Below, one piece after another: positions 1 to 64,000 of a stretch of DNA of 64,000 nucleotides (the stretch's first letter is position 1; each line of letters starts with the position of its first letter). This DNA comes from an uncultured Acidobacteriota bacterium (GTDB taxonomy: Bacteria > Acidobacteriota > Vicinamibacteria > Fen-336). Location of the stretch: positions 2,892 through 66,891 of the forward strand of contig CAZVOI010000304.1 of assembly GCA_964628275.1 (NCBI GenBank), given 5' to 3'. The notes under the pieces are model-generated. The model made no database searches, was not told the DNA's origin, and saw nothing but the letters and a program-made list of their open reading frames with translations. Made by a program: the position numbers and the translations under genes.

Positions 1-2121
1 GCGCGCGTTCTCGATCCGGTCGACCAGCACGTTGCAGAAGCCGCGCAGCGTGAGCGCCCGGTCGGCGCCGGCCTGGCGCGCGAGCGCCACCACCTTCTCG
101 AGGTTGGCGATCTGGGCGTCGCCGCGAGGCGTCCCGAAGACCGCGGCGAAGAGCCGCGTCTCGTCGTAGAGACGCTCGAGCAGCGCCGGCACCGAGATCC
201 GTGTGCGTTCGCGGTGCAGCGCCTCGATGACCGAGAGCGCGGGCGCGATCACCGCCCCCCCGGGCCGCGAGGCGTCGGCGTCACCCGTGAGCGAGCCGCC
301 CGCGAGCACGTACACCGCGATGTCGCGATCGGAGGCGCCGAACAGGCTCGAGCGCAAGGCCGCCACGCGCGCCACGCGGTTCGAGGGGTCGTCGATCGCG
401 CGCAGCGCGGCCAGCGTCTCGCGCACTTCATGCCGGTCGAAGAACGACTTGCCGCCGTCGACGGTGTAGCGCAGATCCGCGGCTTCGAGCGCCGCCTCCA
501 GGTGGCGCAACTGGGTCAGCCGGCGCACCAGCACCATCACGTCGCCGGCCCGGCTGGCGCGCTCCTTCCCGCTGACCGGATCGCGCACGATCACGCGGCC
601 CTTGGCGGCGAGCGCGATCCAGGTCGCGAGGGCGGCGGCTTCCATGGGCAAGAGCGCGTCCTGTTCGAAGCCGGGATCGAAGCGCAGCGCGAGCACGGAC
701 GGCTCGTCGACGAGGCCGGGCAGGGGTGCGATCGGCTGATACGCTGGCTGGCCGGTCTCGGGGTTCCCCACGATCAGCTCCGCGAACACGCGGTTGACGA
801 AGCGCAGGATCGCCGGTCGCGAACGGAAGTTCTGGGTCAGCTTCAGGACTTCATGGCCCTCGCGCTGTCGCGCCTCTTCCGCGACCTTCTCGAACAGGCG
901 CACCTCGGCGCGCCGGAAGCGGTAGATCGACTGCTTGGCGTCGCCGACCACGACCAAGGCGCCCGGCGCGTCGCCGGCCAGGAAGCGTGCGATCTCGACC
1001 TGTAACGGATCCGTGTCCTGGAACTCGTCGATCAGCAGCAGCCGGAAGCGATGGCGCAGCGCGCGGCGAACGCTTTCGTGGTCGCGCAGCGCGTTCCGCG
1101 CCAAGAGCAGCAGGTCCAGGAAGTCGAGCATCCCGTCCGCGGCTTTCTTCTCTTCGTAGAGCGCCACGACACCGCCCAGGGCCCTCACCAGACGGCCGTG
1201 GAGCGACGCGCCCCAGGCCTGCTGCCATTCGATCGGCGCCGACTTCGTCCACTCGCCGATCCTCTTGGCCTCCTCGAGCGCCTCGCTCGACGGCCAGTGC
1301 GGCCTGAACCCGAAGTTCTTCGGGATGCCGTCCATGCGCACCAGGTACGAGGCCAGGTCGATGCCCGAGAGCGGGCGCGAGCGTTCCCCGAAACCGATCA
1401 ACATCTGCAGCCTGGCCCCGAGCGCGTCGCCGACCTTCACGTCGGCGATCAGCTCGCCGGCGCGTGCCGCCTTCGCGAGCAGTTGCTCGCGCCAGCGGGG
1501 TGCGTCGACCGTGTCTTCGGTGACCAGCGGTTCGAGGTCGCGCTGCTCGATCAGGGTTCGCGCCAGGCCCTTGAGCGTGCCGCGCTCGTGCTGCGGTCCC
1601 ACCGGCTCGAGAGCGATGCCCAGATCGAGCGCCTCGACCAGGAGCGCGTCCTCGCCGACCAGGCGCGTCGCGAGCCAATCCTCCCAGGCATCGGCGAACA
1701 GCCGATCCGCGTCGGCCTCGTCGCCCATCCGGAAGCCTGGCGTCACGCCACACTCGAGCGGACGTTCCTGGAGAATCGCGGCGCACAGCGCGTGGATCGT
1801 GGAGATCTGGGCGCGTTCGATCACGTCCAGAGCGGCCGCCGCGCGCTCGCGCTCGGCTTCGCCGGCGGCCGTGTCGAGCCGCGCGCGCTCCAGGCGCTCG
1901 CGCAGCCGCAGCTTCATGGTGGTGGCCGCGTTCTCGGTGAAGGTGACCGCGGCGATCTCCTCGAGCCGCGCGCGCCCGGTCCGCACCAGCGCCTCGATGC
2001 GATCGATGATCAGCGTGGTCTTGCCGGTGCCGGCACCCGCTTCCAGAACGAAGCTGGTGCCGAGCTTGTGGCGGGTGGCCTCGCGGGCTTCGTGATCGAC
2101 CGGCGGCGCTTCTTTCGTCAT
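1..2121 (-). CDS. addA: UvrD/AddA-type ATP-dependent DNA helicase(-nuclease) subunit, N-terminal ~700 codons. The 3' end lies beyond position 1.
   Basis: Not in the supplied ORF track because there is no in-window stop. My own minus-strand translation from the ATG at 2121 gives MTKEAPPVDHEAREATRHKLGTSFVLEAGAGTGKTTLIIDRIE... It carries Walker A GAGTGKT, motif II LLIDEFQDTDP, VVVGDAKQSIYRFRRA and LTQNFRSRP. The ATG overlaps the TGA of the upstream gene (ATGA at 2118-2121). Confidence 0.85.
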   Translation of the reverse strand, partial: MTKEAPPVDHEAREATRHKLGTSFVLEAGAGTGKTTLIIDRIEALVRTGRARLEEIAAVTFTENAATTMKLRLRERLERARLDTAAGEAERERAAAALDVIERAQISTIHALCAAILQERPLECGVTPGFRMGDEADADRLFADAWEDWLATRLVGEDALLVEALDLGIALEPVGPQHERGTLKGLARTLIEQRDLEPLVTEDTVDAPRWREQLLAKAARAGELIADVKVGDALGARLQMLIGFGERSRPLSGIDLASYLVRMDGIPKNFGFRPHWPSSEALEEAKRIGEWTKSAPIEWQQAWGASLHGRLVRALGGVVALYEEKKAADGMLDFLDLLLLARNALRDHESVRRALRHRFRLLLIDEFQDTDPLQVEIARFLAGDAPGALVVVGDAKQSIYRFRRAEVRLFEKVAEEARQREGHEVLKLTQNFRSRPAILRFVNRVFAELIVGNPETGQPAYQPIAPLPGLVDEPSVLALRFDPGFEQDALLPMEAAALATWIALAAKGRVIVRDPVSGKERASRAGDVMVLVRRLTQLRHLEAALEAADLRYTVDGGKSFFDRHEVRETLAALRAIDDPSNRVARVAALRSSLFGASDRDIAVYVLAGGSLTGDADASRPGGAVIAPALSVIEALHRERTRISVPALLERLYDETRLFAAVFGTPRGDAQIANLEKVVALARQAGADRALTLRGFCNVLVDRIENAR

Positions 2122-5100
2122 CCGAGAGTCCTGAGCCGCTGCGCGTCGCGCAGGCGCGGATCCTGCGACTTCCGCTCGCGGCGGATGCTGATCAGGCCTT
2201 TCGGTCCGCACACCTCGGTGAAATCGCACCAGTCGCAGACCGCGGGGTCCTGCACGAAGACGCCGGAGCTGATCGCGTCGACCAGCCCTTTCAGCACCTG
2301 GCGGAAGCTGTCGCTGGTGACGACGCTCGGGTTGACGGCGACCTGCCGCCCGGCATCCACGTAGTCGAGAAACGCCTCGACCACGGGCTGGCCGGGGAAC
2401 ATCTGGGCGGCGGCGAGGATGTAGAACGGTATCTGGAGCTGCTTGCCGCCGCGGAAGATGCTGCCGTCGTCGCGCGGCGCCTTGCCGGTCTTGTAGTCGC
2501 GCAACAGCAGCGTGCCGTCGGGGCGCTTGTCGATGCGGTCGATCTTGCCCTGGACACGCAGCGTCCGGCCGTCGCCGATGTCGATCGCCAACGGCTCGGC
2601 GCGGTGCGGCTCGCCCACGGCGCCCGGCGACGCCATCCCGAAGCCGACCTCGAAGTAGAGCGGTGTCGAGCGTTCGGCGGCGGCGGCTTCCCGTTGCAGC
2701 CACAGCAGCAACGTTTCACGGAAACGGCGGCGCTCGCGCTCCCAGAGCAACGTGAAGCGGGGCGGACTCCCCTTGACGAGCCCGTCGAGCGCTTCGTCGG
2801 CGAGCTGCAGGACGAGAACGCGTGAGGCCTCCGAGTCGCGCACCGGCAAGAGCCCGTGGTCGCGCATCTCGCGCAAGAAGCGCTCGGCCACGTCGTGGAA
2901 GAGCGTGCCGCGCTCGAGCGGGTCGAGCTTGCGCCGCTCCTCGGGCTCGAGCGCCGGCTGGAGCCGAAGCACCGTTTCCAGGAAGTACTGGAAGCCGCAG
3001 CTCGCGTAGCGCGCCAGCCGGCTGGCCGATACCGGATGGGCCCAGCGCATCGGATCGAGCCGATCGCGCAGGCTCTGGGCCAGCTCGAGATCGCCATCCT
3101 TCGGCGAAAAGGCGACCAGCCCGTCGTAGGGCGTGAGATCGCGCGAGGCACGTGCTTCGGACGCGAGATGCGACTGCCGAAAGAACCGCGATCCCGCCGC
3201 GATCTGGAGCGCGGCGTCGCGGCCGCCGAGGCGCACCCGCGTCAGGTCGCGCTCGGCTCGATCGAGAGCGTCGGGCAGCGCGAATGTCTCGGGATCGTCT
3301 TCCAGGGTCAGCGCCTGGAGCTCGGCAGCGGAGAGCGGCCGGCCCTGGAGGGCTTGCGCTGCCGCCGCGAAGAAGAGCGACGGCAGCTTCTCGCGGCCGG
3401 AGCGCGAATCGGCACGCGGGTAGGACAAGAGCAGCGTCTCGGTGGCCTGCGCGGCCGCGCGATGAAACAGCCGGCGCGCCTCTCGGAGCTGATCCTGCGT
3501 CGTCACGAGCGGGCTGGGCGCGGTGTCGGCAGGCGCCTCCGCCGCCGGCGCGGGCGCGTCGAAGAGCGAGAGCTGTCGCTTCGCCTTCGCGGCCGGCCTT
3601 GGCACGACCGGGGCAGGCGCGAGTGCTTCGCGCTCCGCGTCCAGGAGCAGCGGGTCAGGCCGAAAAACGCCCGGGAAGCCGCCCTCGACGAGCCCGGGGA
3701 TCGCGAACAGCCGAAACGGCAGGCCCGCGATGGCATCGAGCGCGCCGATGTGCACGGCGCCGCGCAGCGGCGGATCCAGCGGCAGCCGCTCCCATTCGAA
3801 ACGCGCCTCGAGCACGCTCTCGACCTCGACCCAGGGCACGCGGGCCGAGAGCGAATCGAGCCCGGCGAGATCGGCGATCACGCCGAGCACGGCCTCACGG
3901 TCGCGCTCCTCGCCGAGCCATTGCGCGACCACCTGGCGCAGGCCCTCCGACCACTCCGACCAGGCGGCTTCCCCGGAGAGCGTGTCCAGGGTCAGGTTCA
4001 GCAGCTCGACCACGCGCAACAGCGCCTCGGCGTCCTTGGCGCCCAGCTCGCGCAGCGCCGCGCGCTCCGCCGTCCTCTCGTTGGCCGCGGCGGAGCGTTC
4101 TTCCTCGGCGTGAGCGCGCAGCCCGACGATCCAACGGTCGAGACCCGAGACGATGCGCGCGTCGCGCGAAAGCGCGTCCCAGCGCGCCGGCTGCGGCGCC
4201 TCGCCGTCGCCCAGGATCTCGGCGAAGGGGATCGGCGCGAAGGTCAGGAACTCCATCACCGCGCCGCGCGGCAGGTCGCGGCAGCGGAACAGCAGCAACA
4301 GCGAACGCGCCGAGCGCCCGAAGCGCAGCGGCAGCGACGGGTGCAGCTTGTGCGGGATGCCGACTCGGTCGAGCAGGTCGGTGAAGAGCGGCGCGTACAG
4401 GTCGGGACGCGCGAGCGCTATGCCCATCTCCTCGAACGCCACGCCGCGGGCCGCGGCTCGCAGCAGCCGGCGGCCGATCGCGCGTACCTCGGCGGCTTCG
4501 CCCGGCGCGGTCAGCAGCTCGACTGAAGCGTCCGTCACAGGGTCTCCGTGTGGCGCTTCGAACAGCCGCTCGCGCAACCGGCGTAGCGACGGCGCGAGCG
4601 GCGAGCCGGCCAGCGATGCGAACGGCGTTCCGGCCGGATCGACGCGGACCGACGCGCCGCCTTCGGCCCAGGCGGCGAGCGATCCGTGACGCAGGCTCGC
4701 AGGCGGGCGCTCTGCGACGATCTGCAGCGGAATCACTTTGCCGAGCGCCTCGACCAGAGCGCGCTCGATCGGGTCGAGCTCGGGGTCGCCCACCACGAAA
4801 CCGCTCGCACCTCGGAGCCACGACGTTTCCGCGAGACGCACGCGCGCCACCCGCAGCAGCGTCACGGGATCGGCGAAGCGACCCTCGACCTCCAGGAGAT
4901 AGCTCGCCAGGAGATCGGCCAGGGCATGGAGACGCGTCGCGTCCCCCGGAAGCGCCGCCTCCGCCAACGCGTGAAGGCTCTCGGGCAGGGTGCCGGCGCG
5001 GCGCAACTCGCGCAGCGTGCGGGCCAGCGTTCGCGCCACGCGCGCCCGGGGTACGGTTTCGGGTAGCCGCAGTCCGTGGGGCTCTGCGAGGAGCTTCGCG

Positions 5101-5300
5101 GCGATCAGCGCGTCATGGCCGGTGTCCCAGGTCTTGAGGCGCTGGCCGAGCAGCGCCGGTTCCGCGATGGCCCGTGCCAGGTCCATCGGCTTCCACGGAT
5201 AGAGCCCGGCGAGCGCCTTGCCGCCCGCCGCCAGCCGGCGCGGCCATTCGATCGCCGCCGCCAGCGACGGAACGACGAGGAGCGTGGGCCGAAGGGGCAC
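2118..5300 (-). CDS. addB: AddB-like PD-(D/E)XK nuclease subunit of a helicase-nuclease complex
   Basis: 1060-aa ORF. The C-terminal RecB-type nuclease core is GKIDRIDKRPDGTLLLRDYKTGK. It is bracketed by an upstream Cys (ASCGFQYF) and CDWCDFTEVC (C-x2-C-x5-C), the AddB Fe-S staple pattern. No Walker A is visible at the N-terminus. The stop overlaps the addA start. Confidence 0.8.
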   Translation of the reverse strand: MPLRPTLLVVPSLAAAIEWPRRLAAGGKALAGLYPWKPMDLARAIAEPALLGQRLKTWDTGHDALIAAKLLAEPHGLRLPETVPRARVARTLARTLRELRRAGTLPESLHALAEAALPGDATRLHALADLLASYLLEVEGRFADPVTLLRVARVRLAETSWLRGASGFVVGDPELDPIERALVEALGKVIPLQIVAERPPASLRHGSLAAWAEGGASVRVDPAGTPFASLAGSPLAPSLRRLRERLFEAPHGDPVTDASVELLTAPGEAAEVRAIGRRLLRAAARGVAFEEMGIALARPDLYAPLFTDLLDRVGIPHKLHPSLPLRFGRSARSLLLLFRCRDLPRGAVMEFLTFAPIPFAEILGDGEAPQPARWDALSRDARIVSGLDRWIVGLRAHAEEERSAAANERTAERAALRELGAKDAEALLRVVELLNLTLDTLSGEAAWSEWSEGLRQVVAQWLGEERDREAVLGVIADLAGLDSLSARVPWVEVESVLEARFEWERLPLDPPLRGAVHIGALDAIAGLPFRLFAIPGLVEGGFPGVFRPDPLLLDAEREALAPAPVVPRPAAKAKRQLSLFDAPAPAAEAPADTAPSPLVTTQDQLREARRLFHRAAAQATETLLLSYPRADSRSGREKLPSLFFAAAAQALQGRPLSAAELQALTLEDDPETFALPDALDRAERDLTRVRLGGRDAALQIAAGSRFFRQSHLASEARASRDLTPYDGLVAFSPKDGDLELAQSLRDRLDPMRWAHPVSASRLARYASCGFQYFLETVLRLQPALEPEERRKLDPLERGTLFHDVAERFLREMRDHGLLPVRDSEASRVLVLQLADEALDGLVKGSPPRFTLLWERERRRFRETLLLWLQREAAAAERSTPLYFEVGFGMASPGAVGEPHRAEPLAIDIGDGRTLRVQGKIDRIDKRPDGTLLLRDYKTGKAPRDDGSIFRGGKQLQIPFYILAAAQMFPGQPVVEAFLDYVDAGRQVAVNPSVVTSDSFRQVLKGLVDAISSGVFVQDPAVCDWCDFTEVCGPKGLISIRRERKSQDPRLRDAQRLRTLG

Positions 5301-5375
5301 CGCGCCTGATGATACGCGAGGTGAGCCCGCGCACTTGGCCCCAGCGGCATTTCCGGTTTACTCTCTGATTCCGGC

Positions 5376-6305
5376 ATGTCGAGCCTGATTCAGGATCTGA
5401 TCGCCAGGAAGAACTATCCCAAGGCGATCGAGGCGATCAACGCGGAGTTGAAGAAGCGCCCGAGGGACGCGCGACTTCGCATGCAGCACGCGGATACCCT
5501 GATCCTCGCCAACCGCAACCGCGAGGCGATCCCGATCCTGATGTCGCTGGCGGACGATCAGGCAACTGAAGGCTTCACCGCCAAGGCGATCGCATTCCTG
5601 AAGAGGATCGAGAAGCTGGAGCCCGGCCGGCAGGATGTCGAGGATCGGCTGGCGCGTCTGGTCCAGGAGAAGGTGAGGGCGGCTCCGGCGCCATCCCACT
5701 CGTCGTCGCCGTCGTTCGGGCTCGAGGAGTTCGACCCCAGCCAGGACATCTCCCTCGGCAGCGGCGAGTCGGTGTCGACGCCGGCCGACCCGGCTTTCGA
5801 CGGCATGCTGGATCTCGAGGGCATGGACTCGATCGAGATCGAGGAGGCCCCGCTGCCGACCTCGGCGACCCAGGCCGCGAAGTCGTTCCTGACGACGCCG
5901 CTGTTCGAGGGTTTCGAGCAGCAAGAGCTGGCGGCGATCATCCGCGGCCTTACGTTCGTGGGCGCCGAGCCCGGTGACGTGCTGGTCGGCGAAGGCGCGC
6001 CGGGAGACAGCATGTTCATCATCGTGTCCGGCAAGGCCAAGGCCTACGTGCGCGACCGCAAGGGCAGCTACATGAAGATCAAGGAGCTCAGCGACGGGGA
6101 CTTCTTCGGCGAGGTCTCCGTGCTCACCGGCAAGCCGCGCACCGCCACGATCACCGCCGCCACCGAGGTCGAGATGCTGGAGCTGGACAAGGCGACGCTG
6201 GACGACATCAACCAGCGCTACCCGCGCGTGCGCGAGGTGCTGCAGGAGTTCCAGAAAAAGCGCGCGCAGGAAGCCGTCGAAGCGATCATCCGCGGCAAGG
6301 ACTGA
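5376..6305 (+). CDS. Cyclic nucleotide-binding domain protein with a helical TPR-like N-terminal region and an acidic linker
   Basis: 309 aa. The C-terminal cNMP-binding signature is FFGEVSVLTGKPRTATITAATEVEMLELD. Divergent from addBA across a 75-nt gap. Confidence 0.8.
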   Translation: MSSLIQDLIARKNYPKAIEAINAELKKRPRDARLRMQHADTLILANRNREAIPILMSLADDQATEGFTAKAIAFLKRIEKLEPGRQDVEDRLARLVQEKVRAAPAPSHSSSPSFGLEEFDPSQDISLGSGESVSTPADPAFDGMLDLEGMDSIEIEEAPLPTSATQAAKSFLTTPLFEGFEQQELAAIIRGLTFVGAEPGDVLVGEGAPGDSMFIIVSGKAKAYVRDRKGSYMKIKELSDGDFFGEVSVLTGKPRTATITAATEVEMLELDKATLDDINQRYPRVREVLQEFQKKRAQEAVEAIIRGKD

Positions 6306-6308
6306 CGC

Positions 6309-7262
6309 TCACAGGATCGCCTTGAGCGTGGCGGCGTCGATGTTGCCGCCCGAGACGACAGCCACTACGCGCTTTCCCTCGAGGCCCGAGATCTTCCCGG
6401 AGAGCACCGCGGCGACCGCAGCGATCCCGGACGCCTCGGCGAGAACCTGCTCCGCGTCGATCAGCGCCGCGATCGCGCGTTTCATCTCGGACTCGCTGAC
6501 CAGCACGATCTCGTCCACGAGATGGCGGGCCACGGCGAACGGAGTCCTGCCGAAGCCGCCGGCGAGACCGTGCGCGAGAGTCTCTGCGTGGTCGTAGGGG
6601 TCGATCGCCTCGCCTCGCTGCCACGACAACAGCGCCGAAGGCGACGCTGCCGGGTTGACGCCGACGATGCGCGCGTTTGGGCGGAGCGCGCGGATCGCGA
6701 CCGCGATCCCGGCCAGGAGCGCGCCGCCGCCGACGGGAACCACGACCGCATCCGCCGGACCGGCGTCCTCGGCGATCTCGAGCCCGACCGTTCCCTGGCC
6801 GGCGATCACCGCCGGATCGTCGTAGGCCGAAACGAAGACAGCACCCGTGGCGCGGGCATGAGCAAGCGCCGCCTGTTGGGCCTCTTCGAAGGTCTTGCCG
6901 ATCAGGTGAAGCCGTACCGTGTAGCGGCGCAGTTTGGCGATCTTGGCGGGAGCGGCGTTGCCCTGGACGAATACGTCGGCCTTCAGGAGACCGAGCGCTT
7001 CACAGGCATGCGCGACCCCCAGCGCGTGGTTGCCCGCGGAGGCGGCCACGATGCCCAGAGCGCGCTCGGCCGGAGTGAGCGTTCGAATCTTGTTGAGCGC
7101 GCCGCGCGGCTTGAAGGAGCCTGTGTGCTGGCGGCATTCGAGCTTCAAGTAGAGCTCGACGCCCGCGGCCCTGGACAGCGGTGTGGATCGCAACAAGGGC
7201 GTGCGCAAGACGTGCGGCGCGATCGCCGCGTGTGCGGCTTCGATGTCGGACAGGAAAACCAC
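6309..7262 (-). CDS. PLP-dependent threonine/serine dehydratase (short form, no C-terminal regulatory domain)
   Basis: 317 aa. PLP-lysine motif HTGSFKPRGALNK, glycine loop VVPVGGGALLAGIA, and typical start MVFLSDIEAAHAAIAPHVLRTPLL. Confidence 0.85.
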   Translation of the reverse strand: MVFLSDIEAAHAAIAPHVLRTPLLRSTPLSRAAGVELYLKLECRQHTGSFKPRGALNKIRTLTPAERALGIVAASAGNHALGVAHACEALGLLKADVFVQGNAAPAKIAKLRRYTVRLHLIGKTFEEAQQAALAHARATGAVFVSAYDDPAVIAGQGTVGLEIAEDAGPADAVVVPVGGGALLAGIAVAIRALRPNARIVGVNPAASPSALLSWQRGEAIDPYDHAETLAHGLAGGFGRTPFAVARHLVDEIVLVSESEMKRAIAALIDAEQVLAEASGIAAVAAVLSGKISGLEGKRVVAVVSGGNIDAATLKAIL

Positions 7263-7284
7263 GGCTTCGCTTATTCTGAGGCCG

Positions 7285-8136
7285 ATGCGTCAGACCTCGG
7301 GATCGCTGCTGTGCCCGTCGTGTGGCCAGCTCGCCGGCGTGAACGATGCGCAGTGCTACCACTGCGGCCGGCGCAACCCCGGCTTTTGGGGGTTCGCGCC
7401 GCTGCTGCGCTCGATCGGTCTGGAGGCCGGCTTCGCGCCGCTCATCCTGTGGAGCTGCGGCGCCCTGTACATCGCGTCGCTCGCGATGGACCTCGAAGGT
7501 GTCCGGATGAGCGGGCTATTCGGCCTGGTCGCACCGAGCGTGTCCAGTCTCTACGTTCTCGGCTCGAGCGGCGCGATTCCTGTCTTCCGATACGACCGCT
7601 GGTGGACCGTGCTCTCGGCGGCGTGGCTGCACGGGAGCCTGCTGCACATCGTCTTCAACATGATGTGGGTGCGCGATCTGGTTCCAGTGATCACGCACCT
7701 GTACGGTTCGGCGCGCACCGTCATCCTCTACACGATCGCGTCGATCCTGGGCTTCGCCGCGAGCAGCCTGGCAGGTGAGTACCTGACGTTCATGCCGCGC
7801 GCGCTGCGCGGCGCGGGTTTCACCGTCGGCGCTTCGGCGCCCGTCTTCGGCCTGATCGGAGCGCTCGTCTACTACGGCCGCCGCAGCGGCAGCCGGTTGA
7901 TCTCGGAGCAGGCCCGGAGCATGGCGATGGGCGGGATCGTGTTCGGTTTCCTGATGCCGGGCATCGACAACTGGGCGCACATCGGCGGTTTCGCCGGCGG
8001 CTACCTGGCCGGGCGGTTTCTCGATCCGCTGCTGCCCGAGCGCGGCGACCACGTGGTGGCGGCGCTCGTGTGCCTGTTGCTGTCGGCAGCCTCGATCGCC
8101 GCATCGGTCCTCTTGGGCCTGCCTGCCGTTCGCTAG
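7285..8136 (+). CDS. Rhomboid family intramembrane serine protease with an N-terminal zinc ribbon
   Basis: The track ORF starts at 7183, but that overlaps the dehydratase. The in-frame ATG at 7285 gives MRQTSGSLLCPSCGQ...CYHCG. Catalytic motifs are GASAPVFGLIGAL (Ser) and NWAHIGGFAGG (His). Multiple TM helices. Confidence 0.85.
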   Translation: MRQTSGSLLCPSCGQLAGVNDAQCYHCGRRNPGFWGFAPLLRSIGLEAGFAPLILWSCGALYIASLAMDLEGVRMSGLFGLVAPSVSSLYVLGSSGAIPVFRYDRWWTVLSAAWLHGSLLHIVFNMMWVRDLVPVITHLYGSARTVILYTIASILGFAASSLAGEYLTFMPRALRGAGFTVGASAPVFGLIGALVYYGRRSGSRLISEQARSMAMGGIVFGFLMPGIDNWAHIGGFAGGYLAGRFLDPLLPERGDHVVAALVCLLLSAASIAASVLLGLPAVR

Positions 8137-8166
8137 GCTGGGAGCGGTATAGTTCTCCGCTTTTCG

Positions 8167-10692
8167 ATGGCCCTCCTCGACCGATTCCGGCCGGCCAAAG
8201 ACCCGCTGCAGAGCGACGATCCCGGCGTCCGCGCCGAGGCGGTCCGAATGCTGCCGGCGAGCGAGAGCCAGCGCCTGGCGTCGCTGTTTCGGAGCGATCC
8301 GGACGTGGTCGTGCGACGCGCCGCGCTCAAGAGGATCGACGAAATCGCGGTGCTCGCCGAAGCGCTGCGCGATTCCGAGGCCTCGGTGCAGGAAGAAGCG
8401 CGCGAGATGCTGCTGCGCTTTGCCATCGAGGAGCTCGACTCCGCCCGCGCGGCGCAGGCTGGCGCGCTTCTCACCGAGCCGCGACACCTCGTCGCGATGG
8501 CCCGAACGGCACGCGTCGCCGAAGTTCGCGAAACAGCGCTCGCGCGCCTCACGGACGAACGATCGGTCGCCGTCGTGGCGAAGACCGCCGAGGACGCCAA
8601 GCTGCGGCTGGCGGCGCTCCGGCGGCTCGACGCAACGGCCCGCGTCGACGTGGCGCTCAAGAGCGACCACAAGGACGTGGCGCTCGCGGCGCTCGAGGGT
8701 CTCGAAGACGAAAGGGCGCTCCGTGAGATTGCGGCGCACGCCCGCGCCAAGCCCGCGGCGCGGCGAGCCCAGGCGATCCTCGAGGCGCTTTCTGCGAAGC
8801 CGCAGGCGCCCGCGCCCACGGAGACGCCTCCCGATCCGGACGAGACTCCTGAAGCGCGCGCCCGACGCGAGGCTCGAGACCACGCGCTCGAGACTAGGCG
8901 CGTCATCCTGGAGCGCGTGGAAGCTCTCTCCGGTGAGGACGTGGAGGCCGGCCTGGTCGACGCGGAAGCCGCCTGGGAACGGCTCGCCGTTTTCGAAGAC
9001 CCGGCAGTCGCGGCGCTCGGAGATCGCTTCCGGGGGCTAGTGGCGACACTGCGCGACGCCCAGGCGCAGGCCGCGAAGGAGAGCCAGGAGAAGCTCCGCG
9101 CCGGTGCCGCGGACGCGGCCCGGACGGAGATCGAACGTGAGAAAGCGGAGCGCCAGAAGGCCGAGAAGGAGTTGCGGGCGCGGCTCGGCGAAACCGTCGT
9201 ACGCGCGCGGTCGCTGGCCAAATCCGAAACGCTGGCTCTGAAAGAGGCTGACCGGGCGATGCGCGAGATCCGCGCGGCGCTCGACGACGCTCCCAAGCTT
9301 CCGGCGAAGAAGGAGGCCGAGGCTCTGGTCGAGAAGCTCAAAGGCGCTCGCGCCGCGCTGTATCCGCGATTGCAGGAGCTTCGCGACGCCGACGACTGGA
9401 AGCGCTGGGCGAACACGCAGGTGCAGGAAGACCTGGTCGCCAAGATGGAGGCGCTCGCCGAGACCGGCGTGCTGGCGGCGGCCGAAAGCGAGCTTCACGC
9501 GCTCAGCGAACGCTGGCGCCAGTTCAGTCAGGCGCGCAAGGAAGAGGCGGAAGCGCTCTGGACGCGCTTCAAGACCGCGCGCGAGAAGCTCCAGTCGCGG
9601 CTCGACGAGGTCGAGAAGCAAAGGAAGCAAGAGGAAGCCGAGAACCAGAGGAAGAAGCTCGCCCTGATCGAGAGGGCCGAGACACTCGCGGTCTCCCGGG
9701 AGTGGGTGAAGACCGCCGAAGCGGTCCAGGCGCTGCAGGCCGAGTGGAAGGCGATCGGCCCGACGCCGCGGCGCGAGCAGAAAGCCCACTGGGATCGCTT
9801 CCACGCGGCGTGCGACCGCTTCTTCACGGCGCGCAAGGAAGACCTCGGCAAGCGCCGAGACGAGTGGGCGAAGAACCTCGAAAGGAAAGAGGCGCTGATC
9901 GCCCAGGCAGAGGCCTTGAAGGACGCGTCGGATTGGGACAAGACCGCCGAGGCGATCCGCGCGCTGCAGGCCGCGTGGAAATCGGCCGGGGCGGTTCGCA
10001 AGAACAAGGCGGATGCGATCTGGGCGCGGTTCAAGACGGCCTGCGACGCCTTCTTCGAGCGCTACAAGCTCCGCGACTCGATCGAGGCCGAAGCGCACCA
10101 GGCCGCGCGCGAAACCCTGGTGGCCGAGCTCCAGGCGTTCGCAGCGGCGGAGGCGGAGGTGGCGCCGGAGGGATTGGCTGGGCGCATCCAGGACGTCGTC
10201 TCGCGCTGGCGCCAGGCCTCTGGGTCGCCGGCCGCTGACGCCGACGCGCGCTTCTTCGCGGCGCGCGACGCGTTGATCGCGAGATGGCCCGCGGCCTTTG
10301 CGGGCACCGAGCTCGACCCTGAAGCCAACCTCAAGAAGCGCGAGAAGCTGGTAGCCAAGGCCGAGAGCGCCGCGAGAGCCCAGGCCGGCACGGCGTCGAG
10401 CGCTATGTCGCTGGCCGAGCAGTTGCGCGAGGCGCTCGCCACGAACGCCATGGGCGGGCGGGCGGTGGCGGAGGCCCGTTGGCGCGAGGCGATGACGGCC
10501 ATCGAAGAGGCCCAGGCCGCCTGGGCCAAAGCCGGCTCGGTCCCCGGCGAGGCTGGAGAGGCGCTGGCGCTGAGATTCAAGACCGCGTGCCTGGCGGTCG
10601 AATCGAAGCGACCGCCGGCCGCGCCGCGGGAAACCGCTGGGCCGCGGCCGCATCGCCGCGAGCCGCATCGCCGCGAGCCGCGTCGGCCGTAA
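8167..10692 (+). CDS. Large HEAT-like / coiled-coil / DUF349-repeat protein
   Basis: 841 aa. The N-terminus has HEAT-like VRxAALxRL repeats and the centre is a highly charged helical region. There are 5-6 repeats of the DUF349 pattern, for example AEWKAIGPTPRREQKAHWDRFHAACDRFF, AAWKSAGAVRKNKADAIWARFKTACDAFF and AEALWTRFKTAREKL. Confidence 0.8.
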   Translation: MALLDRFRPAKDPLQSDDPGVRAEAVRMLPASESQRLASLFRSDPDVVVRRAALKRIDEIAVLAEALRDSEASVQEEAREMLLRFAIEELDSARAAQAGALLTEPRHLVAMARTARVAEVRETALARLTDERSVAVVAKTAEDAKLRLAALRRLDATARVDVALKSDHKDVALAALEGLEDERALREIAAHARAKPAARRAQAILEALSAKPQAPAPTETPPDPDETPEARARREARDHALETRRVILERVEALSGEDVEAGLVDAEAAWERLAVFEDPAVAALGDRFRGLVATLRDAQAQAAKESQEKLRAGAADAARTEIEREKAERQKAEKELRARLGETVVRARSLAKSETLALKEADRAMREIRAALDDAPKLPAKKEAEALVEKLKGARAALYPRLQELRDADDWKRWANTQVQEDLVAKMEALAETGVLAAAESELHALSERWRQFSQARKEEAEALWTRFKTAREKLQSRLDEVEKQRKQEEAENQRKKLALIERAETLAVSREWVKTAEAVQALQAEWKAIGPTPRREQKAHWDRFHAACDRFFTARKEDLGKRRDEWAKNLERKEALIAQAEALKDASDWDKTAEAIRALQAAWKSAGAVRKNKADAIWARFKTACDAFFERYKLRDSIEAEAHQAARETLVAELQAFAAAEAEVAPEGLAGRIQDVVSRWRQASGSPAADADARFFAARDALIARWPAAFAGTELDPEANLKKREKLVAKAESAARAQAGTASSAMSLAEQLREALATNAMGGRAVAEARWREAMTAIEEAQAAWAKAGSVPGEAGEALALRFKTACLAVESKRPPAAPRETAGPRPHRREPHRREPRRP
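10647..10691 (+). repeat. 15-bp tandem repeat (2 perfect copies plus a 12/15 third copy) encoding PHRRE-PHRRE-PRRP at the extreme C-terminus of the DUF349 protein
   Basis: gccgcatcgccgcga at 10647-10661 and again at 10662-10676, then gccgcgtcggccgta. Confidence 0.7.
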
Positions 10693-10773
10693 GCCACGTG
10701 ATTCTCAGGCAATAGACGGAACTTCGGGCCGCGCTCTGCCGTTAACTGGAGTGAAGCCACTGGAGGTTCCCGT

Positions 10774-11619
10774 ATGCGCGCCGCTGCTGCCGCTCTGATC
10801 GTCTGCCTCGGCGCACCCGGCCCCGCTCGGGCACAGGATCACCGGGAGAACCATGACTACTGGTCGTCCATTTTCGCGGACTTCTTCATGGGGCCGCAGA
10901 GAAAGGACGAGTTCCGGTGGCACGGCCGCATAGCACCGGGCGCCACTCTCGAGATCAAAGGCGTCAATGGCCGGATCAGCGCGCGGCCCTCGACCGGCAA
11001 GGAGATCGAGCTCGTCGCGTTCAAGCGCGGGCGACGCAACGACCCCAAGCAAGTCGAGATCGCCTTCGTCGAGAAGGATGGCGGCCTGACGGTGTGCGCG
11101 GTCTACCCCTCCCGGGACGGCTCCAAGCCGAACGAGTGCCAGCCGGGCAAAGCCGGCCGCAGCAGTGTCCGCAACAACGACGTGGTGGTGGATTTCGAGG
11201 TCAGCGTCCCCGCCGGGCTTTCGTTCGTCGCCCGCTCCGTCAATGGCCGGATCGACGCCCAGGGCCTCGGCGGTGATGTCGCAGCGTACACGGTCAACGG
11301 CAGCGTGCACGTGACCTCCGACGGTCACGTCGAAGCGGAGACCGTGAATGGCTCGATCGAGGCCGCGATGGGCAAGGCGGACTGGAAGGAAGCAGCGACG
11401 TTCAAGACCGTGAACGGCAGCGTCAGTCTCGCGCTGCCCGGCGGCGCCAACACGCTGCTGCGCGTCGAGACCGTCAACGGCTCGATCGCCAACGATTTCC
11501 CCCTGAGCGGGCCCGCCAAGAAGACGCGCCGCGAGCTCAGCGGCGTCATCGGCCAGGGCGGCCGCGAGTTGCAGGTTCGCACCGTGAACGGCAGCGTCGA
11601 GATCAAGAAAGCCAGCTGA
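10774..11619 (+). CDS. Secreted DUF4097-like beta-strand repeat protein (putative adhesin fold)
   Basis: 281 aa. Signal peptide MRAAAAALIVCLGAPGPARAQD. Periodic VNG(R/S)(I/V) repeats: GVNGRISA, SVNGRIDA, TVNGSVHV, TVNGSIEA, TVNGSVSL, TVNGSIAN, TVNGSVEI. Confidence 0.7.
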   Translation: MRAAAAALIVCLGAPGPARAQDHRENHDYWSSIFADFFMGPQRKDEFRWHGRIAPGATLEIKGVNGRISARPSTGKEIELVAFKRGRRNDPKQVEIAFVEKDGGLTVCAVYPSRDGSKPNECQPGKAGRSSVRNNDVVVDFEVSVPAGLSFVARSVNGRIDAQGLGGDVAAYTVNGSVHVTSDGHVEAETVNGSIEAAMGKADWKEAATFKTVNGSVSLALPGGANTLLRVETVNGSIANDFPLSGPAKKTRRELSGVIGQGGRELQVRTVNGSVEIKKAS

Positions 11620-11711
11620 GAAGCGCTGGCGGCCGCGTGGCTGGAGCGCGTCTCCCCGTGTATAGTGTCGCGCTTTCGCGCGTTCGCGATCGCATCACAC
11701 GAAGGAGCCGC

Positions 11712-12416
11712 ATGAAGAGAGCCGTTGCCGCAGCCCTGTTTCTGCTCCCGCTCGTCTCCGCCTGCCAGAAAGACGCCGCCAAACCTGCCGCTTCCCCGCA
11801 GGCAGGCGCGCTCGGCACCGAAGACGAGAAGACCGCCTACGCGGCGGGCTTGATGCTCGGCCGCAACCTGGCGCCGCTCAACCTGTCGCCGGCCGAGCTG
11901 GAAGCGACCAAGCGGGGTCTCGCGGACGCGGCGGCAGGCAAGCCCCCGCAAGTCGACTTGCAGACGTATGGCCCGAAGATCCAGGCGCTGCTCCAGGCGC
12001 GCGCCGCGGGCCGCGCCGGGGCCGAGAAGGAGAAGGGCAAGCCGTTCCTGGAGAGCGCCGCGAAGGAGCAGGGCGCGCAGAGAACGCCGACCGGCCTCAT
12101 CATCAAGACGACGCAGCCGGGCAAGGGCGAGAGCCCGAAGGCCACCGACACGGTGCGGGTCCACTACCGCGGCACGCTGATCGACGGCACCGAGTTCGAC
12201 AGCTCGATCAAGCGCGGCCAGCCCGCCGAGTTCCAGTTGAGCGGCGTCGTGCCGTGCTGGACCGAGGGCGTCCAGAAGATGCAGGTCGGCGAGAAGGCGC
12301 GGCTCGTGTGTCCTTCGGAGATCGCCTACGGCGACCAGGGCAGCCCGCCGACGATCCCGGGCGGCGCGACGCTGGTGTTCGAGATCGAGCTGCTCGACAT
12401 CGTCAAGAAGAAGTAG
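11712..12416 (+). CDS. FKBP-type peptidyl-prolyl cis-trans isomerase, lipoprotein
   Basis: The ATG at 11712 is preceded by GAAGGAG. Lipobox LPLVSAC. FKBP core VRVHYRGTLIDGTEFDSS ... GGATLVFEIELLDI. The track ORF start at 11637 has no SD. Confidence 0.85.
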   Translation: MKRAVAAALFLLPLVSACQKDAAKPAASPQAGALGTEDEKTAYAAGLMLGRNLAPLNLSPAELEATKRGLADAAAGKPPQVDLQTYGPKIQALLQARAAGRAGAEKEKGKPFLESAAKEQGAQRTPTGLIIKTTQPGKGESPKATDTVRVHYRGTLIDGTEFDSSIKRGQPAEFQLSGVVPCWTEGVQKMQVGEKARLVCPSEIAYGDQGSPPTIPGGATLVFEIELLDIVKKK

Positions 12417-12422
12417 CGAGCG

Positions 12423-12785
12423 CTAGGCGAGCGCCGCTTCGACCGGCGTGACGGCCGCTTGATCCTGTTCGCCGGTACGGATGCGATAGACCGTCTCGAC
12501 CGGCAGCACGAAGATCTTGCCGTCGCCGACATCGCCGGTGGCGGCGGCGGCCAGAATCGCCTTCACGGTTGGCTCGACGAAGTGGTCGGAAACGCCGATC
12601 TCGATCCGGACCTTCTCCGACAGCTCCATTTTCACCGTCGTACCGCGATAGTTCTCGACCCGCTCGGTCTCACCGCCGTGGCCTTCCACGCGGTTGATCG
12701 TCAGGCCGCGCACCTCGGCGCGGAACAGCGCCTCGAGCACGTCGTTGAGCTTCTCGGGACGGATCACGGCGACCACGAGCTTCAT
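12423..12785 (-). CDS. glnK: P-II nitrogen regulatory protein
   Basis: 120 aa, MKLVVAVIRPEKLNDVLEAL... The T-loop has a Tyr (ERVENYRGTT). ATGA overlap with the upstream ammonium transporter gene. Confidence 0.9.
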   Translation of the reverse strand: MKLVVAVIRPEKLNDVLEALFRAEVRGLTINRVEGHGGETERVENYRGTTVKMELSEKVRIEIGVSDHFVEPTVKAILAAAATGDVGDGKIFVLPVETVYRIRTGEQDQAAVTPVEAALA

Positions 12786-14086
12786 GACCGGCCTCCCTCA
12801 GGCTGCAGTCCGCCCACGAGAGCGGTCGTCGGCGTCGGCTTGCTGGTTTCGGGGAGGATCAAGAGCGCGCCTTCGCCCCGTGCGTAGCCTTCCTCGCCGT
12901 GCTGGCTCACGTCGAGACCCGAACCTTCCTCGCGCGCCGAGACGCGGAGCGGCACGAAGAGTGCTATCAGTTTCAGCAGCACGAACGAGACGGCGCCACT
13001 GAACAGGATCGCAGCCAGTACCGCCACCAGCTGAATCCCGAACTGGCGCGGGTTGCCGAACAGGAGGCCGTCCGCCGGGCTGCCCCAGGTCTTCTCCGCC
13101 AAGACGCCCGTCAGTAGAGCGCCCACTGTTCCGCCCAGGCCATGCGCGGCCACCACGTCCAGCGAGTCGTCGAGCCGCGTCCGCGCGCGCCACAGGATGC
13201 CGTAGTAACTCGGGAATGCGGCGATGCCCCCGATCAGCAGGCCGGAGATCGGGCTCACGAGCCCGGCAGCCGGCGTGATCGCGACCAGGCCCACCACCAT
13301 CGCGGTGGCGGCCCCAACCGCCGTCACCCGGCCGGTCCGCATCAGATCCAGGAGTGTCCAGACGAGCAGCGTGGCCATCGGCGCCAGGAACGTGTTGCTG
13401 AAGGCGAGCGCCGCGGTCGCGTTCGCGGCGTAGGCGCTGCCGCCGTTGAAGCCGAACCAACCGAACCACAACAGGCCCGCTCCCAGGAGCGTGAACGGGA
13501 CGTTGTGCGGCAGGATGGCCTGCCGAGCATAGTCCTTGCGCGGTCCCATGATCGCGGCGGCCACCAGAGCCGCGGCAGCGGCGTTGATGTGGACGACGGT
13601 GCCGCCGGCAAAATCGAGCGCGCCCAGCGTCGCGAGCCAGCCCCCGCCCCAGACCCAATGCGCCACCGGCGCATACACGAGAAGGCTCCAGAGGGTGATG
13701 AATGCCGCGTACGCCGAAAAGCGCATGCGCTCCACGATCGCGCCGGAGATCAGCGCAGCCGTGACGATGGCGAAGGTGCCTTGATAGGCCATGAACAGGA
13801 TGTGCGGGATCTTGCCGCCGCTGGCTTCGAGGCCGACGCCCCGGAGGCCGGCCCGCGCGAAGCTACCGAGAAGCGGCGAGCCCTCCGCGAACGCCAGCGA
13901 GTAGCCGACGAGCGCCCAGGCCACGCCGACGAAAGCGAAAGAAACGACGCTCATCATCATCGTGTTGAGCGCGTTCTTGCCGCGCACGAGCCCGCCGTAG
14001 AAGAACGCCAACGCCGGCGTCATCAGCAGGACCAGCGCGGTCGAGATCAGCATCCATGCGGTGTCCGCTCCGTCGATCGGTGTCAT
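12782..14086 (-). CDS. amtB: Ammonium transporter (Amt family)
   Basis: Motifs LDFAGGTVVHINAAAAAL and AAHGLGGTVGALLTG, with about 11 TM helices. I prefer the ATG at 14086 (MTPIDGADTAWMLIS), which is preceded by GAGGAGG, over the track start at 14116. Confidence 0.9.
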   Translation of the reverse strand: MTPIDGADTAWMLISTALVLLMTPALAFFYGGLVRGKNALNTMMMSVVSFAFVGVAWALVGYSLAFAEGSPLLGSFARAGLRGVGLEASGGKIPHILFMAYQGTFAIVTAALISGAIVERMRFSAYAAFITLWSLLVYAPVAHWVWGGGWLATLGALDFAGGTVVHINAAAAALVAAAIMGPRKDYARQAILPHNVPFTLLGAGLLWFGWFGFNGGSAYAANATAALAFSNTFLAPMATLLVWTLLDLMRTGRVTAVGAATAMVVGLVAITPAAGLVSPISGLLIGGIAAFPSYYGILWRARTRLDDSLDVVAAHGLGGTVGALLTGVLAEKTWGSPADGLLFGNPRQFGIQLVAVLAAILFSGAVSFVLLKLIALFVPLRVSAREEGSGLDVSQHGEEGYARGEGALLILPETSKPTPTTALVGGLQPEGGRS

Positions 14087-14337
14087 CAACGACCTCCTCA
14101 GGTGGTTGCCGCACACGTTCGCGTGCGATCTGCATTTCGAGTAGCAAGAAGCGTGCGCGCCATGGAGGCGACGTTCGCTTTCCTCTCAACTCTCGGGCTC
14201 TCAGGGATTTGTCGCCTCGGCCGTCTCGGGTGATGCGGCAGGGCGTTCCGACGGTTTTGAAGGCTTCAGGATCTCCTGCAACAAACGCGTTCCTGTAGCA
14301 GGACGCGCGCTACTGTATGGATCGATGCGGCGTTCGC

Positions 14338-15489
14338 TCAGGCACGGCGGGGGCGGCCGAGCGCGAGCATCTCCTCGTCCGGATCGTCGTGGATCTTGAG
14401 GCCGACCTCGTACAACGAGTCGGAATCCGTCGGCGGCGAGACGCGTACGACCTCGGCGCGCGCCGGACGCGACCCCGTAGCCGACGGGATCACCAGGTTC
14501 AGGTTGCAACCGACCGGGACGGGGTGCTTCAGCGCCACCAGCAATCCGGTCTCGGAGGCGTTCTTGGCGCGCGCGGCGACCTTGGGCACGTGCTCGCCGT
14601 CGAGCGTGACACTCGTGCTGACCAGGACACGCCGATGCTGGCGACGTTCGCCCGAGGCGAGCGTAATCCGGTTCTTGCCGTTTGCCTTGGAGCGATACAG
14701 GCCCTTATCGGCGGTCTGGATCAGCTCTTCGTGCGTGGCGGCGTCCTCGGGAAAAGTCGCGACGCCGCCCGAGACGGTCACCAGCAGCCCCTTTCGGCTG
14801 CGCCGGAACTTCTCCTCGATGTTGCGCCGGATGCGGTCCGCCACCACGAAGGCCCCGGTGCTCGGCGTGTCGGGCAGGATCACGGCGAACTCCTCGCCCC
14901 CGTAACGCGCCGCGATGTCTATTTCGCGCAGCGTCTCCTTGACGAGCCCCGCGGCTTTTATGAGAACGCGATCTCCCTCGAGATGGCCGCGGGTGTCGTT
15001 GATCTTCTTGAAATTGTCGAGGTCGAACAGGATCAGCGAGAACCGATAGGCGTTCCGCCGGCTCCGCTGCACCTCGCGGCGCAGCGCGTTCAAGAAGTAG
15101 GCATGGTTGAAGAGGCCGGTCAGGCCGTCGCTCACCGCCGAACGCTCGGTGCGTTCGTAGATCGCGATCTCGATCACCTTGGGGTTCTTGAGCGCCTGGT
15201 TGACGTTGACGAAATAGTCGAGCAACGCGACGCGCAGGCCGACGTCGCGACCCAGCTCGGTCTTGAGCCAGGTCCGGTGCGAGAGGACCCTCCGCCAATG
15301 CTTGCGCGCCTCGGACTCGCCGAACGAGAGATGCGTCAGGATCGCGAGCACCTGCGAGTAGACGGGCTCGCCCCGGTCGCGCATCGCTTCGAACTGAGTG
15401 AGGAACGCCTCCTCGTGCGGCGGATGCGCCTCCAGCAGTTGGAGAAGTGACTGCCGAAACGTAACTGAATCGATCGGCTTCTTCTTCAC
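14338..15489 (-). CDS. Diguanylate cyclase (GGDEF) with a C-terminal PilZ domain
   Basis: 383 aa. Active site RYGGEEFAVILPDT. I-site REID lies 5 residues upstream. The C-terminal PilZ motifs are RRQHRR (RxxxR) and NASETG (NxSxxG). GTG start. Confidence 0.85.
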   Translation of the reverse strand: MKKKPIDSVTFRQSLLQLLEAHPPHEEAFLTQFEAMRDRGEPVYSQVLAILTHLSFGESEARKHWRRVLSHRTWLKTELGRDVGLRVALLDYFVNVNQALKNPKVIEIAIYERTERSAVSDGLTGLFNHAYFLNALRREVQRSRRNAYRFSLILFDLDNFKKINDTRGHLEGDRVLIKAAGLVKETLREIDIAARYGGEEFAVILPDTPSTGAFVVADRIRRNIEEKFRRSRKGLLVTVSGGVATFPEDAATHEELIQTADKGLYRSKANGKNRITLASGERRQHRRVLVSTSVTLDGEHVPKVAARAKNASETGLLVALKHPVPVGCNLNLVIPSATGSRPARAEVVRVSPPTDSDSLYEVGLKIHDDPDEEMLALGRPRRA

Positions 15490-15621
15490 ATCTTCGCCTT
15501 TCGTCGCTCCGGGGGAGGGCCGAAAGAATAGGCCGAAGGGGCGACGCCTGTCCAGCCCAGGGCCGGCACCTAACGAGCACTCGGTCGGCAGTTCGCATAA
15601 GCTCTTCTCCGGAGGTGCTCG

Positions 15622-15969
15622 ATGGCCCAGATCTTCGGCAGCATCCTGGCCAATGCCGTGGCGCTCCTGGCCACGACCATCGTGCCCGGCATTCGTTTCA
15701 CCGGGAGCTGGCTGACGCTGATCGCGGCCGGCGCGGTCTTCGGTCTCTTCAACCTGATCGTGCGGCCGCTGGTGGTGTTCTTGTCGCTGCCGGCGATCAT
15801 CCTGACGCTGGGGCTCTTCTATTTCGTGATGAACGGGCTCCTGCTCTGGCTCGCCGGGCGCTACTTCATCCCTGGCTACGTCGTGCAGGATATCTGGTCG
15901 GGCATGCTCGGGAGCCTCGTGATCGCGATCGTCAACTGGGCGTTGGGCACGCTGTTCGGTAGCAAGTAG
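15622..15969 (+). CDS. YvlD-type small membrane protein (phage holin 4_2 family fold)
   Basis: 115 aa, 4 TM helices. Family-typical stretch is GLFNLIVRPLVVFLSLPAIILTLGLFYFVMNGLLLWLAG. SD GGAGGTG upstream. Confidence 0.7.
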   Translation: MAQIFGSILANAVALLATTIVPGIRFTGSWLTLIAAGAVFGLFNLIVRPLVVFLSLPAIILTLGLFYFVMNGLLLWLAGRYFIPGYVVQDIWSGMLGSLVIAIVNWALGTLFGSK

Positions 15970-15987
15970 TCGGCGACTCGGTCCGAG

Positions 15988-16650
15988 CTACGCCCGCGCC
16001 GCAGCGAAGAACGCCTCGAGCTTCGTCGGATCGAGGACGCCGTTCGTGCGCACGCCGCTGCAAACGTCCACGCCAAAGGGTGACACGGTATCGATGGCTT
16101 CGCGCAGGTTTGCCGGCGTGAGGCCGCCCGCCAAATAGACCGGCACCGGGACGCTCTCCCGGATCGCGCGGGAGAGCGACCAGTCGTGGCGCCGACCGGT
16201 GCCGCCCAGTTCCTTCACAGCGAGCGCCGGGTTCCCAGAGTCGAGCAGGATTGCGTCGACGCCCGCGGAGGCGGCGCACGCCTCATCGAGTGACGCGGCG
16301 CCAGTGACGTGGACGACCTGAACGATCTTGACGTTCGGCAGCGCCGCGCGAATGTTTGCGTAGCCACCGCTCGCCAGTCGATCGCAGATCTGGACCGTGT
16401 CGACCGCAGCGGCGCGGACCTGCGCCGCGATTGCCTGCGCATCGCCCCGGCTCGTCAACAGGAACGCGGCGACGCCGGGAGGAACCAGCCTGGCGAGAGC
16501 CCGGATCTCCGCGTCCGAGATGACACCCGGGCCACTCGGCATCGTCGACACCAAGCCGAGCGCGGAGGCGCCGGCGCGCACCGCCAGGGCCGCCTCCTCG
16601 GGATTTCGAATGCAGCACACCTTCACACGCGCGCGCTCGCTGGGACCCAT
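15988..16650 (-). CDS. trpF: Phosphoribosylanthranilate isomerase. Stand-alone: no other trp genes are in the window.
   Basis: 220 aa. Motifs VKVCCIRNPEEA (KxCG-like with catalytic Cys), ILLDSG, GGTGRRHDWSL, YLAGGLTPANL, GVDVCSGVR. Confidence 0.8.
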   Translation of the reverse strand: MGPSERARVKVCCIRNPEEAALAVRAGASALGLVSTMPSGPGVISDAEIRALARLVPPGVAAFLLTSRGDAQAIAAQVRAAAVDTVQICDRLASGGYANIRAALPNVKIVQVVHVTGAASLDEACAASAGVDAILLDSGNPALAVKELGGTGRRHDWSLSRAIRESVPVPVYLAGGLTPANLREAIDTVSPFGVDVCSGVRTNGVLDPTKLEAFFAAARA

Positions 16651-16679
16651 CTCGGACGAATGCTAACGTTTGCGCCGAT

Positions 16680-18491
16680 GTGAGCAACACTCCCCCGACC
16701 ACGCGAATGACCGGGTGGTTCGATCCCAGACAACTCTTCCACACCGGCATGCAGGCGCTCGTCTCGCGGGTGATCGGGGCTCACTCGGATCGGCGGCTGC
16801 TCGAAGCCCTCGCGCGCCATGATCACGGCTACTACGACTACACCTGCCACTTCTCCCAGGGCGGCCCGCTGGAGCCGGATCGCGAGCGGCCGCGAGCGGA
16901 CATCTGGATCGACTTCGTCGCGGACACCGGCGACGGCTGGAACTCCACGTACGCGGTGGCCCGGGTCGTAGCTCAGCCGCGCCTGGTGGTCAGCGACGGG
17001 GACACCGTTCACGAAACGGAGCGTGGCGCGCTGCTCGTCTTCGGCGGCGACGAGGTGTATCCGACGCCGTCTCGCGCGGCGTATCAACAGCGGCTGGTCG
17101 CTCCCTACGCCGCCGCCTTCGGCGACGACCGGCCCGCCGAGCCGCCCCACGTGTTCGCGATCCCGGGCAACCACGATTGGTACGACAGCCTGGCGGCCTG
17201 GTCGCGGCTGTTCTGCTCGAGCGTGACGGACCGGCGTTTCGCGGGCTGGCGCACCCACCAGGCTCGCAGCTACTTTGCCCTGAAACTGCCACAGGGATAC
17301 TGGCTGTTCGGGGCCGACGGGCAACTTCAGTCGGACATCGATCAGGGCCAGATCGAGTACTTCCGCAAGATCGCCGAGCGCCAGATGCGCGGTGGCGAGC
17401 GCGTGATCCTCTGCCTGGCGAGCCCGAGTTGGATCTACGCGGCGAAGTACGCGAAGTACGGCGGCTACGACGAAGCCGACCTGCTGTTCCTTCTGAAGCA
17501 GATCCTCGAGCCGCAGGGGGTCTCGGTACAGGTCTTCCTGTCCGGAGACCTCCACCACTACCGTCGTCACGAGGAGAGGAACCCCGTGTCTCCCGAGGCG
17601 CCTGTCCAGAAGGTCACCGCCGGGGGCGGGGGGGCCTTCCTGCATCCGACGCATGGCGCGGACGTCGACGAGATCGTCGAACAGACCGAGCGGGCCGATG
17701 ACGCGGGACGCCGTTTCGCGGTGCGCGCGGCCTTCCCGAGCGCCGCGACCTCGCGCTGGCTGGCGCTCCGGAATCTGCTGTTCCCGTTCCTCAACCCCTG
17801 GTTCGGCGTGGTTCCCGCCACGCTGTACCTGCTCGCGTCCTGGGTGATGGGGGCGACGGTGCATTGGCAACCGCCGCGGCACTTGTTCGATCCGTTGCTG
17901 CAGACCGGCCGCGCCTTCCGCGATCACCCGGACGTGTTCCTGATGTTTGCATCGGTGCTGGGTGGCTTCGTCTTCTTCACCGACACCCATTCGCGGCTCT
18001 ACAAGTGGCTGGGCGGGCTCAGCCACGCTTTCGCGCACTACGCGGCGCTCTTCTATATCGGCTGGGGATCCGCGTTTCTGGTGTATTCGCTCCTCCCGAC
18101 GAGTCCGTTCCTCCAGCTCGTGCTGGGCGCGAGTATTGTCTTCTGGGCCGGCTGGATCTCGGGCTCGCTGATCGTCGGTCTCTACCTGCTGGTGTCGTTC
18201 AGCGTCTTCGGCCGCCACAGCGAGGAGGCCTTCTCGTCGCTGCGCATCCAGGACCACAAGAACTTCTTGCGCATGCACATCGGCGCAGACGGCGGGCTGA
18301 CGCTCTACCCGATCGGTCTCGACCGCGTGCCGCGGCGCTGGCGGGCGCGGCGGGAAGACGAACGTGCCCTTACGCCCTCGGCCTTCCTGCCCGACGACCC
18401 GAAGGCGAGTGTCGCGCGGCTCATCGAGAAGCCGATCGTGCTCGCCGCGGCGAACGCGAGACCCGGTGGCCCGCGCTCCGCAGCGCCCTGA
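16680..18491 (+). CDS. Calcineurin-like metallophosphoesterase fused to a C-terminal polytopic membrane domain
   Basis: 603 aa. Motifs DFVADTGDGWNS, FGGDEVYPT, IPGNHDWYD, LSGDLHHYRRH. These are followed by about 5-6 hydrophobic helices (for example LLFPFLNPWFGVVPATLYLLASWV and LIVGLYLLVSFSVFG). Confidence 0.75.
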   Translation: MSNTPPTTRMTGWFDPRQLFHTGMQALVSRVIGAHSDRRLLEALARHDHGYYDYTCHFSQGGPLEPDRERPRADIWIDFVADTGDGWNSTYAVARVVAQPRLVVSDGDTVHETERGALLVFGGDEVYPTPSRAAYQQRLVAPYAAAFGDDRPAEPPHVFAIPGNHDWYDSLAAWSRLFCSSVTDRRFAGWRTHQARSYFALKLPQGYWLFGADGQLQSDIDQGQIEYFRKIAERQMRGGERVILCLASPSWIYAAKYAKYGGYDEADLLFLLKQILEPQGVSVQVFLSGDLHHYRRHEERNPVSPEAPVQKVTAGGGGAFLHPTHGADVDEIVEQTERADDAGRRFAVRAAFPSAATSRWLALRNLLFPFLNPWFGVVPATLYLLASWVMGATVHWQPPRHLFDPLLQTGRAFRDHPDVFLMFASVLGGFVFFTDTHSRLYKWLGGLSHAFAHYAALFYIGWGSAFLVYSLLPTSPFLQLVLGASIVFWAGWISGSLIVGLYLLVSFSVFGRHSEEAFSSLRIQDHKNFLRMHIGADGGLTLYPIGLDRVPRRWRARREDERALTPSAFLPDDPKASVARLIEKPIVLAAANARPGGPRSAAP

Positions 18492-18828
18492 GCGCACGCC
18501 CGAGATCGCGCTGCTGGATCATCACGTAGTCGGTGTCGTGGGTAGAGAACGCGAAGATCCCGACCCGGGCGCGCGCCAGCGGCGCCAGCACCGAGAGCAG
18601 CACGCCCACCAGCCCGAAGTCGAAAACGCCTTCGAGCTTCAAGCAGCGCCAACCCGGGGTGTGCTTGATGCGCTCCGGCACGCGGTCCGCGCGGCACACG
18701 ATCGAGAGCTCGTCGGCCGTGCGCGCGACCGCCGTCGGCGACCCCTGGGCCCAGGCGGGAACTCTCGCCCGCGCCGGGAGGCGCGCGACCGCGAGGGTCT
18801 CCCTGAGGAGCCGAAGCCGGAGCCGCAC
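18421..18828 (-). CDS. ACT-domain (ACT_7-like) small protein
   Basis: 135 aa. Family-like stretches are DELSIVC...WRCLKLEGVFDFGLVGVLLSVLAPLA and IFAFSTHDTDYVMI. Its 3' end overlaps the convergent phosphoesterase gene by 71 nt. Confidence 0.65.
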   Translation of the reverse strand: MRLRLRLLRETLAVARLPARARVPAWAQGSPTAVARTADELSIVCRADRVPERIKHTPGWRCLKLEGVFDFGLVGVLLSVLAPLARARVGIFAFSTHDTDYVMIQQRDLGRALRALRSAGHRVSRSPRRARSASR

Positions 18829-18856
18829 CGGGCGATGCTAAACTCTCCGTCGCCTG

Positions 18857-19585
18857 ATGAACCCCGACATTGAGAAGCTGATCCGGCTCCAGAAAGCCGA
18901 CAGCGAGCTCAAGCGCGCCGAGACGGCGCTCGCCGACGCTCCCCACCAACGCTCTCTGCTCGACGCACGGCTTCGTGACGAGAAGAGCCGGCTCGAGACC
19001 GCCAAGAGTGGCCTCGCCGATTCGCAAAAAGAACGGCGCCAGCACGAGGGCGCGCTCCAGGATCTCGAAACCAAACGCTCCCGCTACAAGGGCCAGTTGA
19101 TGGAGGTCAAGACCAACAAGGAATACACCGCGATGCTCCATGAGATCGAGACCGTGGAGCGAGAGGTCAAGGCGCGCGAAGACCAGATCCTGGTAGAGAT
19201 GGAGCGCACCGAGACGCTGCAGGCCGAGGTGAAGAGCGAGGAAGCCGCTTTGAAGGCGGTCGAGGAGCAGCACCGCGCCGACGCCAAGGCGCTCGACGAG
19301 AGGGTGCGCTCCCTGGAAGCCGAGGTCCAGCGCTTCCGAGCCGAACGCGACGAGGTCGCGAAGGGCGTCTCCGAAGACACGCTCGCGCTCTACGAGCGGG
19401 TGGCCAAGCTGCGCGGTTCGGGAGTCGCCGAGGTCAAGGACGAGATGTGCCTGGTGTGCCACGTGAAGCTGCGGCCGCAGTTGTACGTGGACCTGAAGAA
19501 AAACGACGCCATCGTCCAGTGCAACGCGTGCAACCGGATCCTGTTCTACGAGCCTCCGGTGCCGGTCGTCGCGCACCAGCCGTGA
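18857..19585 (+). CDS. COG1579/DUF164-type coiled-coil protein with a C-terminal C4 zinc ribbon
   Basis: 242 aa. Long heptad-like coiled coil, then CLVCHVKLRPQ...VQCNACNRILFY. Confidence 0.8.
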   Translation: MNPDIEKLIRLQKADSELKRAETALADAPHQRSLLDARLRDEKSRLETAKSGLADSQKERRQHEGALQDLETKRSRYKGQLMEVKTNKEYTAMLHEIETVEREVKAREDQILVEMERTETLQAEVKSEEAALKAVEEQHRADAKALDERVRSLEAEVQRFRAERDEVAKGVSEDTLALYERVAKLRGSGVAEVKDEMCLVCHVKLRPQLYVDLKKNDAIVQCNACNRILFYEPPVPVVAHQP

Positions 19586-20016
19586 ACGGCGCCTCTGGCT
19601 CGGGTGTTCTCCACATCCACATCGACGGCGGCAGCCGCGGCAACCCGGGCGATGCCGGCTTCGGCGTGTACGTCGAAGATGGTCGCGGCACGCTGGTGGC
19701 CGAGCTCTACGGCTATCTCGGCCGAGCGACGAACAACGTGGCCGAATACCAGGCGCTGCTCCACGCGTTGCGTTTCGCTCTCGGACGGCACGCGACGGCG
19801 GTGCGCGTCTTCTCCGATTCCGAGCTGGTCGTGAAGCAGATCAACGGCCAATACAAGGTCAAGCATCCCGACATGCAGGCGCTACATCGCCAGGCCCGGG
19901 CGCTTTTGGCCAGGATCCCCGATGCGCGCATCGCACACGTCCGTCGCGAGCAGAATCGCGACGCCGATCGCCTGGCGAACGAAGCGCTCGACCGCAAGGC
20001 TTCGAAGCTCGACTAG
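19582..20016 (+). CDS. Ribonuclease H (type 1, RNase HI family)
   Basis: The GTG at 19582 overlaps the TGA of the preceding gene (GTGA). DEDD residues are in HIDGGSRGNPG, NNVAEYQAL, FSDSELVV and NRDADRLAN. The track ORF start at 19447 lies inside the upstream gene. Confidence 0.85.
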   Translation: MNGASGSGVLHIHIDGGSRGNPGDAGFGVYVEDGRGTLVAELYGYLGRATNNVAEYQALLHALRFALGRHATAVRVFSDSELVVKQINGQYKVKHPDMQALHRQARALLARIPDARIAHVRREQNRDADRLANEALDRKASKLD

Positions 20017-20705
20017 CCTCGAAACCCGATCCAGCTGATCATTCGGCCTCCGTCCGGGCCCTCGCGCCGATACGAGTGATACAGGTCGGGCTGATGGAAC
20101 GTGCACTCCTTGACGTGGTGGATTCGATCGGGTACCAGCCCCGCGTCCAGGAGCTGCCGGACGTTGGCGAGGCGAACGTCGAGGTGCGGCTTGGCCCGCG
20201 GCCCCGGTTTGAACAGGTGGGCCGCTTCGGCGCCGAAATGCTCGCGTAGCTCGTCGTCCACCTCGTAGCAGCAGACGTCGTTCGCGGGCCCGAGAGCGGC
20301 CAGGAGGTCAGCGGGGCGCGACCCCATGGCGACGAGCGCGCCGATAGCCGCGCGCGCCACGCCTTGCGCGGTGCCGCGCCAGCCCGCGTGCGCGGCGGCG
20401 ACGACGCGTCGCTCCGGGTCGACGAGCAGCAGCGGCAGGCAGTCGGCCGTCTCGATCCCGAGCAACAGACCCGGCGCGCTGGCGAGCGCGGCATCCCCCT
20501 GCGGGCGGCCCTCCCAGGGCGCCTGCCGAACTTCCGCGCCGTGGACCTGTTTCATCAAGAAGAACCGACCTTCCGCCTCGAGGGCGGCGGCCACGCGCCG
20601 GCGCGTGCTGTCGCGATCCTCGTGCCCGGCGGGCCCGCGCCGACGCTCGAAGCCGTGCGCCAGTCCCGGTATCGAGGCGAGCGCCGACACTTGGGCAGCA
20701 TTCAT
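20013..20705 (-). CDS. pgeF: YfiH/PgeF family (DUF152) laccase-domain protein, peptidoglycan editing factor type
   Basis: 230 aa. Motifs MKQVHGAEV, TADCLPLLLVD, AHAGWRGT, CCYEV. Confidence 0.85.
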   Translation of the reverse strand: MNAAQVSALASIPGLAHGFERRRGPAGHEDRDSTRRRVAAALEAEGRFFLMKQVHGAEVRQAPWEGRPQGDAALASAPGLLLGIETADCLPLLLVDPERRVVAAAHAGWRGTAQGVARAAIGALVAMGSRPADLLAALGPANDVCCYEVDDELREHFGAEAAHLFKPGPRAKPHLDVRLANVRQLLDAGLVPDRIHHVKECTFHQPDLYHSYRREGPDGGRMISWIGFRG

Positions 20706-20743
20706 GTGCGACCCGTATCCTATCCGAGCCGTAGACTGCCCTC

Positions 20744-21118
20744 GTGGATGCAGATGGCGTTGTGGCGTCGGTCCTGGAGTTGGTCGCAGTCGACGAAGCC
20801 CGTGCCCTGCTCGCGGGGTCCGACGAGGCTCCGTTCAGCGCGGGCGAGCTGCGCTTCGCACGCTCCAAGAGCGACCCGGAGCGGCGGCTCGCGGCGCGGC
20901 TCGCTGCCAAGCGCGGCGCCGCCCGGCTCCTGGGCGGGGGCTGCACCGAGGGCGATTTCGAGATCTCGCGCGCGCCGGGGAGGCCGCCGGAGCTACGGGC
21001 GTCTCCGCGAGCGCAGCAGCGCCTGCACGCTCTCGGAGCCGATCGAGTCCTGGTCAGCCTGACGCACGGCCGCGAACACGCGGCCGCATCGGTGCTGCTG
21101 GTGAGCGCAGCGGCGTGA
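20744..21118 (+). CDS. AcpS-like 4'-phosphopantetheinyl transferase fold protein with substituted metal ligands
   Basis: 124 aa, GTG start. It aligns by eye to AcpS. GVVASVLEL matches GxGxDIVEI, RLAARLAAKRGAARLLG matches LAxRFAxKEAxxKAxG, and VSLTHGREHAAASVLL matches VSLSHxxxxAxA. The conserved Asp and Glu positions are Ser and Arg here. Confidence 0.55.
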   Translation: MDADGVVASVLELVAVDEARALLAGSDEAPFSAGELRFARSKSDPERRLAARLAAKRGAARLLGGGCTEGDFEISRAPGRPPELRASPRAQQRLHALGADRVLVSLTHGREHAAASVLLVSAAA

Positions 21119-22128
21119 AGCGTTGGGCACGGCGGCTGGCGCTTGTGACGACGGGGCTCTTGGTCGGGCTCGCGGCCGCGGCACTTTGGTTGGGACGCTT
21201 GCCGGTGTCCGACGATCGGCCGCATCCCTTCAATCAAGACCGCAACGCGGTGTGGCTCGAGCATCGCTGGCTCGAGCGCTCGCACGACGACGCCGAGATG
21301 GATGCGCTTTTCAGCAAGCTCCACGAGCGCGGCATCAACTACGCTTTCCCGCACCTGATCCCGTTCAACGGCGCGGGCCGGTTGCCGGTTCACAGCCGCG
21401 AGCAGATGCGAGCGTTCCTCGCCTCGGCGCGTCGCGTCGCGCCGAACCTGAAGGTCCTGCCCTGGGTCGGCGGTCTGCGCGTCGGCGTGCGCCGCACGCG
21501 GGCGGGCACGATCGACCTCGCCGACCTCGGACAGCGGCAGCGGATCGTGGCCGAGTGCCGCGGTCTGATCGACGAGGGCTTCGACGGAATTCACCTGAAC
21601 ATCGAGCCGATCGCCGACGGTAACGTCGACTTCCTCTCGCTGTTGCGCGCGCTGCGCAGCGCCGTGGGCGCCGAGCGGGCGCTTTCGCTCTCGATGATTC
21701 GCCCGGGACCGATCGCGGTTCCGTTCGCGCCCAACTTCCTGTGGACGCCGGACTACTACGCGCGCGTGGCGGGCATCGCCGACCAGGTCGTGATCATGGC
21801 TTACGACACCGGCCTGCCGACGCCGGCGCTGTACCAGCGCTACGTCGGCTACGCGGCGGCGGCGGTCCAGGGCGCGCTGGTCGGATCGCGGGCGCGCGCG
21901 CGCTTCCTGGTCGGGGTGCCCACCTACGACGAAACCGGGATCATGCACCGTGGCGGCGTGGAGACGATCGAGAACGCGCTCGTGGGAGTCGTCACCGGTT
22001 TGCGCGGGCTGGGCGGCGGCGGCACCTTCGAGGGCGTGGCTCTCTACGCCGAGTGGACGACCGACCCGGCCGAGTGGGAGGCCTACGACAGGATCTGGCG
22101 CGGCCGAACGACCCGCGCCGGGCGTTGA
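21115..22128 (+). CDS. Membrane-anchored hypothetical protein, GH18-like TIM-barrel signature
   Basis: The GTG at 21115 overlaps the upstream TGA (GTGA). TM anchor WARRLALVTTGLLVGLAAAALWL. The motif FDGIHLNIEP resembles the GH18 FDGxDxDxE, with the Glu retained. The upstream part of the 600-aa track ORF (20326-21114) is antisense to pgeF and is not counted. Confidence 0.5.
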   Translation: MKRWARRLALVTTGLLVGLAAAALWLGRLPVSDDRPHPFNQDRNAVWLEHRWLERSHDDAEMDALFSKLHERGINYAFPHLIPFNGAGRLPVHSREQMRAFLASARRVAPNLKVLPWVGGLRVGVRRTRAGTIDLADLGQRQRIVAECRGLIDEGFDGIHLNIEPIADGNVDFLSLLRALRSAVGAERALSLSMIRPGPIAVPFAPNFLWTPDYYARVAGIADQVVIMAYDTGLPTPALYQRYVGYAAAAVQGALVGSRARARFLVGVPTYDETGIMHRGGVETIENALVGVVTGLRGLGGGGTFEGVALYAEWTTDPAEWEAYDRIWRGRTTRAGR

Positions 22129-22220
22129 CGCGGCGCCCAACAACTGGGCGTTCCCTGCGCAGCTCGCCCAAGGGGTGGGCGGCACAGCCGGTCGAGCTCG
22201 TGGAGTCAAGGACTTACTGT

Positions 22221-22236
22221 CGGCACGACTCCTGCC
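22221..22236 (+). promoter_or_regulatory. Candidate sigma-54 (-24/-12) promoter
   Basis: CGGCACGACTCCTGCC compared with the consensus TGGCACG-N4-TTGCW. GG and GC are correctly spaced, and the 3' end is 26 nt upstream of the TTG start at 22262. Confidence 0.3.
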
Positions 22237-22261
22237 ACTCCTGTCTCGACAAGGAGGGACC

Positions 22262-22696
22262 TTGAGGGGAAATCATCTCGGTTGGTTGGTTCTGGCGATG
22301 GCAGTGGCGGGCTCGGCAGGGGCAGAGGGCGTGAAACGCGGTCCCGATGATCGCGAGTTCACGCTGGGTCTCGTTCAGAAGGAGGTCCGAACGGGCATGT
22401 CGCAGGCGGACGTCGCTGCCTCCATCGGCTCACCGAACATCCTGACGCGGGACAGCCAGGGCCGCGAGGCCTGGGTCTACGACAAGATCGCGACGGAAGC
22501 CCAGACCCGGAGCAGCGGCTTCGGCGGCGGGGGCGGCGGGCTCGGCGCGCCCGGCACGTCGTTGCTGCTCGGCGTGTTGAGCGGCCACGTCCGCAATCAG
22601 AAGTCGAGCTCGACGCAGCGAACGCTCACCGTGGTGATTCGCTTCGGCGCCGATGCGAGGGTGGAGTCTTTCAGCTTCCACGCCACGCGGTTCTGA
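22262..22696 (+). CDS. Secreted BamE/SmpA-OmlA-like domain protein with a Gly-rich segment
   Basis: The TTG at 22262 is preceded by AAGGAGGG. Signal peptide LGWLVLAMAVAGSAGAEG. BamE-like stretch KEVRTGMSQADVAASIGSPNILTRDSQGREAWVYD, followed by GFGGGGGGLG. Confidence 0.6.
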   Translation: MRGNHLGWLVLAMAVAGSAGAEGVKRGPDDREFTLGLVQKEVRTGMSQADVAASIGSPNILTRDSQGREAWVYDKIATEAQTRSSGFGGGGGGLGAPGTSLLLGVLSGHVRNQKSSSTQRTLTVVIRFGADARVESFSFHATRF

Positions 22697-22706
22697 AGGG
22701 GGCGCC

Positions 22707-23246
22707 ATGACTCGCACGATGCGTCTCGTCGGCGTGCTCTCGCTTGCGCCGCTTGCGGCTTGCGCCAGCGGAGGACCGCAGTCCCTCGTTCCAGGAAGCT
22801 CGCTCGAAACGCGCGCGCTGCAAACGCGCAGCTATCCAGCGAGCGACACCAAGTCGGTGATGAAGGCGGTGCTGGCGACGCTCCAGGACGACGGCTTCCT
22901 AGTGCGCTCGGCCGACACCGAGCTGGGCCTGATCACGGCGACCAAGGAAGGCGTGCGGCCGGTGGGTGATGCGGCCAGGCTCGGGCGGATCATGTTCATC
23001 GCGGTCACTTACGGGATGGGCGCGCTGCTTCCCGGCCCGAGCTCGGGCGCGAGCGTCCTGGAAGCCACCGCCAACGTCACCGACGGCGGGGGCGAGACGC
23101 GGCTGCGAGTCAGCTTCCAGTTGAAGGTGCTGGACGGCAACCAGCGGCTGAAGCAGGTTCAATCGCTGAATGAGCCGGCGCTGTATCAGGAGTTCTTCAC
23201 CAAGATCGGCAGGAGCCTGTTCCTGGTGACGGAGAAGGTGTCCTGA
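22707..23246 (+). CDS. Lipoprotein of unknown function
   Basis: ATG at 22707. Lipobox LAPLAACASGG. 179 aa. Lies 10 nt after the preceding gene. Confidence 0.6.
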   Translation: MTRTMRLVGVLSLAPLAACASGGPQSLVPGSSLETRALQTRSYPASDTKSVMKAVLATLQDDGFLVRSADTELGLITATKEGVRPVGDAARLGRIMFIAVTYGMGALLPGPSSGASVLEATANVTDGGGETRLRVSFQLKVLDGNQRLKQVQSLNEPALYQEFFTKIGRSLFLVTEKVS

Positions 23247-23252
23247 TCCTGC

Positions 23253-23945
23253 TCAGGCCGCGACGCGGCGGTCTTCTACGATCGCTCCGTCATGGATTTG
23301 AACGACGCGCGACGCGATCCGGGCGATGCCGTTGTCGTGGGTGATCATCACGATCGTCTGCCCGGCGGCGTGGAGCTCGGCGAACAGCGAGACGATGCTG
23401 GTCCCGGACGCCGAGTCGAGGTTGCCGGTGGGCTCGTCGGCGAGGACCATCGCGGGGCGATTCACGAGAGCTCGGGCTATCGCCACGCGTTGCATCTGGC
23501 CGCCGGACAGCTCGGTCGGCTTGTGGTGGACGCGGTCGGCGAGGCCGACTCGCTCCAGCATCTCGCTCGCGCGGCGGCGGCGTTCCTTCGTGGAGACCCC
23601 GCCGAACAAGAGCGGCAACTCGACGTTCTCCAGCGCCGACGCGTACGGCAACAGGTTGAAGTTCTGGAACACGAAGCCGATGTGCTTGTTGCGGATCTCC
23701 GCCAGCCGGTTGCGATCGAGCCCGGCGACGCGCTCGCCCGAGAGCACGTACTCCCCCGAGGTCGGCGTGTCGAGGCAGCCCAGGATGTTCATCAGTGTCG
23801 ACTTGCCCGATCCCGAAGGGCCGACGATGGCGACGTAGTCGTTCCCGCCGATGTCGAGATCCAAGCCACGCAGGGCCTCGACCTCGACGCGTCCGGTGCT
23901 ATACATCTTGCGTATCGCTCGCATCTCGATCATCGGTGTGCTCAT
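23253..23945 (-). CDS. ABC transporter ATP-binding protein (MacB/LolD-type)
   Basis: Walker A GPSGSGKST, signature LSGGQMQRVAIARAL, Walker B VLADEPTGNLD. Confidence 0.9.
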   Translation of the reverse strand: MSTPMIEMRAIRKMYSTGRVEVEALRGLDLDIGGNDYVAIVGPSGSGKSTLMNILGCLDTPTSGEYVLSGERVAGLDRNRLAEIRNKHIGFVFQNFNLLPYASALENVELPLLFGGVSTKERRRRASEMLERVGLADRVHHKPTELSGGQMQRVAIARALVNRPAMVLADEPTGNLDSASGTSIVSLFAELHAAGQTIVMITHDNGIARIASRVVQIHDGAIVEDRRVAA

Positions 23946-25198
23946 TCGTAGCGCAGGGACACTGCAGGGTTGACCGACGCGGCGCGACGCGCGGGGAAGT
24001 AGCCGGCCAGCATGCCGATCGCGCCCAGCACTGCCGCGGTGGCGACGGCGATCGCCGGCGAGAAGGTGGGCCGGCCCATGAAATCGAACGCCTCGCCCTT
24101 CAGCGGCAGCACGCCGATCACGGCGATCACGCCGAGCGAGACGAGCGTGCCGAGGACGCCGCCGGCCACCGTCATGAACAGCGCCTCCAGCACGAAGGGG
24201 GCCATGATCTGGCGGGCTTTCGCCCCGATCGCCATCTTGACGCCGATCTCGCGCGTCCTCTCCTTCACGACCGCGTACATGATGTTGGCGACGCCCATGC
24301 CGCCCACGAACAGCGTCAGGGCGCCGATCACGCCCAGGAACATCTGGATGCCGATCGCGATGTTCACGGTGACACGCTGGTTCTCGCGGGTGTCCCAGAT
24401 CCCGAGCGCCCGTCGGTCGTCGGGGGCGAAGCGGTACTTGCCGCCCAGCACCCGGTAGATCTCGGTCTTCACCTGGTCGCCGAGCTCGAGCGTCGCCGGC
24501 TTGTAGACGATGTTCTGGACGCGCGCATCGTTGAACATCGCCTTGAAAGTCGTGGCGGGAATCGAAGCCTGCTTCTTGTCGGGCCCGCTGTACATGCCCA
24601 TCATCGGCTTCGCCTGCATTACGCCGACCACCAGGAACGTCGACTGGTTGATCTGGACCGTCAGGCCGACGACGTCCTGTTTGCCGAAGAGGTCCTGGGC
24701 CAGCTCGTCGCCGAGCACCACCACACGACGCTTCTCACGCAGGTCCAGCTCGTTCAGGAAGCGACCGCCGGCTTGCGGGATGATGTTGCGCAGCTCGCCG
24801 AAACCGGGATCGACGCCGCGGGTACGCGCGTTGATGGTCTTGGGGCCCACGCTTACCGGAAGCCGCCGCGCGTATTCCCGGCTCAGGTCCACGAGCCCGG
24901 GGATGCGGGCGCGCAACAGGTCCGCGTCGTCGTCCTGGAACTGGATCGCCCGGCCCGAGGGCAGGCCCAGGAACGGCTTGGTGGTGGCGCCCGGCCACAG
25001 CACGCCGATCGCCTCGCCCATGCCACGGGTGCTCTTGTGGAAGGACCGCTTCAAACCCTCGCCGAAGGAGAGCAGCATCACGATCGACAGCGTTCCCCAG
25101 GCGATCGCCATCACGGTGAGCGCGATGCGCTTGGTGTTGTGGGCGGCGTCGGAGCGGAAGAGCCGCCACACCATCGCGATCTCGGCGCGAGAGATCAT
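23942..25198 (-). CDS. ABC transporter permease, FtsX/MacB type (periplasmic MacB_PCD domain plus C-terminal FtsX 4-helix bundle)
   Basis: 418 aa. One N-terminal TM helix, a large periplasmic domain, and the C-terminal stretch ERTREIGVKMAIGA. Confidence 0.85.
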   Translation of the reverse strand: MISRAEIAMVWRLFRSDAAHNTKRIALTVMAIAWGTLSIVMLLSFGEGLKRSFHKSTRGMGEAIGVLWPGATTKPFLGLPSGRAIQFQDDDADLLRARIPGLVDLSREYARRLPVSVGPKTINARTRGVDPGFGELRNIIPQAGGRFLNELDLREKRRVVVLGDELAQDLFGKQDVVGLTVQINQSTFLVVGVMQAKPMMGMYSGPDKKQASIPATTFKAMFNDARVQNIVYKPATLELGDQVKTEIYRVLGGKYRFAPDDRRALGIWDTRENQRVTVNIAIGIQMFLGVIGALTLFVGGMGVANIMYAVVKERTREIGVKMAIGAKARQIMAPFVLEALFMTVAGGVLGTLVSLGVIAVIGVLPLKGEAFDFMGRPTFSPAIAVATAAVLGAIGMLAGYFPARRAASVNPAVSLRYE

Positions 25199-26427
25199 GC
25201 GAGTTTCAGCGCCGCCACGGGATCCAGCAGCGACGCCCGGCGGGCCGGGAAGTAGCCGGCGACGAGGCCGATCACGCCCAAGAGAGCCGCCGTCACCAGG
25301 ATCGCGAGCGGCGAGGCCACGGGCGTGCCGACGTACTGGTCGAGCGACGCAGGGAAGACCGCCAGCCCCAAGAGCGTGATCAGGAAGCCGAGCGCGCCAC
25401 CGATCGCCGTCAACAGCAGCGTTTCCATCAGGAACTGGGCCTGGATGAAGCGGGGCTTGGCGCCGACGGCCAGCTTGACGCCGATCTCGCGGGTCCGCTC
25501 CTCGACCACCACGTACATGATGTTGGAGACGCCGATGCCGCCCACGATCAGCGTGAAAGAGCCGATCACCGCCAGGAAGGCGCGGAACGTGCCGAAGAAG
25601 ACCGCGAAGAACTTCTCCTGCTCGGTCGTGTCCCAGGTGCCGATGGCTTCCTTGTCGTTCGGATCGAACTTGTGGCGCTCCGCCAGCACCTCGAACATGC
25701 GTCGTGTGACGATCGGAACCTGGGACGCGTTGCCCTTGGGCTGGAAGATGAAGTTGCTGACGTAGCGCTGGGTGAAGAGGCCACGGTAGGTGGATTCCGG
25801 CATGAAAGCCTTGTCCTGGTCGCGGCCGCTGTAGCTACTGTCCTGGGCCTTCGGTTCCATCACGCCGATCACCAAGAAGGGCACGTTGTCGACCATCAGC
25901 GTCTTGCCGACGGCTGCCTCGTCACCAAAGAGGTCTTGCTTGAGCTTGTCGCCCAGAAACAGGACGCGGCGCTTGCGGTCGACGTCGAGATCGTTCACAT
26001 AACGGCCCCCGCTCGCCGGGATGAGGTTGCGCATCACGGCGAAAGCCGGGCTCGTGGCCGAGATGCCCGGCGAGAGCCGGACCCGCTCGCGGCGGAAGGA
26101 ACTCTTGCCGCGCTCGTACTCGGCCGAGAAGCTGGCCTCGGGAATCTCGCGCCGCAAGGCCTCGAGATCGTCCTCGCTGACACGGATCCGCCGGCCCTTG
26201 CCGAGGCCTTGGAAGGGCAGCGCGGTGCGGCCGGGCCAGCAGATCACGATGTTCTCGCCGAGGCCGCGCTGGTTCTTGACGATCCGCTTCTGCAGGCCTT
26301 CGCCGAACGACACCAGGAGCGCGACCGACACCGTGCCCCAGGTGATGCCGAACAGCGTCAGAAGCGTGCGCATCTTCTGATGCCGCACGTCGTGCAGCAT
26401 CTGGCGCAGGAAGGAGAAGGCCGTCAC
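25195..26427 (-). CDS. ABC transporter permease, FtsX/MacB type (paralog of the downstream gene)
   Basis: 410 aa. Same architecture, with ERTREIGVKLAVGA. 4-nt overlap with the next gene. Confidence 0.85.
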   Translation of the reverse strand: MTAFSFLRQMLHDVRHQKMRTLLTLFGITWGTVSVALLVSFGEGLQKRIVKNQRGLGENIVICWPGRTALPFQGLGKGRRIRVSEDDLEALRREIPEASFSAEYERGKSSFRRERVRLSPGISATSPAFAVMRNLIPASGGRYVNDLDVDRKRRVLFLGDKLKQDLFGDEAAVGKTLMVDNVPFLVIGVMEPKAQDSSYSGRDQDKAFMPESTYRGLFTQRYVSNFIFQPKGNASQVPIVTRRMFEVLAERHKFDPNDKEAIGTWDTTEQEKFFAVFFGTFRAFLAVIGSFTLIVGGIGVSNIMYVVVEERTREIGVKLAVGAKPRFIQAQFLMETLLLTAIGGALGFLITLLGLAVFPASLDQYVGTPVASPLAILVTAALLGVIGLVAGYFPARRASLLDPVAALKLA

Positions 26428-26432
26428 GGCGG

Positions 26433-27524
26433 CTACTCGATCTTCTTCGGCGGCCGCTCGACGACGGCGTCCTTTTCCTCGAGGCCGGCCACGATCTCGA
26501 TCTGGATGCCGTCGGAGAGCCCGACTTTGACGTCCTTCTTGGCGGGCACCGCGTCGCCCAGGCCCGGCACTTCCACCGTGGCCTTGCCGCCGGCGAGCGT
26601 CACCAGCCGCTCGGGGAGCAGCAGCACGTCCTGCTTCTCGCGCACCACGATGTCGGCGTTGGCCGAGTAGCCGGCGCGCAGCGTCACATCTTTTCCGGGC
26701 AAGAGCTCGATCTCCACGTCGAAGAGGGTCGCGCCCTCGGCGACTTTCGACTTCGGCGCGATCTTGTAGACCTTGCCGTCTACCTTGGCGTCGGGAAGCG
26801 CGCCGACCTTGATCCGCGCCGGCATGGCCTCGCGCAGCTTGCCGACGTCGATCTCGTCGACGGTGCCCTTGAAGACCAACGTCGCCATGTCGGCGAGCGT
26901 CGTGAGCGCGGTGCCGGCTTGATACGACGTGAGCGGCACGACCGGGTCGCCCTCGTTCACCAGCAGCTCCAGCACCGTGCCGGCGATCGGCGCGCGAATG
27001 ATCGACTCGACGTTCAGGTGCTCGCTCTTCACGCGCCCCTTCTCGATCAGCGCCAGCTTCTCGGTCGAGAGGGTCAGGCGGATCTGGGCGTCCTGGATGT
27101 CCTTTTCGGCTTGCTCCCAGTCCTGGCTCGACACGATGCCCTGCGTCTTCAACGTCTTGTTCCGTTCATAGCGCTTGCTCGATTGATCGTGGACGTTCCT
27201 GGCGATCTCCACCTCGCGGCGCGCCTCGGTCAGCTCCAGCGGCGTCGGATCGGGCAGGATCTCGAACAGCGGATCGCCCGGACGCACGCGGTCGCCAACC
27301 TCGCGGAACGACCTCTTCACGATACCGGAGATCTTGCTCTTGACCTGGATTTCCTTCTTCGGCCGGATCGCGCCGACCGCCAGGGCCTTTTCCGTGACGC
27401 CGCCGCGGGTCACGAGCACGGTCTTCCAACCCGGATCCTTCGGATGGAGCGTCCGGCTGTAGACGGCGCCCGAAACGCCCGCGGCCAGCAAGGCGACCGC
27501 GGTCACGACCACACCCTTGCGCAT
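26433..27524 (-). CDS. Efflux periplasmic adaptor (HlyD/MacA family)
   Basis: The ATG at 27524 (MRKGVVVTAVALLAAG) is preceded by GAGGGGAG. Has lipoyl-like and coiled-coil hairpin regions (IRAPIAGTVLEL). Confidence 0.85.
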   Translation of the reverse strand: MRKGVVVTAVALLAAGVSGAVYSRTLHPKDPGWKTVLVTRGGVTEKALAVGAIRPKKEIQVKSKISGIVKRSFREVGDRVRPGDPLFEILPDPTPLELTEARREVEIARNVHDQSSKRYERNKTLKTQGIVSSQDWEQAEKDIQDAQIRLTLSTEKLALIEKGRVKSEHLNVESIIRAPIAGTVLELLVNEGDPVVPLTSYQAGTALTTLADMATLVFKGTVDEIDVGKLREAMPARIKVGALPDAKVDGKVYKIAPKSKVAEGATLFDVEIELLPGKDVTLRAGYSANADIVVREKQDVLLLPERLVTLAGGKATVEVPGLGDAVPAKKDVKVGLSDGIQIEIVAGLEEKDAVVERPPKKIE

Positions 27525-27596
27525 GAGTCTCCCCTCGGGTTGACACACGTATGACGTCTGAACCCGGGGCTGGGGTTCAGATAATTCGCGAGGGAA

Positions 27597-28391
27597 CTAC
27601 TTCCAGACGATTTGGTTGCGGTAGGCGTCCAAGTGATTGGACAAGATCTCGGCCTGGACGGACCAGGTCGTCGTGCTCTTGTCCCAGGTGCCGGAGATCT
27701 CGTAGAGCACCTCGTTCTGCCGGGACGCGACCTCGCGGGCCAGCGGCTGGACGGCCTCTCGGGTCTGCTTGCCGTTGAGCTTGGTCGTCAGCACGAGCTC
27801 CTTGATCTCGATCGTCCGTTTGCCCTCGTTGACGAAGGCGACGCGAATCTTGTACGTGTCGCCCGGTCTCACACGCTGCGGCGTCGAGCTGAACTCGATC
27901 CGGCCGTCGATCTCCGGAGCGCGCTTGACATGAACGTCCTTTCCCTTTTTCCCGTCGAATCCCGAGAGTGGCTTCGAGGCGCCGCCCTTCAGGTTCTCGG
28001 ACGAGGTGCGGCTCGCGACGAAGCTGCGCCGGATCATCGCCTGCGACGTGAGCGGGGGCGGCGCTCCCGAGGTCCCGCGCGGGCCACCCAGCGAGGCCTT
28101 GTCAGCCGGCTTGCTGGCCGTGGTTCGCTTGCCGGCCGCGGGTTGTGGAGCCGCCGGCTTCGCGCCGGCTCCCGTGGACCTCACGGGGGAAGGCGCGCCT
28201 TCGGCAGCGGCAGCGCCCGCGCCCGGCGCGGGAGTGGCCTCGGCTGCGCGGCTCGGCGACGGCAGCGAAGCCGGAGGCGGCGCTGAAGCGGGTTGCCGGT
28301 AGACGAGAAAGCCGACACCCAGCGCTAGCGCGACCGCGGCCGCCAACCCCCCGATCAGCGAAGCGTTCGAGCTTTTGGGAGTCCCAGACAA
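27597..28391 (-). CDS. Membrane-anchored hypothetical protein: N-terminal TM helix, Pro/Ala-rich linker, C-terminal beta-rich domain
   Basis: 264 aa, TTG start. TM helix LIGGLAAAVALALGVGFLVY. No motif recognised in the C-terminal 130 aa. Confidence 0.55.
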   Translation of the reverse strand: MSGTPKSSNASLIGGLAAAVALALGVGFLVYRQPASAPPPASLPSPSRAAEATPAPGAGAAAAEGAPSPVRSTGAGAKPAAPQPAAGKRTTASKPADKASLGGPRGTSGAPPPLTSQAMIRRSFVASRTSSENLKGGASKPLSGFDGKKGKDVHVKRAPEIDGRIEFSSTPQRVRPGDTYKIRVAFVNEGKRTIEIKELVLTTKLNGKQTREAVQPLAREVASRQNEVLYEISGTWDKSTTTWSVQAEILSNHLDAYRNQIVWK

Positions 28392-28422
28392 TGGCTCACC
28401 CGAGTAGGCGGATTGTAGACCG

Positions 28423-30240
28423 TCAAGCCACGGGCACGGGCGGTACGACCTTCAAGTAGCGGGGCGACGTCCCGAGATGCTTCCACTTCTCGGGGAGAGC
28501 GTAGGAGGGATTGGGCGCTTCTTCGCAGACGCCGCAGCGGATGCAACCCTGGATCTCGGGGCAGTGCGGAGAGGCGCGCTCGGCGCGGCTCTTGTCCAGC
28601 TCGCGCAGGTAGTAGGCCTTGCTGACGCCGTTGTCGATGAGATCCCAGGGCAGGACCTCCTCGCGGCCCTTCTCGCGGAAGAGATAGAAGCCCGAGTCGA
28701 GACCGGCCGCCTTCATGCCCCGCTTCAGGTCGACGCCTTCCACCGCGGCAATCTCGAGCGCATCCGCCACGCGCCGGTCGGCCAAGGCCAGGATCGACTG
28801 CGCGACGCCGGAGCGCGCGCTCTTGCAGACGGCGTCCACGTTGGGCAAGCGCCCGAACGCCTTGCGCAGGTACTGGAGCTTCGCGTCGGTGCCCTTCGGG
28901 TCCTCCATCGGCAGCCACTGGTAGGGCGTGCCGGGCTTCGGCACGAACGGGTTGACCGACGGGTGCAGCCGGCCGATACGCCCGCGACCGCGCGCGACCT
29001 TGAGCATTCGCTCGCGAATTGCCGCGGTGAGCGTGACGATCGCCTCGACGTCGGTGTGCTCCTCCCACGGCAAGCCGACCATGTAATAGAGCTTCAGGTT
29101 CTCGATGCCGTTCTCGAAGATCCACTCCGCCTTGTCGAGGATCTCGGCGTTCGTGAACTGCTTGTTCAGGATCTTGCGCATCCGGTCGCTGCCGCACTCG
29201 GGCGCCAGTGTCAGTCCCTGCACGCCAGTGTCGGCCAGCTTGAAGACGAACTCCGGCGTCAGATCGTCGAGCCGCAGCGACGCGACCGAGACCTCGTAGT
29301 CGAGCGCTGCCAGGTCGTCGACGATCTCGTTGATCTCGGGGTGGTCGCAAACGGCGGTCGAGACGAGGCCGATCTTGTTGGTGTGAGCGCGCACCTCGCG
29401 CGCCCGGTCCACGATCTTGGCCCGAGAGAAGCCGCGCACCGGAAGATAGTTGTAGCCGGCCCAGCAAAAGCGGCACATGCACGGGCAGCCGCGCGAGATC
29501 TCGACCATGAACTTCATCGACATCTCGGTGTGCGGCGTCAGGATCGTGGTCTGCGGCAGCCCCATCGTCTCGGGCCAGCCGCGCTGCCGCAGCACGCTGC
29601 CCGGACCGTCGTAGCGATCGACGGTGCCGTCCGCGTGATAACGCACCTCGTAGCGAGATGGCACGTAGAAGCCGTCTTTCTCTTTCAATGTCGCGATCGC
29701 GGCGCGCGCGTCGCTTCCGCCGAGAAGCGCCTCGGTCAGCCGCGGCACCAGCGTCTCGCCTTCGCCCACCGCGATCACGTCGGCGAACGGCGCCAGCGGC
29801 TCGGGGTTCAGGAACATCGCCGCGCCGCCCAGGATCACCAGCGGATCACGCGCGCCTCGGTGCTTGGCGCGGAGCGGCACTCCGGCGAGCTTCAACATCT
29901 GCAAGACATGCAGATAGTCGTTCTCGAACGAGATCGAAAACGCGATCGCGTCGAAGCGGCCCAGGTCGGCGCCGGTATCGAAGCTCAGGAGGCGTGCGCC
30001 GCTCCTCTCGAGGTCGTCCTTGTCGATGTCGTCGGGCAGGAATGCTCGCTCGCAGACGACTCCTGGCTGGTCGTTGAGGAGCGCGTGCACGCCCTGGAAG
30101 CCGAGGTTGGACATCCCGACGAAGTACAGGTTGGGATAACAAAGCGCGATCCGGAAGGCGCCAGTCGTCTTGGGCTCGCGCAGCCAGAGCTCCGCCGGAC
30201 GGAGTCTTTCGTGGCGTTCCTGGAGGAGGCGACGGCTCAT
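28423..30240 (-). CDS. Radical SAM protein of the TIGR03960-like family, with a C-terminal extra Cys cluster
   Basis: 605 aa. Family-typical N-terminus IALCYPNLYFVGMSNLGFQGVHALLN. Radical SAM motif RGCPCMCRFCWAG (CxxxCxxC). C-terminal CPEIQGCIRCGVC. Confidence 0.85.
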   Translation of the reverse strand: MSRRLLQERHERLRPAELWLREPKTTGAFRIALCYPNLYFVGMSNLGFQGVHALLNDQPGVVCERAFLPDDIDKDDLERSGARLLSFDTGADLGRFDAIAFSISFENDYLHVLQMLKLAGVPLRAKHRGARDPLVILGGAAMFLNPEPLAPFADVIAVGEGETLVPRLTEALLGGSDARAAIATLKEKDGFYVPSRYEVRYHADGTVDRYDGPGSVLRQRGWPETMGLPQTTILTPHTEMSMKFMVEISRGCPCMCRFCWAGYNYLPVRGFSRAKIVDRAREVRAHTNKIGLVSTAVCDHPEINEIVDDLAALDYEVSVASLRLDDLTPEFVFKLADTGVQGLTLAPECGSDRMRKILNKQFTNAEILDKAEWIFENGIENLKLYYMVGLPWEEHTDVEAIVTLTAAIRERMLKVARGRGRIGRLHPSVNPFVPKPGTPYQWLPMEDPKGTDAKLQYLRKAFGRLPNVDAVCKSARSGVAQSILALADRRVADALEIAAVEGVDLKRGMKAAGLDSGFYLFREKGREEVLPWDLIDNGVSKAYYLRELDKSRAERASPHCPEIQGCIRCGVCEEAPNPSYALPEKWKHLGTSPRYLKVVPPVPVA

Positions 30241-30244
30241 TCGT

Positions 30245-30271
30245 GATTCGCCGCGTCAGTCGCGGCGAATC
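30245..30271 (-). other. Perfect 11-bp GC-rich stem-loop in the ftsZ / radical SAM spacer
   Basis: On the mRNA strand: GATTCGCCGCG-ACTGA-CGCGGCGAATC, then ACGA and the ATG at 30240. There is no U-tract. Confidence 0.5.
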
Positions 30272-30289
30272 GTCATTCTAGCCGGTCGG

Positions 30290-31486
30290 CTACTCGTTCG
30301 TTCCTTGCTTGCGGAGAAACGCCGGCACGTCCAGGTCGAAGCGGCCGCCGGTGCCGGTAGCCGCCTTGGGGTTCGGCGTCTTGCGATAGAAGCCGCCGGC
30401 CTCAGCCGCCGTCAGCTGAGAGGGCGCCGTGACCGCGTTGGGGCCGACGTAGTTGCCGAGATCGACCGGCGTCGACGCGACCTTGCGGCTGCCGCGGGTG
30501 AAGCCGGTCGCGATCACGGTGACCTTGACCGCCTGCCCCATCGAATCGTCGGTGACGATCCCGTAGATCACGTTGGCGTCGGGGTCGGCGGCCTTGGTGA
30601 TGAGAGCGGTGGCTTCGGCGGCTTCGGCCAGCGAGAGATCGGGACCGCCGGTGATGTTCACGATGATGCCGCGCGCGCCTTCGATCGAGCTGTCTTCGAG
30701 CAGCGGGTTGGAGATCGCGCGCTGCGCCGCGTCCACCGCGCGGTTTTCGCCTTCGCCCATACCCGTGCCCATCACCGCCGCGCCCATGCCCTTCATGACC
30801 GCGCGCACGTCCGCGAAGTCGAGGTTGATCTGGCCGGGGATCGTGATGATGTCGCTGATGCCTTGCACGGCTTGCCGCAGCACGTCGTCGGCGACACGAA
30901 ACGCCTCGGACACGGGGGTGTTGCGGGCGACGGTCTGGAGTAGCCGGTCGTTGGGTATCGCGATCACCGAATCGACGCACTCCTTGAGCTGGGCCAGGCC
31001 CTCTAGCGCCTGGCTCATGCGTCTCTTGCCTTCGAGACTGAACGGCAGCGTGACGACAGCGACGGTCAGCACGCTGCCACTATCGCCGCCGAGCTGGCTC
31101 GCGATCGACGCCACGACAGGCGCGGCGCCAGTTCCGGTGCCGCCGCCGAGACCGGCGGTGATGAACACCATGTCGGAGCCCTCGAGCGCATCGCAGATCT
31201 TCTCGGTGTCTTCGACCGCCGCTTGCCGCCCCAAGTCGGGATTGGCGCCGGCCCCGAGGCCCTTGGTGAGCTTGCCGCCGATCTGGATCTTCACGGGCGC
31301 TCGGTTGGCGCGCAACGCCTGCAGATCGGAGTTGACGGCGATGAACTCGACGCCCTGCACGCCGGAGGCGATCATCCGCGAGAGCGCGTTCCCGCCACCG
31401 CCGCCGACACCCACCACTTTGATGTGGGCGCCGCGAGTCTCGTCGTCCGCGAAGGCGATCCGAGGCCCTTGGTTCGATTGGTTCAT
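30290..31486 (-). CDS. ftsZ: Cell division GTPase FtsZ
   Basis: Motifs [30 protein letters not shown]-terminal peptide [18 protein letters not shown]. Confidence 0.97.
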
Positions 31487-31501
31487 TTGGAGGCTCCTAA
31501 A

Positions 31502-31708
31502 CTATATCCCTTCCGAACAGCCGGTCATGAAGCCGCATTTCAGGCAAATGCGCTTGCAGTGGTGGGCGATCACGGCGCTGCCGCACATCTCGCAACGCGG
31601 GTCTCCGGCCTCACGCAGATGGCGCGCCTTTCGCCCCGCGGCCTCGCGAGCCGAGTGACGGATGAACGGCATCTGCGGCAAGGCCGGCCCCTCGTCTTTG
31701 GTCTCCAT
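31502..31708 (-). CDS. Small (68 aa) Cys-rich zinc-ribbon protein encoded between ftsA and ftsZ
   Basis: The ORF fills the 234-nt ftsA-ftsZ gap. SD GAGGGAG lies 6 nt upstream of the ATG. Sequence ...GDPRCEMCGSAVIAHHCKRICLKCGFMTGCSEGI has 6 Cys and 2 His. Third-position G/C bias resembles its neighbours. Confidence 0.6.
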   Translation of the reverse strand: METKDEGPALPQMPFIRHSAREAAGRKARHLREAGDPRCEMCGSAVIAHHCKRICLKCGFMTGCSEGI

Positions 31709-31720
31709 TCAGGCTCCCTC

Positions 31721-32974
31721 TCAGAAGAAGTCCGACAGCAGCGTCTTCAAACGTCCTGCGACACGACCGAAGGTTCCCGTCCCCTGCGCGCGCGCGGCGT
31801 CGCTGCCAGCCCCGAGGCCGAGTCGATTCCGATAGCCGCACAGCACCAGCCCGACGGCCGTCGAGTAGACCGGGCTCGCCACCACGTCCACCAGGCCGCC
31901 GATACCGCTCGGCGTGCCGCGACGCACTTGCATGTCGAAGATCTGTTCGGCTATCTCGGGCAAGCCTTCGAGGATGCCGCCGCCGCCGGTCAGCACGACG
32001 CCGCTGTTGAGGTTTCGATCGAAGCCGGCGCGCCGGATTTCGGTCAGCACGAGCTGGCAGATCTCCTCGGCACGCGCCTGGATCACGTCGCCCAGCACCT
32101 GGCGCGCCATGATGCGCGGCTTCCTCCCGCCGACGCTGGGCACCTCGATCGAGTCCTCTTCGGGAATCATCGAGGTCAGGGCGCAGCCATGCTTCTTCTT
32201 GATCTTCTCGGCTTCGCCCACCGGCGTCCGCAGCGCGACCGCGATATCGTTCGTAAAGTGCTCGCCGCCGACCTGCAGCACAGCGGTGTGCCACAGCGAG
32301 CCCTTCTCGAAGATCGCGAGGTCGGTGGTGCCGCCGCCGATGTCGACGATCGCGACGCCCAGCTCCTTCTCGTCGGGCGTCAGGCACGCCTCCGAGGCCG
32401 CGAGCTGGGTGAGCACGGTGTCGATCACCTCGAGGCCGGCACGATTCACGCAGGTCACCGTGTTCTGGGCCGAGGTCTGCGAGCAGGTCACCACGTGCAC
32501 GTTGACCTCGAGCCGGGTGCCGGTCATGCCAGTGGGATCGCCGATGCCGTCCTGGTCGTCGACCACGAACTCTTGCGGCAACACGTGAAGGATCGAGCGG
32601 TCCATCGGGATCGAGACGGCCTTGGCCGCGTCGATCGAGCGCCGGATGTCATCGCGATCGATCGCGCGGTTCTTGCTCGCGACCGCGACCACGCCGCGCG
32701 AGTTGAAGCTGCGGATGTGCGTGCCCGCGATGCCGACGTAGGCCGAGCCGATCTCGACACCGGCCATCAGCTCGGCCTCCTCGACTACGCGCTTGATCGA
32801 GTCGATCGTCGCCTCGAGGTTGATCACGACGCCCTTGCGCAACCCCTTCGACTCGGTCTGGCCGATGCCGATGATGTCGAGGCGGCCCTCTTCGGTGATC
32901 TCGGCGACGATCGCGCACACCTTCTGCGTGCCGACGTCGAGCCCGACGATGTAGCGGTCTTTCTTCTTGGCCAC
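31721..32974 (-). CDS. ftsA: Cell division protein FtsA (actin-like ATPase)
   Basis: 417 aa. Motifs IVGLDVGTQKVCAIVAE, VDIGGGTTDLAIF, VLTGGGGILEGL. Confidence 0.95.
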   Translation of the reverse strand: MAKKKDRYIVGLDVGTQKVCAIVAEITEEGRLDIIGIGQTESKGLRKGVVINLEATIDSIKRVVEEAELMAGVEIGSAYVGIAGTHIRSFNSRGVVAVASKNRAIDRDDIRRSIDAAKAVSIPMDRSILHVLPQEFVVDDQDGIGDPTGMTGTRLEVNVHVVTCSQTSAQNTVTCVNRAGLEVIDTVLTQLAASEACLTPDEKELGVAIVDIGGGTTDLAIFEKGSLWHTAVLQVGGEHFTNDIAVALRTPVGEAEKIKKKHGCALTSMIPEEDSIEVPSVGGRKPRIMARQVLGDVIQARAEEICQLVLTEIRRAGFDRNLNSGVVLTGGGGILEGLPEIAEQIFDMQVRRGTPSGIGGLVDVVASPVYSTAVGLVLCGYRNRLGLGAGSDAARAQGTGTFGRVAGRLKTLLSDFF

Positions 32975-32992
32975 TCTTACCTCGCGCCTTTC

Positions 32993-33985
32993 CTATCCAT
33001 GCGTGGTTTCGATCCCGGGCAAGGTTCCTTGCGGCTTCGGCGGCGGCACGAGCTCGGGAGCCTGGGCGGGCGGATCCGGCTTCTTGATCTCGGTCTTCAG
33101 CTCGGCGCTCTTCGGTTCCGGTTTGGCGAGCGGCTCTTTGGCATAGATGCGGTCCCGGAAGCGCAGGTCGAAGTACTCGGCGTTCGGGCAGCGCTCGACC
33201 AGGTCCTGGCGCAGCGCCAGGAACGTGAGGAACTTCTTTCGATACGGCGGCGCGCCGAGCCGCAGCACCTCCCCCGGCCCGCGCATCACGATGCGCAGGT
33301 CGCCCGAGTCCTCGACCTTGACCTCGGAGAGCGCCTGAGCGTAGTCGCCGAGATCCCGCAGCAGCACGCCGGCGCGCTCGGCACGGTCGCGCCGCGCGTC
33401 GCCGTCGTAGCCGGCGAGGCCGCGCACGATCGGCAGATCGAAGCTCGCGGTGCGCGGGCCGAAGACGTCGATCAGCGTGCCGTCGCCGTCCATCAGATAC
33501 AGCCGATCGACCTCGGCGAGCGCCAGCGGCACGCGCTCCTTGATCTCCACGTGCAGCGTGTCGGGCAGGCTGCGCCTCAGCGTGGCGTCGGCCACCCATG
33601 TTGAGCCGCGCAGCCGTCGTTTCAGCTGGTCGAGATCGACGGTCAGGATGTTTTCGCCGAGCGCCGGCCCCATCAGCTGGCGCACCTCGCCTTCGGAAAG
33701 GAAGCGTTGGCCGCGCACCAGCAGCCGGGTGACCTTCAGCTTCTCGCTCGCCATCACGCGCGCGTAGCCGGTCCAAAGGGCGCTCACCAGCAGCGCGCCC
33801 AGCGCGCCCAGCTGCAGCGCCAGCAGGACGCGACCTAGTACGCCGCGGCGGGCTCGCTTGGTGCGGGTCCGGCTCTTGGGCCGAAAGAACGGCGCCTCCT
33901 CTGCGCCCGCCGGTTGCACATCCTCGATCGGACGCGGCGGCAGCGCCAGGCGCAGTTGCGGCTTGCCGGTGCGGGTTTCGGGCAT
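32993..33985 (-). CDS. ftsQ: Cell division protein FtsQ (POTRA domain)
   Basis: Basic N-terminus, TM helix VLLALQLGALGALLVSALW, POTRA stretch KVTRLLVRGQRFLSEGEVRQL. The ATG at 33985 overlaps the murC TGA. The track start at 33988 is a TTG one codon upstream. Confidence 0.85.
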   Translation of the reverse strand: MPETRTGKPQLRLALPPRPIEDVQPAGAEEAPFFRPKSRTRTKRARRGVLGRVLLALQLGALGALLVSALWTGYARVMASEKLKVTRLLVRGQRFLSEGEVRQLMGPALGENILTVDLDQLKRRLRGSTWVADATLRRSLPDTLHVEIKERVPLALAEVDRLYLMDGDGTLIDVFGPRTASFDLPIVRGLAGYDGDARRDRAERAGVLLRDLGDYAQALSEVKVEDSGDLRIVMRGPGEVLRLGAPPYRKKFLTFLALRQDLVERCPNAEYFDLRFRDRIYAKEPLAKPEPKSAELKTEIKKPDPPAQAPELVPPPKPQGTLPGIETTHG

Positions 33986-35364
33986 CAAGCCCTGCCCTCG
34001 AGGCGACCCAGCAACGCTTCGCCGGCCCGATGCACCGGGCCGGCGCCCAGCGTCAACACCACGTCGCCCGCGCGCACGGTCTCGAAGAGCCGCTCTCCGG
34101 CCGCGGACAGGTCGCCAGCGAAGATCACGCTCTTGCCCGAGGCGTCCGCGATCGCGACGGCCAGGCGGCGCGAGTCGACGCCGTCGATTTGAGCTTCGCT
34201 GGCCGCGTAGATGTCGACGAGCAGCAGCACGTCGGCGTCGCCAAAGGCCGTCGCGAACTCGTTCCAGAGCGCCTGGGTACGCGTGAAGCGATGCGGTTGA
34301 AACAGCACTACGGTGCGACGCGCCCCCGCGAACGTCCGAAGCATGCGCAGCGTGGCCTCGATCTCGGTCGGATGATGGCCGTAGTCGTCGATCACGACGA
34401 CGTCTCCCGCCGCGCCGAGCCGCTGAAAGCGCCGGTCGACGGTGCGGAAGGCCGCGAGGCCGGCGCGGATCGATTCTGGAGCGACGCCGAGCTCGACAGC
34501 CACCGCCACCGCCGCGAGCGAGTTGACGACGTTATGCGCTCCAGGCACCTGCAAGGTGACCGGGCCCACCGGGCGACCCTCGACAAACGCCGCGTAGCTC
34601 GCCGAAGTGGCGAGAACCCTCACGTCGCGCGCCTGAACGCGAGCCGCCGGACTCAACCCGTAGCTGATGCTGCGTCCGGCCACTTTGCTGATCAGCGCGC
34701 GCGTCGGAGCGTCGTCGGCGCACAAGATGGCGGCGCCTTCTTTCGGCACGCGGTTGGCAAAGTCCAGAAAGACCTGCTTGATGTCGTCGATGTCTCGATA
34801 CGTGTCGAGGTGCTCGCGGTCGATGTTGGTGACGACCGCGAAAGTCGGCGTGAGTTTCAGGAAGGAACGGTCGGACTCGTCGGCCTCGACGACCACGAAC
34901 TCGCTCCGGCCGAGACGAGCGCCCGAGTTCAGGTTGCCGACACGGCCGCCGACCACCAGCGTCGGATCCAGGCCGCCGCTCTCGAGAACCGAGGCGACCA
35001 TCGCCGTGGTGGTGGTCTTGCCGTGGCTTCCGGAGACGGCGACGCTGCGCTTGCCGCGCATCAACTCGGCGAGCATCTCGGCACGCGGCACTACGGGAAT
35101 CGACAGCCGGCGCGCTTCGAGGGCTTCTGGGTTGTCGGCGGTCAAGGCGCTCGTCGTCACCACGACGTGTGCGCCATGAACGTTGCTGGCCGCGTGGCCG
35201 ACGACGATCGTGGCGCCGAGCGCTTGCAGCCGATCGGTCGTGGCGGAGCACTGCTGGTCGGACCCCGACACCACGTCGCCCCGGCCGATCAGGATCTCGG
35301 CGATTGGGCTCATGCCCGAGCCTCCGATGCCGACGAAGTGGACGTGCCGAGGATCTCTCGCCAC
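33985..35364 (-). CDS. murC: UDP-N-acetylmuramate--L-alanine ligase
   Basis: Motifs HFVGIGGSGMSPIAEIL and GSHGKTTTTAM. The GTG at 35364 lies 1 nt after the murG stop. The track ATG at 35412 would overlap murG by 47 nt. Confidence 0.92.
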   Translation of the reverse strand: MARDPRHVHFVGIGGSGMSPIAEILIGRGDVVSGSDQQCSATTDRLQALGATIVVGHAASNVHGAHVVVTTSALTADNPEALEARRLSIPVVPRAEMLAELMRGKRSVAVSGSHGKTTTTAMVASVLESGGLDPTLVVGGRVGNLNSGARLGRSEFVVVEADESDRSFLKLTPTFAVVTNIDREHLDTYRDIDDIKQVFLDFANRVPKEGAAILCADDAPTRALISKVAGRSISYGLSPAARVQARDVRVLATSASYAAFVEGRPVGPVTLQVPGAHNVVNSLAAVAVAVELGVAPESIRAGLAAFRTVDRRFQRLGAAGDVVVIDDYGHHPTEIEATLRMLRTFAGARRTVVLFQPHRFTRTQALWNEFATAFGDADVLLLVDIYAASEAQIDGVDSRRLAVAIADASGKSVIFAGDLSAAGERLFETVRAGDVVLTLGAGPVHRAGEALLGRLEGRA

Positions 35365-35365
35365 G

Positions 35366-36436
35366 TCACGCGGCCTTTCCTTCCAGGAGATCGGCGACGC
35401 GGGCGGCCGCATCCGGCCGGGCCATCCGCCGGGCCGCCTGTTCCATCGCCACGAGCCGCGCGGGGTCGGCGAGCAGCTCGCGAACCGCGTCGGCGAGCCG
35501 GCGACCGGTGAGGTCCGGCTCTTCGATCATGCGCGCGGCGCCGGCCGTCTGCATCGCGCGGGCGTTCTTACGCTGGTGGTCCTCCGCCGAGCGCCCGAAC
35601 GGAACCAGGATCGCGGCCTTTCCGGCGACCTGCAGCTCCGCGCAGCTGGTTGCGCCGCTGCGGCACACCACCAGATCGGCCGCAGCCAGCCGGGCTTCCA
35701 TGTCGTCCAGGAACGCCACGACTTCGGCGGCGCGGCCAGCCTGGGCATACGCGGCCGCGACGCTCTCGCGCAGGGCCTCGCCGGTCTGGTGGACGACCGT
35801 GAGCATGTCCGCGGTCGGAAGCAAAGGCAGTGCAGCCACGACGGCGTCGTTGAGGATCCGCGAGCCCTGGCTGCCGCCGAACACCAGCAGCGTGAACGGC
35901 GCGCGATGTGGTTTGGCCGGACTCGAGGCGAAGCCGCCGCGAACCGGATTGCCGGTGACGACGCCCTTGGCCGCGAAGTAGGCGCCCGCTTCCTCCCAGG
36001 CGCAGGCCGCCTTGCCGACGAAGGGCTTCAGCACGCGGTTCGTGAAGCCGGGACGGGCGTTCGGCTCGAGGATCACCGTGCGCACTCCGAAAAACGCCGC
36101 CACCAGCACGAGCGGGCCGCCGGCGTAGCCGCCGACGCCGAGAACCGCGTCTGGCCGCGTGCGGCGGACGAGCAGCGCGGCGCGGAGCAGGCCCCACGGC
36201 AAAGCCAGCAAGCCGCGCAGCAACCGAAGCAGCCCGACCTGGTTGAGCGGCAGGATCGGCAGCAGCTCGAGCGCGCGCCCGCCCTTCGGCAGGAGTCGCG
36301 CCTCGAGGCCGCGCGCGGTTCCCACGAAGACGACGCGCGCGGCGGGATCGCGGCGCTCGATCTCTTCGGCGACGGCGATGCCGGGAAACAGATGGCCGCC
36401 GGTGCCGCCCGCAGCGATGAGGATCGTCCGCGCCAT
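35366..36436 (-). CDS. murG: Undecaprenyldiphospho-muramoylpentapeptide beta-N-acetylglucosaminyltransferase
   Basis: Motif AAGGTGGHLFPGIAVAEE. 356 aa. Directly abuts ftsW. Confidence 0.93.
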   Translation of the reverse strand: MARTILIAAGGTGGHLFPGIAVAEEIERRDPAARVVFVGTARGLEARLLPKGGRALELLPILPLNQVGLLRLLRGLLALPWGLLRAALLVRRTRPDAVLGVGGYAGGPLVLVAAFFGVRTVILEPNARPGFTNRVLKPFVGKAACAWEEAGAYFAAKGVVTGNPVRGGFASSPAKPHRAPFTLLVFGGSQGSRILNDAVVAALPLLPTADMLTVVHQTGEALRESVAAAYAQAGRAAEVVAFLDDMEARLAAADLVVCRSGATSCAELQVAGKAAILVPFGRSAEDHQRKNARAMQTAGAARMIEEPDLTGRRLADAVRELLADPARLVAMEQAARRMARPDAAARVADLLEGKAA

Positions 36437-37528
36437 TCAGTCGCCATGCTGGGAGACGTTCAGGATCACGCCCACCGCCACGAGCGTGATGAAGAGAGAA
36501 GAGCCGCCGGCGGAGAGAAACGGAAGCGGGATCCCCTTGGTGGGCAGCAGGCCGAGCACGACGCTGATGTTGACCAGCGCCTGTAGCGTGATCTCGAGGG
36601 TGAGGCCGATCGCGAGGAGCGTGCCGAAGCGGTCAGGGGCCTTCCAGGCCGCGCGCACGCCGCGCCACAGGAAGAAGATGAAGGCCGAGACCACGGCCAC
36701 AGCCCCGAGCAGGCCCAGTTCTTCGCCGATCACGGCGAAGATGAAGTCGCTGTACGGGTAGGGCAGATAGAAGAGCTTCTGCCGGCCCTCCATTAGACCG
36801 ACGCCGTGCACGCCGCCGGTGCCGACCGCGATCAGGCTCTGGATGATCTGGTAGCCCGCGCCGAGCGCGTCGAAGCCCGGATTCAAGAACGCCTCGATCC
36901 GGTCGCGCCGGTAGGCGGCTCCCATCACCGCGCGATACAGAACGAAGGCGCCCGGGACAGCGAGTGCCGCGAAGTAGCGAAGCCGCACACCCGCGATGAA
37001 CAGCATCACCGCGCCGACACCGCAGATCGTCGCCGCCGTGCCGAGGTCGGGTTGGATGTAGATGAGAAACGCGAACCAGCCCAGCAGCAAGAGCGCTGGG
37101 AAGACCGAGGGCAAGAACTCGTTGACGCGGGTCGCCTTTCGCTCGAGGTGGTAGGCGAGGAACAAGATCACCACGAGCTTCGCCATCTCGGCGGGCTGGA
37201 ACGAAAGCGAGCCCAGTCGTATCCAGCGGTGGGTGTCATTCACCGGGCGCAGGAACAACACCAGCACCAAGAACGCCGTGGTCACGATCACGGCGCCGTA
37301 GACACAGCGCGGGTCGCGCAGCTTGCGGTAGTCGGTCCGCATCGCCACGGCCATCCCGCAGAGCCCCAGCGCGCACCACAGCCCTTGACGGATCAGGAAG
37401 TAATGCGGCGTGCCGTGGTTCTCCTGGGCCAGCGCCGAGCTGGCGCTCCACACCATCACCAGACCCAGGCCCAGGAGCGCCGCCGTCACGGCGAATAGGC
37501 CTTGGTCGCTCTGGAGCTTCTTAGCCAC
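36437..37528 (-). CDS. ftsW: SEDS-family cell division peptidoglycan polymerase FtsW
   Basis: 363 aa, about 10 TM helices, motif LLPTKGIPLPFLSAGGSSL. Position in the dcw cluster fits. Confidence 0.9.
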   Translation of the reverse strand: MAKKLQSDQGLFAVTAALLGLGLVMVWSASSALAQENHGTPHYFLIRQGLWCALGLCGMAVAMRTDYRKLRDPRCVYGAVIVTTAFLVLVLFLRPVNDTHRWIRLGSLSFQPAEMAKLVVILFLAYHLERKATRVNEFLPSVFPALLLLGWFAFLIYIQPDLGTAATICGVGAVMLFIAGVRLRYFAALAVPGAFVLYRAVMGAAYRRDRIEAFLNPGFDALGAGYQIIQSLIAVGTGGVHGVGLMEGRQKLFYLPYPYSDFIFAVIGEELGLLGAVAVVSAFIFFLWRGVRAAWKAPDRFGTLLAIGLTLEITLQALVNISVVLGLLPTKGIPLPFLSAGGSSLFITLVAVGVILNVSQHGD

Positions 37529-38873
37529 GAAGCGCCTCGACCGCTTGCCGGAACGCGGCGCCGCGCGCGGCGTAGTCCGCGAACATGTCGAACGACGAAC
37601 AGCCCGGCGCCAGCAGCACCGCCTCGCCCGGCTTGGCCAGAGCGAAGGCGTGTTCGACGGCGTCGCGCAACGACTCGCAGCGAACGACGCTGACGACCTC
37701 GCCGAGCGCTTGGCTGATGCGGTCGCGCGTTTCGCCGATCGCGAGCACCTGCTTTAGCCGCGAGGCCAGCTCGCGCAGGTCGCGGAACTCGCCGCCCTTG
37801 TAGCGGCCGCCGAGGATCAGGTGTGTCGGGCGATCCATCGCGAGCACGCTCTCGCGGGCCGCCGCGACGTTGGTGGCCTTGGAGTCGTTGAAGAAGACGA
37901 CGCCGTTCCTCTCGCCGACGCGCTCGAGCACGTGCGGAATCCCCGCGAACGACGCGACCGCGCGCGCGACGTCACCCGATGAAGCGCCGAGCAGCCGCGC
38001 GGCGCTGGCGGCGAGCAGCAGGTCGAAGGCGAGATGCCGGCCCGGCAGTCTCACGCTCGAAAGCGCGAACAACCGCTCCTTGGAGCCGGCGAGGCGCGCC
38101 CAGGCCATGCCCGCTTCGAAGAAGGCCGCGTCGCCGTCGCCCGGGTCGCGCTCGCCGACCCGGACCAGGCGGGCGCGTCCGGCTCGAGCCAGCGCCAGCA
38201 CCTGCGGATCGTCCGCGTTGACGACCGCGAAGTCTTCGGCTGTCTGGTTCGCGAAGACACGCGCCTTGGCGGCCGCATACTCCGCGAAGCTCTGGTGCCG
38301 GTCCAGGTGGTCGGGCGAGAGGTTCGTGAAGACCGCGAGCCGCGGATGAAAGTCTCGCGTGCCCTCCAGCTGGAAGCTCGATGCCTCGAGGACGAAGGTG
38401 GTGGCGGCCGTGGCGCCCTCCAGCAGCCCGGTCACGGGACGGCCGATGTTGCCGCCCACGCGCACGTCGCCTCCGCGCGCGCGCAGCATGTCGCCGAGTG
38501 CCGCGGTGGTCGTGGACTTGCCCTTGGTGCCGGTGACGGCGGCAATGCCGCCCTCGATGAAGCGCGCGCCCAGCTCGAGCTCCGCCAGCACCGGCGTGCC
38601 GCGAGCGCGCGCGGCAGCGAGCCCCGCCAGCTGCCACGGCACTCCGGGCGACACGACCACGAGATCCGCCGCTTCGAAGAGAGCGGGCGGGTGCGGCCCG
38701 AGCGCGAGCGTGACGCCCAGCGAGGCGAGACTCAGGGCCGCCTCCGCGAGCTGCTGCGCCGGCTTCCGGTCGGCGGCGACGACGCGCCCGCCCCGGCTCG
38801 CGAGAAGACGCGCCGCCGCAACGCCCGACCGCGCAAGACCAACCACCACGATGCGTTGCCCCGCCACATCCAT
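37521..38873 (-). CDS. murD: UDP-N-acetylmuramoylalanine--D-glutamate ligase
   Basis: Motifs VVGLARSGVAAARLL and VTGTKGKSTTTA. Confidence 0.93.
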   Translation of the reverse strand: MDVAGQRIVVVGLARSGVAAARLLASRGGRVVAADRKPAQQLAEAALSLASLGVTLALGPHPPALFEAADLVVVSPGVPWQLAGLAAARARGTPVLAELELGARFIEGGIAAVTGTKGKSTTTAALGDMLRARGGDVRVGGNIGRPVTGLLEGATAATTFVLEASSFQLEGTRDFHPRLAVFTNLSPDHLDRHQSFAEYAAAKARVFANQTAEDFAVVNADDPQVLALARAGRARLVRVGERDPGDGDAAFFEAGMAWARLAGSKERLFALSSVRLPGRHLAFDLLLAASAARLLGASSGDVARAVASFAGIPHVLERVGERNGVVFFNDSKATNVAAARESVLAMDRPTHLILGGRYKGGEFRDLRELASRLKQVLAIGETRDRISQALGEVVSVVRCESLRDAVEHAFALAKPGEAVLLAPGCSSFDMFADYAARGAAFRQAVEALRG

Positions 38874-38894
38874 GGAGCCTTCATTCCCCTCCGC

Positions 38895-39986
38895 TCATCG
38901 AAGCTTCAGCGTCGTGAGCGCAAACAGCGCGAAGATGAAGGCGACGATCCAGAAACGGATGATGATCTGCGGCTCTTTCCAGCCGATCAGCTCGAAGTGA
39001 TGGTGGAGCGGCGCCATCCGGAAGACGCGCTTGCCGGTCAGCTTGAACGACGCGACCTGCAGCATCACCGAGCAGGCTTCGACCACGAACAGGCCGCCCA
39101 CCAGGAACAGCAGCAGCTCTTGCTTGATCAGGATCGCCAGCGTGCCGAGCGCGCCGCCGAGCGAGAGGCTGCCGACGTCGCCCATGAAGATCTGCGCCGG
39201 GTAGCAGTTCCACCAAAGGAACCCCATCGACGCGCCCACCATCGCGCCGCAGAAGACCGTCAGCTCGCCGGCGCCGGGCAGGAACAAGAAGTCCAGGTAG
39301 TCCGAGAAGATCTTGTGCCCGCTCACGTACGTGAGCGCCGTCAGCGCCGCGGCCGCGATCAGCGTCGTCCCGATCGCGAGACCGTCCAAGCCGTCCGTCA
39401 GGTTGACGGCGTTGCTCGCGAACACGATCACGAGCGCCGCGAACCCGATGTAGAGCAGCCCCAAATCCGGCCGCAGCGTCTTCAAGAACGGCAACACTAC
39501 GCGCGTCGAATAGGCGGTCGGGTCGCTCTGCGCGAGCGCGTAGATCACGCCGCCGACGGACAGCCCCACCGCGAACTGTCCGACGAGCTTGCGGCGCGCC
39601 GTGAGACCGAGGTTTTGCTTGCGCGCGACCTTGGTGTAGTCGTCCCAGAAGCCGATCGCTCCAAAGGCGAGCGTCGCTAGCATCAGGATCCAGACGTTGC
39701 GGTTGGTGAGGTCCGACCACAGCAGCGTCGGGACCAGGATCCCAACCAGGATCAGCACGCCGCCCATGGTCGGTGTGCCGGCCTTGGCTTTGTGGCTCTG
39801 CGGCCCTTCGTCGCGGATGTACTGGCCGATCTGGAAAGCGCGTAGCCGTTCGATCATCCAGGGCCCGAGCAGCAGAACCAGGAACAGGGCGGTCAGGCTC
39901 GCCAGCGCGGTGCGGAAGGTGATGTAGCGAACGACGTTCAGGACCGTCAGCTCGTGCCGGAAGGCGGTCAAGAAGTGGTAGAGCAC
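38895..39986 (-). CDS. mraY: Phospho-N-acetylmuramoyl-pentapeptide transferase
   Basis: Motifs [29 protein letters not shown]. Confidence 0.95.
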
Positions 39987-41387
39987 TCATGCCTCGAGCA
40001 GGCCGAAGCGCGCCACCAGCGCGTCGACGACCTGTTCCATGCGCATCCCGCGGGAGCCCTTCACGAGCACCGCGTCGCCGGGCTCGACGAGCCCGATGGC
40101 CTCCGCCGCTTGCGCGGCATCGGGAAACCAGTGGAGCCCCGAGGTCTGCAAGCCCGCCTTGCCCGCGCCCTTGACGAGAGCGGCCGAGAGTGCTCCGACA
40201 CCAACGAGCGTCTGAAGGCCCTGGGCGACGCTCGACCCGGTCCCTTCATGCAGCCGGATCGCGTCCTTGCCGAGCTCGAGCATGTCGCCGAGAAACGCGA
40301 CACGTCGGCCGGGCGCCGCCAGCTCGAGCGAAGCGATCGCAGCCTCGACGGCAACCGGGTTCGAGTTGTAGCTGTCGTCGATCAGCGTGACGCCTTGGCG
40401 GAGCCGCAGCGTCTGGCCGCGGTGCGGCGCGGGCGCCAAATGAGAAGCCGTTTCGGCGATTGCCTCGGCATCGACGCCGAGCCGGAGCGCGGCGGCGGCG
40501 GCGGCCAGGAAGTTCGAGACGAAATGGAAACCCGCCAGTGACAACGCAACGTCGAAGCCCTTGCCGTCGAGCCATAGATCGAAGCGCACGCCGTGGGCGG
40601 TTCCGCGTAGGCTCTCGGCCGAGACGTCGCAGCGCCGGTCGCGGCCGAACCACACCACGTCGCCGCGGTGGCCTTCGCCGATCGCTCGCACGCGCAGGTC
40701 GTCGAAGTTCAGCACCGCCGCGCCGAAAGGCCGCAGGCCCTCGAGGATCTCCGCTTTGGCGCGTCCGATCGCTTCGAGCGAGTCGAAGAACTCGAGATGC
40801 ACCGGTGCCACGTTGCAGATCACCGCCACGTCGGGCTGCGCCATCCGTGTGAGCAAGCTCAGCTCGCCGGGCGCCGACATGCCCAGCTCGAGCACGGCGG
40901 CGGTGTGCTCAGGCTTCAGGCGGAACAGCGTCAGCGGCACGCCGTAGCGGTTGTTGAGGTTCCCATCGGTCTTCAGCACCGGCCCGCGCGTCTCGAGCAG
41001 CGCCGCGGTCATCTCCTTGGTCGTGGTCTTGCCAACCGAACCGGTGATCGCGACGAGCGGCAGGCCAGAGGCGAGACGCAGGTGGCGCGCCAGGTCGGTG
41101 AGCGCTTGAGTCGTGTTCTCGACGCGCACCAGGTCGAGCCCGGGAGGACCGATGACCTCCTGCGAGACGAACGCCGCGACGGCCCCCTTGGCCGAGGCGT
41201 TCGCCACGAAGTCGTGGCCGTTGAAGCGTGGCCCCGCCACGGCCACGAAAAGGTCCCCGGGCTGAAGCGTCCGCGTGTCGATCGAGATCCCCGAGATCTC
41301 GCGATCGGCCCGGCCGGTCAGCAGCTTGCCGTTCGCTGCGCCCACCAGTTCCTCGAGAACCAACGTCGGGGGCAGTGCCACGATCAC
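39987..41387 (-). CDS. murF: UDP-N-acetylmuramoyl-tripeptide--D-alanyl-D-alanine ligase
   Basis: Motif ITGSVGKTTTKEM. 466 aa. Abuts mraY. Confidence 0.9.
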   Translation of the reverse strand: MIVALPPTLVLEELVGAANGKLLTGRADREISGISIDTRTLQPGDLFVAVAGPRFNGHDFVANASAKGAVAAFVSQEVIGPPGLDLVRVENTTQALTDLARHLRLASGLPLVAITGSVGKTTTKEMTAALLETRGPVLKTDGNLNNRYGVPLTLFRLKPEHTAAVLELGMSAPGELSLLTRMAQPDVAVICNVAPVHLEFFDSLEAIGRAKAEILEGLRPFGAAVLNFDDLRVRAIGEGHRGDVVWFGRDRRCDVSAESLRGTAHGVRFDLWLDGKGFDVALSLAGFHFVSNFLAAAAAALRLGVDAEAIAETASHLAPAPHRGQTLRLRQGVTLIDDSYNSNPVAVEAAIASLELAAPGRRVAFLGDMLELGKDAIRLHEGTGSSVAQGLQTLVGVGALSAALVKGAGKAGLQTSGLHWFPDAAQAAEAIGLVEPGDAVLVKGSRGMRMEQVVDALVARFGLLEA

Positions 41388-42862
41388 GCCCTCGATCCGC
41401 GCAGCAACTTCTGCAGCGCTTCGCGTGCGACCTGACGGTCGTCGAAGGGAACCGTGCGATCGCGCAGCACCTGGTAGGCCTCATGGCCCTTGCCAGCCAG
41501 CACCACGGCGTCGCCGGGCCTGGCCAGCTCGACAGCGCGCGCGATCGCGTCGCGGCGGTCCACGATCACGTGGCGCTCGGCGCGGCGGCCGCCGTTCACG
41601 CCCCGCAGGATCTCCTCCACGATCGATTCGGGGGGCTCGCTGCGCGGGTTGTCGGAGGTGATCACGATCACGTCCGAGAGCCGGGCCGCCACCGCGCCCA
41701 TCAGCGGGCGCTTGGTGCGGTCGCGGTCGCCGCCGCAACCGAACACCGTGATGATGCGGCTCGGGGCGAGATCGCGCACCGTCTCGAGCAGGTTGCGGAG
41801 CGCGTCGTCGGTGTGCGCGTAGTCGACGATGATCGCGAAGTCCTGACCCGTCTCGACGCGTTCCATTCGGCCCGGCACGCCGCGCATCGACTGGAGCCCG
41901 CGCACCGCCGTCTCGGGGTCGATGCCGAGCGCGAGCGCCGCCGCCAGCGCGGCCAGCAGGTTCTGCACGTTGAAGCGCCCGAGCAGTGCAGAGTCGATCG
42001 GCAGATCGCCTGCCGGTGTGCGCGCCACCAAGCGGGAGCCCGAGATCGTGAGCTGCACGTCGCGGGCGCTGATGTCGGCGGGCTTCTCGATCCCATAGCT
42101 GACGACCCGGCCGCGACTCGCCGCAGCGAGCTCGGCGGCGCGGCCGTCGTCGGCGTTGATCACGGCGACGCCGTCCTCGCGCAACAGCGACGCGAACAGC
42201 AGCCGCTTGGCCGCGAAGTAGCCGTCCATGTCGCCGTGAAAGTCGAGGTGGTCGCGCGTCAGGTTCGTGAACACGGCGATCTTGAACGCGCACCCGTGAA
42301 CACGTCGGAGCGCCAGCGAGTGCGACGAGACCTCGAGCACCGCGTGCGAGCAGCGCGCGTCCACCATCTCGCGGAACAGCTCCTGGAGGTCGGAGGACTC
42401 GGGCGTCGTGCGCGACGATTCGCTGAGACGGTCGGCGACGCGGTACTGGATCGTGCCGATCAGGCCCACGCGCTTCGCTGCGGCGCGCAGCGCGGCATCG
42501 ATCAGGTAAGTCGTCGTGGTCTTGCCGTTCGTGCCGGTCACTCCCACCAGCTCGAGCGAGCGCGCGGGTTCGCCCAGGAACGCCGCGGACAGGATGGCGA
42601 GGGCCTCGCGGGCGTCTTTGACCTGAAGCCAGGGCGCCGCGGCGCCGTGGGGTGCTGCGTGCTCGGAGACGATCGCGGCGGCTCCCTTCTTGCGGGCCGC
42701 TTCCACGAACTGGTTCCCGTCGGCGACCAGGCCGCGGATCGCAACGAACAGTTCTCCCGGCTTCAGCGTGCGTGAGTCGTGCCCGATGCCGAGCACGACG
42801 CTGCCAGGGTCGCCGAAGAGGCGCGCGCCCGGAACGGTGGCGGCGAGCTCGCCGAGCTTCAA
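41384..42862 (-). CDS. murE: UDP-N-acetylmuramoyl-L-alanyl-D-glutamate--2,6-diaminopimelate ligase
   Basis: Motifs VTGTNGKTTTTYL, DNPRSE, and the meso-DAP-type region GKGHE. Confidence 0.92.
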   Translation of the reverse strand: MKLGELAATVPGARLFGDPGSVVLGIGHDSRTLKPGELFVAIRGLVADGNQFVEAARKKGAAAIVSEHAAPHGAAAPWLQVKDAREALAILSAAFLGEPARSLELVGVTGTNGKTTTTYLIDAALRAAAKRVGLIGTIQYRVADRLSESSRTTPESSDLQELFREMVDARCSHAVLEVSSHSLALRRVHGCAFKIAVFTNLTRDHLDFHGDMDGYFAAKRLLFASLLREDGVAVINADDGRAAELAAASRGRVVSYGIEKPADISARDVQLTISGSRLVARTPAGDLPIDSALLGRFNVQNLLAALAAALALGIDPETAVRGLQSMRGVPGRMERVETGQDFAIIVDYAHTDDALRNLLETVRDLAPSRIITVFGCGGDRDRTKRPLMGAVAARLSDVIVITSDNPRSEPPESIVEEILRGVNGGRRAERHVIVDRRDAIARAVELARPGDAVVLAGKGHEAYQVLRDRTVPFDDRQVAREALQKLLRGSRA

Positions 42863-44886
42863 GGGTTGGTCCCGGTCGCTTCGCGCCCCAGCGTCAGCAC
42901 GCAGGCGGCGCCCGCCTCGATCTCGGTGCCCGCGTCGGGGCTTTGGGCGATCACGCTGCCGGTGCCCTTGAGCTCCACGATCAGGCCGCGGCGGGCGGCG
43001 GCGAGCGCGGCCTCGCGTGCCGGCTTACCACGCAGGTCGGGCATCCGGCCGGGCTCGTCGGCCGCGAGCAACACGGCCTCGGGCACGTAGGCCGCGGGCT
43101 TCGCGGCGCCCGGCTCCGGGATCGTGGAAACGACGCGTAACACGCGGCTCGCGTCGTCGGGCGGCACCGCCAGCTGGCGCAGGGCGCGCTCTGCCACTCG
43201 AGCGAACAGGGGCGCCGCCACGTCGCCGCCCTCGTTCTTCGGCCCCCTGGGCGTGTCGAGCGACGCCAAGACCACGAGCGCCGGCCGCGAAGCTGGCACG
43301 TAGCCGACGAACGACGCCACGTGGTCGATCATCGAGTAGCGGCCGCTGGCGTCGACTTTCTGCGCGGTGCCGGTCTTGCCCGCGACCGTGAACCCGGGAA
43401 TGGCGGAGCGCTTTCCGGTCCCGTCGCGCACGACGCCCTTCAGCAGCTCGGTCAGAACGTCGATCGTTTCAGGTTCCAGCACGCGCCGGATCGCGACCGG
43501 CTTCCATCCCCTCACGGTGCGGCCGCTCTTGTCCTGGATCTCACGCACCACGATCGGCTTCATCAAGTAGCCGCCGTTGGCCACCGCCCCGACCGCCGAC
43601 GCCACTTGCAGCGCGGTCACGCCGATCTCCTGCCCGAAGGAGATCGAGGCCAGCGACAAAGCACTCCATTTGCTGGTCGGCCGCAGGATGCCCGCGGCCT
43701 CGCCCGGCAGATCGACGCCGGTCGGCTGCCCGAAACCGAAGGCGCGCACGTAACGGTTGAAGTTCTCGCGGCCGACACGCTGCGCCACCCGGATCACGCC
43801 GACGTCGCTCGACTTCGAGATCACCTCGCGGAAGCGCAGGTCGTAGTAGGCGTGGTGGTCGTTGATGCGGATGCCGGCGATCTCGATCCCGCCACCGCCG
43901 CAGTCGATGATCTCGTCGGCCGTGACGACCTTCTCCTGGAGCGCCGCCGCGGCGGTGATGACCTTGAAGATGCTGCCCGGCTCGAAGGCGTCGGCCACCG
44001 CGCGGTTCTTCCAGCGCGCGCTCGAATACGCGCCGAAGCGGTTGGGGTTGAAGGTGGGCCTGTTCGCGAGCGCCAGGATCTCACCGGTCTTCGGCTCCAT
44101 CACGACCACGGTTCCGGCGATCGAACCCGTCTCGTCGACGGCCTTCTCGAGCTCGATCTCGGCCGCGTACTGGATCGCCTCGTCGATCGCGAGCACGACC
44201 GAATGGCCCTCGGTGGACGGTTTCTCGATCACCTCCAGCGGGCTGCGGCGCGCGTCGGTGCGCACCACCACCTTGGCGGCGCGACCGCGCATCTCGGAGT
44301 CGAACGCGTACTCGATCCCGCTCATCCCCGAGTTGTCGAGGCCGACGTAGCCGAGCACCTGCGAGAGCAGCTCGCGCTTCGGGTAGTAGCGGCGGTTCTC
44401 GGTGACGAAGCCGATCCCGGGCAGCCCGAGCTCGCGCACCGCCCGCGCGGTGCCCGGATCGACCTTGCGCTTGATCCAGACGAAGGCCCGGTTCTTCTGA
44501 AGCTGGGCCAGGATTTCCTTCTTCCCCGCCGCGTCGGCGCCCAGCGCACGCGCGAGTAACAGCGACACGCCGCGCGGGTCGTCGACTTCCTGCGGCACCG
44601 CGTAGACGCTCTCGGCGTCCACCGAGACCGCGAGCGGCTGGCCCTGGCGATCGAGGATCGCGCCGCGGCGCGGGTCGATGTTGATCGTGCGCTCGCTCTG
44701 GCGGGCCGCCTGTTTCTCGAACGCTGGCCGCGACAGCACCTGGAGCTGGAACAGCCGCACGCCGATGCCGACGGCCCACAGCGATATCGAGAGCGCCACC
44801 AGCATCAAGCGCAGCCGCAGCAGCCGCTCCTCGGCCGAGGGCGGCCGCAGCGTCGCGACGGATGAGACGATCGGGAGCCGGTCCAT
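42859..44886 (-). CDS. ftsI: Division-specific class B penicillin-binding protein (FtsI/PBP3) with a C-terminal PASTA domain
   Basis: 675 aa. N-terminal TM helix, SxxK GSIFKV, KTGTA. The last ~60 aa, MPDLRGKPAREAALAAARRGLIVELKGTGSVIAQSPDAGTEIEAGAACVLTLG, fit the PASTA pattern. Confidence 0.9.
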   Translation of the reverse strand: MDRLPIVSSVATLRPPSAEERLLRLRLMLVALSISLWAVGIGVRLFQLQVLSRPAFEKQAARQSERTINIDPRRGAILDRQGQPLAVSVDAESVYAVPQEVDDPRGVSLLLARALGADAAGKKEILAQLQKNRAFVWIKRKVDPGTARAVRELGLPGIGFVTENRRYYPKRELLSQVLGYVGLDNSGMSGIEYAFDSEMRGRAAKVVVRTDARRSPLEVIEKPSTEGHSVVLAIDEAIQYAAEIELEKAVDETGSIAGTVVVMEPKTGEILALANRPTFNPNRFGAYSSARWKNRAVADAFEPGSIFKVITAAAALQEKVVTADEIIDCGGGGIEIAGIRINDHHAYYDLRFREVISKSSDVGVIRVAQRVGRENFNRYVRAFGFGQPTGVDLPGEAAGILRPTSKWSALSLASISFGQEIGVTALQVASAVGAVANGGYLMKPIVVREIQDKSGRTVRGWKPVAIRRVLEPETIDVLTELLKGVVRDGTGKRSAIPGFTVAGKTGTAQKVDASGRYSMIDHVASFVGYVPASRPALVVLASLDTPRGPKNEGGDVAAPLFARVAERALRQLAVPPDDASRVLRVVSTIPEPGAAKPAAYVPEAVLLAADEPGRMPDLRGKPAREAALAAARRGLIVELKGTGSVIAQSPDAGTEIEAGAACVLTLGREATGTNP

Positions 44887-45278
44887 TAGTGGCGCTCGTC
44901 CTTGCGCGGGGAGCGGCTCGCGTTTTCGCTGCGCGCGACGCGTGCGCCATCGGGCGGCGCCTCGGGCTTTTCGACGACCAGGGTTCGCTCCGGCGCCGGC
45001 GGGCTCATCCCGAGCTCCTTGGTCGCGATCGATTCGACCCGGCGCAGGTTCTCGAGCGCGGCCTTCTCGAGCCTGAGCTTGCGGTTCTGCTCGGTCAGCC
45101 GCTCCTTCTCGCGGTTCATCTTCTCGGTGGCCATGCCGGTCTGCCGCACCTGTAGATGCGGCCAGGCGTAGAGCACGAGCCCGACCACCAGCACCGCCAC
45201 CAGCACCAACAGCGAGATCAGGTCGCGGAAGGAGCGCGGATCGACCTCGCGGACGACCTGCGAGTTGTCGACCTTCAC
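44886..45278 (-). CDS. ftsL: Cell division protein FtsL
   Basis: The GTG at 45278 overlaps the rsmH TGA (GTGA). 130 aa with one TM helix (LISLLVLVAVLVVGLVLYAW) followed by a leucine-zipper-like coiled coil. The TAA overlaps the ftsI ATG. Only the last 130 codons of the 382-aa track ORF are used. Confidence 0.65.
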   Translation of the reverse strand: MKVDNSQVVREVDPRSFRDLISLLVLVAVLVVGLVLYAWPHLQVRQTGMATEKMNREKERLTEQNRKLRLEKAALENLRRVESIATKELGMSPPAPERTLVVEKPEAPPDGARVARSENASRSPRKDERH

Positions 45279-46156
45279 GCGGCGACTCCGACGCGCCCGA
45301 TGGCGCGCAGCTTTGCGCTTCGCGAACGCGGGTTCTCTCGGACTTCGGCGGCGCCGGGGACGAGCGGCTTTTTCGTGAGCACGGCGAACTCCGGGCCGGC
45401 GAGCGCGCGGAAGGCCTGCTTGACCTCGCGGTCTTCCAGGCTGTGGAAGGCGATCACCACCAGCCGACCGCCGGGCGTCAGGCAGCGCGCGATCTTCTGG
45501 AATGCCGCACCCAGGCCTTCGAGCTCGCGGTTCACGAACAGGCGGAGCGCCTGAAAGCTGCGCGTCGCGCTGTCGATGCCGTGCGGCACTCGGCCGATGG
45601 CGCGCCGGACCACTTGCGCGAGCGCGGCTGTCGTCTCGAGCGGCGTCCTGTCGCGGGCCTGGACAATCGCCCGAGCGACTTTGCGGGAGCGACGCTCCTC
45701 TCCGAGCGTGAACAGCACGTCCGCGAGCTCGTTTTCGGGGATGTTCCGCAGGACCTCGGCCGCCGTCTGTCCCTGGCTCCGGTCCATGCGCATGTCGAGC
45801 GGGCCGTCGTTCCGGAAACTGAAGCCGCGCTCGGCGACGTCGAACTGCAGCGAGCTCACGCCCATGTCGAGCAAGACACCGTCGGGGCGCGTGGCCCCGA
45901 GCCGCTCGGGGAGCGCGCGCCAATCGTCGTGAGCGAAAGCGACGCGGGTGCCGAATCGTTCCAGGCGCGCGCGCGCGAGCCGGAGCGCGTCTTCGTCGCG
46001 GTCGATGGCGAGAAGGCTTCCGTCGGGGGCGCATCGATCGAGGACCGCCTCAGCATGGCCGCCGAGGCCCAGGGTGCCGTCGACGTAGAAGCCGCCCGGC
46101 CTCACCACTAGCAGCTCCAACGCCTCTGCCAGCAGCACCGGAACGTGGGTCGCCAC
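45275..46156 (-). CDS. rsmH: 16S rRNA (cytosine1402-N4)-methyltransferase
   Basis: Motifs HVPVLLAEALELL, DGTLGLGGHAEAVL, DMGVSSLQFD. The GTG at 46156 lies 1 nt after the mraZ stop. The track start at 46288 would overlap mraZ. Confidence 0.9.
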   Translation of the reverse strand: MATHVPVLLAEALELLVVRPGGFYVDGTLGLGGHAEAVLDRCAPDGSLLAIDRDEDALRLARARLERFGTRVAFAHDDWRALPERLGATRPDGVLLDMGVSSLQFDVAERGFSFRNDGPLDMRMDRSQGQTAAEVLRNIPENELADVLFTLGEERRSRKVARAIVQARDRTPLETTAALAQVVRRAIGRVPHGIDSATRSFQALRLFVNRELEGLGAAFQKIARCLTPGGRLVVIAFHSLEDREVKQAFRALAGPEFAVLTKKPLVPGAAEVRENPRSRSAKLRAIGRVGVAA

Positions 46157-46157
46157 A

Positions 46158-46601
46158 TCAGATCCCGTACTCCGCGAGCGCGCGGCCGTCGTCTTCGGTG
46201 AACGGCTCCTTCTTGAACAGGCGCTCCTGAAGCCGCTTCTGGTTCCAGACGGCGAGGTGGTTCTGCAAACCGAGCACGCTGACGTCACCCGCCATGGCCG
46301 CGGGCTCCCGCAGGATCTGGGGCAGCACTACGCGGCCTTGCTTGTCCATCGTCACGACCTGGCCGAAGAAGTTGACGCGATCCAGGAAACGCTGCTTGGC
46401 GGGGCTCGCCGACGGAACCGCCGCCAGCTTTCTCTCGATCTCGAGCCACACCGGCAGCGGATAGACCCGGACGTACTCGCCCGTCACGCTCGTGACGTAT
46501 AGGTCCAAGCCGAACTGCGCCTCCACCACCACGCGGAAGCCGTTGGGAATCTTGAGCCTGCCCTTGGCGTCAACCCGGGTCGGATGGTTCCCGCGAAGCA
46601 T
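46158..46601 (-). CDS. mraZ: MraZ paralog 2 (transcriptional regulator, two SpoVT/AbrB-like halves)
   Basis: Starts MLRGNHPTRVDAKGRLKIPNGFR. The second half is MDKQGRVVLPQIL. ATG at 46601 (TTG at 46604 in the track). Confidence 0.85.
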   Translation of the reverse strand: MLRGNHPTRVDAKGRLKIPNGFRVVVEAQFGLDLYVTSVTGEYVRVYPLPVWLEIERKLAAVPSASPAKQRFLDRVNFFGQVVTMDKQGRVVLPQILREPAAMAGDVSVLGLQNHLAVWNQKRLQERLFKKEPFTEDDGRALAEYGI

Positions 46602-46608
46602 CAATTAG

Positions 46609-46632
46609 CCACTTTTGTCCACAGAAAGCCAC
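46609..46632 (-). promoter_or_regulatory. Three GTGG direct repeats at exact 10-bp phasing (candidate MraZ operator) abutting the mraZ-2 start
   Basis: The minus strand reads GTGGC-tttct-GTGGA-caaaa-GTGGC-taattg-ATG. CCAC occurs at 46609, 46619 and 46629 on the plus strand. Confidence 0.45.
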
Positions 46633-46685
46633 GCTGAGTGTAGAGGCCTGACAGAGAGGGTGTCAAGGCGAAAGCGCACGTGCGG

Positions 46686-47171
46686 CTAGGGTTCGGCTGT
46701 GGATCCCGGTCCGGAAGGGGTCGTCTTCGCGCGTTCGGGGAGCGGCCACGAGAGGTCAAGGGTCATTTCATCGAGGAGGCGTTCGGAGTCACGCAAAAAA
46801 TCCGTCCAGGTGTCCGGCGCCCAGACCTCGATGCGGTCGAGGGCGCCCACCACGGTCGCCTCCCGCTTGAGGCCCACGACCCCGCGCAGAGCGGGTGGAA
46901 TCAGAACGCGTCCTTGGGTGTCGACGCCACAATCGGCGGCTTGGCTCGCCAGGTGGCGGGTCAGCGCCTTCGTCTGTTTGGCGAAGGCCGGCAGCCGCCG
47001 GAGCTGGGTTTCGAGGCGCTGCCATTCGCTCTCGCTGTAGAGTGCGACGCAGCCGTCGAGGCGCGTGGCGACCAGAGCGCTGCCCTGCGACCCGAGCGCC
47101 TTCCGAAACGCCGGCGGCAGCGGCAGGCGGCCCTTCGCGTCGATTTTGTACCGATAACTCCCTTTGAACAC
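46686..47171 (-). CDS. mraZ: MraZ paralog 1 (first gene of the dcw cluster)
   Basis: GTG start. Starts MFKGSYRYKIDAKGRLPLPPAFR. The second half is VDTQGRVLIPPALR. 161 aa. Confidence 0.88.
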   Translation of the reverse strand: MFKGSYRYKIDAKGRLPLPPAFRKALGSQGSALVATRLDGCVALYSESEWQRLETQLRRLPAFAKQTKALTRHLASQAADCGVDTQGRVLIPPALRGVVGLKREATVVGALDRIEVWAPDTWTDFLRDSERLLDEMTLDLSWPLPERAKTTPSGPGSTAEP

Positions 47172-47186
47172 AGCGAGCTAGGAGTC

Positions 47187-47224
47187 TTCCACAGATTCTT
47201 CCACTTTTCCACACCTTACCCCAC
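47187..47224 (-). promoter_or_regulatory. Four GTGG(A/G)(A/G) direct repeats (candidate MraZ operator / Pmra region) upstream of mraZ-1
   Basis: The minus strand reads GTGGGG-taaggt-GTGGAA-aa-GTGGAA-gaatct-GTGGAA. Repeat starts are spaced 12, 8 and 12 nt. Lies in the 67-nt divergent spacer shared with folC. Confidence 0.4.
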
Positions 47225-47238
47225 CAGGGCGAACTGGT

Positions 47239-48570
47239 ATGCTCCGCGGCCTTCGCGATATGCGGCACCGAACTCCGATCCGTGGCGCAGCGCATGCCTA
47301 TCTCTCGGCCCGCAGCGAGATCGGGAAGCGCTTCGGGCTCGAAGGCACTCGCGAGCTTCTGGCCGCGCTCGGTCACCCGGAACGCGCATGCCCCACGCTG
47401 CTGATCGCGGGCACGAACGGCAAGGGCTCGGTGGCGGCGTACGTCAGCCATGCTCTCCGCGCTTCGGGCCTGCACGTCGGCCTCTACACGTCTCCGCACC
47501 TGGTGCGCGTCCACGAACGCATCGTCGTCGACGGGCGCCCGATCGGTCCCTTTGCCCTCGATCGTTGGATCGCACGCATCCGTGATCGCGCCCAGGGCCT
47601 ACTGGAGAAAGGCCGGATCCCCGAACTGCCCACCTACTTCGAGGCCCTCACCGCGGCGGCGTTCGAGCATTTCCGCGAACGACGCGTGGACGTGGCCGTG
47701 CTCGAGGTTGGCCTCGGCGGCCGCCTCGACGCGACCAACCTCAGCCAGCCCCTGGCTTCGGCGATCGTAAGCATCGACTTCGACCACGAGTCATTCCTGG
47801 GCCGGACGCTGGGCCGGATTGCGAGAGAGAAAGCGGGCGTCGCCCGTCGCGGCCGGACGCTCGTGATCGGCGCGATGCGGTCGGAAGCTCGGCGAGTGAT
47901 CAGCGCCGTCGCGCGCGCGCTGCACGCGCGGCTGGTGGACGCCACGCAGGGCACGACCATCGTGGAGTCCGCGCGTGACGTGTCGGTGACGACCTCGCGG
48001 GCACGCTACGCCGGCCTGCATCCGTTGAGGGGCGCGCATCAACGCTCGAATCTGGTCGTGGCGCTCGCTCTCATCGAAGCCGCCAAGGCGGCCGGCCTCC
48101 GGTTTCGGTTCGACCCGGAACGGATCCGCCTCGGCATCAACCGCACGCGCTGGCCCGGCCGGCTGCAGATGGTTACGGGGCGGCCGGCGCTCTTGCTCGA
48201 CGGAGCGCACAACCCCGCCGGCGCGCGCGCTCTCGCCGAGTACTTGCGAACGCTCCCTGCGTTCGTGCTGCTCTTCGGCGTGATGCGCGACAAGGACGTG
48301 GCCGTGCTCGGCCGGACGCTGTTTCCGCTCGCGCGCCACGTCGTCGTCACGCAGCCGGTCTCCGCGCGAGCTGCGACGCCTCGCGAGATCCAGGAACGCG
48401 TGGGCCCGCTGGCGCGGCGCGCCCAGCGCGAAGCCGACCCGCGCCGGGCCCTGGCGTTGGCGCGGCGGCTCGCGGGACCTGGCGGGCTGGTTGTCGTCGC
48501 CGGCAGTCTCTATCTCGTGGGCGAAGCGCTGCGGCTCCGCGAACGACAGCATCGGCCCGCGCACCCTTAG
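47239..48570 (+). CDS. folC: Bifunctional folylpolyglutamate synthase / dihydrofolate synthase
   Basis: 443 aa. P-loop IAGTNGKGS. Mur-ligase-like middle and C-terminal domains. Confidence 0.88.
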   Translation: MLRGLRDMRHRTPIRGAAHAYLSARSEIGKRFGLEGTRELLAALGHPERACPTLLIAGTNGKGSVAAYVSHALRASGLHVGLYTSPHLVRVHERIVVDGRPIGPFALDRWIARIRDRAQGLLEKGRIPELPTYFEALTAAAFEHFRERRVDVAVLEVGLGGRLDATNLSQPLASAIVSIDFDHESFLGRTLGRIAREKAGVARRGRTLVIGAMRSEARRVISAVARALHARLVDATQGTTIVESARDVSVTTSRARYAGLHPLRGAHQRSNLVVALALIEAAKAAGLRFRFDPERIRLGINRTRWPGRLQMVTGRPALLLDGAHNPAGARALAEYLRTLPAFVLLFGVMRDKDVAVLGRTLFPLARHVVVTQPVSARAATPREIQERVGPLARRAQREADPRRALALARRLAGPGGLVVVAGSLYLVGEALRLRERQHRPAHP

Positions 48571-48579
48571 AATCTGGAC

Positions 48580-49740
48580 GTGAGCAGCCTCTCGCCGGAC
48601 GTGCTGTCGCTGCGCAAGTCCCTGATCGCGCTGCGCCGCGAGATACATCAGCACCCGGAGCTGGCCTACCAGGAAACCGAAACCGCGGCGCGGATCGCGC
48701 GTTACCTCGAGGGCAGCGGGCTCACGCTGCGCACCGGTCTCGCGGGAACCGGCGTCGTTGCCGACACCGCCACCCGGTCGGGACGGCGCGTGCTGCTACG
48801 CGTGGACATGGACGGCTTACCGATCCAGGAAGAGACGCAGGCTCCGTACGCATCGAAGCTGGCGGGCGCGATGCACGCCTGCGGCCACGACGGCCACGCC
48901 GCGATCGGCGCGGCGGCGGCGCGGGTTCTCGCCGGACGAACGCTCGCGGGCAGCGCGCGCGTGCTCTTCCAACCGGCGGAAGAAGGCGACGGCGGCGCGC
49001 AGGCGATGCTCGCGCACGGGGTCCTCGACGGCGTCGACGCCGTGATCGGCATCCATCTCTGGAACGAGCTGCCGGTGGGAACGCTGGGCGTCAAGGCGGG
49101 GCCGCTGATGGCCGCGGTGGACCGGCTGAAGATCGTCGTGCATGGCCGCGGCGGCCACGGCGGCCAGCCGCAGCGCGCCAAGGATCCGATCGTGGCGGCG
49201 GCGCACGTGGTGACAGCGCTGCAGACGATCGTGGCGCGTGAGGTATCGCCGGCGGCCGCGGCGGTCGTCACGCTCGGGTCGATCCACGGTGGCGACGCGT
49301 TCAACGTAATCCCGGACAGTGTGACGATCACCGGCACGCTGCGCACGTTCGACCCGGAGCTGCGGGGTTCGCTGCCCGAGCGCATCGAGAGAATCGCAGC
49401 CGGCGTCGGCTCGGGCCTCGGCTGCAGAGTCGAAGTCGAGGTGAAGCGCGGCAACCCGCCGGTGATCAACGACGCCGGCATCGCCGCGATCGCGCGGCGC
49501 GCGGCGGTGGCTGTCGTCGGCGAAGAGAGGACGGTCTCGCCCGAGCCCACGATGGGCGGCGAGGACATGGCCATCTACTTCGATCGCGTGCCGGGCTGCT
49601 TCGTGTTCGTGGGCTCGGCCAACGCCGCGCAGGGCAAGAGCGAGCCTCACCACAGCCCGCGCTTCGACTTCGACGAAGACGCGCTGGCGATCGGCTGCGA
49701 GTTCCTGGTGCGTGCCGCGGAAGAGGCGCTCAGGGGTTGA
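48580..49740 (+). CDS. M20/M25/M40 family amidohydrolase (N-acyl-L-amino acid amidohydrolase / hippurate hydrolase type)
   Basis: 386 aa, GTG start. Motifs LRREIHQHPELAYQE, MHACGHDGH, FQPAEEG. Confidence 0.85.
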   Translation: MSSLSPDVLSLRKSLIALRREIHQHPELAYQETETAARIARYLEGSGLTLRTGLAGTGVVADTATRSGRRVLLRVDMDGLPIQEETQAPYASKLAGAMHACGHDGHAAIGAAAARVLAGRTLAGSARVLFQPAEEGDGGAQAMLAHGVLDGVDAVIGIHLWNELPVGTLGVKAGPLMAAVDRLKIVVHGRGGHGGQPQRAKDPIVAAAHVVTALQTIVAREVSPAAAAVVTLGSIHGGDAFNVIPDSVTITGTLRTFDPELRGSLPERIERIAAGVGSGLGCRVEVEVKRGNPPVINDAGIAAIARRAAVAVVGEERTVSPEPTMGGEDMAIYFDRVPGCFVFVGSANAAQGKSEPHHSPRFDFDEDALAIGCEFLVRAAEEALRG

Positions 49741-51010
49741 AGCTGAGGCGCGCCCCGAGCAGCAGGCCGTCGATCCCGAAGTCGTCGTAGTTCGACTGGC
49801 GCTCGCTGTAGTTGGCGATCAGCCCGAGCCGGAGCTTTCTGAAGATCTCGAAGCCGAGGTCCGCGTCCGCGCGGTAGAACTTGTCGTCCCGCTTCAGCAC
49901 CTGGGGGTCGTCGCGGCCCCCGACGATCACCGGCGTGTTGTTGCCGAGCCGGCTCAGCTCGCCGGTCAGTCGGAGGTCGATCCGGCGGTTGAAGCGGCGG
50001 TTGAAGAAGGCGGTGGTGCGCTGGTCCCTGTAGAGCGGAAGCTCCAGGCTGGCGCTCGCGAAGGCCGAGTAGTTCGAGTCGAGATGGAACGTGCCGCCGA
50101 GCTGCGTCTTGATACCGATGAACCACGTGATGTTCGCATCGGTCCAGGGCCGCGTCAGGTTCCCGCGAATGCCGACCTTGGGTCGGATCAAACGCACGCC
50201 GCCCACGGCGCGGCCGGAGAGCCGGGTGGAGGATTTCAGCTCGAAGCCTCCGCCGAGGCGGTTGGAGTCGGCGTCGCGGGTTCGGGCGCTCTGGAAGCGG
50301 TCCCACTGTTGGTCGCCCAACAGCAGGAAGTCGGTCTTGGGCGTCAGGCCGTACTTAACTTCCAGAGTCGCCGTGTAGATCTTGTAGGTCAGCGCCGGAC
50401 GCAGGTCGGTGCCCAGATAGCTCGTGTCCTCCACCAGCTCGCTGTTGTTTATTGTGAAGTACGGGTTGATGCGCAGCCGGCCGCCGGCCGCGAAGTTCAG
50501 ATACGCCCGGTCCTGCCATTCGTCGCGCAGCACGCGCTGGTCGATCTCGATGTTCGGCCGCCGATACGTGCGCACGAAGTAGCGGGAGGCGCCGAGGCTG
50601 AACCCGCCCGCGATCCAATCGAACCCGCCGCCGGCGCGCCCGCCGAAGTGGCGCTGCTCGACGGTCTTGGCGAACCAGTAGTAGTCGGCGGCGGCGTCGA
50701 CGTAGAAGCGCACCCGGCCGGCCGGCAGCGTCACCTTCAAGCCCGGCCCGCCGCTGGCGACCACGTCGGTGCGGCGGTTTCCCTCCAGGTCGTAGAAGAC
50801 GTTGGTGTCGAGCGCGATCTCGCCGATCCTCATGTACGGGGCGAACTCGAACGGCCCTGCGCGGAAGCGGAGCTGGTCGGTCACGGTGCCACCCACGGGC
50901 CCTCCCGGGCTCGGCGGCCCCGCGACGCCCGGGCTTTGCGCTGAGAGGGTCCCGCCGCTCAGAAGGGCGAGACACACGAGGCCGGCGAGCCGAATCCGAG
51001 GGTCGAGCAC
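49730..51010 (-). CDS. Putative outer-membrane beta-barrel protein
   Basis: The GTG at 51010, 14 nt after the upstream stop, gives signal peptide (M)LDPRIRLAGLVCLALLSGGTLSAQS. Alternating-hydrophobic beta strands rich in Y/F/G/R run throughout. The rest of the 548-aa track ORF overlaps the upstream gene and is not counted. Confidence 0.5.
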   Translation of the reverse strand: MLDPRIRLAGLVCLALLSGGTLSAQSPGVAGPPSPGGPVGGTVTDQLRFRAGPFEFAPYMRIGEIALDTNVFYDLEGNRRTDVVASGGPGLKVTLPAGRVRFYVDAAADYYWFAKTVEQRHFGGRAGGGFDWIAGGFSLGASRYFVRTYRRPNIEIDQRVLRDEWQDRAYLNFAAGGRLRINPYFTINNSELVEDTSYLGTDLRPALTYKIYTATLEVKYGLTPKTDFLLLGDQQWDRFQSARTRDADSNRLGGGFELKSSTRLSGRAVGGVRLIRPKVGIRGNLTRPWTDANITWFIGIKTQLGGTFHLDSNYSAFASASLELPLYRDQRTTAFFNRRFNRRIDLRLTGELSRLGNNTPVIVGGRDDPQVLKRDDKFYRADADLGFEIFRKLRLGLIANYSERQSNYDDFGIDGLLLGARLSFNP

Positions 51011-51024
51011 CTTCGGCCGTGATT

Positions 51025-52140
51025 CTATGCGGGGCGCCGCCACGCTTCCTTGAAAACGGTGGCGCGCTCCACGCGTGAGCCGACGATGGCGTGGCCCAGC
51101 CCCGGCGCTTCGGGAACGGCGATCATCCCGGTCTTCGACACGACCACCGGCGGATCGACGAGGTCTTCGGCGAAATAGCGCGCGCTGGCCGCGGTGTCGC
51201 CCGGCATCGAGAAACCGGGAAGCGTCTGCAAGTGGACGTTGGCGAGCCGGCCGATGCCCGATTCGAGCATGCCGCCGCACCAGACCGGGACGCCGCGCGA
51301 CGCGCACAGGTCGTGAAGCGCCATGCTCTGCCCGATGCCGCCGACCCTGCCAGCCTTGATGTTGATCACGCGGCACGCGCCGATGTCGAGCGCGTGGCGC
51401 GCGGCAGCGGGCGACCCGATCGACTCGTCGAGGCAGAGCGCGGTCGTGAGCCGCCGCTGCAGTGACGCGTGATCCACGATGTCGTCGAAGCCGAGCGGCT
51501 GCTCGATCATCGTGAGCCCGAACGCGTCGAGTCTCGCCAGGTGGTCGGCGTCGCCGAGCGCGTAGGCGCTGTTGGCGTCGACCATCAACGGCAGCTTCGG
51601 ATAACGCCGGCGCACCGCCTCGACGAGCGCCACGTCCTTGCCCGGCTTGATCTTGATCTTCACTCGCTGATAGCCCGCTGTGTGCTCGCGCTCGACCTTC
51701 TCCAGGAGCGCCGCTTCGTTCTGCTGCAGGCCGATCGAGACGCCGCTCGCGATCTCTCCGCCTCGGCCGCCGAGCAGGCGATACAGCGGAACGCCCACGC
51801 GGCGCGCGGCGAGGTCCCAGATCGCCATCTCCAGGGCGGCCTTAGCCATGTTGTGGCCTCGGACGCGCGCGAACGCGGGGAACACTTGGCGCGGATCGGC
51901 GATCTCCAATGCGAAGGCGAGCGGCGCCAGGAAGTCGCGCAGCACGTGCAGCGCCGTGTCGTTCGTCTCGGGAAGGTAGAAGGGGTCCGCGTCGGCCACG
52001 CACTCGCCGTAACCCGAGATCCCGTCCGCCGACACGGTCAAGAGCAGGAACTGTTTCCGGTCGACGCGACCGAAAGAGGTCTCGAACGGGGCCACCAGCG
52101 GAAGCTCGAGCCGCCGAACCTCGATGCGTTCGAGAATCAT
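51025..52140 (-). CDS. Enolase-superfamily enzyme, o-succinylbenzoate synthase / N-acyl(succinyl)amino acid racemase subgroup
   Basis: 371 aa. Catalytic and metal motifs are KIKIKPG (KxK), MVDANSAY (D), MIEQPL (E), CLDESI (D) and NIKAGRVGG (K). Confidence 0.85.
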   Translation of the reverse strand: MILERIEVRRLELPLVAPFETSFGRVDRKQFLLLTVSADGISGYGECVADADPFYLPETNDTALHVLRDFLAPLAFALEIADPRQVFPAFARVRGHNMAKAALEMAIWDLAARRVGVPLYRLLGGRGGEIASGVSIGLQQNEAALLEKVEREHTAGYQRVKIKIKPGKDVALVEAVRRRYPKLPLMVDANSAYALGDADHLARLDAFGLTMIEQPLGFDDIVDHASLQRRLTTALCLDESIGSPAAARHALDIGACRVINIKAGRVGGIGQSMALHDLCASRGVPVWCGGMLESGIGRLANVHLQTLPGFSMPGDTAASARYFAEDLVDPPVVVSKTGMIAVPEAPGLGHAIVGSRVERATVFKEAWRRPA

Positions 52141-52159
52141 GCGTTCTCGGGTCGTCTCG

Positions 52160-52618
52160 TCAGTGGCGCGTGCGCGGTGACGTCGCGCACTTGCGGCACC
52201 GGCCGTGGATCTGATGGCGGTGGCCTTCGATCGTGAAGCCGATGCCGGCCGCCACTTCCTCCTGGATCCGTTCGATGTCCGGGCTCACGAACTCGAAGAT
52301 GTCGCCGCAGCCCTGGCAGATGAAGTGGTCGTGGTGAGCGCGGTTGTAATCGCGCTCGAAGCGGCTTTCACCGCCGACCTCGAGTTCGGAGGCGAGCCCC
52401 GCGGCCCGCAGCAGCTTCAGCGTGCGATACACCGTGGTGCGACCGACGTCGGAGCGGCGGCGCTTGACGAGGCGATACAGGTCGTCCACCGAGAGGTGCT
52501 GCTCGGAGCGCAGGAAGACGTCGAGGATCGCCGCGCGCTGGTCGCTGCGCTTCAACCCGTTCTTCACGAGGTAAGCCGAGAAGACCTCGCGTTCCGCGCG
52601 TCCGATGCTCTGCGCCAT
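52160..52618 (-). CDS. Fur family transcriptional regulator
   Basis: 152 aa. Winged-helix region TVYRTLKLL, metal site HHDHFICQGCG, C-terminal RCRKC. Confidence 0.88.
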   Translation of the reverse strand: MAQSIGRAEREVFSAYLVKNGLKRSDQRAAILDVFLRSEQHLSVDDLYRLVKRRRSDVGRTTVYRTLKLLRAAGLASELEVGGESRFERDYNRAHHDHFICQGCGDIFEFVSPDIERIQEEVAAGIGFTIEGHRHQIHGRCRKCATSPRTRH

Positions 52619-52743
52619 GGCCTCGGTTTCGAGGCTATGCCCCCCGGGGAAGACGTGTCAATCCGATGCTCGAGCGATACAATCACGCCGAGGCTCTCGT
52701 GGATGAGTGAAGGCGCTCTCGGAATCGAAGTTTTGGAGTCGTC

Positions 52744-54234
52744 TTGCGCTTGAAGAAAAGTGCCAAGCGAGCCCTGCTCGCCGCAGTGGTCGCCACCGCC
52801 GTCTTCGTGCCGCTCTACGGCGATCCGCGCCAGTCCCCGGTCACGCATCCGGAGTGGGCGCGGATGATGCTGCGGGCGCTCGACATGGAGTCGGTGCTGG
52901 TGCGCGGCAGCAGCGCTTCGCTCGCGTTCGATTCGCTGGCGTGGCGGACCAGCATCAATATGCCCCTGGAGCGCACGCTGCGCAATACCGGCGTCGCGTT
53001 CCTGACCGGGCCACCGACTCAGGTCAAGGCCCAAGACCAGGGCGGCGAGGTTGCCTACCGCCTGGCTTCCGGAAGACGCGGCGACTTCCGCTTCCGGATC
53101 AAGACGAGCGGGATGTCGGCCCAACCGTTCGCTTTCGAAGTCACGCCGGAAGGCGAGACGAAGCCGGTGCGCAGCCTGACGCTGCCGGTGGGCCTGAACG
53201 CCGAGACTGGCGCGGTGCCGATCGCTCCCGGTGTTCACAGCCTGTCGGTCGGCCTGCCGGCGGGCGTGGCGCTCGACAACATCGAGGTGATCCCGCCCTG
53301 CATCAACGCGATCGAGCCGAAGTCGGGCTGGTCGCCTACGGCGATCGCGCGCACGGCCGAAGTGGCGGTCACCGCACTGAAGGCGCTCGATCTCGAGTTC
53401 GAGCTGCCGCCCGCCGCGTCGCCGATCGAGCTCGGGAGCGTCACGTTCCAGCCCACGCTGGCGCAAGCCCTGAAAGCCAGCTTGAAGAGCGATCCCGGGG
53501 GCGTCTGGCTCGAAGGCGGGGCCGAGGGAACGCAAGCCGTCGCGCACGTGGATCTCCCCGAGGCCGGCCTCTACACGCTATCGGCCTACGGCCTTCAGGG
53601 GCAGGGCCAGTCCTGGACGGCGGACGCCTGCCAGAAGTCGGTGCTCTGCCCCAACAAGGAAATGCCCGAGACGCCGCGCTGGCGGCCGGTGATGACGGCC
53701 GACTTCTCGGCGGGACCGCACGCTTTCGTGATGACGCTGGCCAACGGCGCCGCGGTGCAGCGGATCCGTTTCGAGCGCAAGAAGGACGCGGCCGCGAGCT
53801 ATCTCTCGACGATCGCACGGTTGGGGCTGGATCTCGGCGATGACCGGCCGATCTCCCGGCCGCTGGCGGTCCAAGCGATGGAGTTCATCCGGCGGCAGCG
53901 ACACGCGACACTCGAGAGCTGCGGCGAGATCCTGCTGCGGACGGACGTGCTGATCGCGGGCCTCAACGTCGGCGGCGGCGATGTGACGAATCCGGGCACG
54001 GAACCGAACCCTGGACCCGATCCGGGCACGGGACCCGGGCCCGGCGGGGGGCCCTACGTGCCCCTGCCGTCCCCCAACGTGCCGTCGACCGAGCCGCCGG
54101 CCACCACCACGCCGCCGACCGTGCCTCCGTCGACTACGGTGCCGCCGGTCACGACGCTGACGCCGCCGGTGACGACGGTCCCGCCGCCGCCGACCACCGT
54201 CACGCAGCCGCCCGCGAGCCCGATCCAGGAATAG
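52744..54234 (+). CDS. Secreted hypothetical protein with two internally similar beta-sandwich-like modules and a Pro/Thr-rich C-terminal tail
   Basis: 496 aa, TTG start. Signal or anchor LLAAVVATAVFVPLYG. The tail is ...PSTEPPATTTPPTVPPSTTVPPVTTLTPPVTTVPPPPTTVTQPPASPIQE. Confidence 0.55.
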   Translation: MRLKKSAKRALLAAVVATAVFVPLYGDPRQSPVTHPEWARMMLRALDMESVLVRGSSASLAFDSLAWRTSINMPLERTLRNTGVAFLTGPPTQVKAQDQGGEVAYRLASGRRGDFRFRIKTSGMSAQPFAFEVTPEGETKPVRSLTLPVGLNAETGAVPIAPGVHSLSVGLPAGVALDNIEVIPPCINAIEPKSGWSPTAIARTAEVAVTALKALDLEFELPPAASPIELGSVTFQPTLAQALKASLKSDPGGVWLEGGAEGTQAVAHVDLPEAGLYTLSAYGLQGQGQSWTADACQKSVLCPNKEMPETPRWRPVMTADFSAGPHAFVMTLANGAAVQRIRFERKKDAAASYLSTIARLGLDLGDDRPISRPLAVQAMEFIRRQRHATLESCGEILLRTDVLIAGLNVGGGDVTNPGTEPNPGPDPGTGPGPGGGPYVPLPSPNVPSTEPPATTTPPTVPPSTTVPPVTTLTPPVTTVPPPPTTVTQPPASPIQE

Positions 54235-54240
54235 GCCGGG

Positions 54241-55062
54241 CTACTTCTCGACGACGGCGATCAGCCCCTCGCGCGAATAAAGACCCTCGAGGCCATCGCC
54301 GTCGCGGGCAGCCACGCGCCAGCGAAACGTCCCGGGCCACGGGATCGCAAGCGTCACCTCGATGCCCTGGACGTCCCGCTCGATGAGCGCCTGCGTCGAC
54401 TCGATGCCCAGGATCTGCACGTGGTGGTGGCGCGCGGTCGAGCGGAAGCGAAGCGTCAGCGACTCGGTCGGCAGCGTGTAGCGGGGATCGTCGCCGGGAT
54501 CGAGGTCGCTGGGCGCCGCGGCGAGCGGCCGCGGCGGCTGCGGGGTGGCATTTCCCCTCACGATCGTACCCTCGCCACCCGTCACCGAGACGAAGCTGCC
54601 GGCGCTCTCGACGCGGAATCGCCCCGCCAACGCCGAGACGAAGGTCGCGTTTCCCTCGCGCCGGACGACGACCTTGCCCTCGCCGCGGATGCGCGCTGGG
54701 CCGGCGATCAACTTGATCAGGTCGCCGCTCGGAGCGGACTGTTCGAGGCGGCCCTCTTCGAGGACCGTAGCCAGCACTAGCGAGTCCGGCACGGCGAGAG
54801 TAGACGCGCCCGAGAGCGCCACCGACATCCATGGGAAATCGACGCGCGCCGATCCCGCCTCGCCGGTGCGGAGACGATCGCCGATGCGCAGCTCGCCGCC
54901 CTCGGCCACGCGCGTCCAGGCGCTTTTTCCGGACTGCAGTTCCACGAGCCCGTCCACGTAGGCCACGCGCGCGATCGGAATCGGCGCCGGTTTGGCGGCG
55001 GAGGCGACCCCGGCCGTGAGCGCCGCCGCAAGCAGGGAGCGCCGGATCGCCGTGGGCCTCAA
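54241..55062 (-). CDS. FecR-domain periplasmic protein
   Basis: 273 aa. Signal peptide LLAAALTAGVASA. FecR-like stretch VAYVDGLVELQSGKSAWTRVAEGGELRIGDRLRTGEAGSARVDF. Confidence 0.7.
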   Translation of the reverse strand: MRPTAIRRSLLAAALTAGVASAAKPAPIPIARVAYVDGLVELQSGKSAWTRVAEGGELRIGDRLRTGEAGSARVDFPWMSVALSGASTLAVPDSLVLATVLEEGRLEQSAPSGDLIKLIAGPARIRGEGKVVVRREGNATFVSALAGRFRVESAGSFVSVTGGEGTIVRGNATPQPPRPLAAAPSDLDPGDDPRYTLPTESLTLRFRSTARHHHVQILGIESTQALIERDVQGIEVTLAIPWPGTFRWRVAARDGDGLEGLYSREGLIAVVEK

Positions 55063-55066
55063 TGCC

Positions 55067-57166
55067 TCAGGACTTCGCGGCCGAGACGGGCGTCGGCCCC
55101 GGCGGGCGCAACGGCGGGCCGGCCTCGTTCGCGTGGTGATAGTAGTAGTAGTAATAGCCCTTCGACTTGACGTCGACCGCGTTCAAGACCGCGCCCAGGA
55201 GGTTGGGAGTCGCGCGGCGCAGCGCCGCGACGGACCGCTTCACCAGCTTCTTGTCGACCTTGTTGTGCTGCACCACCATCACCGAAAGGTCGGCGTGCCG
55301 CGCCAGCAGCAGCGCGTCGGTGACCGAAGCCAGGGGCGGTGAGTCGAGCAGCACCCAGTCACAATGCTGCTTCAACTCGGCGAGCAGATCGCCGAGATCG
55401 GGCCGTCCCAGGAGCGCCGGTGGGTTGGGCGGGATCGGCCCGGCGGTCATCGCGTACAGGTTCGGAACCCGAGTCGGCCGGATCAGGCTCGCCACCGTGT
55501 CGTGGCTCACGAAATAGTTGGTGAGGCCGGGCTCGCGCTGCAGGCCGAGCTGGGTGTGGAGCGTCGCGCGGCGCAGGTCGAAGTCCAGGACGATCGTCTT
55601 CTCGCCCGAGGCGGCCAACAGCTTCCCGATGTTGACGAGCGTCGTGGTCTTGCCTTCCTGCGGCACCGTGCCGGTGATCAGGACGACCTGGCCGGCCGGG
55701 TCCCGGCGCGCGAAGATGAGAGCGGTGCGCAGGTTCTGATAGGCCTCGGTCACCAGATGAGAGCTGCCCTCCTCGTAACGGGGCACCGCCGCCAGCAGGT
55801 CCATGTGCAGGTAGCTCTCGATCTCCTCAGGATCCTTGATCGTGTTGTTCAGATAGTCGCGCCCCAGGACCAGGCCGATGCCGATCGCGAGGCCCAGGCC
55901 GAAGGCGATCGCCGTGATGCGCCGCTTGTTGGGGAAGAGCGGCGCCAAGGGCGGCGTGGCGCGCTCCACGATCGAGATGTTGTTGTTGCGGATCGAGGAG
56001 GCGATGTCGGACTCGTTCAATTTCTGGAGCAGGACGTCGTAGAGGTTCTTCGCGGAGTCGGCTTCCTTCTTGAGCGTCTCGAGCTCGGTGATGCGCCGGC
56101 TCTGCGAGGTCGCCTGCGCCTTCTGTTGCTCGGTGGCGCGGCGTAGCTCGGTTTCGCGCTTCTGGAGCTGGGCGTACTCGACGCGCATGCCCTCGAGGAT
56201 CGCGGTGGCGCGCGCTTCCTTGGCCTTCGTGACCTGCTCGCGCTGGCCGAAGAGCCGCTGGATCTCCGGATGGCCCTCCTTGTATTTTTCCTTGAGGCGC
56301 GCCAGGTCGAAATCCAGGCTGACGAGCTGGGCGTTGAAGCTGGCCACCTGTGAATCGCCGCCAATCTGCGGGATCCGGTCGAGGCTGTCGCCGGGCTGGG
56401 TCATCGATGCCGCTTGCTTGAGCGCCGACTCGATCGCGATGCGCCGCGACGTCGCGTCGACGAAATCCTGGTTGAGACGGGTGATCGACTGGCTGACGGC
56501 CGAGACGCTGCCCTCGGGCACATACAGGTCCTGCGTCTGGTAGCCCTTGAAGAGCTTGTCCTGCGCTTCGCGCATCCCGCGCTGCGTGGCCTGGAGCCGA
56601 TCCTGGAGCCAGTCGTAGGCGCGCCGGGCCGCCTCGACCCGGTTCTCGACGCTCGCGGCCATGTATTCGTCCGCCAGCGCGTTGGCCCAGAGCGCCGCCT
56701 CCGAACCGCTCTCGTGCAACACCGCCACCGACACGAGCCGGCTCTCCGGGATCGGCTCCACCACCAGGCGAGCCTGGAAGAGCGCAGTTGGATCGGGCGA
56801 GCCCTTGAAGGGGGCCTGCTCGGCGAGGCGCAGCTTCTGAACGACGCGCTGCGAGATGCCACGCGACAGGATGATCTTGAACTGGGTGTTGTAGAAGTCG
56901 GTGTTCTGCCAATAGGCGCCGCCGACGCCGGCCGCGGCATCGTTTACGCTCAGGAACGCCGGGGTCGGCGGCTCGATCTGGAGCAGCGTCGCAGCCCGGT
57001 ACTGCGGCGTGCGCAGGAACGCGATCAAGAGACCGAGGCCGAGCGCTACCGCCGCGGAGCTGAGCACGATCCAACGGCCGCGCCACAGCGCCTGCAGGTA
57101 GTAGCGGACGTCCAGCTCGGCCTCGGTGGGAGAGCGATCGAAGCCCGGCGGCGCCAGGGTCGCCAT
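55067..57166 (-). CDS. Polysaccharide co-polymerase / tyrosine autokinase (Wzc/GumC type)
   Basis: 699 aa. Wzz domain with two TM helices flanking a coiled-coil periplasmic region. Walker A GTVPQEGKTTT, then LLDSPPL. C-terminal Tyr cluster KGYYYYYYHH. Confidence 0.9.
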   Translation of the reverse strand: MATLAPPGFDRSPTEAELDVRYYLQALWRGRWIVLSSAAVALGLGLLIAFLRTPQYRAATLLQIEPPTPAFLSVNDAAAGVGGAYWQNTDFYNTQFKIILSRGISQRVVQKLRLAEQAPFKGSPDPTALFQARLVVEPIPESRLVSVAVLHESGSEAALWANALADEYMAASVENRVEAARRAYDWLQDRLQATQRGMREAQDKLFKGYQTQDLYVPEGSVSAVSQSITRLNQDFVDATSRRIAIESALKQAASMTQPGDSLDRIPQIGGDSQVASFNAQLVSLDFDLARLKEKYKEGHPEIQRLFGQREQVTKAKEARATAILEGMRVEYAQLQKRETELRRATEQQKAQATSQSRRITELETLKKEADSAKNLYDVLLQKLNESDIASSIRNNNISIVERATPPLAPLFPNKRRITAIAFGLGLAIGIGLVLGRDYLNNTIKDPEEIESYLHMDLLAAVPRYEEGSSHLVTEAYQNLRTALIFARRDPAGQVVLITGTVPQEGKTTTLVNIGKLLAASGEKTIVLDFDLRRATLHTQLGLQREPGLTNYFVSHDTVASLIRPTRVPNLYAMTAGPIPPNPPALLGRPDLGDLLAELKQHCDWVLLDSPPLASVTDALLLARHADLSVMVVQHNKVDKKLVKRSVAALRRATPNLLGAVLNAVDVKSKGYYYYYYHHANEAGPPLRPPGPTPVSAAKS

Positions 57167-58008
57167 CAGAATTTCCGGCGCGACACGGTGATCACGTCGT
57201 TGGGCTCGAGCTTCAGCTCGGGCTTCTTGCCGCTGCGAATCTCCCCCAGGTCGATCTCGAGGATCTGCGCCTTGCCGGTCTTTGGATCGATGCGCCGCAG
57301 CTTCACTTTCTCGTTCCCATATCGCGTGAGCCCGCCCGCGACCGAGATCAGCGCCGTGATCGTGGAGTCGGCCTCGATCGGGAAACGACCGGGCCGGGCG
57401 ACCTCGCCTTCGATCGTAACCTGTTGGCGCGCCGCGACGTTCACGAGGTCGCCGTTCCGGAGCGGGATCTCCAGGTTGACCCGGTCCTGCGGCGTCATGG
57501 CATTGCTGCCGATCGTGAGCCGGAGCTGGTCCTTGCCGCCGTCGAAAGTGCCCTCGCTACGGGTGATCACGATGTCGCCGGAGGCCGTGGGCTTGAAGCC
57601 GCCGGCGTCGATCAGGAGATCCACGAGCCGGGTGCGGCCGCGCAACACCTTGCGACCGGGACTATTCACCTCGCCGAGCACGATCACCGACTGGCTCTGG
57701 AACTCGCGCACGCGCACTTCGACCTGCGGGTTCACCAGGAAGTCCCGTTCCAGGAGCGTCGTCAGCTTGCGCCGGATCTCGAGGACGGTGAGGCCGGAGA
57801 CGCCGACTTCTTCCAGGAGCGGCAAGGTGATCGTGCCGCTCGTCTGCACGGTCGGCGTGCGCGTCAGGTCGGCGTTGCCGATCACGGTGATCTCGAGGAC
57901 GTCGCCGGGGCCCACGGTGTAGTCGCTGCCCGCGTGCGGGGTTGGGGGAGATGGCGACGCTGCCGGTGTCTGCGCCAGAAGCGCCAGCGAGAGAAAGAAG
58001 CCCGTCAT
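57166..58008 (-). CDS. Polysaccharide export protein (Wza-like: Poly_export plus SLBB domains)
   Basis: 280 aa. Motif DYTVGPGDVLEITV plus SLBB repeats. 1-nt overlap with the kinase gene. Confidence 0.85.
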   Translation of the reverse strand: MTGFFLSLALLAQTPAASPSPPTPHAGSDYTVGPGDVLEITVIGNADLTRTPTVQTSGTITLPLLEEVGVSGLTVLEIRRKLTTLLERDFLVNPQVEVRVREFQSQSVIVLGEVNSPGRKVLRGRTRLVDLLIDAGGFKPTASGDIVITRSEGTFDGGKDQLRLTIGSNAMTPQDRVNLEIPLRNGDLVNVAARQQVTIEGEVARPGRFPIEADSTITALISVAGGLTRYGNEKVKLRRIDPKTGKAQILEIDLGEIRSGKKPELKLEPNDVITVSRRKF

Positions 58009-58009
58009 G

Positions 58010-59596
58010 CTAGCGCCCGCCCGACACGCCGATGCCGAGCTGGATGATCAGCGAATGCGAGCGCGTATTGAACTCGCCGAGGTTCGATTTCCGCTGCTCC
58101 TGCGTGTAGTCCGCGCGCAGGTACGACCAGCGCGTCAGCGTCCGGCCGACGCCGGCCGTCCAGCCGAGGATGCGGTCGGCGCGCGGCACGCCGAGGCTCG
58201 CGTCCACCTGGCGGTAATCGTTCCACTGGTGCGAGACGCCGCCGGTCAGCCGGACGCCCAGCGGCAGCGGCTGGTTCAACGACAGCGAAGCGCCGCTCGT
58301 GACGAAGAATGCGTTCGCGTCGAAGGCCGACAGGTTGGTGGTTCGAAGGCCGCCGAGTGTGAGCGAGCCGCCGTCATTGAACTGGCGAGAGAGCGTGGCG
58401 CCGAGCATCAGGCCGCTGTAGTGGTCGCCGGGGGCGAGAGCGAGCGGGTAGGTCTCGCTGCGATATCCCACCTGTAAGTTCGCCTTGACGAGCGGCGTCA
58501 GGTCGCCCTCGAGGCCGACGCTCAACATGTGCCCGGTCATCTCGACGAGCGGACGTTGCTCCTGGGGCGGCACGCGATCCAGAGAATAACGGAGCGTCGA
58601 GCGCAAAGACCTGGCCAGCTCGTAGCGCAGGCCGGCGAAGACGCCCTCTCGGTCGTTGTCGAAATAGCCCGCCCCGCTCTCCAGGGTCTCTTTGGCGAGC
58701 GATCCACCCATGTCGAAGTCCAGGCGCCCCGCCATTTCGGTACGCAGCAAGACGGAGACCTGGTTCCTTTGAAAGCGGCCGATGTCGTAGAAGTACTCGC
58801 GACCCGGGTCGACCATCTGGGTCTCGATCGTGCCGCGTCCGTACTGGTCGCTGATCGAAAGCCAGCCGCTCGAGCCCAGCGGCACGTCGAGACTGGCGTT
58901 CACGAAATGGCTCGGCTGGCTCAGGATCGGGATGGCGTCGTCGGTCGGTCTTCGGAACTGGGGCTGGTAATTGAGCGCGAGGCGGGCGCCATAGGCCAGC
59001 TCGCTGCTCACGATACCGATCGTCGGTCCGAACTCGAAGTAGCGCGCCCGGACGGGCGTCGGCGTGTCGAGAAAAGACGACGTCGCGTCGACGTAGCGCA
59101 CGACCAGCGTGGGCCGGAGCGTGAACGGGCCGAACGTGAGACGCCCCGAGCCGCCGCTCTCGGCGACCGCTGAAGCGGGCTCTGGCGGCGCGGGGGCTTC
59201 GTCGAGCCATCCTGGAAAGAGCAGCGGATAGAGTTGCTCCACGTCGCGCGACGGCGCTGCGGCGGCGTTCGTGACGCTGAGCGTCACGAGCGAGCCTTCC
59301 TGGCGCGGCTCGAACGCGGCGCCAGCGGCGAGAGTGAGCCGCAGCACCAGCGAGCTCGATCCGGTCTCGGCCGCGAGAGCGAGCAGCGGCGGCTGCGGCG
59401 CCGGCAACTCGAGGCCCGCCGGCCGCTCGGCTTGCAAGGTAACGCGGACCTGGTCGCCTTCGCGTTCGAACTTGGCCGCGAACGGCGCCGAGGCGAGTAC
59501 CTTGACGGCCGCGCCGCCGGGCACGACGTCGCACCGCACCGCGAGGATCTCGGCGCCCTGAAGGACCATCGCCAGTGCCAGGCCCGCCATCATCAC
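58010..59596 (-). CDS. Putative outer-membrane beta-barrel protein with an N-terminal AMIN-like module (tentative)
   Basis: 528 aa. Signal peptide MMMAGLALAMVLQGA. The N-terminal ~110 aa are beta-rich (ILAVRCDVVPGGAAVKVLAS...VRVTLQ...LVLRLTL...VTLSV). The remainder has alternating amphipathic strands rich in Y/F/R/G. Confidence 0.5.
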   Translation of the reverse strand: MMMAGLALAMVLQGAEILAVRCDVVPGGAAVKVLASAPFAAKFEREGDQVRVTLQAERPAGLELPAPQPPLLALAAETGSSSLVLRLTLAAGAAFEPRQEGSLVTLSVTNAAAAPSRDVEQLYPLLFPGWLDEAPAPPEPASAVAESGGSGRLTFGPFTLRPTLVVRYVDATSSFLDTPTPVRARYFEFGPTIGIVSSELAYGARLALNYQPQFRRPTDDAIPILSQPSHFVNASLDVPLGSSGWLSISDQYGRGTIETQMVDPGREYFYDIGRFQRNQVSVLLRTEMAGRLDFDMGGSLAKETLESGAGYFDNDREGVFAGLRYELARSLRSTLRYSLDRVPPQEQRPLVEMTGHMLSVGLEGDLTPLVKANLQVGYRSETYPLALAPGDHYSGLMLGATLSRQFNDGGSLTLGGLRTTNLSAFDANAFFVTSGASLSLNQPLPLGVRLTGGVSHQWNDYRQVDASLGVPRADRILGWTAGVGRTLTRWSYLRADYTQEQRKSNLGEFNTRSHSLIIQLGIGVSGGR

Positions 59597-60699
59597 GCCG
59601 CCTCTTGAGACCGGCCCGCGCGCTTGTACAGCAGGATCAACGTCACGCCGACGAAGCCCGCGGTTTGGATCAGGATCAGGAAGCTCTGGAACAGGTTCGC
59701 ATCGGAGAGCGACACCGCTCCCAGCCCCAGGCTGAGCGTGACCAGATACAGGAACAACACCGCGGCCCGGTGCGAAAAGCCGAGCGCTACGAGCGTATGC
59801 GAGAGATGCCGGCTGTCACCGACGTAGATCGGACGGCCCTCGCGCAGGCGGATGATGATGACCGAAGCGCTGTCCACGATCGGAACCGCCAGCACGATCG
59901 CCGGCATCAACACCGGAAACAAGGTGCCCGACGCGTGAGACACGTAGCGCTCGAGCAGCGTCATCGCCCCGAGCGCGAAGCCGATCAAGTGCGACCCGCA
60001 GTCGCCCAGGAAGACGGTGGCCGGCTGGAAGTTGAAGAACAGGAAGCCGAGCAGGCTGCCCATGAACGCGAGCAGGATCAAGCTCACGAAGTACTCGTCG
60101 AGCCGCCACGCGTTCACGAGCAGGATGAACGCCGCGAGAAAGGCGACCCCTCCCGACAGCCCGTCCATGTTGTCGAGCAGGTTGAAGGCGTTGGTGATTC
60201 CCACCAGCCAGACGATCGTGAGCGTCACGTTCATCCAGTCGTAGGGCAGGATCGAGGTCTTGACGTCGGCCGCAACCAGCACCGAAGCGGCCGCGATCTG
60301 CCCGATCAGCTTGAGCGCCACCGGAAAGCGAGAGCCCAGGACATCGTCGGCAAGCCCGACCGAAAAGGCGACGACGCAGCCCACGAAGAGCGCCACGAGC
60401 TTCGTCTCGACTCGGTACGCCTCCCGCAACATCGCCAGCGCGCTGCCCACCTGGGCCTGCACCCCCGGCAGCGTCTCGAGGCTCGGTCCCACCCAGACAC
60501 CGATCATGATCGCGCCCAGGAAGGTGAACAGGACGGCCCAACCGCCGGTTCGGGCCATGGGAACCTGATGTACCTTGCGCTCGCCGGGCTGGTCCATGAT
60601 GCCCAGGCGGCGCCCCGCCAGCCGTGTGACGGGAACGAGCAGAGCGGACGCGACCGTCGTTCCCATCAGGACCATGCCGGCGAGCAGGACGCGGTCCAA
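59593..60699 (-). CDS. Polyprenyl-phosphate sugar-1-phosphate transferase (WecA/MraY-like GT4 family initiating enzyme)
   Basis: 368 aa, about 10-11 TM helices. Motifs NAFNLLDNMDGLSGG and FLGDCGSHLIGF. TTG start. Confidence 0.88.
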   Translation of the reverse strand: MDRVLLAGMVLMGTTVASALLVPVTRLAGRRLGIMDQPGERKVHQVPMARTGGWAVLFTFLGAIMIGVWVGPSLETLPGVQAQVGSALAMLREAYRVETKLVALFVGCVVAFSVGLADDVLGSRFPVALKLIGQIAAASVLVAADVKTSILPYDWMNVTLTIVWLVGITNAFNLLDNMDGLSGGVAFLAAFILLVNAWRLDEYFVSLILLAFMGSLLGFLFFNFQPATVFLGDCGSHLIGFALGAMTLLERYVSHASGTLFPVLMPAIVLAVPIVDSASVIIIRLREGRPIYVGDSRHLSHTLVALGFSHRAAVLFLYLVTLSLGLGAVSLSDANLFQSFLILIQTAGFVGVTLILLYKRAGRSQEAA

Positions 60700-60960
60700 G
60701 CGGTCAGGCCCTCAGCAACTATTCCCCACGGCACGCGTCCCAAACGCTCGCCCCCCCCTGTTTGCACCCCACCTCATGCAATGGCTCATACTTCCGAGCC
60801 TCCGGCTGCAACCCGCTGTGCAGGCGACGCTTCACGTTTGTGGTGCCGAAGTCCCCGACTACGCGGCTGGCGAGCCCGTCTCGGCAAATGCTGCGACCGG
60901 GCCAACGGTGCCGAGCCCCCGGAGGGCGGGGGAGTACCTTGTCGGAGCAAGAGTGTTGGA

Positions 60961-62631
60961 TTATAGCGGCTTCTGGCTGATTCGAGCTATCAACTCTTTC
61001 TGGTAGAGCCGGATGCCGGAATGCGTCGGGTCCAGCGCCGCAGCCTGATCGATGTGCCGACGGGCCGCCGCCCCGTCCCCGCGCATGGCCTCGACCCATG
61101 CCAGATCGGCCCACGCCTGCGCGCCATAGGGGCGCAGATGGATGGACGCCTCCAGATCCGCCTGCGCCCTCCGAAGGCGGGTCGCGCGGAGCGGCCCGAC
61201 GCCACCCATGTCTCGCCATAGCACGCCGCGCAGCCGGAAGGCCTCGGCGAGATAGGGGTGGCGGGCAAGCGTCCCGTCCAGTCGGGCGATCCGCTCCTGG
61301 GCGTCGCGCGCCTCCAGCGCGCGGCTGAGTTGGACGGCTCCCCAGGCGCGCCAGCCCGCCGCGACTCCGACAGCGACGAGGAAGAGAGCGATCGCGCGGG
61401 TACGCACGGAGAAGCGAGCCCTGTCGCGCGGAACCTCGGCGCACGCCAGCCCGAGGAGCGTCGCGAAGAGGAGCGCGTTCGAGGGAATGCGCAGGTTGAA
61501 ATCGAAGCACGAATGGACGGCGAGCGCCACGACGGCGCTCAACGCGCCGACGCTACGCCCCTTCGCGAGCGGATCCGGCGCTTCGCGGAGGTTCCGGGCG
61601 ATTCGGCGCGCGGCGAGGATCCCAAGGAACAGCAGCAGGCTAGCGCCAAGCAGGCCGGTCTCGGCGAGCCACTCGAGAGCGTCGCTCTCCGCGTGTGTGA
61701 TACGAACGTCGCCGTGTCCTTGCTTGAACATCGTGACCGTGTCCGCGTAGGCGCCCAAACCCCAGCCAAAACCGGGCTGGGCCGCGAAAAGACGTAGCGT
61801 CGCTTTGGCCGTGTCGAAGCGATAGGTCGCCGACAGATCGCCCGGGCCGAGCAACCGAGTGAAACGACCCACGGCATCGGGTGCTACGGCCAACAACGCG
61901 AACCCGATCACGATCAGGGCGCTCACGCCGGCAAGCGCCAGCCCGCGACTGCCCTGGCGCTTTCGCGCCGAGCCGGCATAGGTCAACAGAATCGCGACGA
62001 TGCCGGCGCCGAGAGCCACCAGACCGCCGCGGCTCCGGCTCGCGAGGTGCGCCAGAAGCAGCGCCAAACTCAGTCCACCCAGGCCCAGAGCCACCGGCGT
62101 CGCCGCCCGCGCGCGACGGGCGTGGCCGATCGCGACACCGAGCGCCAGGAGCGCCGCCATCTCGACGAAGCCCGCGAAGTGGTTGTGGTTCACGAACGAC
62201 CCGAACGGCATCGAGATGCCGGTCCGCGCTTGACCATAGATGCGCTGCGGCCCGAGCGACCACTGGACGGCTCCGAACACGGCCTGCGCCGCAGCGACGA
62301 ACAGGATGGCGACGACGAGCCGCTTCGAGCGCGAACGGTCGCTCGCGAAGAGGAACGCGAGGGCAAGCGCGACCAGGGCCAGGAGCGACTCGACCGTTCG
62401 CACGGGCGAGGCCGTGCGCCCGAGCCCGAGCTGCGCGAGGGCCAGAAGGCCCAGCGCGAAGGGCGTCCACCGGATCGTCACCACTTCCGCCGCGACGCCG
62501 AGACTGCCGGCGATCAGGACCGCCGACCACAGGGCGAACGCGGCGGCGTCCGGCGCCCCTCCAAACGGCCATGGCGCGGCGACGATCGCGAGCAGGAAGA
62601 GCGCTTCGCCGATCTTCCCAAGGATCGTCAC
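60961..62631 (-). CDS. O-antigen ligase/polymerase family (Wzy_C) membrane protein fused to C-terminal TPR repeats
   Basis: 556 aa, about 10-12 TM helices, motif FVNHNHFAGFVEMAALL. The C-terminal ~150 aa are TPR-like (AEAFRLRGVLW...AQAWADLAWVEAMRGDGAAARRHIDQAAALDP). Confidence 0.8.
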   Translation of the reverse strand: MTILGKIGEALFLLAIVAAPWPFGGAPDAAAFALWSAVLIAGSLGVAAEVVTIRWTPFALGLLALAQLGLGRTASPVRTVESLLALVALALAFLFASDRSRSKRLVVAILFVAAAQAVFGAVQWSLGPQRIYGQARTGISMPFGSFVNHNHFAGFVEMAALLALGVAIGHARRARAATPVALGLGGLSLALLLAHLASRSRGGLVALGAGIVAILLTYAGSARKRQGSRGLALAGVSALIVIGFALLAVAPDAVGRFTRLLGPGDLSATYRFDTAKATLRLFAAQPGFGWGLGAYADTVTMFKQGHGDVRITHAESDALEWLAETGLLGASLLLFLGILAARRIARNLREAPDPLAKGRSVGALSAVVALAVHSCFDFNLRIPSNALLFATLLGLACAEVPRDRARFSVRTRAIALFLVAVGVAAGWRAWGAVQLSRALEARDAQERIARLDGTLARHPYLAEAFRLRGVLWRDMGGVGPLRATRLRRAQADLEASIHLRPYGAQAWADLAWVEAMRGDGAAARRHIDQAAALDPTHSGIRLYQKELIARISQKPL

Positions 62632-63794
62632 TCTGAGAGCCCTTTCGACGCGATCAACTCTCGGTAGATTCGATCCACGTCGTCGATGAGCCGCGCGTGG
62701 CCGTGTTGTTGGAGCACGTGCTCTTTCCCTAGAGCGGCGCGAGCGAGAGCCGCCGAACGATCGCGCAAGCTCTCGAGTATCGCCCGCGCCAGAGCCGCCG
62801 GATCCCGGGCCGGCACCAGCAGCCCGCGCTCGTCTTCCCCCAGCAGGTCCGGCGTTCCCCCCACCCGCGTGGCAACGACCGGCCTTCCCGCCGCCAGCGC
62901 CTCGATCAACGCCACCGGCGTACCCTCGTTCAATGACGAATTGACGACGAGGTCCAAGTCCCCCATGACCTCGGCCATGTCGCGCTTGAAGCCATGGAAG
63001 AAGACGGAGCGCGCCAAGCCCAACTCGCCGGTTCTCAGCTCGAGCGCCTCTCTCAACTCCCCGTCTCCGACGATCGCGAAGCGCACCTGAGCATCCTGCT
63101 CACGCACCAGCCGCGCCGCCTGCAGGAACGTCTCGATGTCTTTGATCGGAACCAGCCGACCCACGATGCCGACGAGCGACGCGTCGGTCGAGACCCCCGC
63201 TTCAGCGCGCAACACGCCTCTCGGAAGCGTCCCGGTGAGACCGTCGAGCTCCAGCCCGAGAGGAACGACTCGAAACTTCTCCGAAGCTGCGATGCCCATC
63301 TCGACCAGGTCGCTCTTCACCGCTTCCGACACGCTGATCAGAAGATCAGTGCCACGCGCCAGGACCCGCTCGATGCAACGGTAGAGAGCCGTTCTCACGG
63401 CCCCGAAATAGCCTCGCAGCACGTGCCCATGGTACGTGTGGACGACGATCGGCACGCCGGCCCAGCGCGCGGCGAGGCGGCCGACCACGCCGGCCTTGGC
63501 GGTGTGTGTGTGAACGATCGTGGGCCGGTACTCCCGGATCAACTTCACGAGCGACAGGACGACTCGCACGTCACTCCACGGCCGAACCTCCCGACCCAGG
63601 CCGTCGAGCTTCTGGTAGCCGATGCCGCGGCTCTCCGCCACGTGCAGCAGGTTGCCCTCGCGCGGCGCTTCCTGCCCGATCACCAAGCGTGTCTCGTAGC
63701 CGCGGTCTTTCATTCCCTCGGTGAGCAGAAGGACGTGAACCGAGGGCCCGCCAACGTTGAGACGCGAGAAGATGCGAAGGACGCGGACGCCCAA
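62628..63794 (-). CDS. Glycosyltransferase family 4 (GT-B, group 1)
   Basis: 388 aa. Motifs VGGPSVHVLLL and SLNEGTPVALIEALAAGRPVVATRVGGTPDLL (EX7E). Confidence 0.88.
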   Translation of the reverse strand: MGVRVLRIFSRLNVGGPSVHVLLLTEGMKDRGYETRLVIGQEAPREGNLLHVAESRGIGYQKLDGLGREVRPWSDVRVVLSLVKLIREYRPTIVHTHTAKAGVVGRLAARWAGVPIVVHTYHGHVLRGYFGAVRTALYRCIERVLARGTDLLISVSEAVKSDLVEMGIAASEKFRVVPLGLELDGLTGTLPRGVLRAEAGVSTDASLVGIVGRLVPIKDIETFLQAARLVREQDAQVRFAIVGDGELREALELRTGELGLARSVFFHGFKRDMAEVMGDLDLVVNSSLNEGTPVALIEALAAGRPVVATRVGGTPDLLGEDERGLLVPARDPAALARAILESLRDRSAALARAALGKEHVLQQHGHARLIDDVDRIYRELIASKGLSE

Positions 63795-63797
63795 GGT

Positions 63798-64000
63798 TCA
63801 GGCGACGCGCGGCGGCCCGAAGGCGACCTTCACGCGTTGGACGAGTTGCAGCTTCCGCTCGCGTCGGCGCAGGTACCCGCCGGCGGCCAGCACCAGCAGA
63901 GGCGCAATTACCTGTGCGCGGTAGCGGTAGGCCAGGCCCACGTTCGACGAGGTCACCGAGAAGGCAATCGTCAGCACGCCAGAGGCCATCAACAGCGCCA
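63798..64000 (-). CDS. C-terminal end of a membrane protein whose 5' part lies beyond the window (possibly polysaccharide-related)
   Basis: The frame is open to the window edge and has hydrophobic helices (LTIAFSVTSSNVGLAY, VIAPLLVLAAGGY). Lies 3 nt upstream of the GT4 gene. No motif allows a family call. Confidence 0.35.
   Translation of the reverse strand, partial: ALLMASGVLTIAFSVTSSNVGLAYRYRAQVIAPLLVLAAGGYLRRRERKLQLVQRVKVAFGPPRVA

Follow-up and report, generated by a model that had tools for sequence, protein, structure and literature searches.

A conserved zinc-ribbon-type microprotein gene between ftsA and ftsZ in Vicinamibacteria, a candidate division factor

The gene string ftsQ-ftsA-ftsZ is among the most conserved in bacteria. 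In the DNA analyzed here, a stretch of 64,000 nucleotides from an uncultured Acidobacteriota bacterium (the window), these three genes lie on the minus strand, and a small gene, here called X, is inserted between ftsA and ftsZ. The features of the locus are listed below.

32993..33988, minus strand: ftsQ, heading the ftsQ-ftsA-X-ftsZ unit (Pfam POTRA_1)
31721..32974, minus strand: ftsA, directly upstream of X (TGA at 31723..31721; Pfam FtsA and SHS2_FTSA domains)
31714..31720, minus strand: Shine-Dalgarno sequence (SD) GAGGGAG of X, beginning right behind the ftsA stop codon
31502..31708, minus strand: X, putative zinc-ribbon microprotein gene of 68 codons (ATG at 31708..31706, stop TAG at 31504..31502)
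31667..31699, minus strand: N-terminal motif of X, residues 4-14, K-x-E-G-x-A-x-P-x-x-P (family consensus K-x-EG-x-AFPP-x-P)
31595..31666, minus strand: variable linker of X, residues 15-38, helix predicted with low confidence
31505..31594, minus strand: predicted six-Cys zinc-ribbon domain of X, residues 39-68 (C39 C42 / C51 / C55 C58 / C64)
31494..31498, minus strand: SD AGGAG of ftsZ, inside the X-ftsZ spacer
30290..31486, minus strand: ftsZ, directly downstream of X (ATG at 31486; Pfam Tubulin and FtsZ_C domains)
28423..30240, minus strand: radical SAM gene (605 aa), just downstream of ftsZ

An earlier, sequence-only reading of this DNA had singled out a minus-strand open reading frame that fills the ftsA-ftsZ gap. 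Its coordinates and geometry proved exact, with spacers of 12 nt to ftsA (GAGGGAGCCTGA) and 15 nt to ftsZ, and its translation was correct, including the positions given for C39, C42, H49, H50, C51, C55, C58, and C64. The claim that X has its own SD was also upheld, both by the GAGGGAG in the window and by an SD-like tetramer that 45 of the 51 orthologous loci have 6 to 16 nt 5' of the X start, most often as ...TTCTTCTGAGGGAGG... The third codon positions are indeed as G/C rich as those of the neighbors, with a GC3 of 0.81 for X against 0.80 to 0.93 for the rest of the mapped genes of the window. By itself, a 68-codon frame in DNA of 68.6% GC is unremarkable, since spurious open reading frames of similar size are plentiful in the window. 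No terminator-like site was found on the minus strand from the 5' end of ftsQ to the end of ftsZ. The short gaps, the SD of each gene, and the lack of a terminator-like site between them argue for co-expression of X with ftsA and ftsZ.

Other possible signals in and around the gap were considered and rejected. For an internal ftsZ promoter, the only hint is one sigma-70-like match in the 3' end of X (31528..31501, minus strand), where 0.3 would be expected by chance; six other loci do not conserve its -10-like hexamer. X and ftsZ share a reading frame in the window, with a start-to-start distance of 222 nt; read-through of the X stop codon into an X-FtsZ fusion was discarded because the frame is not shared in locus L001, where the offset is 217 nt. 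We also dismissed the idea that a known riboswitch or other structured RNA lies in the gap, since the whole window gives no Rfam match and third codon positions vary freely.

Searches for relatives of X returned 131 proteins of 64 to 81 aa at first and about 200 of the same length in all. All 50 genome matches were metagenome-assembled genomes of Vicinamibacteria/Acidobacteriota, and in these 50 species genomes X was single copy with no second location, in a scan that used exact canonical motifs. The order ftsQ-ftsA-X-ftsZ on a single strand was seen in 54 of 54 loci, in each of which the X frame is intact, with no frame-breaking change. X adjoins ftsA and/or ftsZ in all 56 loci examined, two of which carry Cys-degenerate orthologues in the same gene order. 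Codon variability was 0.31 at position 3 and 0.08 and 0.04 at positions 1 and 2, respectively. Over residues 39-67 the dN/dS was 0.085 and 0.019 in the two clades, at synonymous sites near saturation (pS ~0.5-0.63). The C-terminal 29 residues of X are more conserved than FtsA and FtsZ. Indeed, in one clade FtsA and FtsZ are only 68 to 77% identical to those of the window and residues 39-68 of X are still 83 to 87% identical, which argues for a conserved macromolecular partner. The sequence-only reading had named conserved synteny, purifying selection, and conserved cysteine positions as checks, and frame-breaking indels or a missing open reading frame in relatives as what would tell against it. 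The first three were all found, the cysteines as invariant columns of the family alignment, and neither of the latter was. X is a genuine gene, under strong protein-level selection and in fixed synteny.

Within the protein, conservation is unevenly distributed. The N-terminal motif has E6, G7, and P14 conserved at 90% or more and a dN/dS of 0.27 in the main clade; it is kept in the Cys-degenerate orthologues and missing from a divergent clade (loci L045-L054). The linker that follows has a dN/dS of 0.63 in the main clade, its charge is not conserved, and its pLDDT is about 54 to 66 in AlphaFold2 (AF2) models. The isoelectric point of the N-terminal part spans 4.4 to 11.3 across the family, one whole clade being acidic here (pI ~5), and the basic N-terminal half that had been remarked on is peculiar to the window sequence. 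For the C-terminal domain, which contains the motifs H-C-K and G-C-S-E-G, the proposed zinc-ribbon-type cysteine motif found support in two AF2 models, both with a three-strand ribbon topology (strands 45-49, 52-55, and 61-63) and a pLDDT of about 81 to 86 over roughly residues 41-60; overall the models were moderate, with a pLDDT of 68. Foldseek comparison of the two models with PDB and BFVD gave nothing at an E value of 0.001 or below, the best values of 0.4 and 0.07 being to generic zinc ribbons only. A PDB sequence search with two family profiles yielded no solved relative, only ribosomal zinc ribbons with E values of at least 0.007.

The cysteines of this domain fall into two sets. C39, C42, C55, and C58 are never missing from family members that show the canonical spacing of the ribbon. 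The other two, C51 and C64, usually stay or go as a pair: among 211 family members, chosen by the N-terminal motif plus the canonical four-Cys ribbon spacing, both were kept in 195, both were lost in 11, and one was lost in 5. Locus L064 has lost C51 and C64, yet its FtsA is as close to that of the window as in canonical members. The pair is thus dispensable in some lineages, and a redox pair cannot be the universal function of X. The pattern first proposed had also included two histidines, and only its cysteines withstood comparison, through the AF2 ribbon and the conserved columns. H49 is not conserved, and the residue before C51 is H in 350 of about 400 members of X and its related family together, with Q, K, R, or N in the rest; H50 is therefore unlikely to be a metal ligand. 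The residue after C51 is K in 368 of the same set.

When X was scanned directly against Pfam and NCBIfam, every match was sub-threshold (PHF5, DUF3090, L32, S27ae, HVO_2523, and the NrdJ C terminus). A profile search of 1.84 billion representatives returned matches at E values of 3e-10 to 1e-3 to proteins of the PF28087 type, small proteins that end in C-x2-CG-x7-HCK-x2-C-x2-CG[YF]-x-RDCSDP with a Cys spacing identical to that of X. When the alignment of the X family (A1) was compared with one of PF28087-type proteins (A2) by hhalign, the probability was 99.3% and the E value 1.4e-20, a figure that is not independent, as A2 was built from matches of the A1 profile. The independent NF041914 model matched 45 of 46 A1 members and 36 of 39 A2 members. 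The best E value among the 46 X-family members was 3.4e-4, and X of the window scored 16.9 bits, under the curated cut-off of 60 bits. A precomputed PF28087 match exists for a single listed X-family member, the canonical P0439. By these profile comparisons, the C-terminal domain of X is assigned to the HVO_2523 six-cysteine zinc-finger superfamily (Pfam PF28087, NCBIfam NF041914). The suggestion of an undescribed factor holds, to our knowledge, for a gene between ftsA and ftsZ, but not for the domain, which was already catalogued.

The shared features are many. Both have the spacing C-x2-C-x8-C-x3-C-x2-C-x5-C, and the six cysteines are the sole invariant columns in the PF28087-type alignment; of 416 small proteins whose ribbon spacing is canonical, 398 have all six. 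X carries the family motifs as CG (42-43), HCK (50-52), CGF (58-60), and CSE (64-66), where the family has CG[FY] and CS[DE], and in both cases the domain sits at the extreme C terminus with a tail of 3 to 4 residues, in small free-standing proteins of about 40 to 110 aa. X differs in its signature, CEMCG...HCKRICL.CGFMTGCSEGI against ...RDCSDP in other members, in its lineage-specific N-terminal motif, and in its location, as X alone sits inside ftsQAZ. Relatives in Gemmatimonadota, NC10, other bacteria, and haloviruses occupy unrelated, non-division contexts, which implies that the fold is not intrinsically a division module. The haloviral relatives lie between genes for DNA polymerase B and thymidylate synthase, another relative overlaps a DNA polymerase A gene at its end, and one adjoins an FMN reductase gene with ThyX about 1.6 kb away. 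The best explanation of these similarities is that X branched off the HVO_2523-type (PF28087) zinc-ribbon family as a form specific to Vicinamibacteria and became fixed in the ftsA-ftsZ gap. The family is named after HVO_2523 of Haloferax volcanii, for which the reported phenotypes are pleiotropic deletion effects only, on motility, biofilm formation, and growth on glycerol, with no division defect reported (PMC6562870, PMC12949519).

A second likeness, to the tail of the class II ribonucleotide reductase NrdJ (the terminal portion of its cysteine-rich domain, or NrdJb), is offered as a lead on how X may work, with no claim of membership. In NrdJd of S. nassauensis, Cys 920, 923, 936, and 939 are proposed zinc ligands, and 933 and 945 a proposed redox pair (Loderer et al. 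2017, PMC5704485). Set against residues 39/42/51/55/58/64 of X, the NrdJ cysteines 920/923/933/936/939/945 are in exact register for five of six, the third being shifted by one residue. In both proteins the six cysteines are at the very C terminus, and the layout of four zinc ligands plus a two-Cys pair that was proposed for NrdJ would, by analogy, apply to X. The NrdJ finger is preceded by a hydrophobic, cysteine-rich domain of 150 to 220 aa, whereas X has a variable N-terminal part of 38 residues in its place, and X, unlike the NrdJ tail, is neither fused to nor beside a ribonucleotide reductase gene, its neighbors being ftsA and ftsZ in all loci. Positions ~918-960 of the 960 in the NrdJ model NF005122 were matched weakly by 34 of 46 A1 members and 15 of 39 A2 members (E values of 0.001 to 0.1), and the best E value for the similarity, 0.004, is statistically weak. 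The full-library profile search included no protein of NrdJ length among 135 matches at an E value of 1e-3 or below. A tblastn search of phages and plasmids with the family consensus returned haloviral and haloarchaeal HVO_2523-type genes only, and no NrdJ, so that the link stays at the level of a shared pattern.

From gene position alone, X is a credible candidate division factor. Small modulators of FtsZ and FtsA act on the Z-ring, and the genes of some lie within dcw clusters or close to them. We know of none that is a six-cysteine zinc ribbon or that is located between ftsA and ftsZ. The statement that X is unlike the known modulators was borne out by the Pfam and NCBIfam scans, in which models for ZapA-D, SepF, MciZ, SulA, and FzlA did not match X at E values up to 1 (Pfam) or 10 (NCBIfam). 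A functional precedent is available from archaea, where the CdpC protein of Haloferax contacts FtsZ1 directly through a C-terminal C4 zinc ribbon, in a manner that depends on the Cys residues of that ribbon (bioRxiv 10.64898/2026.07.16.738847). The ribbon comprises about 40 residues and shows that such a domain can serve as an FtsZ-binding module; by analogy, the ribbon of X might do the same. CdpC of H. volcanii, likened to X here by description, is a 346-aa protein that combines two ribbons with a membrane-binding helix and a long linker, and X differs from it in having no membrane-targeting element.

The mechanism that follows is inferred throughout, from co-transcription and zinc binding to the thiol pair, the partner, and whatever effect X may have on division. 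X would be made off the ftsQAZ transcript along with FtsA and FtsZ. C39, C42, C55, and C58 would hold one structural zinc in a three-stranded ribbon, and C51 and C64, on neighboring strands, would make up another functional unit, most probably a pair of thiols that are reactive or redox active, as suggested by the near-congruent six-Cys module at the class II ribonucleotide reductase C terminus. The near-invariant ribbon surface, which takes in E40, M41, K52, R53, F60, M61, and T62, would bind a conserved partner, for which FtsZ or FtsA is the most plausible candidate, with the N-terminal motif as an accessory contact, and this binding would modulate Z-ring assembly. Our tentative preference, held at somewhat under even chances, is for a lineage-specific microprotein that is expressed together with FtsA and FtsZ and binds one of the two. 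A stronger version is unlikely: X would be a new kind of bacterial Z-ring regulator, in which the C51/C64 pair, built like the electron-shuttling NrdJ tail, ties FtsZ or FtsA binding to redox state or dNTP supply. If true, it would couple cytokinesis to metabolism, and the widespread HVO_2523/PF28087 family would gain its first molecular function.

The most serious competitor, which we regard as possible though rather doubtful, is that X is a general-purpose HVO_2523-type microprotein with a job apart from the divisome (it might shuttle thiols or electrons in the metabolism of nucleotides or DNA) that landed once in the ftsA-ftsZ gap and was kept there for growth-coupled expression. The spread of PF28087 relatives over non-division contexts, several of them beside replication or nucleotide-metabolism genes (DNA polymerase B or A, thymidylate synthase, ThyX), fits this well, as does the resemblance of the six-Cys layout to the NrdJ electron-shuttle tail. 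However, a passenger would have to have held its position in 56 of 56 loci as FtsA diverged to 68% identity, to occur nowhere else in 50 genomes, and to lie in tight 12- and 15-nt gaps with an SD for each gene; moreover, the frame persists in place after loss of C51 and C64, which is hard to square with a pure redox-shuttle job. Alternatively, the ribbon could bind DNA or the ftsZ mRNA leader and tune the ftsA:ftsZ expression ratio, without contact with the two proteins themselves. X lies directly upstream of ftsZ, suited to autoregulation, its own linker in the window is Arg rich, and its neighbors in fold and sequence are nucleic-acid-associated zinc ribbons (TFS4, Rpb9/RPA12, eL37, L32, and Csl4). 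Those matches are not significant, though (E values of 0.007 to >1), the basic character is not conserved, given the clade with an acidic N-terminal part, the X-ftsZ gap varies in length and sequence among loci, and no Rfam RNA element was found in the window, all of which leaves this an improbable account.

Two further readings have far less in their favor. A radical SAM gene lies behind ftsZ in the window, as it does in most loci with enough flank. In SCIFF/ranthipeptide systems, six-cysteine precursors occur with a radical SAM enzyme, and X might by analogy be such a RiPP precursor, with the product of this gene as its enzyme. We rejected this as very improbable, as the radical SAM protein is TIGR03960-like (uncharacterized, B12-binding, and under the family cut-off) and only loosely linked to X. 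Its sole match to a RiPP enzyme is to ApyD at 32 bits against a cut-off of 750; ftsZ separates it from X, several loci also have opposite-strand genes or 1 to 3 kb of DNA between X and the radical SAM gene, and in some loci none was found in the flank. The Cys spacing of X is also that of the zinc ribbon common to PF28087 proteins, which are without radical SAM neighbors in the contexts examined. The view that X is a chance frame of the kind that GC-rich DNA produces, or else that it is paralogous to L32 or S27ae, had its own grounds: spurious frames abound in the window, JGI names a few X-family members "ribosomal protein L32" or "S27AE," and the L32 model TIGR01031 gives a weak match (16.4 bits, E value of 0.008). 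That score is under the cut-off of 22.6, only 4 of 46 members match, and the alignment is limited to the generic CxxC...CxxC ribbon. With a dN/dS of 0.02 to 0.09 over the ribbon and the frame intact in all loci, the selection and conservation data effectively refute this reading from sequence comparison, and we give it almost no weight; the sequence-only view of X as a real coding gene was right.

We know of no earlier description of a gene kept in the ftsA-ftsZ gap across a bacterial class and outdoing both neighbors in conservation. A literature search found no paper linking Vicinamibacteria to ftsZ, and one for zinc ribbons, FtsZ, small proteins, and the divisome found only the archaeal CdpC preprint. 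If X binds FtsZ or FtsA, the divisome of this abundant, little-studied soil lineage would gain a microprotein regulator, and a testable function would be suggested for PF28087, whose members occur in haloarchaea and their viruses as well as in several bacterial phyla. If X is instead a hitch-hiker, it would still be a clean case of microproteins being overlooked or misnamed, as the L32 and S27AE labels illustrate.

The sequence-only reading had described a 68-codon gene, X, in the gap between ftsA and ftsZ, and on re-reading both its geometry and its translation, with the cysteine and histidine positions, proved correct:

31721 to 32974, minus strand: ftsA (Pfam FtsA and SHS2_FTSA), ending in TGA
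31502 to 31708, minus strand: X, seen as an ORF in the sequence; ATG at 31708, 68 codons, stop codon TAG at 31504 to 31502
start at 31486, minus strand: ftsZ (Pfam Tubulin and FtsZ_C)

The spacer from the ftsA stop to the X start is 12 bases (GAGGGAGCCTGA), and that from the X stop to the ftsZ start is 15 bases, with AGGAG within it. The entire dcw cluster lies on the minus strand, with ftsQ and murC upstream of ftsA. No terminator-like sites were found on that strand from the 5' end of ftsQ to the end of ftsZ, and no Rfam families anywhere in the 64-kb window. A sigma-70-like match (31501 to 31528, minus strand; ATGACC, 16 nt, TATAGT) falls within the final codons of X, immediately before ftsZ. 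It is the sole such candidate in 8 kb, where 0.3 would be expected by chance, and the X 3' ends read at six other loci do not preserve its -10-like hexamer. X and ftsZ also share a reading frame (31486 to 31708, minus strand), with one TAG and five codons between them; a read-through fusion is unlikely, because L001, one of the loci compared, has the two genes in different frames.

ORFs of this size are frequent in the window's 68.6% GC DNA, so the ORF by itself proves nothing. Among 5.8 billion proteins, a word-indexed search returned 131 relatives (64 to 81 amino acids, 51 to 96% identity), and a second search with divergent members as queries returned 194; the window's exact protein already has an entry, unnamed and derived from an NCBI contig, in a public protein collection. 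With each GTDB species represented by a single genome, a scan found X in 50 genomes, all Vicinamibacteria or Acidobacteriota MAGs, with one copy in each. By tblastn, the order ftsQ, ftsA, X, ftsZ on one strand was found in 54 of 54 loci, and the frame breaks feared in relatives did not appear in any of them; six loci missed by a strict motif regular expression carried single substitutions only, with frames intact. Of 51 distinct loci, 45 carry an SD-like tetramer 6 to 16 nt 5' of the X start, mostly abutting the ftsA stop codon. Departure from consensus in the C-terminal domain was 0.31 at codon position 3, against 0.08 and 0.04 at positions 1 and 2, and dN/dS pointed to purifying selection on the protein at residues 39 to 67.

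dN/dS of X by region (Nei-Gojobori, JC-corrected)
Residues 39-67, main clade (40 sequences): 0.085
Residues 39-67, divergent clade (8 sequences): 0.019
Residues 2-16, N-terminal motif, main clade: 0.27
Residues 17-38, linker, main clade: 0.63

X is a real gene, well supported as such, and we leave very little room for its being a non-gene or L32. Some members bear the JGI names "ribosomal protein L32" or "S27AE," neither of which is backed by the scores. Two proteins in the representative library are gene-calling artifacts, P0131 (380 amino acids) joining a frameshifted FtsA fragment to X and P0141 (96 amino acids) the end of X to the start of FtsZ; here the small gene was swallowed by its neighbors in fragmentary assemblies.

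The cysteine columns lie in a nearly frozen C-terminal domain, which in the alignment reads C39 E40 (M41) C42 G43 ... (H50) C51 K52 R53 I54 C55 L56 x C58 G59 F60 (M61) T62 G63 C64 S65 E66 G67; H49 is not conserved. In the lineage of loci L045 to L054, residues 39 to 68 are 83 to 87% identical to the window's and FtsA and FtsZ 68 to 77%, so the domain is more conserved than both flanking division proteins. Upstream of it, the main clade shows moderate constraint on an N-terminal motif, K-x-EG-x-AFPP-x-P, followed by a linker almost free to vary. The divergent clade (L045 to L054) has an acidic N terminus in place of the motif, and family members span pI 4.4 to 11.3 over their N-terminal part, so the basic N-terminal half noted earlier is not a family property. 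AlphaFold2 was run on alignments of 46 and of 63 sequences, and both models gave the same three strands (45-49, 52-55 and 61-63), with pLDDT of ~81 to 86 over about residues 41 to 60 and low elsewhere. The predicted topology is that of a zinc ribbon, as the first reading had proposed.

Weaker profile-search matches among 1.84 billion representatives were small proteins of about 40 to 110 amino acids from many phyla, ending in C-x2-CG-x7-HCK-x2-C-x2-CG[YF]-x-RDCSDP. These carry Pfam PF28087 ("HVO_2523") and match NCBIfam NF041914 ("HVO_2523 family zinc finger protein"). Their six-cysteine spacing is exactly that of X, the two alignments matched with an hhalign probability of 99.3%, NF041914 was matched by 45 of 46 members of the X family, every one under the 60-bit cutoff, and a PF28087 hit is on record for P0439, a canonical member. 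On these sequence comparisons, X is a divergent subfamily of the catalogued HVO_2523 family and not an HVO_2523 equivalog. The catalogues give this fold family a name but not a function. Deletion of HVO_2523 in Haloferax led to poorer growth on glycerol and poorer swarming, more biofilm, and altered motility and cell-shape proteins (PMC6562870, PMC12949519).

The second most consistent subthreshold match was to the last ~40 positions of NF005122, a class II ribonucleotide reductase model (34 of 46 X-family members and 15 of 39 members of the PF28087-type alignment). In S. nassauensis NrdJd, six cysteines of this tail (920, 923, 933, 936, 939 and 945) are essential; four were proposed as zinc ligands, and 933 plus 945 as a pair shuttling electrons to the active site (Loderer et al., PMC5704485). 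Five of the six are in register with X residues 39, 42, 51, 55, 58 and 64. However, the similarity is weak (best E, 0.004), a full-library profile search with the X family gave no NrdJ at E of ≤1e-3, and X, unlike NrdJ, lacks the remainder of the cysteine-rich domain. We therefore treat this as likeness rather than membership; by analogy, X may work like the NrdJ tail.

Profile search of the representatives also recovered faster-evolving orthologs that keep the N-terminal motif. Among 211 members chosen for the motif and canonical ribbon spacing, in which C39, C42, C55 and C58 are present by selection, C51 and C64 were both present in 195, both lost in 11, and lost singly in 4 (C51) and 1 (C64), counts that are not phylogenetically independent. 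We infer a Zn(Cys)4 site formed by C39, C42, C55 and C58, and a separate, paired feature of C51 and C64, which would lie face to face on the two strands that bracket the second knuckle of the three-stranded ribbon. Both cysteine-degenerate genes placed on DNA adjoin ftsA and/or ftsZ; in one, locus L064, FtsA is 86% identical to the window's and X just 37%. At L064, murB also separates ftsQ from the upstream gene (687 to 2530), whereas the window runs from murC straight to ftsQ (32993 to 35412). Since some lineages keep X in place after losing C51 and C64, the ribbon core, accompanied by the N-terminal motif in most lineages, would carry the basic function, and the thiol pair would be an added layer.

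Judged from gene position only, a divisome-associated role is a tentative reading to which we give slightly less than an even chance. X holds a fixed position with tight spacing and is better conserved than FtsA and FtsZ, which suggests a strongly conserved protein partner; FtsZ or FtsA would be the obvious candidates. An FtsZ-binding ribbon is mechanistically plausible, because the C-terminal C4 zinc ribbon of Haloferax CdpC binds FtsZ1 directly and in a cysteine-dependent manner (bioRxiv 10.64898/2026.07.16.738847). It is rather unlikely, though a serious competitor, that X hitchhikes in the cluster and does other work, perhaps as a thiol shuttle in nucleotide metabolism. The genomic contexts of its PF28087 relatives favor this: no division-cluster context was found in those examined outside Vicinamibacteria, and neighbors included VTT-domain, FMN-reductase, PrpD and hexapeptide-transferase genes. 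An HVO_2523-type gene is flanked by DNA polymerase B and thymidylate synthase in haloarchaeal tailed viruses. Such genes recurrently adjoin replication or nucleotide-metabolism genes:

L062, 4001 to 4090: Halorubrum tailed virus 25, gp42
L063, 4001 to 4090: HSTV-2
L066, 502 to 720: overlaps the end of a DNA polymerase A gene
L057, 5001 to 5126, on a 4.4-Mb bacterial contig: directly upstream of FMN reductase, with ThyX ~1.6 kb away

The ORF is unannotated in HSTV-2 and several other haloviruses. That X is a nucleic-acid-binding regulator of ftsZ expression seems improbable, and a RiPP precursor deserves very little weight.

The proposal of an undescribed division factor held in part: the domain belongs to the catalogued PF28087/NF041914 family, but the dcw-embedded Vicinamibacteria subfamily, with its N-terminal motif and 4+2 cysteine logic, is new to our knowledge. 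Our literature search found no paper joining Vicinamibacteria, cell division and ftsZ, and for a zinc ribbon, FtsZ, a small protein and the divisome only the archaeal CdpC preprint; papers found for "between ftsA and ftsZ," PMC12016547 among them, report no gene there in title or abstract. X is a good experimental candidate.

Downstream of ftsZ, after 49 nt and on the same strand, starts a gene for a 605-amino-acid TIGR03960-like B12-binding radical SAM protein (28423 to 30240, minus strand; below the family cutoff), which most related loci also carry 3' of ftsZ, with varying spacing. It is followed, in the window (27597 to 28391, minus strand) and in L001 (9481 to 10272), by an ORF of 263 to 264 amino acids without a Pfam match, which may be a conserved hypothetical gene of this neighborhood. 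A second zinc-ribbon protein, unrelated in sequence to X, is encoded ~12 kb from the division genes (18857 to 19585, plus strand; 242 amino acids); its domains are a CT398-like coiled-coil hairpin and a zinc ribbon of the C4 type (Zn_ribbon_9).
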